Shown one piece after another: positions 1 to 64,000 of a stretch of DNA of 64,000 nucleotides; position 1 is the first letter of the stretch, and each line of letters opens with the position of its first letter. The position numbers and the translations under genes were made by a program. The stretch is from assembly GCF_006345805.1 (NCBI RefSeq), contig NC_042998.1, positions 158,720,001 through 158,784,000 of the forward strand, written 5' to 3'. The notes beneath the pieces are model-generated. The model did no database searches. It was given only the letters and a program-made list of their open reading frames with translations, and was not told the origin of the DNA. Source of the DNA: Octopus sinensis. Lineage: Eukaryota.

Positions 1-173
1 AACCTTTGCGTATTTTCTCGAGATTACTCATGGACCAGCACCCTGGTTTTCAAATAGAAGTAATCGTTTGTACTGAGCTACAAAGATTGGTTGAAAACAC
101 AAGGCACGTTATATAAATCTGCCGAATTATCGTGTCTCCATGCCATGAAACTGCTAGTGACTCTTATATGTTT

Positions 174-450
174 CTCACTCCTCTCTCTCTCTCTCACTCT
201 TTCTTTTTCTCTCTCTTTCTCTCTATCTCTTTCTCTTTCTCTCTCTCTCTCTTTCTTTTTCTCTCTCTTTCTCTCTCTCTTTCTTTTTCTCTCTCTCCCC
301 CTCTCTCTCTCTCTCGATATATATATGTACATGCACATATATATGCATATACATAGTGTGTGAGTGTATAAGCACATATACACGTACGCACATACATACC
401 TACACACACATATACATAGATACTTACGTGTGTTTGTGAGTGTGTGTGGA
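174..450. repeat. (CT)n/(CTTT) tract followed by (TA)/(CA)/(TG) microsatellites
   Basis: Direct dinucleotide periodicity; explains the ORFs at 78-508. Confidence 0.95.
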
Positions 451-1007
451 AAAGGCATGAATGTTGCACCTCCCATTTCACTTTATCTTTGTCCTTGATG
501 AAGAGCAAGTGATATTACACGAACATGTTGTTATCGATTTTAGTTGAACCTATAACAACACCAGTTAAATTACTGTATTGATTTCGTTTGACTGACTGAC
601 TCCGCCTATAAATATTTAAGAGATTATAGAAGTCAGCAGATATAAATAACGCTAGTTAAATATGTTGAAACCGCCGAGCTGAAAATAGGCGGGAATGTTG
701 GAATAGTAACTTTAGAAGAAAGTTGGAGCAAAGGTGTGGCCAAAGAAATATAAATACACAAGAAAATGAACGAAACAAAATAAAATGAGATAAATTAAGA
801 GAGAATACCATCAAGGAATAGATAAAATCATGGCATAGAATTGAAATTCAGCCTGACTCAGAATTACTTCCTATTTAGTGTGTTTGGTTGTGTTTGCTTG
901 ATGTCAGAAAATAAACGTTTGAAAGTAAATTAAATGTTGTTGGATGAAATATGTGAATATGAACTAAATGTTGTGGTAGAAATTAATGATATGTAAAATA
1001 AAGGAAA

Positions 1008-1224
1008 GACGGCTAGCTGGCCGAGTCGTTAGAGTATCGGGCAAAATGATTTGCGACATTTCTTCTAGTTCTTTACGCTTTGGGTTCGAATTCTGCCGAG
1101 ATAGACTTTGCCATTCGCATTTTCGAGGTCGATAAATTAAGTACCAGTGAAACACTGGGTTCGATGTAATCGGCTAGTCCCCTTCCCCCTAAATTTCAGG
1201 CCTTGTGTCTTTAGTAGAAAGGAT
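1008..1224 (+). mobile_element. tRNA-derived SINE, family A (core GACTTTGCCTTTCATCCTTTCGGGGTCGATAAATTAAGTACCAGT)
   Basis: A-box-like AGCTGGCCGAGTCGTTAG and B-box-like GGTTCGAATTC; the core recurs more than 15 times in the window. From memory the core resembles the Deu/Nin-type SINE domain (unverified). Confidence 0.85.
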
Positions 1225-1239
1225 ATGTAAGATAAAAGA

Positions 1240-1452
1240 GGTAGCGAGCTGGCAGAATCGTTAGAGCGGCAAGTAAAATGTTTTGCGATATTTCTTCTAG
1301 CTCTTTCAGCTCTGAGTCCGAATTCCGCTGAGATCGACTTTGCCTTTCGTCCTTTCAGAATTGATGAATTAAACAATAGTTTAACAGTGGGATCGCTGTA
1401 ACTGACTTACCTCAACCCTTAAAATTACTGGCCTTGTGCCAAAATTTGAAAC
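1240..1452 (+). mobile_element. SINE family A, tandem second copy
   Basis: Same head and core; tail GGCCTTGTGCCAAAATTTGAAAC. Confidence 0.85.
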
Positions 1453-2301
1453 GTTGTAAAAGATGAGGAAAGAAGGAAAAGAGAAAAAAGGCAAGTAAAG
1501 AAACAGATTATGGATGTGGTGGAGAGAAATGCAACAAAGCATTTTTGGTACCCACGTTTGGTATGAAAAGATGTAATGGTGTTAGTTGTTGGTGGGAGAA
1601 GAAGATGCGGAAAACAAACCAAAAACTTGAAAGAAACGTGGTGAAGTGGGCGTGAGAATAAATATTAAGAGTGGGGAAAGAAGTCTGTGCTGGTAATGAA
1701 TTGGTTCCTTTGAAGAAAGAGGTAGCTGCATGCAGATACTACTTTAGATGTTAGAGAGAAGATACAAAAGGGGACGGATCTAAGGAAGAAAAAAAGATGA
1801 ACGAAAAAGAAGAGAGGAGAAAAAAGAAACAAAACAAGAAAGAAATAAAGAAACGGAGTAAAAGAGAAAGAAGGAACAAAGAAAGAAATGAAGAGAGAAA
1901 AAAGTAAAGAAAGAAAGGAAAGCAGGAGTAAAAGTACAAAATAGAATGTGGAAAATGTTTTTCTATTGCTTATTTGTCCTTAATATATTATTGAATGGCG
2001 AAGAAACAGAAAAATCATTGAAAACAAAATACCGATCTCTTCGAAAGGTTTTCAATTGGGTTTCCTTTCTTTCTTTTGTCTTTTTTTTCTGCGAGGGTTG
2101 AGGTGATGAGGGGATGGTGTTTATTTTTGTTTGTTTGTTCATCTGTTTTGGGCTGTTTTTTTTTGGCTTTCTCTTTCTGTTGACTCCTCCCATCATATGT
2201 GCGTGAATGTGATTGAGCTTGGTGTTCTTTGTTTCTCTTTTTTGTTTTCCTATAATGTTTTGTTAATTATGCTTTAAGTTGTGCGTTCAGAAATACACAG
2301 G

Positions 2302-2357
<56 letters not shown>

Positions 2358-2554
2358 TTTGTATGTATATGTATACATATAGAGATAGATAGACAGATAT
2401 GTATGTGTCTATATATGTATATGTATATGTATACCCATACACAAATGTGTGTGTGTGTATGTGTAAGATATACATACATGCATACATACATACACACACA
2501 CACGCACACACACACGTGCACACACACACACACAACACACACACACACACACGT

Positions 2555-2596
<42 letters not shown>

Positions 2597-2622
2597 CACA
2601 CACACACATATATATATATATA
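2302..2622. repeat. (TA)n/(CA)n compound microsatellite
   Basis: Direct periodicity. Confidence 0.95.
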
Positions 2623-3310
2623 ACTATTCGCAAGTTTCCGATTTAGAAATGGTGAATCAGTGCTTGTGATTGTTCGTAGACCACGTGATTTCGTTCAAAT
2701 CGCATTGTACATAGTGTAATGATTTTTACCCCTTCCAGGTCGGGTCATTAGAACAGAGCTGGTGTCTTTACGCCATCGAAGTGAATCGTGACTGCATGAA
2801 TAGAGGCGGTGCTGCTCGCTACACTGCTATGGCAAAATTAGTCAATCATCATCACAACCACAATAACTATTGCAGCAGCGACACCCCCACCCCACCATCA
2901 GCAACAACAACAATAATCATAATCATAATCATAATAATTGATCGAGTGAAAAAAAGATGGAGAGATTGAACATACTTTGTTGTTTTGTAATCGGTATTTA
3001 ATGTGTATTGTACAGATCCTTTCAATCTTAATATAATGTGTTGGGGCATGCGTGTGTGTGTGCGTGCGTGTGTGAGGAAGGGGGGGGGGCATGTGTGTGT
3101 GCACATGGGCGCGCGTGTGTAAGTCCGTAATGTAATGTGTTGTGTGAACTTAATGGTTGTATCCGAAAATTGCAATGGAATTTCTATGTGATATTATGAT
3201 AGTATGATAGTTTGAGCCGCACAAATCGATAGATCGGAAGTTCGTATCATGGACCTGTCTTACCACACCCTTATTATTTAATCCTTTAGTTTAGCTGACT
3301 ATCTATATAC

Positions 3311-3395
<85 letters not shown>

Positions 3396-4371
3396 CAAGT
3401 ATCATTTTAAGGGGGAAAACAGTTAATTGGCCACTATTTTCTTAAGAAATTTAATTAGTTCATTTAAAGTTAATAAAGCAAATAGCAGTAATATGATGGG
3501 GTCTTTTTATGAGGCGGCCCATGAACATTTTAGTTCAAAATTAACGACTTTGACATGATTGATGCTCAAATATTGGCCTTAGGCGAAATACATTAGCATT
3601 TCTTCTTTCATAATTTATGAGCACAGTAGAAGAGAGAAAGAGAGAAAATGGGGAGAGAGAGAGAGGATGGAGGGGGTCGTAGAAGGATGGGCTTATGTTT
3701 TAATGCTAAGTTATAACCAATTTGCCTCACGCACTTATACAAACTTGTGTTCCTTTATTTCATCACACCGTCATAACCGAAAACGATTTCACTTCATTTA
3801 CAATTTCATTTTATTTGTATATTGCTAACACGTTTTAAAATCCATAAGTGTCACATCATCCTACTTGCATTTTTACTTTTTAAGGTTTAAAAACATGTAT
3901 TTGTTACGTATCAGAGAGCAAAACATGAGTGAAATTACTAAATAACACGATATATTAGGCAGTCTCAAAGAAAATAAAACTGTAGACAGACTTTACTGCA
4001 CACGATCTGCTTCAAATGGCTGCTAGATTTCGCTCTTAGTACATTGTTAAATCGGGGTACACGTCTTAGAAAATGTAAAAGCATGCTCTACAATAAGAAT
4101 AAGGCAAGAGTTTTAATCAATCAGCTGTACTGTGTGTTTGTGTGCGTTGAGCTAACTGAATCTATTCAACAACATCCGGGTCCATGTATTGATAATAATA
4201 GCCACTAGGTGGCTTTGGATAAAGAAAACAGGTTAGCTGTTACTCAAAGTTTGCTGCTGCGGCTACTGGGTTAACTGGTTGGTCAAAGACCCGAAATCCC
4301 TTAAGATCTTCAAAACATCACTGATGATGCATCCCAGAGTATCCGTGAGATGTATCTTGGAACTAAAAAAT

Positions 4372-4800
4372 AAGGTTTTTATTAACCACAAAGGGTTTAC
4401 AAAAAGACTGAGGATGATACAAGATGATACAGTGAGGGATTACATACAAACTCGTAAATACGAGGAGTAGCAAAGAAAAAGAGAGTGAGAGAGAGAGAAA
4501 ACAAAGAACGATTCATCAGAAGTGCTAGAAAGTTTACAAGAAAAAAAAAACAGATATGCCGGGCTCTAAGGCAAGATCCTCTCCAAATTGTTCCTCTCCA
4601 AACTATAGGCGCATACTGAGACCAGCCTGTTCATTCAGCCCATGCTCGCCACAGTCATCCCTCTTTCAACAAATTTGCTGAGAATCAGAACTTCTTTCTC
4701 CACCATTATTTTCTTTTCCAAGTGAAACTTTAAAAAGTTGATGAAGATTTGATCAAATGCTTGAGTGTCTAAAGAGAATGTTTTACAGCGAACTGGCAGA
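4372..4800 (-). mobile_element. L1/Tx1-like LINE 3' fragment (ORF2 C-terminus plus 3' UTR)
   Basis: Minus frame FINFLKFHLEKKIMVEKEVLILSKFVERG aligns by eye to YFAFCLKRKVWLEKKCLQEKMFNDRW of the LINE at 24757-25080. It ends in CCCTTTGTGGTTAATAAAAA, similar to the LINE tail. Confidence 0.6.
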
Positions 4801-7800
4801 AGAAAAGCGCATGCAAGATGGATAGAAAAGGGAGTCCCATGAGATTTGACAATTTACTCTTTTTCTCTTACTCTCCCTCTCACTTTCGTTCACTCCATGT
4901 GTGTAGATGTGTATGTGTGTATGTGTGCGTGCGTGCGTGCGCGTGCGTATGTATGCATATTGTGTGTGTGTGTGTGTGTGCGTAAGCGTACGTATGTATG
5001 TATATGTCTGTGTATGTATGCATGTATTACGTATGTATGTATGTATGTATGCAGGGGAGGGGAGTGCAAAAGTGAGCCTGTATGTCTGTGTGATAAAAAA
5101 TAAATACCTGCAAGTAAAATCCTATACAGAAATAAATTTGGTGGATTACTGTGAATTATGGCTTATTCTTGTGTTATTGTTGTTGATATTATTCATGCTT
5201 GTTATTCATACTGACACCATTGCTTGTCATTATTCCCACTTCTATTTCTTGTAAAGGTATTTTACTCTCTTTCCTTTCCCCTCTCTCACTGACTTACTCT
5301 CTCTCTCATCACCTCTGTGTATGTATGTATGTATGTATGTATGTATGTATGTATGTATGCATGCATGTATGTATGCATGTATGTGAAGCAAATTACATGC
5401 TACCCTCTATTTTAAGGCGCACCTTCACTCCTATCTATTCCTAAAACTCTATTTCTGACTGAGGAAATATTAAACTTAATCCGAGTTAGTTGATACAGCG
5501 TATTTTACTGGAAATGTTTTCATATTCTGTACGAAACGAGTCACTGAATTCATTTAAAGGGCTAACCGGAAATGTGGCACACGACACAATCAAAGAAAAA
5601 GGTCCAGTATTTGACAGTATGATATTTCTAATATGGAATTTTAGCAGTACATTTGTAAAAGAGAAATGTAATCAAATCGACTCCAATTTTGATTGGTATT
5701 CATTTTATCAACCTCTGCCCGATAAAAGGAAAGTACAGCTGATGGAACTCAAGATGCAGATAGGTAGAAGCGCAATGGCGTTATCCTTTCTATCAATTCA
5801 TTGCTTTGATAAGGTTAATTAATTTATCAGTAAATAATTAAATGATTCACAGCTTCATATCTTTAAGTTTTCAGCCTAGCTGTGAAATTAAGGCCATGAG
5901 GATCGAACCGGCCTGATTCCTACTTATTTAATGAGATCAACTCATGTGAACTTCCGAAACTGGTGATAATAATAGCTTAGGGCTACTTACTAAAATGTAA
6001 ACAAGTATGTAACAAGATAAACATTCACTTACATAATTATAAGAGGTTGGTGACAGGACAATGATGTACTCTGGTAGTTTTTGTCAACCTTGTGCTACAA
6101 TGTAAATGAGTTTCTGCTACGTCTCATACTTGTTTACATTTTAATTGTTTATCGTTTAGCTAATATCATTAGCAGATAAGGATGGGGAAAGGAATAATTC
6201 TTAATGAGTTCTTAAATAACTATGAAACTAGTTATTTCTGTTGCTATCCAGGACGTCTTCCAACAATTGCATCACAACAGAATAATTTAAACGTTCGACT
6301 GCTCAAAATAAGAGTAATTTCTCCTTCAATCCACGATTGTCTTAAATAAAGAATACCACATTGTAGTTCTTAATGTTCAAAAATGATGGGATGCTTACGG
6401 CTAGGTTGCCTAAAAGTCTATTCCCTCAAAGCTGATCTGCGGCTTAACAACAATAATAACAACATCAAAAAACGTTCAAGGCTTTAGAGTTCATTCGTAA
6501 TGTCATTTTCTTGAAACACAGTTTTGAAGTGTCTTAACATTGGCACCACTTCATGACACAACAAGCACCAACAGAACAACTCAATGGTTTGTCCGTAACT
6601 GAATGGAATCTGGTGGTTAACTTTATAATTTACAGCGGCGGGATTAAATCAGTACTAAAATTATGAAACATATTTTGCGAATATTATCATTCAAATGAAA
6701 ATATAGATTGGACTTTATCAATAACAACTCGTTCAACGGCGAATAATCAATTGCGACACGGACGCTTTGAAAAAATTCCCAATTTTTTTACTCGCTCAAC
6801 GCAGATCACTGAAAACAAGTATCATTAGTATGTTGAACTCTAGGGTGCAGGAATTCTGCATAGCGTGTATTTTGGGAGGTTTTCAGATGTGTATAAAGAT
6901 TCCTCATCACCTCCGACACCGCAACTATTGAACCCACCTTAGCGAGTATCCAATATTGCTCTGTTTCTAGAATTGCTCTGGTTCGGATTAAGACGCAAAC
7001 AGAATACTGTTCCCCTTTGTATCTCTCTGTTCGCTACATGATAAAGGGATCTGTTAATTAGGAAAGCAACCAGATAAAATAATAGTATGTAGGTTCATGT
7101 TTTAAACAAGGTTTATTTCTGTCTTATCTCTGTTATCTAAATGGAAAGCACAACATCTCATCTATCTGTGACACTAAGTTACGACTTACTGTTTTCTAAT
7201 CCAGAGTTTGAAGATAATAACTCGCATGTACTAAACATTACCAAATGCAGAAGATATGAACTGCCTGGTACCGAATAGAGACTTCTGTAACAAGTCGTGT
7301 ACCAAGGAGAAGACATGCATCATATAGAAAATTTGTACCGAGTTATTCACCATGTCATCTGCTAACCGATAGAGTAAGTCATACGCCAAGTCATGTGCCA
7401 GTCTATGTTCCACGTGATGAGCCGAGTATGTACCAAGCAGTGTTTTAAATCATACACTAACCCGTAAAAGAAATTTAGCAATTCATTTACTTACTATAAG
7501 ACGTATAAACGTCAATGGTGCATGTAAACTAAAAAAATTTAATGAAGATTTTACATACTTGCATTAGTTGAATCGATAAACTATGAGACGAACCGCGAGA
7601 TCGCTAGTTCATGTCCAACACTGTTTGGTGTTTTATCCAACGTACTTTCAAATGTCCTCAAGCTGTACGCAGCCGTTTTAGCTTTTATTTTCACCGGAAC
7701 ATTTCAGCTTTTATTTTTATAATGATACTCAAGTCTTATCAAAGGAAACGTTTCAGTGTCTCCCATTCACAATATCAACTGCGTCCATACCCATATAAAC

Positions 7801-7969
7801 TACTTTCTTCACTTCTAATATTTCAAATATACAGGATCCAGCTTAAATATCTATTTTCTTTATTCCCTTTTTCCCTTCTCAGTGACTATTTGTACAATTC
7901 GTGCGCTCCTTTGTGACATCTGCTGCTGTTTCGACTTGGAAAACACAGTGAAAGAAATGACGTTACCCT

Positions 7970-8182
7970 ATTTCTAATTTGGACATAAAACAAACAATTT
8001 TAGGGGGAAGAAAACTAGCGGATCTTATTGATCCCAGTCTCATGTGGGACTTTATTTTATCTATCTCGAAAGGATGAAAGGTAAATTTGATCTCGGTGGG
8101 ATTTGAACTCACAACGTAAAATATCTGAAGAAACATCGCTAAACATTGTTTGATGCAGCCACAATTCTGCCAGCTCGCTGTT
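7970..8182 (-). mobile_element. SINE family A
   Basis: Reverse complement of the family A core (CGAAAGGATGAAAGG...ATTTGAACTC). Confidence 0.8.
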
Positions 8183-8226
8183 GCCCTAATAATACCAATG
8201 TTTACAACTGCTTTTCTTTGCCGCTC

Positions 8227-8445
8227 AATATTGATTTCAAATTTTGGCACAAGGCGAGCAATTTCGGGGAAGGGACTAAGTCGATTATATCGATCCCAGT
8301 GTTTAAGTGGTACTTATTTTATCGACCCTGAAAGGAAGAAAAGCAAAGTCGACCTCGGCAGAATTTGAACTCAGATCATGAAAACGGACGAAATGCTGCT
8401 AATCATTTTGCTCGGCATGCTGATGATTCTGCCAGCTAGCCGCCT
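8227..8445 (-). mobile_element. SINE family A
   Basis: Full reverse-complement head, core and tail. Confidence 0.85.
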
Positions 8446-9257
8446 TGCTTAAAGGTAATATTGCCACGCCATACGAGCAGTACCAAAACTAATTTTCTAG
8501 GCTACCAATGTATCCATAAGGATACATTTTTGATCGGTACTCTCATACATATAAAAATCTCAAAAAAAAAAAACTGCAATTATTTGGTTGAGTAATTTTT
8601 GACGACTTTAATGGGGACCTCATCTGCATAATGTTGCCAGATCTACAACCCGACGCCTGAGCTTACACTTTATGCTTAGAAAATACATAAACACTTGCTA
8701 ACCATGTACAGAAGTCAAGCGAGATCTCGTGAAATTACAACTAAAATATGTGAAACTGTAAGGATGTCACATTCATACATTCGACCCATTGCACATCTGA
8801 ACTTGCAAACAGCGTACCATTTTAATCTAAACCAACGCGATGCAGCCATCTTTGCACCTTTCGGCACTCTTACACACTCACAACATCAAACTCTGCAATA
8901 ATCACATTGCTATTTTCAATCCATTTTTCGGGAAGTAAACCCTCTGAAATTCCCTTCTCGATCTCATTTTTCCTCTGAGCTTCAAACTACTGAAGTGAAA
9001 GCTTAGCATTAATGATAGTAATCTTACCAGTTTTATAACGATCATGAACGAAGACCTCCTGCTGTTCGTATGTGTGCATGTCGGTAAAATATATAAGCTT
9101 ACGTTAATATGCATGCCTTGATTTAATTTCCTTTGTTCCTCGTTTATGTTGTATTACCTCAGATTTCAAGTCCATGAGCTTTAAAACTCATTCTTGTAGC
9201 AAGAAAGAAATTAAAAGCTCCTATTTGTTTGTTAGCATGTATATATATATATGCAGA

Positions 9258-9450
9258 GACACTCCGTCGGTTATGACGCCGAGTATTCCAGCTGAACCGA
9301 TCAATGGAACAGCTTACTCGTGAAATTAATGTGCAAGTGGCTGAGCACTTCACAAACATGCGTACCCTTAATGCAGTTCTCAGGAAGATTCATCGCGAGA
9401 CACCGAATGTGACTAGGTTGGACCGTTGGACTACAAATACAACTCATTCT
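9258..9450 (-). mobile_element. SINE family C, 3' part
   Basis: Reverse complement matches the 3' half of the SINE at 53744-54066. Confidence 0.8.
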
Positions 9451-9479
9451 AACCATCGAGCCATAAGCGTGCTCTCGCA

Positions 9480-10207
9480 TCGTGCGGACATTTTGGTCGA
9501 GAGACTCTCCTACCGTTATCGTTCCCTACTCTACCTTCGCCCGTCCAGAGAAAACGCCACAGGAAAGTACTGTGGTTCACACCGCCATCCTCTTTAAACG
9601 TTAAGACGAGAATAGGTAAGATCTTCCTTAGTTTAATTGATAGACACTTCCCAATAGATTCAAGAAAATATTTAACAGACATACCCTGAGATTATCCTTT
9701 AGCTGTGCACCTAGCGTAAAAAAGAATTTATTAGGTAAACCCAGACCAGGGACTGAGGCAGGTTGCTCATGCAGAAGTAATACAACTTGTCCACTAAACG
9801 CCACTGCAATACGGAAACAGTTGTTTACGAGGAAGAAGTAACGGCAACAAGATTCAATGGACAACCAAGCGTGCGAAAGTATGTGGAGGCAACAGAAGGC
9901 CCCTCAGAACACGCTCTCATAACCAAAAGTCCTCATTCAATATCCCAGAGAGACGTAACGCCACAACCCTTGCCAAGCACGTCTGGACTTTGAAAGAAAG
10001 CGCCACGGTGTACAGCATAAGGTGGAAGATCCTAGAAAGATGCAAACTGTACTTCAATAGCAGTAGGAAGTGCAGACTATGCCTGGCTGAGAAGATAGCA
10101 ATTTTAAAAGGTACCCAACGCCCGGATGTTTACCTGAATAGCAGGTGTTTAATATTTGCCGGCATGAAAAGGCGTGCATTTTATCGTACCTGCGCGTCCC
10201 ACTATGA
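9480..10207 (+). mobile_element. Penelope-like element remnant: linker plus GIY-YIG endonuclease (frameshifted), probably Naiad-type
   Basis: Translations [95 protein letters not shown] are typical PLE linker and EN motifs. Confidence 0.88.
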
Positions 10208-11329
10208 CTGCAACCCCAGGTCTCCTGCCTCGATCTTCCGCAAACAACCTTCCACGAATGCACTTGAGCCCAGCAAAAAGAGTGACCAAAGCACACACCA
10301 AGGCATTCGTGTACACATACACATTTCTATAAGGTGGACACCACACAAATTTAACTGCCTCCCCACCCAACACATACTCCTTCACAGAAATTGTACCCCC
10401 ACATATACACCCCCCACACACACACATTACACACCGCACGCTCATATACCTCCCCACACACAACTTTATCCTTTACAGAAAAACAGACCAGCGAACAAAG
10501 CTATATATACTTACATCCCCGGAAAAAAATTATACATATAACACCGCTACACATACCACACACCCCTCCCCACAGGAGCACAACATCAATAATATATACT
10601 TTCCCCACTCCAAGATAAATCTTTCCGGCTTCATAACGTACCCAATCACGGGACATAACTCCTAAACTAATCCCCTAACCCATTTTTTGTTCCACCACCT
10701 TTTTCACAGCAATCGCAGACTGGTTGTGCTAATCCACTTCCGACAATAGAGAGCAGTCGCTATATTCCCTTCCATATCGGTTAACAATGATAAGCATAAA
10801 GTTTGTTACCTAACACTCCATTGTATTCTTTACGCGATACCGATTGGTAAGACCAGCCGTGATGGATATTTGATACTATACATTTTGGAGAGAGAGGGGA
10901 AGGAGAGGTGAGAGGGAGAGGGGAGAGAGAGAGAGAAGTTTCAGAAATTAAACAGAAGCACGACAAACGGAAAATTCATATACAGAACATAGACATGCTC
11001 TTTCTTCGTCAGTTATCGTCCCAAAACATCATTACAGTTTCACGCCTTTAACGATAACATTGTCATTATTGATGGCGTTGGTGGCGTCAACAGTGAAAAG
11101 CTGTTGAGAAAAATGAGCGAACGTTGATGACATAACGAAAGCAAGTACGAATACTACAGGTGCAAAAGTACATATACTACAGGTATAAATGTAAATGTAC
11201 AAAATAAATTACACGTATTCATATAACAAAATATGGGCCGTGAAGTTCTGAAACTAGACGTGTGCATACATAACACTATGGAAAATGTCCTATAAAAAAT
11301 AAAAGATAGAACGAAAGGTATAATTCTTT

Positions 11330-11521
11330 TCTTTTCTACTCTAGGGACAAGGCCCGAAATGTTTGGGAATGGTCCATTCGATGATATCGACCCCAGTACG
11401 CAATTGATACTTAATTTATCGACCCCGAAAGGATGAAAGTCAAAGTTGACCTCTGCGGAATTTGAACTTAGAACGTATAGATAGACGAAGTACAGCCAAA
11501 CATTTCGCCCGGCGTGCTAAA
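11330..11521 (-). mobile_element. SINE family A
   Basis: Reverse-complement core and tail. Confidence 0.85.
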
Positions 11522-11767
11522 CGAAAGGTATAATTTCGTTTCTATATTTCACTCTTTTCCTCTATGTACACACACACGCACATATACATATACACTCAAA
11601 CACACACACACACATGTTGAATCAAAAGTTCCTTTAGCATTAATATAAATCATCTGACTAGCGAGATATATATAACTTTAGTGAGAATTTACAAAAAAAC
11701 AAAAGACGTAGATGGATGTGTAAACAACAAACAGATGTATTGGTTTAACGCTCGCGAAGTGAGAAAG

Positions 11768-11804
11768 TCTTTTACGTTTCGAGCCTACGCTCTTCGACAG
11801 AAAG
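11768..11804 (-). ncRNA. Ultra-minimal hammerhead-like motif (variant core) within a PLE-pLTR-like repeat at ~11660-11880
   Basis: Minus strand reads CTTT-CTGTCGA-aGAGCgtagGCTC-GAAAC-GTA-AAAG. Stem I CTTT/AAAG, stem II GAGC/GCTC, loopless palindromic stem III ACGT; A6 is replaced by U. Confidence 0.55.
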
Positions 11805-12129
11805 GAACGCAGAAATAAACAGGGAGAGAAAATAGGAAAATTTTTAGTGGCTAGCGATTTATCATGGCGAATGCCGGACAGAACTTCTTAATGTGCACCT
11901 ATAGCCTTCGCTCTTTCTCCCATCCTACGACACCAGTATCTTCGTTGACTGCAATCAGATTACTGGATCTCGAACCTGTGGCTCATACTACAAGCCCGAC
12001 CGGTTGATCCGAGTTTATCTCCACAAAGGAGCGAGATTAATGAAACAGTGTTGCTTTTAAGATATGAATATCCTCTAATATTTCGTAAAGAGTATTTTGT
12101 TCGAGTAATATGTATACCTGTGTGTGAAT

Positions 12130-12424
12130 GTACATATGTATGCAAGTATGTATGTATGTATGTATGTATGTATGTATGTATGTATGTATGTATGTATGTA
12201 TGTATGTATGTATGTACGTATGTATGCATGCATGTATGTATGTATATATGTATGTATTCTTGTACGTATGTAGATCAAAAGATATTCATAGCAAAGATAG
12301 GATATATCAAAACAAACTATACTTTGTCTATGCCATTTATATCCTAAAGGAAATGTATATGGATGGTGTATGCATGTATACATACACACTGGCGTGCGCC
12401 CATAGACACACCCATCTATATAGG

Positions 12425-12480
<56 letters not shown>

Positions 12481-12562
12481 CACACATACACACATATATA
12501 TAAGCATGTACTAATGTAATACCTGCAGAATGTGCAGCAGCAGTAGCAACAGCGACTGTAAC

Positions 12563-12624
<62 letters not shown>

Positions 12625-12700
12625 CAGCAGCAGCAGTATTATTATTATTATTATTATTAGTAGTAGTAGTAGTAGTATAGTAGTAGTAGTAGTAGTGCTT
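12130..12700. repeat. (TATG)n, (GATA)n and (AGT)n/(ATT)n microsatellites
   Basis: Direct periodicity. Confidence 0.95.
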
Positions 12701-13759
12701 CTCTTATTATGAACAACAGTGTAATTAGTCGTGGTTATGTGTACGTATGTGTGCGTGCGTTCATGTGTGTGTGTGTTTGTGTGCGTGCGCACGCGCTCGT
12801 ATGTGCGTGTGATTCTTTTATATGCTGTTGTTATGAGTGTTAGTGTATGCAGGTGGACGGCGTTGCACTGGTGTGAAAGTAGTAATCATATCTCTTGCAG
12901 CACGTATCAAGAAAGTAATGCCGACAATCACTAGAAACAAGACAAAAGATATATCCCGTCAGATACCTATTGTTATAACTGATCGTGTTGTTAACCGCCT
13001 TTCGCACTTTGAATGGACGATTTTACTGCGCCGGTACGCCTAGCTGATACCTTCTGGCCGCAAGCTGCAATTTTCTGCTAGAATTATTGTTTTAGTTTAC
13101 AGCTTCAGTAAGGAAACCTAACGAAGTCATTGTATTTGAATAGTCTGTGTAAGACAGCAAAGCGTGACTTGCAGAGTTAAACGTTAGATCGCACTGCGAG
13201 TGGGCTCGCGGCCGCGGGGCCCTTCCAGCAACGACTGTCTTTCTGTACAGCTTTTACTGGATAGGTGGAGAGAGATAGACGAAGATAGATAGAGAGAGCG
13301 AGGGGGGAGTGTTACAGGAGAAAGGAAAAGTGGCAGGAAGAAAAAAGGAGAGTCTGTTGAACGGTGGATTTAACATAGCTAATATCTATATTTCTATTCA
13401 GGCATTGCACATCAGTCTTTTCATTGAAGCACGGCTTCTGTTGTTCTAGAAACACACCGACAAGTTTATAGAGTTGTTATTCAAGTCAATCATGTTGCTT
13501 TTCACTTTTATTCATGGCTATTTGTCCTATTCTTCTCTAAATCTAACTCCTATGGTTACAGAGAATCGTTTTTGATTTTGATGTCGGATATGCATTCACT
13601 TACCATTCTGGGCCATTGTTACCGAACTTTTGTTCGCTTTCCACAGTGTCATTTATTCAACCGTAGCTCCAATTTTCTGAAATTTCTAAACTCACATTAC
13701 CCTACCTAAAACTACCCTCTTACTAAAAGTGGAAAAGAAAAAAATAAACTACTAACAAC

Positions 13760-13884
13760 AATAATAATGAAAGGAATAATAATAATAATAATAATAATGA
13801 TAATAATAATAATAATAATAATAATAGTAGTAGTAGTAATGTAGTATGTAGTAGTATAGTAGTAGTAGTAGTAGTAGTAATAAT

Positions 13885-13917
<33 letters not shown>

Positions 13918-13925
13918 ACAACAAC

Positions 13926-13983
<58 letters not shown>

Positions 13984-14000
13984 GTAATAATAATAATAAT
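13760..14000. repeat. (AAT)n/(AGT)n trinucleotide microsatellite
   Basis: Direct periodicity. Confidence 0.95.
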
Positions 14001-14180
14001 TGTTCTTGAAAAATAAAGGAAAAGTTTTAAAAGATCTGAAAGACAGATTTTGTGGATTCCAAGAAGAAAGGAAATAATCTTCCAAAATACCAGCATTATC
14101 ACACATACCAGAAAAAAAACGAACAAACACTAACACACGGGCATTGACACACATACACACGCACACACACACACACACAA

Positions 14181-14220
<40 letters not shown>

Positions 14221-14222
<2 letters not shown>

Positions 14223-14649
14223 CAACTCAAACGTCCTTATAGGTATACGTCATCATAAGCACGTGATGTCAAAACCCGATTAATTTCGGAATAGTTTGTG
14301 TGAGAATGGCTCTGTATGAGCTCTTGTAAAGTTTTAGAAGTATATATGGATATATGTAAGAATTCCTTATACCTAATATATATATATATAATATATAAAT
14401 ACACACAAACACACCTATACACATACCACGCGCGCCGTATATCCACAAGTATATGTATATGTATGCATTCTATTTACATAAAATATATGTTAATGCGCCT
14501 ATATATATATATAAATTTATCACACACACACACATATATATATTATACACACATATGCATATATGTATGTATATATGTATATATAATGTATATATATGCG
14601 TAGATATACATATATGTACATGTCTAATTTACATGTACATATATATATA

Positions 14650-14694
<45 letters not shown>

Positions 14695-15391
14695 TATATG
14701 TATATATATATGTGTGCATTGTTATATTAGGTCTGTAATATGCATTTGATAAAACATATGTAGGCATGTGTGCATACATGTATGTTTATGTTTTTTCATT
14801 TACGATTGTTTATATGTATGTATACATAGACACACATGAACACACACATATACACACAAACACCTCACACACACACACACCCACACCACACACACACACA
14901 CACACACACACACCACACACACACACACACATCAACTCAAACGTCCTTATAGGTATACGTCATCATAAGCACGTGATGTCAAAACCCGATTAATTTCGGA
15001 ATAGTTTGTGTGAGAATGGCTCTGTATGAGCTCTTGTAAAGTTTTAGAAGTATATATGGATATATGTAAGAATTCCTTATACCTATATATTAATATATAT
15101 ATATATACACACAAACACAATGTTAATGCGCATATATATATATATATATATAAATACACACAAACACACCTATACACATACACACGCGCGCGTATATCCC
15201 AAGTATATGTATATGTATGCATTCTTATTTACATAAAATATATGTTAATGCGCATATATATAATATATATAAATTTATACACACACCACACATATATATA
15301 TTATACACACATATGCAATATATGTATGTATATATGTATATATAATATGTTATATGCGTAGATATACATATATGTACATGTCTAATTTACA

Positions 15392-15451
<60 letters not shown>

Positions 15452-15629
15452 TATTGTATATATATATGTGTGCATTGTTATATAGGTCTGTAATATGCAT
15501 ATTTGATAAAACATATGTAGGCATGTGTGCATACATGTATGTTTATGTTTTTTCATTTACGATTGTTTATATGTATGTATACATAGATACACATGAACAC
15601 ACACATATACACACAAACACACTCACACA

Positions 15630-15690
<61 letters not shown>
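14221..15690. repeat. Tandem duplication of a ~710-760 bp unit (14221-14930 / 14931-15690)
   Basis: The unique block ATCAACTCAAACGTCCTTATAGG...GAATTCCTTATACCT is identical at 14221 and 14931; the rest differs mainly in microsatellite length. Confidence 0.92.
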
Positions 15691-15701
<11 letters not shown>

Positions 15702-15838
15702 TTATATATATTTATGTATGTATATACGTATATGCATACATATTGCACAAACACACATATATATATATATATATATACATACGTGCAGATATACATATAC
15801 ATGCTTTTATTGTTTATGTATGCATCTAAATGTTAAGC

Positions 15839-15912
<74 letters not shown>

Positions 15913-16293
15913 GGAAACTCACTTTTACATGAAGATCTGCTTATCTAACATGTATGTACTTCTTTGGTAGTACATGTAAATTATATAACCTCATACACAC
16001 ACACACCCATATATACACAAACGCACTCAATTACATATTTATATACCCTTTAATGTATACTTATAAGAACGTGTGTGCGTATATAGTGTATACATATATA
16101 TATATATACTCACATATATATACATATATATATATATAGATATAGATATATATATACATATAATATATATGTATATATATATATACATGTACATGTACGC
16201 ACACACACATATATATATATATATGCATACATATATATATATATATACATACGTATGTATGTATATGTACATATGTATATATATATGAATATA

Positions 16294-16324
<31 letters not shown>

Positions 16325-16463
16325 ACATACATATATATACATATATACACATATGCATGTATGTGTGTATATATATAGGTATGTATGTATATATATATAC
16401 ACACACATACATACATTTATATATGCATACGTGCATATATATATATACATATACATATTCATA

Positions 16464-16506
<43 letters not shown>

Positions 16507-17009
16507 TATATACACACACATACTCGCATATCCATCAGTGTGTGTATGTGTGTAAGTAACACCATATATTTCAGACTACTTGTTGCGGCTAATGCCGATG
16601 TTCTTGCATATCAAATGACTTAGTTGCCTAATCAACCAACGATTTTCTAAACGCTTGTTCCTCCATAAACGATCAGTGCAGATCTTGTTTAATTTTGCTT
16701 GTCTTTTTTATATATTTGTTCCATATTTTTTCATAGGCAGAGAAGGGGGTGATATTTTTGCTTGTTTGTTTGTGTTCGATTTTGTTTCATTGTTTACGTT
16801 CCCTTCCATTTCTCCCTTCTTCTCTTCCAATTCTTCTCAACAACTCTGAGAATTCTATGCAAAACATTTTTATCATTATTTATTATTCAGATTTTCCGAG
16901 TTTGTCTGCCATTCACTTGAAGATGTAAAACATTTCAAAATTATTATTCTCTGTGGCTGTCGTTCGTTTCAAAATTGATAGCAACCATATTTGTTACGCT
17001 GTTTCTTTG

Positions 17010-17037
17010 TATATTATTATTATTATTATTATTTTTA

Positions 17038-17120
<83 letters not shown>
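17010..17120. repeat. (TTA)n microsatellite
   Basis: Direct periodicity. Confidence 0.95.
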
Positions 17121-17121
<1 letters not shown>

Positions 17122-17622
17122 GGTGGTGCTATAATAATTATTATTATTATGTCGTTATTATATTTATTATTATTTAACATTAATATCGATATTGCTATTG
17201 TTGCTGTTTTACATGTCTTGCATTATATACTTTCGTTTCTTCTTTCCGTTGTTTTGTTTTTGATGTTGTTGCTATGCTTGGCATTCTTCTTGGACTTGTT
17301 GTTTTCTGTATCGTGAATTCGAAAAGGAAAAAAACTCAATAAAAATTAACATGATACGTAAATAAGTTTCCTTTCTGTAACAAGTTTTGAAAGTTTAAAG
17401 TACGAAGATATGTTAGAAATTTAATGGGAGTAAAATGTGTGATTCTGTGTTTCATATTTCGATCCATTTGCGATGCAAGTTTTATGAACATATACACCGA
17501 CACTCTCAATACAAACATAAATCATACTTATATACATAAATGCATACACAATGTATCCATATATATATATGCGTGCATATATGCATATACATATATATAT
17601 ATATATATATGTGTATATATAT

Positions 17623-17690
<68 letters not shown>

Positions 17691-17900
17691 ATATATATAT
17701 AAGTAGTTGAATGAATTATCTTAGTATGGATAATTCGGTTAACCGATACCTGGGTAGCAAATTCACGTCAGAAAACACGGTTGAAGCTACATGCCAAGGG
17801 CAGAGATCATGTGCTTTCGTGTGGAAATTTGTGTGTTTTTTTTTAACTATAAATAAATGAAAGAATGGAGTTGAACGACGATTTAACAAAATTCCTTTAT

Positions 17901-17981
17901 TCTCGACATATGTTTCGAAGACTGCATATTCCTAATTCCGAGAGAATAAGGGGTGCATTATGCCGCCTTCTCATCAGGAAA
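17901..17981 (-). ncRNA. Type I minimal hammerhead ribozyme
   Basis: Minus strand reads TTTC-CTGATGA-GAAGGC...GTCTTC-GAAA-C-ATAT-G-TC-GAGA. Canonical core, G10.1-C11.1 pair, palindromic stem III loop, GUC triplet at 17907-17905. Confidence 0.8.
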
Positions 17982-17999
17982 GACAAGAAACTTATGTCA

Positions 18000-19197
18000 G
18001 CATCATGACGAACAAAAATTTTTTTAGATGACTGCCCACTATAAGAAAACTAATAACAATAGAAATAGTGAGAATAATGATTTCAGCTCTAAAAATGTCG
18101 ATACCACTAGACTTAAGAAAAATAATTTACGGACCAGGGGAGGCAATCGGCAATCAACCCCAATATTCCAGCACAGAAATATTCCCTTTAATGTAAATGG
18201 TAACACTCTGAACAATTCTAAGTCCTCAAAAAAACTATATCTGGTTTGTCATACCTTTCGGAAAACAAATCAAGTCAAACCTTCCTTTACAGTTCCGTGA
18301 AGCCGTAGCTAGGAACTTTCCCAGGAATTCTAGGTATTACTCTACTATCAATTCGCATAAGGTAAGGATTGCATTCTATAACACTAGAAATCTATCGCAA
18401 ATTATTTCCTCCCATAATAACAAGCTGCTAAGTAAGGATTCTTCACCCGGGAGTCACGACACTGCTCTTATCAATTCCAACCAAACATACAATGATAATA
18501 ATAATAGAAATAGTATTGATAATAGCAACATTCATAGGAGCGTTGGGATTAACAATAGTAATATTAATAATAATATTAGTCGGATTATTAACAGTGATAG
18601 TGTTAGTGGTAACAACGACAGCATTTCTAATAACAATGGTAGTATTGATGATAACAACCCCAGCATTTCTATAGTCAGGGATATTGCCGGCGTTAGTACA
18701 ATTAATAATAATAACAATAATAGGAATAATATAGTGGTCAGTGCTAGCAATAGTATTAACAGCAATCATAACAATAAAAACTCCGTCTTAGTCTCGGATT
18801 AAAGTTCTTGTCCAGCAATTCCAAAATTAGAAATTCCATTTACCAGTGTAAAATTTCTTCCGGTACCGGTGTCTTCTTCTACATTGGGGCGACTACTTCT
18901 AAATTATCCCAGAGGATTTCCAATCATTATTCAACTTTCCGAGATAAGAGAAAACAACAAAGCCCAGGACTAAGTAAATTAGTTTGGCGCCTTAAGGACA
19001 GCAATATAACTTTTAAGGTGGAATGGTCCATATTGTCTGTATCCTTTCCGTTTGATAAAGGCAGAAAATTTTGTGGCGTCTGTAATTCCGAACTTTTCCA
19101 TATACTTTTCGCCAAATTCCCTTTAGTAAACACTATGGTAGAAAAATCCTATAGGTGCATGCACTGGCAGAAACACACCTTCAACTCATATGAATGA
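18000..19197 (+). mobile_element. Penelope-like element remnant: Asn-rich linker plus GIY-YIG endonuclease
   Basis: YIWFVIPF and NFPRNSRYYSTINSHKVRIAF..RNLSQIISSHN linker motifs. ORF 18808-19197 has SIYQC..FYIGAT..RISNHYSTF..LSKLVWRLK..VEWSIL..CGVCNSE..CMH. Confidence 0.88.
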
Positions 19198-20034
19198 TGA
19201 TTAATATAGATAACCTCCTTAAATTTAATAATTTGGTTCCACTTCTACAACACCACCATAGACAAATTTTTATACTCCGTTTCATGAAGGACTACTACCA
19301 AATTCGTTGGGGTATGTTTTACCTTTGTCTTTCTACCTCTCCCCCCCTCTCTCTCTCTCCCTCTCTCTATCGTAAGCGCAATCAAACACACAGACACATA
19401 CCTGTCACTTCACCACTAGTTGTATTTGGCATCTATCCCCCCACACACACAATCACGCACACACATTGACACGAATGCAGTTATATACATACACACACAT
19501 AGGCACTCAATCTCATTAGCATAAGCAAACAATAACGCATCACCATACATACCACTTGCACCCCGTCACCTTCCTATTCTTAGAACCCTCCCCTTCCAAC
19601 CTTTTTTGAACTCTTGAACTTTCTAGAATCTTCTCCATTCAACCAATTTTGACGTCACTGCTTATAACGGAATATTTTAAAGAAACACTCATTATCACTA
19701 TGGACTCCGTATATGTAGGTATGCTTTTATGTACACGTGTATGCATGCATGTGTGCAAGTATGTATTTATAGGCGTATGGATGCGTATATATGCGTATGT
19801 ATGTTTATATGCACATATGTCTGTATATAGGCATATGTGTTTATATATGCGGGCAGACATTTATGTGTGTTTATGTGTACTGAAGTACGTTTATACATGT
19901 GGTTTTGTGTGTACATAGTTATGTATACGTTTATGTGAAAGTGGGTACTTTTATGTATGTATGCATATGTGTACCTGTGTGTGTATATGTATGTGTATAT
20001 ATATGTGTATATATATATATATGTATGTATGTAT

Positions 20035-20103
<69 letters not shown>

Positions 20104-20469
20104 GTGCTTGTAGAGAGAGATATATACATAAGTATAAGTGGATGAGAAGGAAATGAGTGAGAGAATATGCGTGTTTGTGTATGTGTACGAGTGTGCGTGA
20201 GAGTGTGTGTGTGTGTGAGTGTTGGCGTTTGTATCCGTGGGTCAAAAGATAGAAAGGAAGGGAGAGGGGAGCGGTAGTTGGATTTCATTTAGGCCGGCTG
20301 GAACCCTAGGGAATTCTAAGAACCTTTAGCGTCTGTCTAATCTAGCGCCACTATAAATGTGTGTCGGCGGATAGGTAAGTCATATATTATACCTTTTATG
20401 ATCATGAAAATAAAAATAAAAATAAAATAAGGGAGGAAGATGAGGAGAGAAAATATATGTGTGTGTGTG

Positions 20470-20521
<52 letters not shown>

Positions 20522-21068
20522 CTATATATATATATATATATGTATATATATGTATGTATATGTATATATGTGTGTCTGTGTATGTATGTGTATATGTATG
20601 TGTGTGTATATATGTGTATGTGTATATATATGTGTGTATGTGTATGTGTGTATATTTGTATATAATGTGTGTGTATATGTATGTATATATACATATATAT
20701 ATATGTGTGTGTGTGTGTATGGGTGTGTATACTTATTTATATATGTGTAGATATATGTGTGCGTGTGTTTGCGTGTTGGCATGTATGTGTATGTGTATTT
20801 GTATATATATGTGTGTATGTATATATATGTGTGTGTGTATGTATGTGTATGTATGTGTGTGTATGTATGTGTATAAGCGATAGTCTTCTTATGTACCTAA
20901 AACTCTATTCAGTTATTCTATTTATTCATTTATTTACTTTATCACTGATTCTTTTGACCACTCCCCTAAGAAAGACAGTTTGTGCCCTGCTTACCCAAAA
21001 AATGTCCCCCACCACCACCCCATTAAACCTGCCTAAATGTATAAATGCCAAAACTTATCTTGACAGCA

Positions 21069-21119
21069 AGCTTCCTGATGATTTCATTTGAATGAAACAG
21101 TTCTAGTTCTGTAGAAGCT
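21069..21119 (+). ncRNA. Type I hammerhead ribozyme
   Basis: AGCTTC-CTGATGA-tTTCatttGAAt-GAAA-CAG-ttctagtt-CTG-TA-GAAGCT. Perfect 6-bp stem I, 4-bp stem III, GUA triplet at 21111-21113; the first stem II pair is U-U. Confidence 0.82.
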
Positions 21120-21201
21120 CCTTCTATAAAATAAATTAATTTACTCTGCTATGTATTGAGTACCTTATTTACTGTGGTTGACCCCGACTCAACCCGGGAC
21201 C

Positions 21202-21252
<51 letters not shown>

Positions 21253-21320
21253 TTAGATATATACAACCTATATGTGTATGTATATATATATTTAAATATA
21301 TATATATATATATATATATA

Positions 21321-21406
21321 TCACATGATATACCAGATAATCGGATGTTGTTAAACATCGCTGGTCATACTGCGCTTTGCACCGTTTTAACTTTCGAATG
21401 ACGTCA
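21321..21406 (-). mobile_element. SINE family B, 3' tail fragment
   Basis: Matches the tail end of the SINE at 50957-51256. Confidence 0.7.
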
Positions 21407-21409
21407 TAC

Positions 21410-21760
21410 ATGTCCGAGACCATCATTTATCAAACCACCGTAGACTCTACAACCACTAAGGACATAGTTTCGTCAAAGAAATATATGGGTCTCACTGATG
21501 GAATTTCAAAGCTGGATTCAACAATCACACCTTGAGCTTCAGACACAGGGGAAAAAGAAAAACAACCAAATTATCCAGTTATATATGGTCCTTAAACTAT
21601 AACATCCATTGGAAGATCTTAGCCTTACACCAACGGCAGTGGAAAGTGCGGACTTTGTGATATGGAAAGATGGCTCACCTGGAAAAACAGCTTAGACTCC
21701 GCTACATGTCTAAATTCAAGAACTGAAAATTTTGGAAATGTCCGCTGTGACTAAATATTT
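21410..21760 (+). mobile_element. Penelope-like GIY-YIG endonuclease remnant
   Basis: TIIYQTTV..KKYMGLTDG..FNNHTLSFRH..TKLSSYIWSL..IHWKIL..KCGLCDMER..LNSRTE, with frameshifts. Confidence 0.85.
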
Positions 21761-22294
21761 GTTACGTTTTCGGTCTCCCCCAAAATCACAGATAGAACCG
21801 GCTTTTTATATTGTGTCCACGTACAAACATTTTATTTGTTATATATATATTTTTATATTTTTACATATTTTCATATATACTTTTTCATATTTTATAGCTT
21901 TATGTATTTTTATATTTTTTCTGTACGTTACCTTTCACTCTGCATTTTTGTGCATGTGTGTATAGAGATGTGTATATGAACATAATTGTGCACATTTGGG
22001 CATATATACGTGTGTGTGTGCGTGTGCGACTATGTATTTGTGTATATGTGTATGGATGTATATATATGTATACATATAGGTGTGTGTGTGGTTTTGCATG
22101 TATGTGTTTCAGACGAGTGTGAGTGAGCATATGCATATATGCACATGCACGTGCGTGTGTGCGGGCGTATTTGTATGCATGTGCATGCGCGCATACGCGG
22201 ATTCTATGAGCGTGCTTCGAGTACTTTTATTTTCTCTGTATTCGGTTAATTTCCCTTTATTTAACGACCAATCTAATAGCTCTTTTGTATGTCT

Positions 22295-22356
22295 TAATAA
22301 CTGACGAGATACCGGAGCAGACTTCCGCCCTGACATCCGAAACTCTGAGTTTTTTA
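22295..22356 (+). ncRNA. Hammerhead ribozyme motif (3' pLTR-like, downstream of the PLE at 21410)
   Basis: AATAA-CTGACGA-GAT...ATC-c-GAAA-CTC-t-GAG-TT-TTTT. Canonical core, weak stem I; same family as 54782-54844, including the downstream tail ATTTACATAATAT(C/T)GAGGTC. Confidence 0.6.
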
Positions 22357-22482
22357 TATTATACATAAATTCCGCTATTTACATAATATCGAGGTCCCAT
22401 TCATTCTTTTGTTGTCATATTATTATTATTATTATTATTAATACTAATATGTGTGTATATATATATATATGTGTATATATAT

Positions 22483-22540
<58 letters not shown>

Positions 22541-22572
22541 CATTATTATTATTATTATATTATTATTAATTA

Positions 22573-22607
<35 letters not shown>

Positions 22608-22759
22608 TACCTATACATATGTGACCGTGTACATATATGTGTCTCTCTCTTTCTCTTTCTCTCTCTATATATAATATTAAGAGAAGAGAGATGTATATCT
22701 TATCTATCTATCTATCTATCCATCTATCTACTATCTATCTATCTATCTATCTATCTATC

Positions 22760-22868
<109 letters not shown>

Positions 22869-22959
22869 TATATTTAATTTGTATCCTAGTACTCATATGT
22901 TTCAGATTTTTCCCTATCTTTTTACACTCCATAACTGTGCGCCTTCGAATATATCTTCT

Positions 22960-23132
22960 TTTATTCTTTTACTTGTATCAGTCATTTGACTGCAGCCAGC
23001 ACTTATTCTACCAGTCTCTATTGCCGAACCGCTAGGTTACGAGGACATAAGCAGAGCAGCATCGATTTTCAAAACGATGGTGGGGGGTCAAACACCGACA
23101 CACACGCACAAATACACACACACACACATTCA

Positions 23133-23183
<51 letters not shown>

Positions 23184-23230
23184 CAACGGGTTTCTTCCGG
23201 TTACTGTCCACCAAATCCACTCACAAGGCT
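22960..23230 (-). mobile_element. SINE family D, partial
   Basis: Matches 50344-50760 (CAGTCATTTGACTGC, GCCGAACCGCTA, CCAAATCCACTCACAAGGC). Confidence 0.75.
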
Positions 23231-23251
23231 ATACATATGTATATATATATG

Positions 23252-23331
<80 letters not shown>

Positions 23332-23861
23332 TATATAATAATATGTGTGTGTATGTACACACACACACCTACACACGCAAACGCACACCCGTTCGCGCGT
23401 GCATACACATAAAAATATACACACACTTCAGCATACTCTTATTTCCCTTTGCATGCATTATTTCTTGTCGGCTGGATCATCCAAATACACTAACAGCCAA
23501 CCTCGTCTCTGAATTCCATTTTGATTTCTTTTCCTTCCATCTCGGCAAAGGATATCTTTCCAAAACGTCCACTTCTATTACTTTCCTGTTATTCACAGAG
23601 TAATAACATTAGCTTTATATTTTTTTCTTTGCTCTTTCTTCCATTGTTTATTCCTCCTGTTTGCTTTTGCTTGTATTTGAATTATACAATTACTGCACTG
23701 ATTCAAATTTAACCCGTCTTACCGATACTAGATTTATTTCATCATCGACTCGCTTGGGAAATAAGTAACTTCCCAAATGTTGTCGTAACCAACAAACTAA
23801 ACATACAAATAGATAGATACATAGATATGCGTGTATATGTGTCTATATATACATACATACA

Positions 23862-23895
<34 letters not shown>

Positions 23896-24003
23896 CATTC
23901 ATACGTACATACATACGTACATACATACGTACACACATACGTACATACATACGTACATATATATATATATATTATATATATATATATATATATAATATAT
24001 ATA

Positions 24004-24061
<58 letters not shown>

Positions 24062-24499
24062 TTTGGTATATGATAAAAATTTCAGTATTTGTCTTTAACA
24101 CTCAGACAGCAAATTCATAATTCAGATGTATGATATGAGATATTATTTCATTCAAATAACCACATATTTATATTAAGACATAGCTGATAAAAATACAGAA
24201 ATATGAGAATTTAAACATAAAAATATAAGGAGTAACATAAAAGAAAATATAGTTAGAATAGATTAAAGCAGGCAATTGAAAGCATCAGTCCAAACCTACG
24301 GCCGTTTCAGAAAAGTTTGAAGGGGCTGTAGGAAATAATCCAAATTCAACGCCCTGTATAAAAACATTTCCTTCCTCGGGGTTCCTTTCTCGTGGTAAAA
24401 TCCAGTAAAGCACTACATGGTGAAGTTTCAGTTGGTCGTTGAGTAGTTGAGTAACGAAGGGATGAATAAGAATAAAAATATAAATATAAATGACGAAAT

Positions 24500-26400
24500 A
24501 AAACCAGATGGACCAAAATTTAAGATGATTTTTGCTTCCCACTAGGGGCCAACATAGAGGGGACAACACAATCTGATTTTAGGGGTCAGATGAGACATTA
24601 TGATATAACATTGAGATGCAATTAAAATTTAATACAAGACATATAAACGTGTGACAAACAAACAAATGACAAAACGAATGGAGTGGTGATTTGGGTTCAG
24701 CTCCGACCCCACGATCCCAAATCCACCACTGATATTGCAATGTACTGCTGACATGTTCACATGGCTACGTCCGCTCGCAACACTCGTGCCACGTACTTCC
24801 ATCTATCGTTGAACATTTTCTCCTGCAGGCATTTCTTCTCCAGCCACACTTTCCTTTTCAAGCAAAACGCGAAGTATCTCTGAAGACCGAGGCCAAAGAT
24901 GAAGCTGCCTATCGTTAGTCCTTTCAATCTCGTCTTCCATACTGCCTCTTTCGCGATCGCTACTACTATGAGAAAACAATTTTTACCTTCATTCGACAGG
25001 AAATCAAGTGGGTCAATTTTAAAAAATTGACTCAGACGATAGCTGTACTCTTCCTGCACCAGACAACAGATGTTCCGCATAAGCCCACACCTCCGAGCAC
25101 TGAACGATAGCGTGCAAGTCGATTTCCCTATCCCGCTCGCATCTTGGACAGATTGGTGTGTCGCATTGACCGTGTCTTGCGAGCTTATCCCGAAAGGGCA
25201 AGGCTCCTCTGTAACATTGCCAGCACATTTGGAAATTATCCAGAGTCTTCAGCCCAAACGTACGTTGGAATATACTATCGAGTCGCCCCAGGGTCGCCCC
25301 CACGTTATCGTCACATCCAGCCTCTATCAAACTTCTATAGAAAACTGTGATTGAACAACTACCAATGGCATTATCCGAGCGACAGAATAGCAGGATTGCC
25401 TTGCGACACTCCGAATGCCTTTCACCTAACCCTTTAACCGGGTTTCAGTAGCAACAATTGCATCCAAATTACGTGACCTGATGTATTTTGGAAGCGCCCT
25501 TGCTTCCAACTCAACGACAGGCCATGTACATTCAAACAACCAATGTGAACTACCATAAAAGTCTTATTTTTTACTCAGTGGTGGGAGGTGGAGAAGACTC
25601 CACCTCTTCTTTTTCTGGGATTGGAGCAGGTAAAGCCTAAAAAATTGTAGATGTAAAGTCCTTACGTAGAGGACCTACATCTTTCGAAAGTCGTTGCTTA
25701 ATATTCTGTGGGTTTTTTTAGTCTATTTGATACATATCGTAGTCTAAATAATTGTCCGACTGTTCATTCATTCGTTTGGCAGTCTTTATCACTTTCAAAC
25801 GACTTATTATATCACTATTATCCCTTTTGACGGCTACCAAGTTTTCTTTATCTGTCTTCTTCCTCCTTGCTGCATTTTTTTTTTTTTTTTGGTTTCTTGT
25901 CAGTTGCTGCTGCTTTTGGTGGGACAGTTGGGTGAATTTGTTTTTTACTCCCTGTTTGGCTGCTGCTTACTGTTTCTGCTGTTTTTCTCCTCTCCCTCCT
26001 CTTCTTCTTCTAGAGGTGGATCGCACTCTGTACGTATATACCCCAACTTGCCGCAGTTAAAACACCGTGGTTTGCAGCTTTCCATGAACACGATACGGTT
26101 TTCTTCCCCTATTTCAATTGATTCGGGAATGTGTTCCAGTGTTTGCAATTCTGTTTGTATTATCATATCGTATTATCATATTTAACCTTGCCAGTTTTGC
26201 TTCTCTGTGACGTCAACATTTTTCTTTGAAACAATTTTTTTTTTCCAGGAGACTTCCTGGTTTCTTTTTTAACAGGTGATACTCCCGAAGATACTGGTGA
26301 CAAAATCGGAGTTATCGGTGAGAGCGTAGGAAACTCTTCACTGGATTCCACGATGAACAATGGCAAACACACTAATCACAAAAAATTTGTTAATTGGCTT
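24500..26400 (-). mobile_element. Internally deleted L1/Tx1-clade LINE (ORF1 part, ORF2 start fused to ORF2 C-terminus, 3' UTR)
   Basis: ORF1 zinc knuckle CFNCGKLGYIRTEC (25945-26166), stop ~25571. ORF2 ATG at 25556 gives MVVHIGCLNVHGL..NLDAIVATETRL (APE motifs I-II), followed almost directly by the C-terminal region CPRCERDREIDLHAIVQC and AIAKEAVWKTR, stop at 24757. Confidence 0.85.
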
Positions 26401-26689
26401 ATCGCCGCACAAAAATATTATTTTTTCCGACACAGTTCGTAGTAATTCCCCCCACCCCCGCGGGGGGTATTGATAACAAAATGCTTCAAACAAGCAATAA
26501 ATCAACAGAGTTCCAACAATGCAATAAACAATATATTTGACAATAACTTGATATATTTTTTATCCATATTACTATAAGAGAGCGGTAATTTAAGATAAAT
26601 GATTTGTATATAAGAATTCGTAGGATCTAATCCAGGTCATATTTTTAAAAACTTTGTAAATTTTAAAGTTTGAAAAATTTTAAAGTTGC

Positions 26690-27213
26690 CAAATATTTAT
26701 GCTTACAAACATGCTAAGACATCTGTAATTTTATTTTTATAATATGTTTTATTTCTATTAATAGCATACAGTACGCTAATCGATTCCTTTATGCAAAGCC
26801 TACAAGATTTTGTATTTTGTATGCGTGTTATATGGAGTTGATTCAGTAATTATCGACCACCTTGAATTATACTCAGTGTTAGTCTCTATGAGGTGGGTAA
26901 TGTCGTGGAGTTTTTAGTATTGGGTTAATAAATGAATTCATATGTCCACTATATCTATTTTTAAAATCAATAGTATTTCCTATATACATTTCCTATGTTC
27001 CGTAAGATTTGCTGTACTAACTTCGCAGTTATATACATCTTTTCTCAGGCAATTCCCTCCTAGAGAACATGATTCATGGGAGCGGAAGTTACAAGTTTTA
27101 TTTAAGAATTTAGTAGTGGTACTCCTATCCGCTATATCAATACTACAGTCTGTTTTACTAATGTTATTACTAATATTATTACTAGGTTCATATATATTAT
27201 TTGAGGCAATAAA
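26690..27213 (-). mobile_element. Penelope-like GIY-YIG remnant, inverted relative to the adjacent RT
   Basis: Minus frames give VYNCEV..MYIGNTIDFKNRYSGHMNSF..WSII..PYN..KSCRLCIKES..CKH. Confidence 0.8.
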
Positions 27214-28269
27214 TTGAAAGAAAAATTTAAAGAAATATCCCCTTTGGAAAAGGATATAATTTTAAATGCTAGGAAAATTCTAATCGCATATAATAAGAAG
27301 GGTTGGACTCGAAGTAATACTCAGCATAACTTCGATATAACTATGGGGTCAGCGGATTCAGCCCAGATTACTGATTTGGTGGCTCACTTTCTACTTTCTG
27401 AAATTAAAAAGTAGTTTTCCCACTATCAAGGGAGGCCTTTATAGAGATGATGGCTTATTTGTGATCCCTAATCCATCACTACGTAATAGAGTTAAAACTA
27501 GAAAAGCTTTATCAAATTTTTTTTAAGAAATATAATGTAAATATAACCGCCAATAATACTACCAAAATAGCTACTTTCCTAGATGTTACCCTCAGTTTAA
27601 ACAATGACTAGTATTCCTCATACCATAAGCTGAATAAGGTAATACAATATATAAACTGTAAATCAAATCATCCCGGTATTGTTATAAACGCTATTATAAC
27701 TGGGGTATCCATTAGAATATCAAATTTTTCTGGTAATGAAGATATATTTAATAATCATGCCCTCCTACATAAGCAAGTTTTCAGAAAGGGTAACTTAAAT
27801 GAGAATAAGTCAGTAATAAACAGCCAGATAAATTACCCAAATAAGCAATTTGTGCATAAACTATATGGTTTTAGAAATACGAATTATAGGCAGACTGTTA
27901 CTACTAATAAAAATGATTATAAGGAATCTAGGAAGCGGGATATTATTTGGCTCAATCCAGCTTTTTTCCCTCCAAATTAGGAACCTCCCTAAATTATTTT
28001 ATAAGAGTGTCGAGAAAGACTTTTCCCCAAGGGGACATAAAAATTCATTTATTAACCCCCAATACAGCTCCATATCTAGTCTCAATTATAGCCACAAATA
28101 ATAGATATAAACTTAGTAATAAAATTAGTAATGGTTTAAATAAAGATCCTATGGGGGCAGTTTCTAGTGAAACAAACTGTAGTATTGATATAGCGGATAA
28201 GAGTACCACTACTAAGTCCTTAAATGAAACTTTAACTGCAGCTCCCAGGAGGGAATTGCCTGAGAAAAA
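27214..28269 (+). mobile_element. Penelope-like reverse transcriptase remnant (Naiad-type motifs)
   Basis: FDITMGSADSAQITDLV, GGLYRDDGL, TFLDVTLSL, QYINCKSNHP, SRKRDIIWLNP; contains stops and frameshifts. Confidence 0.88.
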
Positions 28270-28525
28270 ATATGTCAGAAGTACATTGCCTTTATCAGTG
28301 GTGGATTGAGGATCGTGGCGTCGGAGCTGAACCCAAATCACCACTCCATTCGTCTTGTCGTTTGCTTGTTTATCATACGTTTATGTCTTGTATTAAATTT
28401 TTAATTGCATCTCAATGTTATGTCATTATGTTTCATGTGATCCGTAAACTCAGATTGTGTTGTTCCCTCTATGTCGGCCCCTTGTGGGCAATAAAAATTC
28501 AGATTGTATTTTGGTCCGTCCTGGC
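28270..28525 (+). mobile_element. 5'-truncated copy of the L1/Tx1-like LINE 3' UTR, interrupting the PLE
   Basis: High similarity to the reverse complement of 24500-24756 (GTCGGAGCTGAACCCAAATCACCACTCCATTCG...). Confidence 0.88.
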
Positions 28526-28794
28526 GTTTTGGGGTTATTTTTGCTGTGTTGAAAAAGGTGAGAGTTGTTATTGTTGAAAATATTGATCTCAAGGGCAAGC
28601 AAAAGATCCGTAAAATATTCAATGCCATTCCCTATATATCTGGTTTAATATCAGAGTGATTCCTAGAGACATACTTTAATAACACCAGTGGTGTTCCAGC
28701 ACACCAGATTCCAACTTCGAATTTGTGAGGGGTTGTGCTACACATACATTGTCATACATGCTGTCATACATACATACATACATACATACATACA

Positions 28795-28828
<34 letters not shown>

Positions 28829-29290
28829 CATACATACATATATATATATGTATGTATATCCCACCATTGCCAAATAGTTAAGGATGTGACTTGTCTATCA
28901 TATGGTGTCGCTTTCTTTCGCAGTCCACAGCCCTTTTTGTTTATAATTTTATGATTAGCTTCAGATCGATCCATCCAAAACTCATATGTGAAATTATGAA
29001 GACAGAAAATGTTTGGAAGCTTGTCGGCTGAATTGAACCTGCAATTTAAAAAGCTAGCTATGTCGAACTCTGAGAATTGCATTAAGAAGATCCAATGTCA
29101 ATGAAATACTCAGTCACCTGCACGCTAATTCCAGGACTAATCTTTCCTGTTCAATGAACGTTTCGAAACTTCATCGTTGAAATTGACGGAGATCTGTTGA
29201 CGCACACACACACACGTATATACATACGTAAATACATATACACATCGTATATGTGCATAATATATATAATAATATATATATGCACACATG

Positions 29291-29331
<41 letters not shown>

Positions 29332-30259
29332 GCGCGCGCGCACACACATACACATATATACACATATAATATGAACTAGAATGATTGCGTGTGTATGTGT
29401 GTGAATGTGTGTGTGTACGTGTGTATGCTGAATTTGAATACCTAATAACAGTATCTTCTTATATATAGATTTAGTCGCCTCCTCCGCCTTGTGAAACTTT
29501 GTATGTAGACTCCGTTTTGTTAGTGTATTATTCATATTCTTTACATCAACATTATTACCATCATTATTATTATCTTCATCCTTATTAACTTCCTATTGAT
29601 ACTTTTTCCTGTACATCACTACATCGATGTATGACGCCAACAGCAGAAATTTGATAAACAATATATCTTGCCGTGACAATACTAGTTATTTGAGACAAGT
29701 AACATAAAAGGAATGCCTTGTACAGCTGTCCTCTGTTGTTTATTGTATTGGATTCTATTTTCAGTCTAGAAGTTTCAAAGTGATGTAATAGCAAACAACT
29801 AAATTCCGTTGTAGTGCTCTGATGGGTGAGATATTAAAGAGTTGTTCAATTTTTATGTTTATTCATTCTGTCTTTAATAGTCATCACGCATTTAAAGGTT
29901 CTGTGTAATAGAAACTTTTGAATACCACATAAAATGGTTAGTGGTTATTTTACTCTGCAGCTCATTGTTTTCTGAGTTCAAATCTTGCCAAACTCACTCT
30001 TGTCTTCTGTCTTTTAGAGATTGATTAAATAAGTATAAATCAAGTATAGGAGTCGACTTTCTCAATAATATTTAAAGAAACAATCAATATTCCTTATAAT
30101 CTAAATATGATATATAGAAAAGCATCGTTATAGCGTTACACAGAATGCTTTTTCCCTTTTTATTACGGTTCCTTGTCTTCTGAGTTCAAATTTCTTCTTG
30201 GTTGACTTTATCGTTCATATTTCCAAGAACATAGAAAAAATAAGTTCAAATATAATAAC

Positions 30260-30471
30260 TGGTTTCAAACATTTGATGCAAGGCCAGCGGTTTTTTTGGG
30301 AGGGGTAATTCAATTAAATCGACCTCACCACTCAACTAGTATTTGTTTTATCGACCCCAAAAGTATGAAATGTAAAGCCGACCTCGGCTGAATTTGGACT
30401 CAGATCGTAAATACGGAATACCGCTAAGCATCTTGCCTGGCGTGCTAACGATTCTGCCATTTCGCCGCCTT
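30260..30471 (-). mobile_element. SINE family A
   Basis: Reverse-complement head, core and tail. Confidence 0.8.
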
Positions 30472-31174
30472 TAGATCAAATATAAAACTGAGTACTATTT
30501 TATCGACTTCCTCCACCTCCCAATAATCAATTACTTTGTGTCAATATTGCTTGTGCTGTGTTAATTTGTAATAATTATCCATTTAATCTATTGACAGTAA
30601 ACACAATATCAAAATTATCGTGAAAAAAAAAGTGGGTTTGCAATGTAATATTGTGACAGTTATGAGCTTCCTTAAGTGATCCCCAGTATTAACAAAATGA
30701 ATTGATTTACACTCATTCCTGATATGAGTTGACTAGTGGATCTAGTTGTTGTATTTCTACCATTTTGAACCGACGTCTTCTATTTCAAGGAAGAGTAAAA
30801 CTGGAGACTATGACTTCCAATATATTTCTCATGTGCATTAGTGGTAAAAGTGAAGTCAGATATGGTCAAGCGGAAATTGAAAATATGCTGAGCTGTTGAC
30901 TTTCCGATTTTTTACCCAGCGGTGCTCTCCCTGTTTGTGTTGATGTTTTCCCACTCTAAAACACGAGGTTGAAACTTTCTAAAGAGAGAAATATAACTAA
31001 ATTGGCATTACTATATATTTTCAAGCTCAATAATATAGTTTCAGATTTTGACACAAGGCCAGCAATTGTAGGGGGAAATGGTTAGTCGATTACATTGGCC
31101 CCAGTGCTCAGCTGACACCTATTTTTTCGACGCCGAAAAGATAACAACAACAACAATAATAATAATTATAATAA

Positions 31175-31355
31175 TGGTTTCAAATTTTGGTACAAGGCCA
31201 GCAATTTTGAAGGAGGCGCCTAGATGATTATATCGACCCCGTTACTCAACTGATAATTATATTATCAACGCCGAAGCATGAAAGTCGACCACAGCGGAAT
31301 TTGAACACAGAGCGCTTTGTTTAGAGTGTTAATGGTTCTGCTATCTTGCCGCCTT
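31175..31355 (-). mobile_element. SINE family A (a further partial copy lies at 31035-31140)
   Basis: Reverse-complement core and tail. Confidence 0.75.
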
Positions 31356-31369
31356 AATAGTAAAAATAA

Positions 31370-32102
31370 TAATCCTTTCTACTATAGGCATAATGCCTGA
31401 AACTTGTGGCGGTGGGATAGTCGATTACATCGACGCCAGTACCGAAAGGATGAAAGGCAAAGTCAACCTCAGTGGAATATGCGGCTCAGAACGAAAGACA
31501 GGCAAAAATACCTATTTCGTTACTACCCGCAGGGGGCTAATCACAGAGAAGACAAACACGGACAGACAAACAAGGACAGACAAACGGATTAAGTCGATTA
31601 TATCGACCCCAGTGCGTAACTGGTATTTACTAAATCGACCCCGAAAGGATGACAGGCAAAGTGGACCTCGGCGGAATTTGAACTCAGAACGTAGCGGCAG
31701 ACGAAATACCTATTTCTTTACTACCCACAAGGGGCTAAACACAGAGGGGACGAACAACGTCAGACAAACGGATTAAGTCGATTACATCGACTCCAGTGCG
31801 TAACTGGTACTTAATTTATCGACCCCGAAAGGATGAAAGGCAAAACTGACCTCAGCGGAATTTGAACTCAGAACATAACGGCAGACGAAATACCTATTTC
31901 TTTATTACCCACAAGGGGCTAAACACAGAGGGGACAAACAAGGACAGACATAGGTCGACCCCAGTGCGTAACTGGTACTTAATTTATCGACCCCGAAAGG
32001 ATGAAAGGCAAAGTCGACCTCGGCGGAATTTGAACTCACAACCTAACGCAGACGAAATACCGCTACGCATTTCGCCCGGCGTGCTAACGTTTCTGCCGCC
32101 TT
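31370..32102 (-). mobile_element. Tandem multimer of SINE family A: one head, four bodies, three carrying a LINE-like tail
   Basis: ~180-200 bp units with identical junctions AAATACC|TATTTC at 31512, 31710 and 31894. Confidence 0.88.
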
Positions 32103-32120
32103 AACAACAGCAACAACAGT

Positions 32121-32300
32121 GGAGGCGCAATGGCCCAGTGGTTAGAGCCGCGGACTCGCGGTCGTAAGAACGCGGTTTCGATTCCCAGACCGGGCATTGT
32201 AAGTGTTTATTGAGCAAAAACATCTAAGTTCCACGAGGCTTCGGGGAGGGGGTGAACCCCGTTGTACTCTATCACCACAACTTTCTTTCACTCTTTCTTC
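32121..32300 (+). mobile_element. tRNA-derived SINE family B, 5' part
   Basis: A box TGGCCCAGTGG and B box GTTTCGATTCC; matches the reverse complement of 50957-51256. Confidence 0.82.
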
Positions 32301-34769
32301 CTACTTCTGCCACAAAGCAGAGGAACCATGGTGTAATCCACTATGCTGTGGTAAACTTTCAGACCCTAGTCTAGATTGCGAATCCTCTGAACCCCAGAAT
32401 GGTTCAGCTCTCCACCTGTTAAAAGCCACCGTTTACGGCATGAGGGACACAACGTAGCTTTCACGCCCGTGCAACTACCAGTCTATCGCGTGTGGTGGGT
32501 GGATCTTTAAGTTGCCACACGCATTCTTAGTAGCTTAGAATAGGCTCGAATTAGAGATTATTCTTTGTGGCTAATGGCGTGAGTTCTGATTAGAAGAAGA
32601 AGAAGAAGAAGAAGAAGAAGAAGAACAACAACAACAACAACACTAATTATGATAATGTATAAGCAAAGTCGTCCGCGGCAGTATCTGATCTCAGAAAATA
32701 GAGTTGTAAGAAATGCTACTAACCATTTTGACCTGCGTGCTGACGATTCTGACTGTTGCAGGCTTCCCAATCTTAAGAATATTAATACCAGGCGTGTATG
32801 ATTCATATAGTTGAGATCATTGCAACTCTCAGCAAAAATTTTTTTGTTGCTGTTATTGTTTACACTGTTGCTATTACCAATGTTGCTATTTTACTTAACA
32901 CATTGATATTATAAAATGTCTTGGTTAACCATGCAGTAAAAATTCCTAAAGTTCTCTTTTATCAACATTTGTGTGTCCACAAAATTCCGGACATCGACAC
33001 GAAAACACGTGCGTCTTGGTCTTTCCTCGAAACCTCTACGTACCCGAGGATTTCCAAACCAACTCATTTCCCTGTTGTTTTGGGAAAGACATGAATATAG
33101 CACCTACTTTTCTAAAAAGTTTGGATGTATCACCTAATATAAAGTGATGGACATATAGTGATTTCTAAATCTATACAAATAGTATGTTTTTTAAATTCCG
33201 ATACATGTCCGAAACATTTTCATAAGTCCATGCTTATTTCATGACTTCTAATTAGCCCTTGTTTCATACGCTCTTTGTAATATAAAGCTTTCCTTTCATA
33301 AGTCTCAAATTTTCAAGGGGTTGAAAAAACTTGAGGATGTATATCATATATGATGCATGAACACCAGGGAGATATGTCTTGTGTATTATATGTGATACAC
33401 TGGACAGGCAAAGGGTCACTGTCAGTTACAAGCTTCCTTTACATTCCCTATCTTATCTGTCTATCTGTCTGTCTGTCTATCTGTCTATCTATTAGATATC
33501 TATCTGTCTATGCAGTCATTTTTGTTGTCTCTTCCCCCTCACACTCTTGGCATGTATGTGTGTGTGCGAGCGCGCGTGTAATTATTAGCGTGCGAACTAC
33601 TGGGAGTGAAAGATTCCTAGTTCTCGTTAGAACTTCATTCTTGGAGAATGTAAACTCGTATAAGAAAAATAAAAGAAACAGTAGTACAGCTAATTCCTTG
33701 TCTTCTCAACCTGTGTTGTGCCCCTGGTTTTATAGCTAATTGAGACGAAAAGGGGATTCAGTGCCGTACAACACTTTATCCACTCAAAACAAATTTACGC
33801 ACAAGAATTTATTGAACTCGCGGGACGTTTGTTCAGACCTACTGAGTTTGGAAAGTGATCTTAATTGGTTACAAGTTGACTTCCAAAATGAGGTGTTTAT
33901 CCGTGTATATGTGTTTATATTTACATACTCATCCCACCCATTTGTTTATTATTTGCAAAGTTACATGTTTTCACTCTTTCAGTATTAATTTGTATTAATA
34001 TTTTCGTGTCATCTCTCTTTCACTTTCTAATTTTTAAACATACATTGAGATGCACACATACGCTAACACGCGTCTGACTTATTTGAAAACCTATACATAC
34101 ATGCATACATACATACATGCATACATACATGCATACATGCATACATACATACATACATACATACATGCATACATGCATACATACATACATACATACGTGT
34201 GTGTGTGTGTGTGTTAATGTGCGTTGATAGATAGGAATACGGACCTGTAAAATGAAATTATTTCTGTAATAACACGAATTTTCTTCCTATGCTTGTTTTG
34301 AGGTGTAACTGATCATACACAGATCTAACTCGATAGTTATATACCTTGCACTTTCAGGGCGTACTTTGTGTGTGTGAGCGCGCGTGCGTAAGTGTGAGTT
34401 TGTGTATACATTTACATATATATATACATATATATTTATCTCACATGAATATTAATGCTCTTTATATATTTATAAATTTGATTCACTTAGTTCGTTTTCT
34501 CATTGCGGTTGAAGTGATACATAGGTTTGTTACGAATAGACTTGTCTGAAGAGAATCAAGTTGCTTTTGGTGCTAAATTCGAAATCACGATACCAGATTA
34601 ACTGGCATTCCTTCTTGCAATTTTGCGTAGGTAAGACGCAATCCTTATTCACTTAGTTTTTTCCAACCATGCCTGTGGAAATCTAGTGTTAATTTTTGTG
34701 GCTTCGGAGTATTTTTTACTCCCATTTTTAGCAAAGCTGGTGTTTCATAGTGCCCTTGTTATATATAAA

Positions 34770-34823
<54 letters not shown>

Positions 34824-34899
34824 GTAAATTTTGCTTATACGGTTTCAAGCTTGCGGTCACTAACATTATTATCTCTTATGAGTATTAATGTTCTTTCTA

Positions 34900-36166
34900 T
34901 TGGGTTGACAACTAAGTTCCAGCCGTTTTTTAAAATTTTTATTTTTTAAAAGGTTTAATAAAAAATAACAACTAATTAATCAATAATGTATTCACCCTTG
35001 TTGTTTACAACTTCTTCCCAACATTCAACAAGATTTTCAATACGTCGTTGGTAGAAATCACCCGATTTCGACTCAAAACATTGAACCAAACAATTCTGCA
35101 TCAGTATTGAACGAAACTCCGCGCATAGCATTTGAAAGAGATCGAAAGAGGTGGAAATCCGTTGGTGCCAAATCAGGAGAGTATGGCGGGAGTGGCAGCA
35201 CTTACCAGCCAGGCGTTTGAATGGCTTCCTTGGTCATATTGGCGATATGAGGGCGGACGCTGTGGTGCAGCAGAACTCCATGCTACCGATCAGGTCTTTT
35301 CTCTTGAATAGCCGTATTGAGTCGTTCCATCTGTTTAACATAGAGTTTCACATTGACTGTTTGGTTTCGTTCAAGCAATTCGTAATCCTTTCTCAGTCCC
35401 ACCATACGCACAACATCGTTTTACGTGGATGAAGATCTTGTTTCACGCGCGGTGCCGCTTGTTTACCGGGGCTAAGCCATTCCTTACGCTACTTCATATT
35501 GATGTACAAGCACCATTTTTCGTCGCCAGTAACGATTCGGTAAAGAAATCGTTGCTTGTGTCCATGAGTTGAGCGGTGACGAGCAAGCAAACCAGCGGAG
35601 ATTGTGGCTGGTTCACTTTTGTTGTTGTCACTTAAAGCATGCGGAACCCATGCTCCATATTTCTGAACCTTTCCCACCGAGTGAAGATGCTTCTCTATAG
35701 CAGTCTAGGAGCATTCCATTTTCTCTGCCAGTTCCATTGTCGTTTGACGAGAATTTTCGTGCAAAAGCTGGCTTAATCGCTCTTAATCGAACTCAACTGG
35801 ACGGCCAGAACGAAGTGCGTATTTGAGGTCAAAATTTCCATTCATGAACTTGGCATACCAATCATGAGCGGTTCTTTCAGCAAGGCACTCTCTCCATACA
35901 CACCACAAATGTCGCGAGCAGCTTTTGTGGCCTTAGAACCTTGATTAAAAGCAAAAAGAAGGAGGTGTCGAAAACGCTCGTTTTTCTTAACTTGACATTC
36001 CATTTTAATGATCTGGAAATAAACAAAAATTAGCTAAAATTAACTAGAAAAAAAAACATTTTAAAATGATTCAAAAATAGAATTCTCGAAAAAATAGATT
36101 CCAAAGTTTAAAATGGCAATAAATTCCAAAATTTAAAATACGGCGGCAACTTAGTTGCTAACCCAA
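34900..36166 (-). mobile_element. Mariner transposon with both TIRs; transposase pseudogene 36003-34976
   Basis: TA-flanked TIRs TTGGGTTGACAACTAAGTT / AACTTAGTTGCTAACCCAA. MECQVKKNERFRHLLLFAF.., WVPHAL, IVTGDEKW, PYSPDLAP motifs; in-frame stops and an internal deletion. Confidence 0.93.
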
Positions 36167-36221
36167 TATATTCATATATATACATGCACACACAAATAGA
36201 CACACATACACACAGACATAT

Positions 36222-36570
36222 AAGCGCGGATTTGGGTGTGTGGTAAGAAGTTTGCTTCCGAACTACATCGTTCCAGGTTCAGACCCTCTGCGTAGCACCT
36301 CGAGCATGTGTTTTCTTCTATAGACGGAAACTGAAAGAAGCCCTTCGTATATATACGTGTGTGCGTGTGTGCGCGCGTACTTGTGTATGTATATCTATGT
36401 ATGTGTGCGTTTCCCCCACCGCCGCTTGAGAACCAGTGCTGGTGCATTTAAGATATTGTTAGAATAAGTATCAAGTTTTAAACAATATTAGCACTGGAGT
36501 CGATTCGTCGACTAAAATCTTTCAAGGTGGTACCCCAGCATGGCCGCAATCTCACAACTGAAACAAATGA
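36222..36570 (+). mobile_element. SINE family D
   Basis: Head GTGTGTGGTAAGAAGTTTGCTTCC, internal TG microsatellite, tail CCAGCATGGCCGCA..CTGAAACAA. Confidence 0.8.
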
Positions 36571-36589
36571 CCGACAAACAGGCAGACAA

Positions 36590-36671
<82 letters not shown>

Positions 36672-37792
36672 GTGTGTATATCTCGCTTTCTGTCACTGTG
36701 TCGTTCACTACATTCTTCTATCTCTATCCACTCTGTTCCTTTTTTCATTTCTTCTTCTTCTTACTCTATAGCTTTCTCTCCAATTATTTGCAATGATTCA
36801 ACAGTAGGCAGTTTAGATGAGGTATTCTTCCTTTTCTACAGAAAGCCCAAACCACCCCCACCAGTAGATATAGTGTTTACACACATCTCACCCTTACTTT
36901 CTCTCTCTTACTTCTATAGTATCTTTCAATCTTTCTCTCTTTCTCTCTGTCTCCCCCTCGTACACACATACATACACTCACACTTCGTACAGCACGACGA
37001 CTGCACAATAGCTATGTAACGCCTTTCTCTTTTCTCCAAGAAAACCACCATACATTTCTCATGCCACATCGTGCCCGTCCCAGCTCACCGCTTCCATTTC
37101 ATTTCGTTCCTACCGATAAAAGTGAGCAGTGAATTTGTCAAGCAGCCGGTGTTATGACATCTTGATGGGCCGCTTACTGACGTAGCAAATTTCACGCTCA
37201 GTTGCTCTCTGTATTGGCAAGAAGTACTATCACTACATAACTACCAGCTCTCTCACCCACCGAACTATCGGCGGTGATTCCTCATCTGGAAGCCGGTGGA
37301 TTTTTATGATTCTATAAGCCAGCCCCCTATTTTAGAACGGCCACTAAATTACTTTTGATATCTCCCTGTTTACATAGGCGTGACTGGATCTTTTCTCTGT
37401 GGACCTCAAGCTTGCCAGTTAAGACTATTATAAATCCTAAAGCGATCGCTTCTTCACTACCACTAGCGTTGAATGCGATGCACTTATCAATATTATAATT
37501 GCAATTCTCTTCTTCACTTCTCCCTCTTTATCTTATTTGTTGTGTTTTCTGTATTTTCCTCTTTTATTTTGTTACTTTATCTTTTATTTTCTTATCTTTC
37601 CCTCCCTTCTCTTTTCTATTTGCTTTTCCGGTTATAAGCTGTTGCCCATCAATGCGCATGTACTTTACTTCTACTATGGCTTCGCTTGCGGTCATTTTTC
37701 TTACAAAGTATTCACTTTTCTTCTTTCAGAAATATGTGTATTGATGCAGATAGCTATATATAAATATAAATATAATATAAATATAAATATAA

Positions 37793-37900
<108 letters not shown>

Positions 37901-37976
37901 CTATATATAGATATGTTTATATATATATATACTAACAAACAGACAGGCACATACACAGGCAGATAGATAGATAGAC

Positions 37977-38056
<80 letters not shown>

Positions 38057-38874
38057 GGTGTGTTTGCCTGCATATATGTACATGTGTGCATGCTTTTTTG
38101 TTCATGAATGTGTGTATGTGTGAGTGTGTATGTGCGTTCTCTTGTAACTAGAAATCTGCAACAGGTATCCATGTAAACCAGTACGCATTTTCGGAAAGTC
38201 GGCGACTAAAACAACTCTACGAAGCTTGCTTTGTGAAGTGAACAATTTTGAGGCACCCTGCGGGAAAGACAAAATTGTGAAGAGACAAATAACCTTAACG
38301 AGTCAACGGCTATCCAAAACCGCAAACATATCCACATATATATATTTGAATGTGTGCATTTGCATGGGCGTATTTGCATGTATACATTCATCTACATGAG
38401 CGGACGCTCTAACTTGATAGCTGCGATGTTTGTAATTTCTATTTACCTGCTTCATTTTGCTTTAAATATCAAGCGAGTAACCCAAGTGACGCACAAGCCT
38501 ATATCACTTAAAATTATACATACTTGTCTTTTTTGCATTTTTATCCTACTGGACGCAAATCATGGCAAAAGCTTATTGAACCTACAAGTTGACAGCATTC
38601 TTTTTTCTTTCTCTTTGGCCTACTTTTTTTCCCATTACGGCGGTCGAAGAATAATATGCAACCTACAAAATCTGATGTATGGGCAAAAGCGGTTGCGATT
38701 CAAGATTCTGCTCCCTAATTCGGCTGTGCTCTTCGCTGAAGTGTTGTTGGAGTGTAGTAGATGGAATCTTCATCTAACTATACCGTTATATGACTTCATC
38801 ATTGGTGCAGTCAATGATAGGAAAGCATCACAGTAATATTTGAGCAAAGGCGGTTGTATTCTGTAACTAGCCGA

Positions 38875-38939
<65 letters not shown>

Positions 38940-39048
38940 GTATGTTGATGCAAGCAAGAACAATAGAATCAAAATATGAGTATATGATCCAAGAGCTTCG
39001 TGCGTTAGCACTTATAAAAGCGCTAACACGAAACTCTCGAAACTTGAG

Positions 39049-39088
<40 letters not shown>

Positions 39089-39249
39089 CACACACACACA
39101 CACACACACACATCACATACATGATAAATATCGAAATAGTCAGCAGTTTAAGAAAGCACTACCCAGAAATCAATCCAAACTCGGAGAAAGAAGCAGTAAA
39201 TAAATACAATAAAGCGGAAAAGATCAAAAGTAAAATAAATAGATGAATA

Positions 39250-39387
39250 GGCGCAAGAATGGCTGTGTTGTAAGAAACTTGCTTCCCAACAACATGCTTC
39301 TGTATTCAGTTCTACTGTGTAGTACCAACGGCAAGTGTGTTTTTGTATAGCCTCGGGCCGACCAAAACCGGAACTGAAAGAAGACCT

Positions 39388-39392
<5 letters not shown>
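39250..39392 (+). mobile_element. SINE family D, 5' half (a 3' half lies at 39660-39870)
   Basis: GGCGCAAGAATGGCTGTG..CTGAAAGAAGACC head; matches 50344-50760. Confidence 0.75.
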
Positions 39393-39439
<47 letters not shown>

Positions 39440-41375
39440 CTGTGTGTGTGCGTGTGTGCGAAATTCAACTTAGGTTGAAAGTCAACAAACTTTAGAAGTG
39501 TTGCGATGTATTGAAAGATACAGATAAGAAAATAATTTTGTTCTCAAACGCAGGATAATGCTAATAATATAGTATGAACAGGATACACTATACATATTTT
39601 GCAGAAAAATCTGTCGATGACCAGCCATATATATATATATATATATATGCATGTATGTATGTATCTATGTGTCTCTGTTTGTCCCCCATATCTGCTTGAC
39701 AACCGGTATTGGTGTGTTTACGTCTGCATAACTTTGCGGTTTGGCAAAAGAGCCGATAGAATAAGTACTAGGCTATAAAAAAAAGTCCTGAGGTCGATTT
39801 GTTCGACTAAAACTCCTGAAGGCGGTGTCCCAGCATGGTCGCAGGGAAATTACTGAGACGAATAAAAGTCGAAATAAGCATAGAACTAAAAAAAAACAGA
39901 GATAATTATAAATTTAAATAAAAAAACAAGTTTATCAAAGAATTGGCTTTAACAGAATAGAACAGAAATATTAACTTTTCGGATGTAAGCCCTTCATCTG
40001 AAAAGAAAGAAACAAAGCAAAGCAAATAAGAGGAAAACATGGAAAGAGAAGATTTTGGAAACGAACTTCAAAAAGAATGAAAAGAAAACGGTAAGGTTAA
40101 AAAAATTAAACAGCCAACAGTCACGTGCAGCCCAAGTAAGCACTGAATGGCTTTTCGGTCATTGGTGAAAGATGCAGGGTTCGAAACGGGCTTTTGCTGT
40201 CTGCATGTGCTAACAGGGTGTTTGTGTGTGCGTGTGAATATATATAAGAGAAGGTGTTAATAGGTTTGTATTAGCAATTTCGCGCGCATCAACTCGTATG
40301 TGTTGTTTTGGGAAATTGCGTATGTGGGTTCAATTATTTTGTGCTTTGAGTGGTGTATCTCTGTGTAGACTGCGTGTATACGTGCATATGAAATTTTAAC
40401 TGTGTCATGCATGCGTGCAGATGCGATGTGTGTATTTGTATTTATGTGTATGCGTGTGTGCGCACTATGGACGCGCATGTGTGTATATTCTGAAGCGTGT
40501 GCGTGCTAATACTTACGCGTAGGTTTGTGCACGTGTGTGTGTTTGTGTGTGTAAGTCTTGTGTGCGTGTGTAAGTGTGAATGTGTGTGTGTATGTGTGTA
40601 TGTGTGTGAAATGAGTATATTGCCACATCACACCTATTCGTCTGTTGTAATATGCGTGTTAAATGTCACTGCGAATTTTCTCTGTGTCTGGGCGCGTATA
40701 CGTATATCCGTGTGTGTGTGTACATTTCAATTACACTTATATGAATATCTCTGTCTCTATATACTTTATAGGTGCGTGTGTATATGTGAGAGCTTGCGAG
40801 TATGTGTGCTTGTACATGCATATATCTATATAGTTAGAAAGCGAGAGAAAGAGAGAGAGACTTTGTGTAATACAGCTTTACTAATGATAAATGAGAAAGC
40901 TATTGTCAAGGACGCAGATATGCTCTTGGCCAAATGACTGCAAGCAGCAAAGTCATTGGTGTTTTAATCCCTGGCCTGTTGCTAGGGTTTGTGCCCCGAA
41001 CTGTTGCTATGATTAGTAGTAGGTCAACTCCTGACCTACAACTAATTGAACAAGCGGTTATTAAAATTTTTGATAAAGGACGACGCTTTTAATTAACAAC
41101 ATGAAACAATGTCTCCGAAGTTGGTGAGAGCTTTGTGGCAAGGTTTATGTGTATGTGTTGACGTGAATATTACATACATTTACATATACAAGTACGTGAG
41201 TATATGAGCATGCGTTTCTGTTGAAATATATGCGTCTATTTGTAAGTATATGGATATAAGTTTATGTGGTTTGTATGTACATATGTGTGTATATGTGTAT
41301 GTGTTTGTATATAAATATATGTGTGAATGTATATATGTGTGTGTGCCTCCGTGAGTATATGTGCATGTGTATATG

Positions 41376-41409
<34 letters not shown>

Positions 41410-41602
41410 TGTATGTATGTATGTATGTATGTATGTATGTATGTATGTATGTATGTATATATATATATATACGTATGTCTATATATATATACATATATGT
41501 GGTGGTGAGATATATTTATTTGTAAGATTCCCAAGGTTGTTCAGTTATCTTGTCTGTTGCCTGCAATTGTTTATGTTATTGTAACTATCTATTTTGACAA
41601 TA

Positions 41603-42752
41603 CAGTCGATTCCGCATAATTGCATAGCGTCGCTGACTGGAAATGATCTGCAATTAACTGTTAATAGAATTCATTGAATAAGGTAAGTAGACGATTGATT
41701 AAGGAATTTCAGTATATAACCAGTGAAAACGTTTTGTGGCGATGTGACACATGTAAAGAATATTTGTTAGGAAAATAGGGACTGAAATTTGAAAAGAAAG
41801 AGTTAATTGATTATATATCGAAAACAGTACTTCGCTAGTTGCCTATTTTATCGATACCGAAAGGATGAGAGGCAAAGATGAACACGAGGATTTGAACTTC
41901 GTATGTCAAGAGCTGGAATACATATCGTAAGTCATTTTTGTCCGAAAGCGTTAACCATTCCGCCAATCGACTACCCTTAAGGATTATATACAGCAATCAA
42001 GAATAAAACAGTTTTTGTTAGTCCCAATACGATCTATATACACGTAATTTATATTCACCCATCACCATTCAAGACTATTTTATTGATATGTATCGATATG
42101 AGAATCGTTTTATTTATCCTCTATACTGTTTTTGAAATCCCAATGATATTCTTCAAATATTTAAGCTTAAACAGGTACAAATAGATGCACCCTGACAATG
42201 ACTTTCATACACTTTGAATTATTCAATAGTAACCACTAATGTAGTGCAGATTTCTTTTTAAAAATTGATTGTTCGGTTATAAAAACATTCATCGTTTGAT
42301 TCAGAATTTATCGTTTTACAAGTTGTATCTACAGCGAAGATTTTATTTATTGAAGAATTTTATTACACAATTAAAAATTAAGAAAAATATATTGCAGAAT
42401 CTTACTTCCATAGCGTTCAATTCATTTGAATGGTTACAATAATGTGAATACATTAGATTTACTTGATACTGGTTGTTTGTAAACATGAAGCACCGACTGC
42501 TGTTATTTTAACTCATCATAAAAACGGAAATTCTCAGATTCATTTTATTCATGTTATTTCAATATTAATTTTGAAGCTATATTTTGACAGTATTTTTTTT
42601 CAAATTAGAAAAGGAATCATATACAATTAACCAAAATTCAGTATGCAATTAAAAGATCATAGATTTACTGCTAAATGTTTCGGTATTTTGAAAGGTTGTG
42701 CAATTAACAGAATTATACAAATGACCGATATGCATTTAAGCGGAATCGACTC
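41603..42752. mobile_element. pogo/Tigger-like DNA transposon relic with a nested SINE A (~41780-41980)
   Basis: TA|CAGTCGATTCCGCATAATTGCATA at the left end and TATGCATTTAAGCGGAATCGACTC|TA at the right (TIR pair with TA TSD); decayed CENP-B-like coding traces on the minus strand. Confidence 0.7.
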
Positions 42753-43281
42753 TATCAGTTTCAGCTAGTTCAGTGTGTGTATATGTGTATGTGCGCGCGT
42801 GCGTGTGTATGTGTTTGTGTGCGTGCGCATTTATTTATACATGCATGGTTATTGGTATTGTTGTTTATCACTCATATAATAAATGCAATTATGTATTTGC
42901 ATATCTTGTGTCACAAAAAGGGGAATAAATCCAATATTATTCGAATTATTTCCGTTGGTTATAAAATACACATTGCGCCAAAGATGTTTTTTTCAAGATT
43001 ATCAATGTATATTCTATTACATCCTGTAAATATCTATATTGAAAAATGCATATAGTTTTATATATTTTAACGTTATTATCCTTTTCAAATGTATTTAAGT
43101 AAGTTAAATATATTCGTAGCCATTATTACCATCACGGTTACACTCGTCTGTAGTTTAGCTATGTTTGTATATATGTAGTGATAGATTCAGTTTGTTTTAT
43201 CTCCCCCGAACTTGCTGGACTTGTGACAAAATTTGAAACCATTAATTTACCTATTTCTGGTTTTAATTCACTGAGATTTTG

Positions 43282-43495
43282 AGGTGGCCAGTTAGAAGAA
43301 TTGTTAGCGTGCCGCCCAAGATGCTTAGGGCCTTTTTTTCTAGTTTTACGTTCTGAGTTCAGATATCACCGAGATCGACTTTGCCTTTCATCCATTTGGA
43401 GTCCATAAAATAAATACCTGTTGAGCACTGAGGTTAATGTAATCGATTAGTCTCTGTCTACGAAACTTCAAACCTTCTGCCTATAATAGAGAGAA
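43282..43495 (+). mobile_element. SINE family A
   Basis: Head, core and tail similarity. Confidence 0.78.
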
Positions 43496-44519
43496 TTTAC
43501 TGATTTCGGTGTGTCAACCTTTAAAAAAATTATCCTTTTGATTTATCCTCTGGGTCGGCACCGTCGCCTTCCTTTTTGCATGAGTTAATATTCACTCCTC
43601 CTTATAGGTTCATTCTTGATTAATCAAAGTTATCTTACCTCAATATGTAACATAACCATTGTCTATGCACCTTGTATAGCTTATGCCTAAGTAATATAAT
43701 GATGTTCTATTTAGTTTATTCAGATTAAGTCTAAACCTATTTCTGTGCTTTTATATTATTACACATTACTTCGTCTCCTTCAGATATGTAAGCAATAAAT
43801 ATTTCTACCACATTTGTGACCGAGATACATCCGAGATACAAATTGAAACTCTTTTACTTCTTATAACAATGTTTCTAGGCAAGGCATGAACGTCGCGTCT
43901 TCACATTTTATTCTTTTTTTTTAATATGAGATATTTTTCTATAGTCATATCTAACGATTGTAACTTTTTATTTTACATCTCAAGTGAGAAGTATTATTCT
44001 TATTTTAAAAATCATTAACATTTCTTCCCCTTCCTTCTCAAACTCGTCATTTCTATTATATTCCGCCACAAGTTTACTGTCTTGACGGTTGCTTGTGGAA
44101 CAAATAGATTTTATAGCGACTGTTTCGTCTGCAATTACTTTCACGCCATTTGCTTTTAACGTATGGTTGGCCGGTCGGTTGTCATTTTGAGGCGAACAAC
44201 ATTGAATCATCCATCTTAAATCTTAACGGATAATATTCCATTGTGTCGTTTTTAATGCTTCCAACACAACGTAGAGAAGACAAATGCGAGTTTGTAGCAT
44301 TGTTGTTTCTGAAAGATCTAAACATTGTTTAAAACTCGTTATTTTCTAAAATGTTTTCAAAATACGCTGCTAACACAAAAAATTCGTGCAGCAATCAAAG
44401 TTGCAAAAGTTGTCTGTTTAGACAAAATATATTTAAAAGGTGAAATACAATTTCAGGCAGAGAACGTTTTATATTTAAATTTAGATTAGAGTAAGCCACA
44501 TTTAACTGATTAAACTGCA

Positions 44520-44691
44520 CATACATACATACATACATACATACATACATACATACATACATACATACATACATACATACATACATACATACATACATAC
44601 ATGCCTACATACATGCATGCATACATACATACATACATACATACATACATACATACATACATACATACATACATACATACATACATACATA
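44520..44691. repeat. (ACAT)n microsatellite
   Basis: Direct periodicity. Confidence 0.95.
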
Positions 44692-45346
44692 CAAGAAATA
44701 TCAACCAAATAACTGATGCACAAAAGGGACAGAGACGCGGGAAAAGCAGAAAAACGTGATAACCGAAGCAGACTTTGTGGAGTTAATACCGAATATATCA
44801 CCCACATAATCAGCAGTTGTCCGAAAATATCATCACAGTATTAACTACCGATAAGACATGATGTTGTAGTCGGAACACTGTATAATGAAATTCGTCGGAA
44901 GGATAAACCCGAAACTAAACAAATAAGATTCTGCCGTATGGTAGAGGCCATAGTCACTCATAATAAAAAGGAGTACTAGTGGAATGTCCTAGTGAAATTC
45001 TCAACAAAATGTAAACATAATAGACCTGACAGTAATTTGAGATAGCGAAGAGAAACTGTGTACAGTTGTGGAAATCAGCTGCCCAGCGGATGTTAACATA
45101 AAGCTAAAGAACAGCAAAAAAGAAAACACCTACGCTGAACTATTGAGCTACTTTATCCAAATTACAAGTTCAGGTTTATACCTGTAATCATTATACCTGT
45201 AATCATTATGCAGCACACTATCTAATCTTGAGAAATTAAGATTCGTAAAATCAGAAAGGGGAAAGCTGATTCGAAGACTACTGATCCAGTCCATCATCAC
45301 TGGAACTGTAAAAATCTGTACAACTTTCCAGAGGTTTATCATTTAG
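44692..45346 (+). mobile_element. 3' end of an RLE-type non-LTR retrotransposon (R4/Dong-like), degenerate
   Basis: SRLCGVNTEYITHIISSC (zinc knuckle), IRHDVV, KHNRPD, VVEISCPADVNI..KKENTY, FRFIPVII form the PD-(D/E) restriction-like endonuclease signature. Confidence 0.85.
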
Positions 45347-45470
45347 ATATATGTGAATATGTCTAGATATGCAACTATATGCATTAAATCAAAGCGAAAT
45401 AGTTAACATTTATAGTTATTTAAGTATATTTGCATGTGAATGTATGTATGCATGTATGTATGTATGTATG

Positions 45471-45516
<46 letters not shown>

Positions 45517-45586
45517 ATATATATAATATATATATATATAGATAGATATAGATATATATATATATTTATACATACATTTGTATGTA

Positions 45587-46305
45587 TTAGGTTGGAAAAA
45601 CAGTTCTGTCACATTTTTGAAACGATCACTTTGAAAGTGCTTTTCCAATACTTATGGTAAAAATATGCATTACTTTTTATAGTTTAACGTTTTCCCTTTC
45701 TTTGCAGATTATACCGGTTTAACCCTTTAAAAATGACCGCTTATCAGCCCCATATCACACACTAGATGCCGTATGAATTCAAGAAGGGCCCTTCAGCAAA
45801 GGAAGCGGTGTGTTTCAAGGAATTTTTCTCGTAAAGCTTTTCATCGATCTGGACGACTAAATTCGGTCAATATTGAACCTCTGAAAACATTAGGTGAAGA
45901 AAATCCAAAGCAATCTGCACGAAAATTAGCAAAACAGTTTAAATCACACTTCAATTATAAAATAATTTTTTGACCTAAGAAAACTGTATAAACTTGGTCA
46001 ATGGGTTCCTCAACATATGACAATTTCTCAGCTTAATGAGCGAGTTGCCAATTATCATTGCAGAGTAAATTTGCCATCGATTCTTTTGTGGGTAGAATTA
46101 TAACAAGTGATGAAAAGTGGGTCTTCTATGATCATACCCACGAAAATGTCAGTGGTTAACATCCAATGAAAAGAGAGAGAGTTCATACCCCAAATAGGAC
46201 CTATACCCGAAAAAAGTTATTCTCTGTGTTTGGTGGGATATGAAGGGCATGTCTTCTACTATAAGTATTAAATCAAAGCAAAATAGTTAACGTAGAGACA
46301 TACGT
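45587..46305 (+). mobile_element. Truncated mariner transposon
   Basis: TA|TTAGGTTGG left TIR; SGRLNS, GQWVPQ, RIITSDEKWVFYD, KKVILCVWWDMKG; lacks the 3' part. Confidence 0.82.
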
Positions 46306-46674
46306 AGAAAGCGTCGTAGTATCAGCCCAGTTACTAGACCAAAGATCGTGTTGCGTTATCAGTAAAATGTGTCCTTCATGAACATTATCAGGCAAATGAA
46401 TTAATGAAGGATTAGAACTGTCATCGTCAGTCTTAAACGTATTTTGGCCAACGTATGCATGTATGTATGTATGTATGTATGTATGTATGTATGTATGTAT
46501 GTATGTATGTATGTATGTATGTATGTATGAAAAATATTAAAAATCGAATTCATGTTTACGATCTGTTTCTGGAGGAATAACGATTGCTTGAGGATTCGAA
46601 CGAAAACAAGTCAAACAAAAGTTTCTAAAAGTGACCAGATAATGTTTGTGAGGGAACAAATATTTCACAAATAA

Positions 46675-47090
46675 GGACGGTGAGCTGGCAGAATGGTTAG
46701 CACACCGGGCGAAATGCTTAGCGGTATTTCGTTTCCCGTTACATTCTGAGTTCAAATTCCGCCGACGTCGACTTTGCCTTTCATCCTTTCGGGGTCGATA
46801 AATTAAGTACCAGTTACGCACTGGTGTCGATATAATCGACTTAATCCGTTTGTCTGTCCTTGTCTGTCCCCTCTGTGTTTAGCCCCTTGTGGGTAGTAAA
46901 AAAATAGGTATTTCATCTGCCGTTACATTCAGAGTTCAAATTCCGCCGAGGTCGCTTTGCCTTTCGTCCTTTCGGGGCCGATAAAGTAAGTACCAGTTGA
47001 ACACTGGGGTCGATGTAATCGACTTAATCCCTTTCTCTATCCTTGTTTTCCTTACTGTGTATAGCCCCCAGTGGGCAATAAAAAAAATGA
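46675..47090 (+). mobile_element. SINE family A dimer with LINE-like tails
   Basis: Head-body-tail, then the body restarts at AAATA|GGTATTTC (46906/46907), the same junction as in the 31.4-32.1 kb array. Confidence 0.88.
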
Positions 47091-47102
47091 ATATTTCACA
47101 AA

Positions 47103-47340
47103 TATTGGTTTCAAATTTTGGCACAAGGCCAGCAATTTCGGGGGATGGGGTAAGTCTATTACATCTACCCCAGTGTTATAGAGCCCAGCCACTGTTCAAC
47201 TGGTATTTTCTTTATTTACTCCGAAAGGAAGAAAGACATGGTCGACCTCGGCAGATGTTGAACTTAGAATTTAAAGACGGACGAAATGCAGCTAAGCATT
47301 CTGCCCGGAGTTCTAATCAGTCTTCCCGTTCGCCGCCTTA
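47103..47340 (-). mobile_element. SINE family A
   Basis: Reverse-complement copy, tail-to-tail with the preceding dimer. Confidence 0.78.
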
Positions 47341-47618
47341 TATTTCGCAAATATAACTCTGAATTATCTTGTTACGTAAGTGAGTTAGCGCGAGTCCTAA
47401 TTAAGAATGAATACTAACAAGTTGGCCGCGCAACAAAAGTTTCTCGGTTGCTACGATATTTGTGTGAGGTTTTATACACCAAGTGCCTACATGAGAGGTC
47501 CTTTCTAGGCTAACAACGCAGTATTCGTTGTTTTAACAAAGACATCTACGTTAAGTTAAATATAAGGATTAGCTTTTGGTACTAATGCTGCTTCCGTCGC
47601 CAATAATTCTTGTGTGTA

Positions 47619-47687
<69 letters not shown>

Positions 47688-47688
<1 letters not shown>

Positions 47689-47905
47689 GCGAGTTGGAGC
47701 TGGAAAAATCGTTAGCACGCCGGGCGAAATGCTTAGCGGCATTTCATTCGTCTTCACGTTCTGAGTTCAAATTCTGCTGAAGTCTACTTTGCTGTTTATC
47801 TTTTCAGGGTCGATAAAAAAAGTATCACTGAATACTGGGGTCGATGTGATCGACTTACCCTCTTCCCCGAACTTGCTGGCCTTCTGTTAAAATTTGAAAT
47901 CAATA
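47688..47905 (+). mobile_element. SINE family A
   Basis: Head, core and tail. Confidence 0.85.
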
Positions 47906-49089
47906 TTAGTTATATTAATGCTTAATTATTAAGTTCTAATTCAATTTGAAGTAGGAGTCCGGTACAGTATGGCAGCTTATTTCATAATATATGAATATGT
48001 CTATTCGATAAATAAGCTGATATAGCTTATACCTTTTACCTATCGGCTAAGATTTTATTAGTAATTTTGCACAGTTCGATTATAGGTCAATTTATATAAC
48101 ATTATTGGACATGCATGTTGATAAGTTATTACAGGAAAACATGCACGCATGATAATTATCCATTTTAATTACCAATTTATAATCAACAATCTGAAAGAAA
48201 GGATCCACTGAATGGTTACACAGACCTCAACCTGTGTAACTCCATCTAAAATTTAGTTGAATAATTTTTTCCCCGTGTCTCAACAGACTCTTCATGCGAT
48301 AGATTCACAAACTGCTAATTGTGGTTTCAACTTCCTCAAAATGTCGATTTTTTTTATTTTGTTTATTTTTTGCTCACTGAAACTAATCATCCATCTTTAA
48401 AAATACTCTTTAAACATATTGAAAGAAAATAAATTGAGTTCATCGAAGTAAACAAATTTTAGATGGAGCTAATGCTTTTGTAAAATGGAAGAGGCACATG
48501 AAAACAAATCCATTTAGGGATAGCTATCTGTCTCAACCTATCTCTCCAATTCTCTCCCTCTTCCTCTCCCTACTCCCTCTTTCTCTCTCTCCGTTTTATG
48601 CTCTCTTACACTTTTGTGATGTGCTTCTTTGTATTTCAGTTCTCTTGACTCTACTGTTGAAGTCTTCGCAGTGTTAAATTTGACGCCCCGGGAAATATAT
48701 GTCGGTAAGATCTGAGGTCTTATCGTCAACGCAAGAAGAAAAGAACTCTTCACTGAAAAAGAACTTATTTTGGAATGAATACAGAAGTTCTTTGGTGTTA
48801 AATGCTGAAAACAAATTCAAACGCTGGAAAAGCACGTTTCTTGTCATATACATCATTATCATTTCATGTGTTCTGTCATTGATTGTAGTTGTGTTGGCTA
48901 AAGGGTTTTAGCTTTAGTTCAGTAATAAGGTATTTATCCTTTGTTAGAAACTGCATTGATAAGTTAATTATTGGAGCTTGCTTCGTCATTGAAATAACAA
49001 AGCTAATTAGTAAAGAACAGAGAGCTAGTTAATTTGTTTTAGTTAATGAATGATTTCTAACATAGGCACAAGACTAGGAATTTAGTCTA

Positions 49090-49480
49090 TTGGTTTCAAA
49101 TTTCGGCGCATGGCCAGTAGTTTTGGGGGAGGAGCCAAGTCGATTAAATCAACTTAACTGCTCAACTGGTATTTATTTTATGAACTGAGAAAAGATGAAA
49201 TGCTAAGTTAACCTCAACCAAATTTGAACACAGAAGGTAGAGACGGACGAAATGTCAATAAGCATTTTCCCCGGTTTGCTAACGGCTCCGCCAGCTCGCC
49301 AGCTTAGAGGTGATAGTCAATTAAACCGCCACAAGTACTCGATAAAATAAAGCACTTTATTTTATCGGCCGTAAAAGGATGAAAAGCAAAGCTAACCTCG
49401 GGAAGATTTGAACTCAGAATATAGAGAAATACAGCAAAACATTTTGTCCGGCGCTCTAACAATTCTCTCAACCCGCTATT
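49090..49480 (-). mobile_element. Two adjacent SINE family A copies
   Basis: Reverse-complement cores at ~49170-49230 and ~49355-49420. Confidence 0.72.
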
Positions 49481-50164
49481 CCGGTGTTTCTAGCTAATAT
49501 AGATGTGTTTCCATGATAATACCTGAGGATTGGTAAAATCAGCAGAACGTCTGACAGAATGTCTCGTAGTATTTGAGTATTCTTTCTGGCGCTACTTTCA
49601 GTGATCTAATTCCACTAAGGTCAACTTTGCTTTTCACCCTCCCGTACCTATGTTAGAAATAATGAAGTGCATGGGTTAAATAGCTTATAGCCGATGAAAT
49701 CAGCTACGATATATGGTAAGTACACATTTTCTTGTCAATCAATGGCATTTTCATCACTTACTGATGGTTGACAGTTAAAGTTGACGTTGACAAAATTTGA
49801 ATTCAAAATGTAAAAGACGTAATTAATTACTGCGTCGACTCCGTCATGTATTAGGGCGGAGTTAACTTTTATTTGTTATATTCTATTTGTTTCAGTGGTT
49901 GGACTGCAGCCATGCTAAGGAGTTTATTCAAACAAATCTAACCCAGTACTTATTTTAAAGTGATATTTAATCTATCGGAATCTTTTGTTGAACCGCTAGC
50001 TTACGGAAACGCAAACAAATTAACATCGGTTATCAGTCGAGCGGTGGCAGAGAACAAACACAACCACGCACACACACACATACACACACTCACACACTCA
50101 CACACACGCTTATGCACACGCACGCACGCACACACACGCACACACACATTTGAAGACTCATATT

Positions 50165-50557
50165 GTCGCTGAATGCTCGAAATGAAGAATAGATAGACAG
50201 CCGACAACTGATGAAGGGTCCTTTCTCTGTGTTAACTTGTCCTGTTTTCCACTTTTTCTTTTTATTTACATATTTCATGTTATTTGCACCATTGGTGACG
50301 TCCTGTACCCATATATGCATGTATACACACACATATATCATATACTCTTTTACTCTCTTTTACTCTTTTACTTGTTTCAGTCATTTGACTGCGGCCATGC
50401 TGGAGCACCGCCTTTAATCGAGCAACTCGACCCCGGGACTTATTCTTTTGTAAGCCCAGTACTTATTCCATCGAACTCTTTTGCCGAACCGCAAGTAACG
50501 GGGACATAAACACACCAGCATCGGTTGTCAAGCAATGCTAGGGGGACAGACACACAA

Positions 50558-50588
<31 letters not shown>

Positions 50589-50872
50589 CATATATACGAC
50601 AGGCTTCTTTCAGTTTCCGTCTACCAAATCCACTCACAAGGCATTGGTCGGCCCGGGGCTATAGAAGAAGACAGTTGCCCAAGATGCCACGCAGTGGAAC
50701 TGAACCCGGAACCATGTGGTTGGTTAGCAAGCTACTTACCACACAGCCACTCCTGCGCCTATATATATTATATTATATTATATTATATTATATTATATTA
50801 TATTATATTATATATATTATATATATTATATTATATATTACTTAATTGAACGCGACGCATCCATTTGCAAGT
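50165..50872 (+). repeat. Unclassified dispersed repeat split by a SINE D insertion
   Basis: 50205-50330 (CAACTGATGAAGGG..GACGTCCTGTACCCATATATGCATG) and 50845-50872 (TTGAACGCGACGCATCCATTTGCAAGT) match the reverse complement of the contiguous copy at 55125-55420. Confidence 0.65.
50344..50760 (-). mobile_element. SINE family D, full length
   Basis: tRNA-like head GGCGCAGGAGTGGCTGTGTGGTAAG..GGTTCAGTTCC; (TAAAAGAG)n tail. Confidence 0.88.
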
Positions 50873-50956
50873 ATATATATATATATATAATATATATATA
50901 TATATATTATATATATATATATATATAATATATATATATATCACCGTGGTCCTAGT

Positions 50957-51256
50957 CACCGTGACCGACCAGGCTATCAGATGTTGCTACACGTCGCTGG
51001 TCACATTGCGCTTCGCATTGTTTTAGCCTTCAAATGACGCCACCCCGTTGGCTAAGCGGGCAGGCCAACAGAAGAAAGAGTGAGAGAAAGTTGTGGCGAA
51101 AGAGTACAGCAGGGATCGCCACCACCCCTGCCGGAGCCTCGTGGAGCTTTAGGTGTTTTCGTTCAATAAACACTCACAACGCCCGGTCTGGGAATCGAAA
51201 CAGCGACCCTACGACCGCGAGTCCGCTGCCCTAACCACTGGGCCATTACGCCTCCA
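50957..51256 (-). mobile_element. SINE family B, full length
   Basis: tRNA-like head with A and B boxes; homologous to 32121-32300 and 21321-21406. Confidence 0.88.
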
Positions 51257-51795
51257 CATATATATATATATACATACATATTCCGTCAGACAAATTCATT
51301 CACAAGGCATTGGTTAGACCAGGGCAGACCAGGGCAGGGCAGGCAAGCCAGGACTATAGTATATGACATTTGTCTAAGGAAGAAGCATATGAAAACAAGC
51401 CATTCCATTTAGGAAAAGTTATCTGCCTCAACCTTTCACTCCAATTTTCTCCTCTTCTCTCTCTCTCTCTCTCTTTGTTCTATGCTCTCCTTCTTACACT
51501 CTTAAGCCCGAAACTACTTGTTTGTACAGTGAGCTTCTTAGCTACTTAGTCATGCATGCACCTCAGATAAAAGAGTGAATTAAGATATTTTTTTCATATT
51601 TCACGTTTTGTGAACAGTGCTGATGCTGGTTAGAAGTTTCCAAAAGACTAATCATTGATTCACTCCCTTTCTCATGATGCGAGTGACAAGAAAATGTGTA
51701 GCACGGGCGAGTAAATACCACATGATATCAGTTTATTGGCTTATTTTTATTTTTTTATTTTTTTTGCTGATATTTCGATATTTTACTGATATACA

Positions 51796-52745
51796 TCTAA
51801 GCCATCACGTACATGCACCAACTAGAGCGCACGGTGATTAGCACCTACCACTCAAGCTTCTTTTTCTTCGGATATTTTGACGACATTTTAATACTTACTT
51901 CCTCCCGGGAAGAAGCTATTGACATATACCAGAGAATCAACAACTACGACAAACACTTAAAATTTGAATTTGAACTTGTGGACGAGTTCAGAACCCTCTC
52001 TCTACTCGATTTTCAGCTCAGTATTACAGAAGACTGTTCCGTCTACACAAACTGATACAAGAACGCTGCCAGTAGGAACCTGTTTGAGCACTATGAATCA
52101 GCCTCACCTACCAAAGCGAAAGCTGCATATTTGCAAAACGAAATCGCACGTATAAGCGACAAGTGTAGCGATGCTGACAAAGCCACGAACCCCAGACGGT
52201 TCTACGAGATCCCGATAAACAACGGCTATCGTCCACCTTTCGCCAAATAACGGCGTTTAAAGAAAGTTGAACTTACTAAACCTTATAAGAATGCCGAAAT
52301 TCTCAAATCTAACACGTGCTTTCTAAAACTACTCTATTTAGAACCACTGTTGCAATACATCATGCGATCCGCAGGGAGGGACTTAACAAATAGATGGTAG
52401 TTTCTGTTTAGAAATCCTACCACAAATAGTATCATGGGATGCACACTATCTAATTGCCCCATCAACAACTTCAAAATATACTCGATAGCCTACGTGGTAT
52501 ACGAGTTAGTCTGCAGTAAATGTGGTGCATCCTATTTTGGGAGCACAACCAGAAAACTGCACATTAGCCTCAAAGACCACATGCGCACAAACACTTCAAT
52601 CTGCAAAGACCTATAGAAGTGCCAGACCCAGGATTTCACATTATGCATCAGCGCCCTTTAAGATACTGATAATCCTAACATCGTGGAAGTCCTCTTTAAC
52701 AAACTGAAGCCAGCTCTAAACAACAGGAAAGATGGTTTACTGTAA
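51796..52745 (+). mobile_element. Penelope/Poseidon-like element remnant (RT C-terminal half plus GIY-YIG)
   Basis: AITYMHQLE, GYFDDILI, HLKFEFE..LSLLDF, HYESASP; VVYELVCSKCGASYFGSTTRKLHISLKDH; KPALN. Confidence 0.88.
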
Positions 52746-53143
52746 CAACACCAGTCTGCGCATGTAACTATCCTCCCCAACACATCTGAGCAACGACTTA
52801 TTCTGTCCCTCATTTCTCCGCATGTCCGCAATTGATCATAACTCCAAAATATCAAAATATAAGGTAAAATTCCAACTTTTGTTTTGTTTTCCTATTTAAA
52901 GTTTATTTCATATCTCATCTCGCATTGTTTTGGCCTCATCTAACAAGTTTCTTTAAGGAATATCAAACAGTGCTTCACCCTAAGTATTCTAATATATACA
53001 TACATAAATACATACTTACATACACACTTACATACATATGTACTCACACACCACACACATACACATACTGATGCGTGCTCGCACGTGTACGGAGAGAAAA
53101 TTAACCAAGTTTTCGATTATGTCAATACAATTAGCGCGTACTT

Positions 53144-53596
53144 GATTTCGTTGTCTGGGTAGGTTCACTACGTCAGTAATAATAACAACCACACGCACTG
53201 GTTCAATATCACTTCCTTATTGTTAGTCAGTTGGTTAGATATCTAATCAACTAATTAATCGATCATTTGTTTAATATGCTGGTTAAATAATCAATAATTT
53301 GTTTATTTGTCAAAGTCCTTTCGTCGTTTTCACCACGTTTTCGCCAGCATGGCCACAGCTCATAAGCTGAAACTAGAATCAATCAATCAATCAAAAACCG
53401 TCATCAATGACATGCACTCTCTCCAAGGTCGGCTTTGAACAACTGATTGATTGTTTAACCAACACATTAAACAAACGACCATTTAGTTAGTTGGTTAGAT
53501 GTTCAACCGATCGACTAAAAATAAGGAAACGGTATTGAACCACCGCGTGTATCTATTATTGTTGGTGTAATGATCCCCCCAAGACACAAAATTGGT
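53144..53596. repeat. Old fold-back/MITE-like element with ~155-bp imperfect inverted arms
   Basis: 53144-53300 aligns to the reverse complement of 53439-53596 (e.g. TGGTTCAATA..TTCCTTATT..TTAGTC); a SINE D tail fragment lies in the spacer. Confidence 0.7.
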
Positions 53597-53743
53597 TTCA
53601 ACCCAAGAATTTCCTTCAAGAGTCTTGTAAACCAAATACAAAAGCGATGTATTTGATTCTGTATACAACACTTTTTGTAAGCTCTGTGAGCATTTTAATG
53701 AGTGTGGTATCTAATGAATTTATTACGCTGTATTTGTATGTGT

Positions 53744-54066
53744 GGAGGCACGTGGTTTGGTGGTTAGGGTATTCGGCTTACGATTGTAAGGCCATGAGTT
53801 CAATTCCCGGCGATGCTTTGTGTCCTTGAGCAAGAAACTTTATTTCGTGTTGCTCCAGTGCACTCAGCTGGCAAAAACGAGCGGTACCTGTATTTCAAAG
53901 GGTTAGCCTTCTCCCTCTCTATGTCACGCTGAATCTCCCTGAGAATTACGTTAACGGTACACGTGTCTGTGGAGTGCTCAGCTACTTGTACGGTAATTTC
54001 ATGAGCAGGCTGTTCCGTGGATCGGATCAACTGGAACCCCCATCGTCGAAACCGACGGAGTGCCAC
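53744..54066 (+). mobile_element. tRNA-derived SINE family C
   Basis: A and B boxes (TGGTTTGGTGG, GAGTTCAATTCC), TGTGTCCTTGAGCAAG core; 3' half shared with 9258-9450. Confidence 0.85.
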
Positions 54067-54609
54067 GTTTGTATATGTAATGTTTTATGATTTGGTGAAT
54101 TACTTTGGTAAAATAGCCCTTCGTGATACCTGTTTGTTATATTCTGTGGATTTATCTAATATTTTTATTTACCGATAAATACGGAGATATCGCAAAACAA
54201 AAAGAAATAGAGCAATCTATTCAATTTTGAACAGAAAGATTTAAAAGATTATTAAAATAATACCAACTAATTAAAATTCAAACTAAATAAACAGATCACA
54301 GAAACAAACCACACAAAAGAATATCTAGGAAAACATTACTGAACAATACATCTGTAGTTTAGTAGAATTTCCCACAAATATAAGAGATTATCGACGGAAA
54401 GCGTACTTGAAACTGAACATAAGACTAAATGTAACACACAGGCAACTAGTCACAAAACAAATAAATACCTAAATCATGTGTGTGTGTCCGTCCTTTGGTT
54501 CAGTAGTGGCTATGAAGTGGTTCCGCACTTCTTAAAACCCTGAAAAATCCCGAACACAGTACTGGGTGCTGTGTAAAGTTGTAACCAAGACATATACATA
54601 TACACACGT

Positions 54610-54653
<44 letters not shown>

Positions 54654-54674
54654 GTTACAATTACTTAATAGTCA

Positions 54675-54737
54675 AGATAAAACTCTGAGTTTCAGATGCC
54701 GAAGTGGAAATCCACTACACCATCTCTTCGGTTATCT
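54675..54737 (-). ncRNA. Hammerhead-like motif (U4C variant), left arm of the palindrome
   Basis: Minus strand reads AGATAA-CCGAAGA-GATG..CATC-t-GAAA-CTCaGAG-TT-TTATCT. Confidence 0.65.
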
Positions 54738-54781
54738 GGCCAGATAACCGAAGAGATAGTCAGATAACCGAAGAGATGGTC

Positions 54782-54844
54782 AGATAACCGAAGAGATGAT
54801 GTTGTGGATTTCCACTTCGGCATCTGAAACTCAGAGTTTTATCT
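54782..54844 (+). ncRNA. Hammerhead-like motif (U4C variant), right arm of the palindrome
   Basis: AGATAA-CCGAAGA-GATG..CATC-t-GAAA-CTCaGAG-TT-TTATCT; 6-bp stem I, GUU triplet at 54836-54838. Confidence 0.65.
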
Positions 54845-54975
54845 TGACTATTAAGTAATTGTAACATATTATTTTATAGATAAATTTCCTCTATTTACAT
54901 AATATTGAGGTCTCTTTTTTCTTTTGTTATCTTACCGTTTTTATTAATATATATATATGTATATATATATATATG

Positions 54976-55064
<89 letters not shown>

Positions 55065-55124
55065 CTAGATAGATATAGATATAAATAGATATATAGATAT
55101 AGATATAGATATAGATAGATAAAA

Positions 55125-55420
55125 TGTACTTGGAAAAGGATGCGTGGCGTTCGATGATATAATAATATAAATAATATATAAATATATACATATATACATA
55201 CATATATGTACATACCTACATATATATGTATATATACATGCATATATTGGTACAGGACATCAAAAAAACGTTGAACACAATGATAAACGAAAACATAAAA
55301 ACAAAAACATAGAAACGACCTTTTTTTCAAACAACGAAAAAAAAAACAGATTACAAGACATACAACACAAGGAATACTTCCCTTCTTCAGTTGTACTTGT
55401 TTCATCTGCTCCGCGTTTCT
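55125..55420 (-). repeat. Unclassified dispersed repeat (relatives at 50165-50872 and 58630-59060)
   Basis: The GGATGCGTGGCGTTC..ATAATATAAATAATATATA block is shared with 59010-59060. Confidence 0.65.
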
Positions 55421-55427
55421 ATATATA

Positions 55428-56189
55428 TAGAGTGCGATTGGTAAATTGTCGCCAGTTAGGCCCTGTCTGTGAGAAAAACAGTACCATGATGCAATTCACT
55501 CTGCCAGAAATTTGGAAACAACATGCTGTACTGCTTGGCATTTACACCGGAAGCTCCAATACGAACATTTCAGAAGGTTTAGGTGTCAATCTGAGGACAT
55601 GTACCAGTCAACATCATGGTGTTTGGAGTGATCACTAGTCATGGTGACGTTATGCCTCCATTAATCTTCCCACACGGCCTCACACTCAAAACGGAGGCCT
55701 ACATCAAGTGCCTGGAGGGAGTAGTGCTGCCCTAGGTCAAGAGAGTGGCAACTGGAAGACCTAATGTCTGGCACCAGGACTCTGCACCATGCCACACAAG
55801 CAGGGGAACCCTATCATGTTATCAAACAATTTCTGCGACCACATCACCCCTAACATCTGGCCACCTAACTTCCCAGACTGCAACCCCCTTGGTTATTATG
55901 TGTAGGGCACAGTTAAGCGAGAGATCAACAAAGCTCTTTGTAACACCAAATAGTAAATGAAGACAAGGATCATGGTAGCATTCATCAACTTAGACAAGAA
56001 AATCATCCAGAAGAATTGCAAGAGATTCCGAAGTTATCTGGAGGCACTGGCGATTTTATTAAATAAATTTACTGTTTAGTATTTCAAGATATTTCTATGT
56101 AATTTTGGTCAATATATCTGTTAAAATGAAATGTCAGTGTTATTTTCATTTTTGCGTAATTTAGTTGACACTTTATTCAGCGCACCCTG
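55428..56189 (+). mobile_element. maT (DD37D) Tc1/mariner-superfamily transposon, internally deleted
   Basis: IMVFGVITS.GDVMPP, WHQDSAPCH..WPPNFPDCNPL(G), with 37 residues between the second D and the third catalytic position (one frameshift). Degenerate TIRs TAGAGTGCG / CGCACCCTG. Confidence 0.82.
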
Positions 56190-56198
56190 CGTACGTGC

Positions 56199-56200
<2 letters not shown>

Positions 56201-56229
<29 letters not shown>

Positions 56230-56345
56230 TGTATGTATGTATGTATGTATGTATGTATCTATGTATGTATGTATAGATAGATAGATAGATTGATAGATAG
56301 ATAGATAGATGATAGATAGATAGATAGATATAGATAGATAGATAA

Positions 56346-56401
<56 letters not shown>

Positions 56402-56417
56402 AGATAGATAGATAGAT

Positions 56418-56512
<95 letters not shown>

Positions 56513-56560
56513 GATAGATAGATAGATAGATGGATAGATAGATAGATAGATATAGATATG
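56201..56560. repeat. (TATG)n and (GATA)n microsatellites
   Basis: Direct periodicity. Confidence 0.95.
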
Positions 56561-56600
56561 AATGTATGTATATACGTATGCATGTATGTATGTAAATATA

Positions 56601-56764
56601 CGAGGGGTGATGAAAAGATCCTGCCTTTGGGTAAAAGAAAATATAACAGATTCAGTTAATTTCACTCTTAAATTCACACATTTATTGCAGTTTTTCTAAA
56701 CCCTGTAAAATAACAAGGCCTTTCGTGACACCCTTAACGCAAGAGGCTTTTCAGTACCCACTCG
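56601..56764. mobile_element. Mariner-derived MITE
   Basis: TA|CGAGGGGTGATGAAAAG ... CTTTTCAGTACCCACTCG|TA; imperfect TIRs with TA TSD, 164 bp. Confidence 0.72.
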
Positions 56765-56774
56765 TATATATATA

Positions 56775-56805
<31 letters not shown>

Positions 56806-57025
56806 AATACACACACATACATACATACATACATACATACATGCATGCATGCATGCATACATGCATACATACATACATACATACATACATACATACATAC
56901 ATGCATACATGCATGCATGCATGCATGCATACATACATACATACATACATACATACATACATACATACATACATGCATACATGCATGCATGCATACATGC
57001 ATACATACATACATACATACATACA

Positions 57026-57056
<31 letters not shown>

Positions 57057-58104
57057 GTATGTATATTATTGAAATTTCATCGGGGACTCGAAAGCCTTGA
57101 GTGTGATTAGGTGGATAACACTAAACATTTTCGTTCTATTATTCTGATATTATATCTTACTTAATTATAGTATATTTTATATAATTTTACATTTATTGTT
57201 TTTAATGCACACTTTGTATGACGTTCTTGCCATTCCTATCATTTATATATAACTTACTCTTACTCGTTCACATATATTTTGTAACCAGCATATTCTGAAT
57301 CCTTTTGGATAATAGAGAAAAGGTTAATAGCATGCGTATTTAAAAACAAAACGGAGCTAGCCTACCACAATCTATCGCAGGACAATGTAAGGAAAATTTT
57401 AAAACAAAGAACGCGGATAACTGCCAGTCTAAACTGTTCGAAATGTACCTGCCTATGAAATGGTCTCACGATATTTGGGGAGGAGAAACACAGGGTTTAC
57501 CATCAGGGGCATTGTTTAGGATCTCGATCCCTGGATTGGGGTCACATTGGTGACACCGCATGGGCACGTCATCAGTACCGACGTAACTTTCAACGATATC
57601 TAATCGAATGCGGTCACTTAAGCCACAAAAGATTTCCAGTATTATTACTTGTACAAGGTACTGAAAGCAAGGCCTACGAAATCGGTATCCAAACTAGAAA
57701 ACCCAGATGAATCACATTCGGAAGTAAAAACTAAAACTACAAAAACAACAAATTCTAGAGTTTGCTTATCATGAGACGGTCCCAGACACTACTCTGAAGT
57801 CATCAAAACTCATTGCCAGGAAACACAAGAACGCCTTTCTGTTAGGCTGAAGCAGCGAAGACAATGAAAGCTATCCCATACAACGCCACTAGGAGTAACT
57901 TAAAAACGAAAAAGGATAGTGCCTAAAAACAGTCAAAATCGTTTTTAAAATGCGAGGAGGTGAACTTTTCTCCGAATTCTTTGACACTAAGTGTGATTTC
58001 TTTCTTTATGAGGGGATCGTTCTGTTAGTTACAATGCTCATTTGTTACTAAACTGTCATTGCTTTTCATGAGAGTGTGGCACACACAAAATCGTACGATT
58101 ATAT

Positions 58105-58322
58105 ACTGACTTCAAATTTTTGGCACGAGACTAGCACTTTTAGGAAGTAGGTAAGTCAGTTATATCAACTTCAGTGTTCAACTGGTATTTATTTTATTGA
58201 CCCTGAAAGGGATGAAAAGTAAAGTCGAACCCGCTAAAATTTGAACTCGTGACGTAAAGACGGACAAAATACCATTGACCATTTCCCCCGGCTTGCTAAC
58301 AATTCTGCCAGTTCGCAGCCTT
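58105..58322 (-). mobile_element. SINE family A
   Basis: Reverse-complement head, core and tail. Confidence 0.78.
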
Positions 58323-58432
58323 CCGCGTTTATATTAATGCTTTAATGTTTGTTTACACACACGCACACACATATGTATGCGTGTGTGCGTGTGTGTGTGT
58401 GTGTGTGGGTGCGTGTGTGTGTATATATATGT

Positions 58433-58564
<132 letters not shown>

Positions 58565-58565
58565 A

Positions 58566-58597
<32 letters not shown>

Positions 58598-59080
58598 ATT
58601 TATCTAGTTTCAGCTCACAATATATTTATATATAAACAGGACAGTGGAGACATTCAAGGAAACCTAACGAAAGCAAACATGGAGGGTCGTTAGACCAGAA
58701 CGAGGGTAAACTAGTGAACGCTGGAGAAATATTTTCTTTGGCAAGAGAAAAGATAGGCGAGAGAGAGAGATAGGATACGTCCAGTCCTTAGGACAGTCCT
58801 GAAAGAAAACAAAGATGATCATGTGAGGAAAAGAAAGATTGATGATGATCACGTGTGAGCAACGAGAGAGGGAGAACAGGAGAAAGAGGGGAAGATGGAC
58901 AGACAGGTAGAAAACAGTGAAGAGGAGAAAAAGGGAATTAGAGAAAGGATGAGAGAGAAAACGATAGAGGAGAAAAACAGAATAGAGTCGCATCAAAAAG
59001 ATTAAGATAAACTTGGAAATGGATGCGTGGCGTTCAATCAAATAATATAAATAATATATATACCTACACACACACACACG

Positions 59081-59137
<57 letters not shown>

Positions 59138-59170
59138 GTGAATAATAACAGACGATGGACAATTGTTAGC

Positions 59171-59253
59171 TCATTACATATGTTTCTTACGCATTTTTTA
59201 AATAGAAGAATGAGAACATTAATCCATTACAAAAAACCGTAATCATCAGATGA
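59171..59253 (-). ncRNA. Type I minimal hammerhead ribozyme (left arm)
   Basis: Minus strand reads TCAT-CTGATGA-TTACG..CGTAA-GAAA-C-ATAT-G-TA-ATGA; all three stems pair; GUA triplet at 59177-59175. Confidence 0.82.
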
Positions 59254-59396
59254 AACGTTATTTAATTAACAAAAGAATATCCCAATAATACAGCAGGGAT
59301 GTGGGTGAATCCTGTGGAGGCTAACTTATACTCGACATACTTCAGCCACATCCCTGCTCTATTCTTGGGATATTCTTTTGTTTTTTAAATTACGTT

Positions 59397-59481
59397 TCAT
59401 CTGATGATTACGGTCTTTGGTAATAGAAGGATTTTCTCAATCTTCTATTTAAAAAAAAAACGTAAGAAACGGATGTAATGA
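59397..59481 (+). ncRNA. Type I minimal hammerhead ribozyme (right arm)
   Basis: TCAT-CTGATGA-TTACG..CGTAA-GAAA-C-GGAT-G-TA-ATGA; GUA triplet at 59475-59477. Confidence 0.8.
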
Positions 59482-59769
59482 TCTGACAATTGTCCATTGT
59501 CAGTTATTAGTCATTTGATTATAATAAACCAACGGGATTTACGATTTGTCGAACACCCTAGAGTATACCAACAACGTACAATTCAACGTAACACGTGCTG
59601 TGGACCAGCCCCTAGGCACTAAATACTCATCGTGTTGGTTTTCTCTGTGTACACAAACAGAATATCCTGTTTGATACTTACCAACCGTAGGCTGCAACCA
59701 CAGGTTTATCCAACTTTACCCGGTGCATATCTTTTGAAATACCTGGTTCTATGTGAATCTTCATTTTAC

Positions 59770-59889
<120 letters not shown>

Positions 59890-59903
59890 TAGATAGATAG
59901 ATA

Positions 59904-60555
59904 CCACTAGCTAAAATCAGATCTAAGGCTCGAATACCGCCAGGAACTCACAATAAAGATACGCACGAGCAATGCAATGAACATATTAGAAATAGGGTTA
60001 CCGTTGCGTTGAATACATCAGGAAGTAACTGTATATTTCAATAACTATTGATTTCATCCGCTGTATGATCAACATGCTCTGGATTTTCAGTTGAATACAA
60101 CATTTTTACATCTATTTCTAAAATATTTACTACATTAGCGCGCAAGCGTTCCTTACTTTCAACGTCCCGCTCCGTTTAAAAGAAAACTATCGTGAGCAAG
60201 AATATATATTTTTTTTTAAATTTATAATTAACGTTATTAATGATATTAACAAGATTATAATAAGGAGGCCAGCAAGTTCACACCATTACAGGCACAATAT
60301 AAGGCAAATTTAGATACGGTAGAGTATAAGTGCCACTTGCTAAAAACAGAGCCAAGGCTCGAAAACCACCAGAAACTCACAATAAAGATACGTACAAGCA
60401 ATGCAATGAACATATTAGAAATAGGTTTCCCTTTGCGTTGAATACATCAGTAAGTAAATGTATATTTCAATAACAATTGATTTCTCTCTCTCTGTAATCA
60501 ACATACTCTGGGATCTTCAGTTGAAAATAACATATTAACATTTACTTCTAAAATA
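59904..60555. repeat. Diverged direct repeat (~220 bp) at 59904-60125 and 60333-60555
   Basis: Shared AACTCACAATAAAGATACG..GCAATGCAATGAACATATTAGAAATAGG..TTGCGTTGAATACATCAG; roughly 80-85% identity by eye. Confidence 0.85.
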
Positions 60556-60701
60556 GTCACTAGTTAGATAGGTATTCTGCTCCTGCAGTGAAATGTGGCG
60601 CATACACATACCAGGTTGGGAGTTGATATGATAAAATATAAAAATTTCAGAATAGTATAACAGATGGCTTGCTGGTTTATATATATATATATATATATAT
60701 A

Positions 60702-61951
60702 CTAGCAGTATGACCCGTCGTTGCCGGGTCATAGTGCTAGTGCATGTATATATGTGTATATATATGTGTACATATTACATGTACATCTATATATATATAT
60801 ACATCTACACATAAAATACAAAATACAAAGTTATATTTTGATATCGCTAGTGATAACAATACTCAAAATATATAACAGACTGGAATTGTTAGCCGGTCTC
60901 TTGCAATTTCGATCAATTGTATCTTGTCCTCCCTTTTGTATAGAAGTGTGGCTACAATCCAGCCTACCTCTACTTTGGGAGGGGGGGGGGCATTAAAATT
61001 TTTTTTTCCGGGACGTCCTACGTCCCAGATATAAAGGTAAAAATAAAATATTTCCACTTTGCAAGGTCGAGTCGAGTACTCCCTTGCACGCTCCGTTGAC
61101 TCGAACCTTGCTTCTATTGTGGCGAATTTACCGCCTCTGATTAGATACCTTTCATAGTCGCACCAAGACACTTTTTGAAGGTGCTTTCTTCCATGTGTTC
61201 TTTTTTCTCTACATTTTTTTTTTCTTTACATTGTATACTTTTTTCTCTTCTTTTTTCTCTACATTGTATACTTTATAGACAATAGTCTTTTCTTTAATTT
61301 AATTTTTTATTATCCATCTTGACTATTCCATTTCTGCATGCTAATTTTATTTTTAATTTATTCCCATTCATGTAAAACCACTTATTCAAGTTCAAGTCAT
61401 TGATGCAATTTTATACCAATTGCTATTTTTACTTTTGTTATGTTACGATTATATTATACTTTAGTTTGATTTTAATTATTACTTACTACATATAATTCAA
61501 TTGTTATTATTATTTTTATTGTTAAAGTGTAAATATCTGACATAAAATAGAGAAACGTTTTTGTTTCACTTTTAACACGTAATACTGAAATAGTGGAGAA
61601 GATATAATATTGCTATGGGCCGCTCTAGGCAAGAAGTTGAACATTTTTTTTTTTTTTGGCTATGAAACTACATGGACCATAAATAAGGCATGTGCAAAAT
61701 TTGAATGGAATTGGTTGTGTAGTTATCAAGTTTTAGGGAATCGTAGTGGAGAAGATATGATATTGCTATGGGCTCGCCCTAGGCAAAAAGTTCAAACATT
61801 TTTTTGCCGATGACACTCCCCGGACACTAAGTAAGACATGTGTAAAATTTGAATGAAATTGGTTGTGTTGTTCTCAAGTTTTAGGGAAACACACAGACAG
61901 ACAGACAGATAGACAGACACACACACATTCTCAGTTTTATATATATAAAGA
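60702..61951 (-). mobile_element. Non-autonomous Helitron
   Basis: Minus strand starts A|TCTTTATATATATAAAA (5' TC) followed by (TCTG)n, and ends with hairpin TGACCCGgcaacgaCGGGTCA then CTAG|T. It sits between A and T with no TSD and has an internal ~150-bp tandem duplication (61590-61888). Confidence 0.8.
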
Positions 61952-61964
61952 TATATATATATAC

Positions 61965-62350
61965 TGAAACAAATGGACTCCAGTACTTGAGTTTTTAAAA
62001 ATCTGGTACTTATTCTATCAATGCTTTTGGTCAAACCGCTAAGTTATATGAATGTAGACAAATCAACCACAGTTGTCAAGCAGTGGTGGGGTCAACTACA
62101 ACACGCGCGTGCACACACGCACACACAAACATACATCCATTCACATGAACATGCAAACACACACAAACACGTGCAACCACACACAAACACGTGTATGCTT
62201 ATACGACAGGATTCTTCAGCTTTCCACTTACCAAATTCACCCACAAAGTATTGGTCAACCCGAAGCTTTTGTAGAAGACACTTGCCCAGTGTGCTGCGTA
62301 GTAGGATTGAACCCGAAATCATGAGGCTACAAAGTGACCTTCTTAACCGT
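61965..62350 (-). mobile_element. SINE family D, degenerate
   Basis: GAAGACACTTGCCCA, CCAAATTCACCCACAAAG and TACTTATTCTATC blocks shared with 50344-50760. Confidence 0.7.
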
Positions 62351-62529
62351 ACAAAGAAATAATTAAAAATAAAATCACGTAACTTCCTGCAGGCCCCTGC
62401 TCATTTGAAAATATTAAAAGTTATATTAGATGATGTAGATTGAGATAAAATTGAGATGGTCTGCAGCTAGATGCCTTGGACTAAATTATTTTGACCAGGG
62501 TGAAGCAATGATATTAAATTAATTTGAAA

Positions 62530-62745
62530 GCAGCGAGCTGGCAGACTCGTTAGTACGCCTGGCAGAAAGCTTAGCGGCATTTCGTCTGTCTTTACCCTCT
62601 GAATTCAAATTCCACCGAGGTTGAATTTGCCTTTCACCTTTTCGGGGTTGATAAAGTAAGTACCATTTGAGCATGGCGGTTGATGTAATCGACTATTCCC
62701 TTCCCGCCAAAATTGCTTGACCTTGTTCCAAAATTTGAAACCAAT
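62530..62745 (+). mobile_element. SINE family A
   Basis: Head, core and tail. Confidence 0.85.
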
Positions 62746-63636
62746 ATTAAACGAATTTTCTTGCGACTACTAGAACGGTTTTAACGATGTTTACGAAAAG
62801 AAATGCCTTATATAGCGGGCAGTCTTCTTGTGTGCTTTATGCAATGTTAAGAGTGAGGAGTGGATTAACAAAACCGTTTGTGTGTTCGAACAACGTTTTC
62901 TAGTAATATCTAGTTCTGATCGCCAATATCTTATTTATGAAATGTGTGGCTTTGTGCCAAATAACAATATTGGGTCCAAATTTTGGCACCAGGCCAACAA
63001 TTTCCGGGAGGATGTAAGTCGCTTACATCGACCCCAGTGCTCAACCCCGAAAGGATGATAGATAATATTATTTCCTAAAAATACTTCAAAGAACGTGCAA
63101 AGATTTAACGTTAGTGTAGTGTAAGGGAAGTAACTCTTGACTACTTGCTTCGGATTTTCTTCCGTGATTGTGAGCTGTCATGAGTGAGGGAAGCGAACAA
63201 TAAACAGAAACTACTACACAGATATAACATTATTTGATTTTAATTATGTTCTTGCAAACTACCAAATATTTCAGAAATCTGTTTCCACTATCATAGATTA
63301 TTTTATTAGAAAAAATTCCTATTTTATGTCTATAATTATTTAGTGGACACAGCAATGTAAATTAGTTATACATGTTGGTTTCAACTTACGATTGAAAGAT
63401 CAACTATTTCGTTCAATTTTTAAAATTATTTATTTATTTATTTATTTATCAATACTATAGCAAAATAACTATATTTTTACGTATAAAGGGACAAGCAGAA
63501 TGAATCGACGAAGTATATGGCTGGTACTGAGGTTATGAAATCGTAATAACATAACATTATGACTTTATTGTTATATTTCGGAATGGTCATTTTGCCAGTT
63601 TAGCCAATATTATGACTTTAATAATTACAAAATATA

Positions 63637-63850
63637 AGGCAACGAGCAGGCAGAGTCGTTGGCGCAGTGGAGAACATGCTTAGAGGCATTTCTTCTGGTT
63701 TTATACGTTCTGGATTCAAATTCCACCGAAGTCGACTTTGCCATTCACATTCACCTAACTGGCTCATAAACTAAATACAAAATGAAAACTGAGATAAAAG
63801 TAATCGACTACAAGCAATTGCTGGTCTGGTACTGAAGTTTACAAATATTA
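63637..63850 (+). mobile_element. SINE family A, degenerate
   Basis: Head and GTCGACTTTGCC core. Confidence 0.7.
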
Positions 63851-64000
63851 TTAATATACAAGCAGTGTAATTAATATACCGGCATTGATTTAAATAACTT
63901 TGTGGATGAACTCATCCACAAAGTTATACCAGTTAATTTGAAAGCAGAATCTAGACAGAGAAACTAAAATACTTTCATGTATTTTACTTTGTTTGCTAAC

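Follow-up and report, generated by a model that had tools for sequence, protein, structure and literature searches.

Arms and hammerhead motifs of the insertion

The window, the whole 64-kb stretch of DNA analysed here, contains an ORF-less insertion that sits between a (CA)n and a (TA)n microsatellite. In it, the end of a Penelope-like element (PLE), Hydra-like by its sequence motifs, is present twice in head-to-head orientation, and one of the two copies continues into a tail (Table 1). Positions within the family are given below as q coordinates, with q1 = 59331. Contigs from independent sequencing runs span both the centre and the right arm, differing there at 0-4 positions. No host-gene Pfam domain scored above the cut-off in the 106 ORFs of the window, a search that small exons would escape. 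To the right of the insertion, a direct repeat of ~230 nt is found at 59897-60132 and 60326-60562, its copies being 430 nt apart and ~85% alike.

Table 1 Features of the locus (positions in the window).
Feature	Position	Strand	Remarks
Whole insertion	59135..59770		two head-to-head Hydra-like PLE end copies, without ORF; the outer ends correspond to the family's two recurring 3' end points
Inverted pLTR arm	59135..59326	-	outer end is the short 3' end of the family (q~185-191)
pLTR arm, sense with tail	59331..59517	+	
~250-nt tail	59518..59770	+	finishes at the family's long 3' end (q437)
Type I hammerhead motif	59397..59481	+	long loop II, loop III GGAT (non-palindromic), predicted cut after 59477
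Type I hammerhead motif	59171..59253	-	predicted cut after 59175; helix/loop III palindromic, loop II long
Head-to-head junction	59317..59345		1 match genome-wide at <=3 mismatches
(CA)n microsatellite, left end, target site	59064..59136		family ends adjoin microsatellites
(TA)n then (GA)n/(GATA)n, right end, target site	59769..59900		family ends adjoin microsatellites

An earlier note on this DNA had described an imperfect palindrome of ~380 nt with one type I hammerhead per strand, diverging from the centre, and both observations are borne out. The segment 59135-59517 folds at -212.6 kcal/mol, compared with -69.9 +/- 5.4 kcal/mol for shuffled sequences (z -26.5), none of 100 shuffles being equally good. 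A pairing-aware descriptor found both hammerheads and gave no match in 20 block-shuffled windows. On the + strand it located CUGAUGA at 59401-59407, GAAA at 59466-59469 and the GUA site at 59475-59477; the match on the - strand runs from 59249 to 59175. The features of a type I hammerhead (core CUGANGA, GAAA, UH, and helices I-III) can thus be assigned to putative motifs on both strands. As the note had also stated, the core letters and the paired stem letters are identical in the two arms. Loop III is not alike, being GGAT on the + strand and ATAT on the - strand; AGCT is the commonest version in the family (35 of 69 arms), so that the left arm carries a loop that is palindromic, yet other than the family's.

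The label "minimal" does not suit these motifs, whose stem II segment measures 56-58 nt with the long loop included. The proposed check with Infernal gave no hammerhead family from Rfam, either at E<=1 in 55000-64000 or at E<=10 in 59130-59760. Both motifs were probably missed because loop II is long, and we do not read this result as absence of the motif. The loop II hairpin of the right arm (59422-59449, + strand) is well paired, more so than in the majority of the family's copies, which could reflect quasi-palindrome template switching; one of its letters differs in sequencing run X3.

Dual hammerheads on opposite strands, 100-700 bp apart, are described for Schistosoma in the accessible part of Cervera & De la Pena (2014, PMC4209133). 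As far as that part goes, the present motifs resemble PLE and minimal hammerheads in being of type I with a short helix I, in occurring as nearby opposite-strand pairs, and in the family's 2-bp helix III with a palindromic loop. They differ in their loop II, which is long and structured, in the base of stem II, where U-A takes the place of G10.1-C11.1, and in having no extra base after A9.

The hammerhead is predicted to be the ordinary pLTR ribozyme of the family, which would require a same-strand dimer partner. At this locus, modelling predicts that the ribozyme is silent, because there is no such partner and because the right arm has lost its palindromic loop III, its self-duplex being calculated at -2.3 rather than -9.0 kcal/mol. 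A further reason is that the complementary arm would be transcribed first, whichever strand is read, and that forcing the hammerhead fold within the full rod costs 73-77 kcal/mol. This penalty backs the earlier suggestion that the rod would sequester its own ribozyme.

Relationship to a Penelope-like element

A search of the genome with the element returned at least 90 matches (40 scored of 524 candidates). Among those fetched, 81 distinct loci carry an arm, with both arms present in 18, and many family copies are single arms. The reading favoured in the note, that extreme truncation of a PLE with an inverted pLTR produced the element, gains support from other copies in which the arm is physically joined to sequences encoding reverse transcriptase (RT) and a GIY-YIG endonuclease; the locus itself has no ORF, and the link is known from these other copies. 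Upstream of single arms lie a non-coding stretch of ~1.3 kb (3' UTR), then the GIY-YIG domain, then RT. The match to GIY-YIG (Pfam PF01541, E 3.9e-5) was above the cut-off in one of the three pieces tested. Locus L103 carries RT, endonuclease, UTR and arm in colinear order, with 3.6 kb between mid-RT and the arm, and L108 does so for RT, endonuclease and arm. In L182, the tail sequence continues into the start of an ORF with DKT and YRDD, and in L184 and L185 an RT fragment is adjoined by an inverted arm. No full-length unbroken copy was found for the family, and the element map was pieced together from several broken copies.

The endonuclease has a CxCX5C linker, and residues C22, C24, C30, E123, N138, C147 and H149 are invariant in seven aligned proteins; the CxxC is present in L103 and L104 and altered in L074. 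DKT stands in place of DKG in L182 and in L107, the latter from a sister family. The N-terminal RWK region reads RRIRRK in L182, RIRWR in L107 and RMRWK in the homologue P0004. An affiliation with Naiad/Chlamys was rejected, given that the endonuclease is C-terminal. According to the available text of Craig et al. (2021, PMC8557442), the Hydra clade is marked by a C-terminal GIY-YIG, the CxCX5C linker, DKT, CxxC and CxH around E and N, a (TA)n target and a hammerhead. The family shows all of these marks, the (TA)n target and the hammerhead included, and may on that basis be called Hydra-like. In contrast to the length of less than 3 kb given there as typical, the family element appears to be longer, and RWK is degenerate in the copy seen. 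No literature describing the family or counting such palindromes was found in a search mostly confined to journals open without subscription; the supplements of PMC8557442 catalogue Hydra families with their hammerheads and may cover this one.

The right arm had been said to run on into a tail, and it does, since family sequence extends as far as 59770; the part of the claim that did not stand was the end of the element at 59517. AATAAA at 59523, cited as an argument for a PLE, is a rare variant found in 2 of 44 copies, 36 of which have AATACA, and for this reason it was discarded as the polyadenylation signal of the family.

Other PLE remains were noted along the way. A third hammerhead of the window (17977-17905, - strand), with a palindromic loop III, starts at (TA)n and adjoins a 5'-truncated PLE ORF on the + strand (18239-19182), a textbook inverted pLTR from a sister family. 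More fragments of PLE endonuclease or RT lie on the + strand at 9903-10145, 21502-21727 and 27235-27827. L107 contains a near-complete Hydra-like ORF (85-3195, + strand) with one internal stop and an Asn-rich linker, followed downstream by a hammerhead at 4079-4155. Pfam gave no score for this ORF or for the RT ORFs of the sister family generally.

Insertion ends and head-to-head pairs

Copies of the family end recurrently at two 3' positions ~250 nt apart, near q185-191 and at q437, mostly against (TA)n or (CA)n; most of the 3' ends listed adjoin (TA)n or (TG/CA)n. When ends beyond q200 were classed as long, the 30 head-to-head junctions comprised 21 long+short, 7 long+cut, 1 short+cut and 1 long+long pairs, and no short+short pair. 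The inverted 5'-truncated copies at these junctions have 5' ends anywhere from q-1343 to q+389. Across the family, 5' ends nevertheless cluster, with 35 of 112 arm ends in q-25..+10 and 7 in the next 35 nt upstream, in a sample biased by the query towards short palindromes. Transcription may start at this cluster, or a hairpin may stop synthesis there. The hot spot (~59306-59340 in the window) adjoins a pyrimidine-rich tract that ends in AG, as well as a short inverted repeat; it is also used at both arms of L184 and is a candidate transcript start, splice acceptor or RT stop.

Similar arrangements are known from EN+ PLEs, whose insertion units, as far as presented in the available text of Craig et al. 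(2021, PMC8557442), contain an inverted copy with 5' truncation, along with a tail confined to one end. The locus shares with them the inverted 5'-truncated copy directly at the 5' end, the one-ended tail that stems from the first part of the main body, the pLTR hammerhead, the microsatellite target and the strong 5' truncation. It differs in being truncated to the point of having no ORF and in having a tail of ~250 nt, not 30-40 nt. For PAc Poseidon, the consulted portion of Frangione et al. (2024, PMC11167929) reports that the PLE protein cuts and extends both target strands in vitro, and that RT starts at two internal sites which define the tail. The two start sites match the two 3' ends found here, and the targets are AT-rich in both cases; PAc Poseidon belongs to another clade, and its sites are 30-40 nt apart. 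The same portion indicates no top/bottom preference in vitro, whereas the genomic loci described here carry one end of each kind. The occurrence of one end of each kind (21 of 30 junctions, with no short+short pair) provides genomic support for priming at two sites on two strands.

The locus is very probably an old, ORF-less insertion of a PLE end with Hydra-clade motifs, in which two hammerhead-bearing terminal repeats stand head to head, likely from two joined short cDNAs. The endonuclease would nick the (TA)n/(CA)n target on both strands, after which RT would begin one cDNA at the short site and, on the opposite strand, a second cDNA at the long site, the two-strand step being borrowed by analogy from the in vitro study of a different clade. 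Both cDNAs would stop close to one and the same 5' hot spot, which may be a hairpin or the start of the transcript, and, primed on opposite microsatellite strands, would be joined head to head. The arms would have been nearly identical at first and have since decayed to ~85% identity. In a read-through RNA from either strand, the complementary arm would be made first, and the ribozyme is predicted to be trapped in a long duplex. Most likely, the locus is a dead-end copy. As such it is a known product, the inverted pLTR of a PLE in a truncated Hydra-like insertion, and by itself matters little. Two by-products may be of modest use to specialists, namely the genome-wide pool of palindromes and the two 3' ends of the family, which lie ~250 nt from each other and are divided between the two sides of an insertion.

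This pool was estimated by searching the genome for a hammerhead with an intact core that points away from another CUGAUGA at a distance of 90-260 nt, which gave 728 + 699 = 1427 matches, compared with 3 + 1 = 4 in the control. The matches come from many families. Among those listed, 80 of 100 correspond to 40 loci matched on both strands; if this share holds, extrapolation gives ~570 loci with both cores, and the present locus is likely one among hundreds of back-to-back pairs in the genome. A stricter descriptor was passed on both strands by 7 of the 17 such loci examined. Loop III is palindromic in 27 of the 35 motifs listed, and the stems change sequence yet stay paired across families. 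Of 16 alignable palindromes of other families, 12 have arms that are alike at 95% or more; L158, which aligned on a microsatellite, is left out of this count. A number of several hundred such palindromes would amount to a large pool of templates for long-duplex RNA and a possible big source of dsRNA. Within most of the loci L150, L165 and L175, and L154, L159 and L164, the arms are 96-99% alike, compared with ~87-92% between loci of one family, which may reflect subfamily structure or arm-to-arm gene conversion.

Arm divergence, intact motifs and alternative origins

The note had counted ~22 differences between the arms, about two-thirds of them transversions. The count proved too low, as there are 28 differing aligned columns (30 differences plus 4 gap columns in a global alignment), and the proportion stood, with 19 transversions among the 28. 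This share exceeds the 170 of 414 found in 16 other palindromes (Fisher p 0.009), although those loci are themselves heterogeneous (p 0.019). L120 is also transversion-rich (15 of 22), and palindromes of other families have 77 transversions and 72 transitions, microsatellite ends counted in. The excess is that of a single locus, chosen post hoc among heterogeneous ones.

At core and stem positions of the two arms, we found no change among 66, as against 41 among 312 elsewhere. From the rates in the family, both motifs would be expected to remain unchanged in ~0.0013 per palindrome, and 2 of the 8 arms in the genome that match the family motif exactly are at this locus. If the family has 20-60 palindromes, which is a rough guess, one intact locus of this kind would turn up with a probability of a few per cent. 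Many families make such pairs, and intact ones are those that get picked; a doubly intact locus is therefore unremarkable, and ascertainment probably explains the intact double hammerhead.

The same counts would also fit a copy of the same origin that was later kept by selection, with centre-started or read-through transcripts using the hammerhead(s) or the long duplex, e.g. as an hpRNA/ADAR substrate or an RNA end-former. The lower than typical number of transitions and the well-paired loop II hairpin of the right arm go in the same direction, as do contigs from X3, a DNA-type sequencing run under another organism label, which are 97-98% like the locus and suggest that it predates that split; this comparison holds too few changes for a selection test. 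We nevertheless consider selection on this copy improbable, as the locus was picked for being intact out of hundreds of pairs in the genome, the palindromic loop III of the right arm is lost, with the weakened self-duplex given above, and X3 has a different letter in that very loop. The cost of the hammerhead fold within the full rod and the lack of host-gene Pfam domains within the limits of the ORF search weigh against it as well. If selection on the copy were shown, this would be a rare instance of two paired PLE ribozymes having been co-opted. We give equally little credence to the broader scenario in which double-primed Hydra-like insertions seeded hundreds of two-polarity rods and this old copy was co-opted, its ribozymes being kept to trim bidirectional or hairpin RNA; if true, viroid-like architecture could be reached within a genome, starting from retrotransposon ends.

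Rod-like folding with a hammerhead in each polarity is the architecture of Avsunviroidae and viroid-like satellite RNAs, and the rod of the locus, with one hammerhead per polarity, is like them. The note had raised as an alternative a non-autonomous family of ambisense-ribozyme retroelements whose mismatched rod is inherited, and had proposed as its test whether other copies keep the same arm-specific mismatches. They do not. At the 28 mismatch columns, 16 other palindromes showed the same pair of letters in 10 of 356 comparisons and the reversed pair in 11 (permutation p 0.50), L048 being left out because its arms meet at no junction. No column separates long from short arms (minimum p 0.073 among 186). 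Since the mismatches are locus-specific and the centre junction is unique in the genome, the mismatched rod is a product of local decay, not of inheritance. A retroelement of this kind, or a viroid-like rod spreading as a unit, is thus very unlikely, even though the clustering of 5' junctions gives many palindromes a similar size. The centres vary between loci, both in this family and within others, the outer ends are ordinary PLE 3' ends, and no monomer could be excised, since each strand has a single hammerhead and a tandem unit is lacking. Unlike Avsunviroidae and satellites, the locus is linear genomic DNA from a retrotransposon end, with both arms derived from one sequence, without a circular form or multimer, and with each ribozyme made after its complement.

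The number of derived letters in common is higher for the two arms of one locus than for arms taken from different loci (3.8 vs 1.6, p 0.0005), and their identity is only slightly higher (0.831 vs 0.809, p 0.065). Such shared letters would be expected if the palindrome had been made after insertion, by an inverted duplication at the DNA level or by fold-back repair of a single arm. We judge this, together with an assembly artefact, to be extremely improbable, because the inverted arm finishes at the short one of the family's two 3' ends, which most head-to-head loci also show, the independent contigs cover the centre and the right arm, and the arms are 15% apart, unlike an assembly fold-back.

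In what could be consulted of two sources (PMC7229834; bioRxiv 10.64898/2026.07.22.740005), animal non-LTR retrozymes resemble the locus in being ORF-less and pLTR-derived with a type I hammerhead. As presented there, retrozymes are head-to-tail tandems that give circular monomers, whereas the locus is one head-to-head pair; the retrozyme type of same-strand tandem is absent from it, with one hammerhead per strand and no second copy of it within the window. Elsewhere in the genome, same-strand hammerheads ~450-560 nt apart occur in tandem at L156, L171 and L179 and could represent retrozyme-like units.
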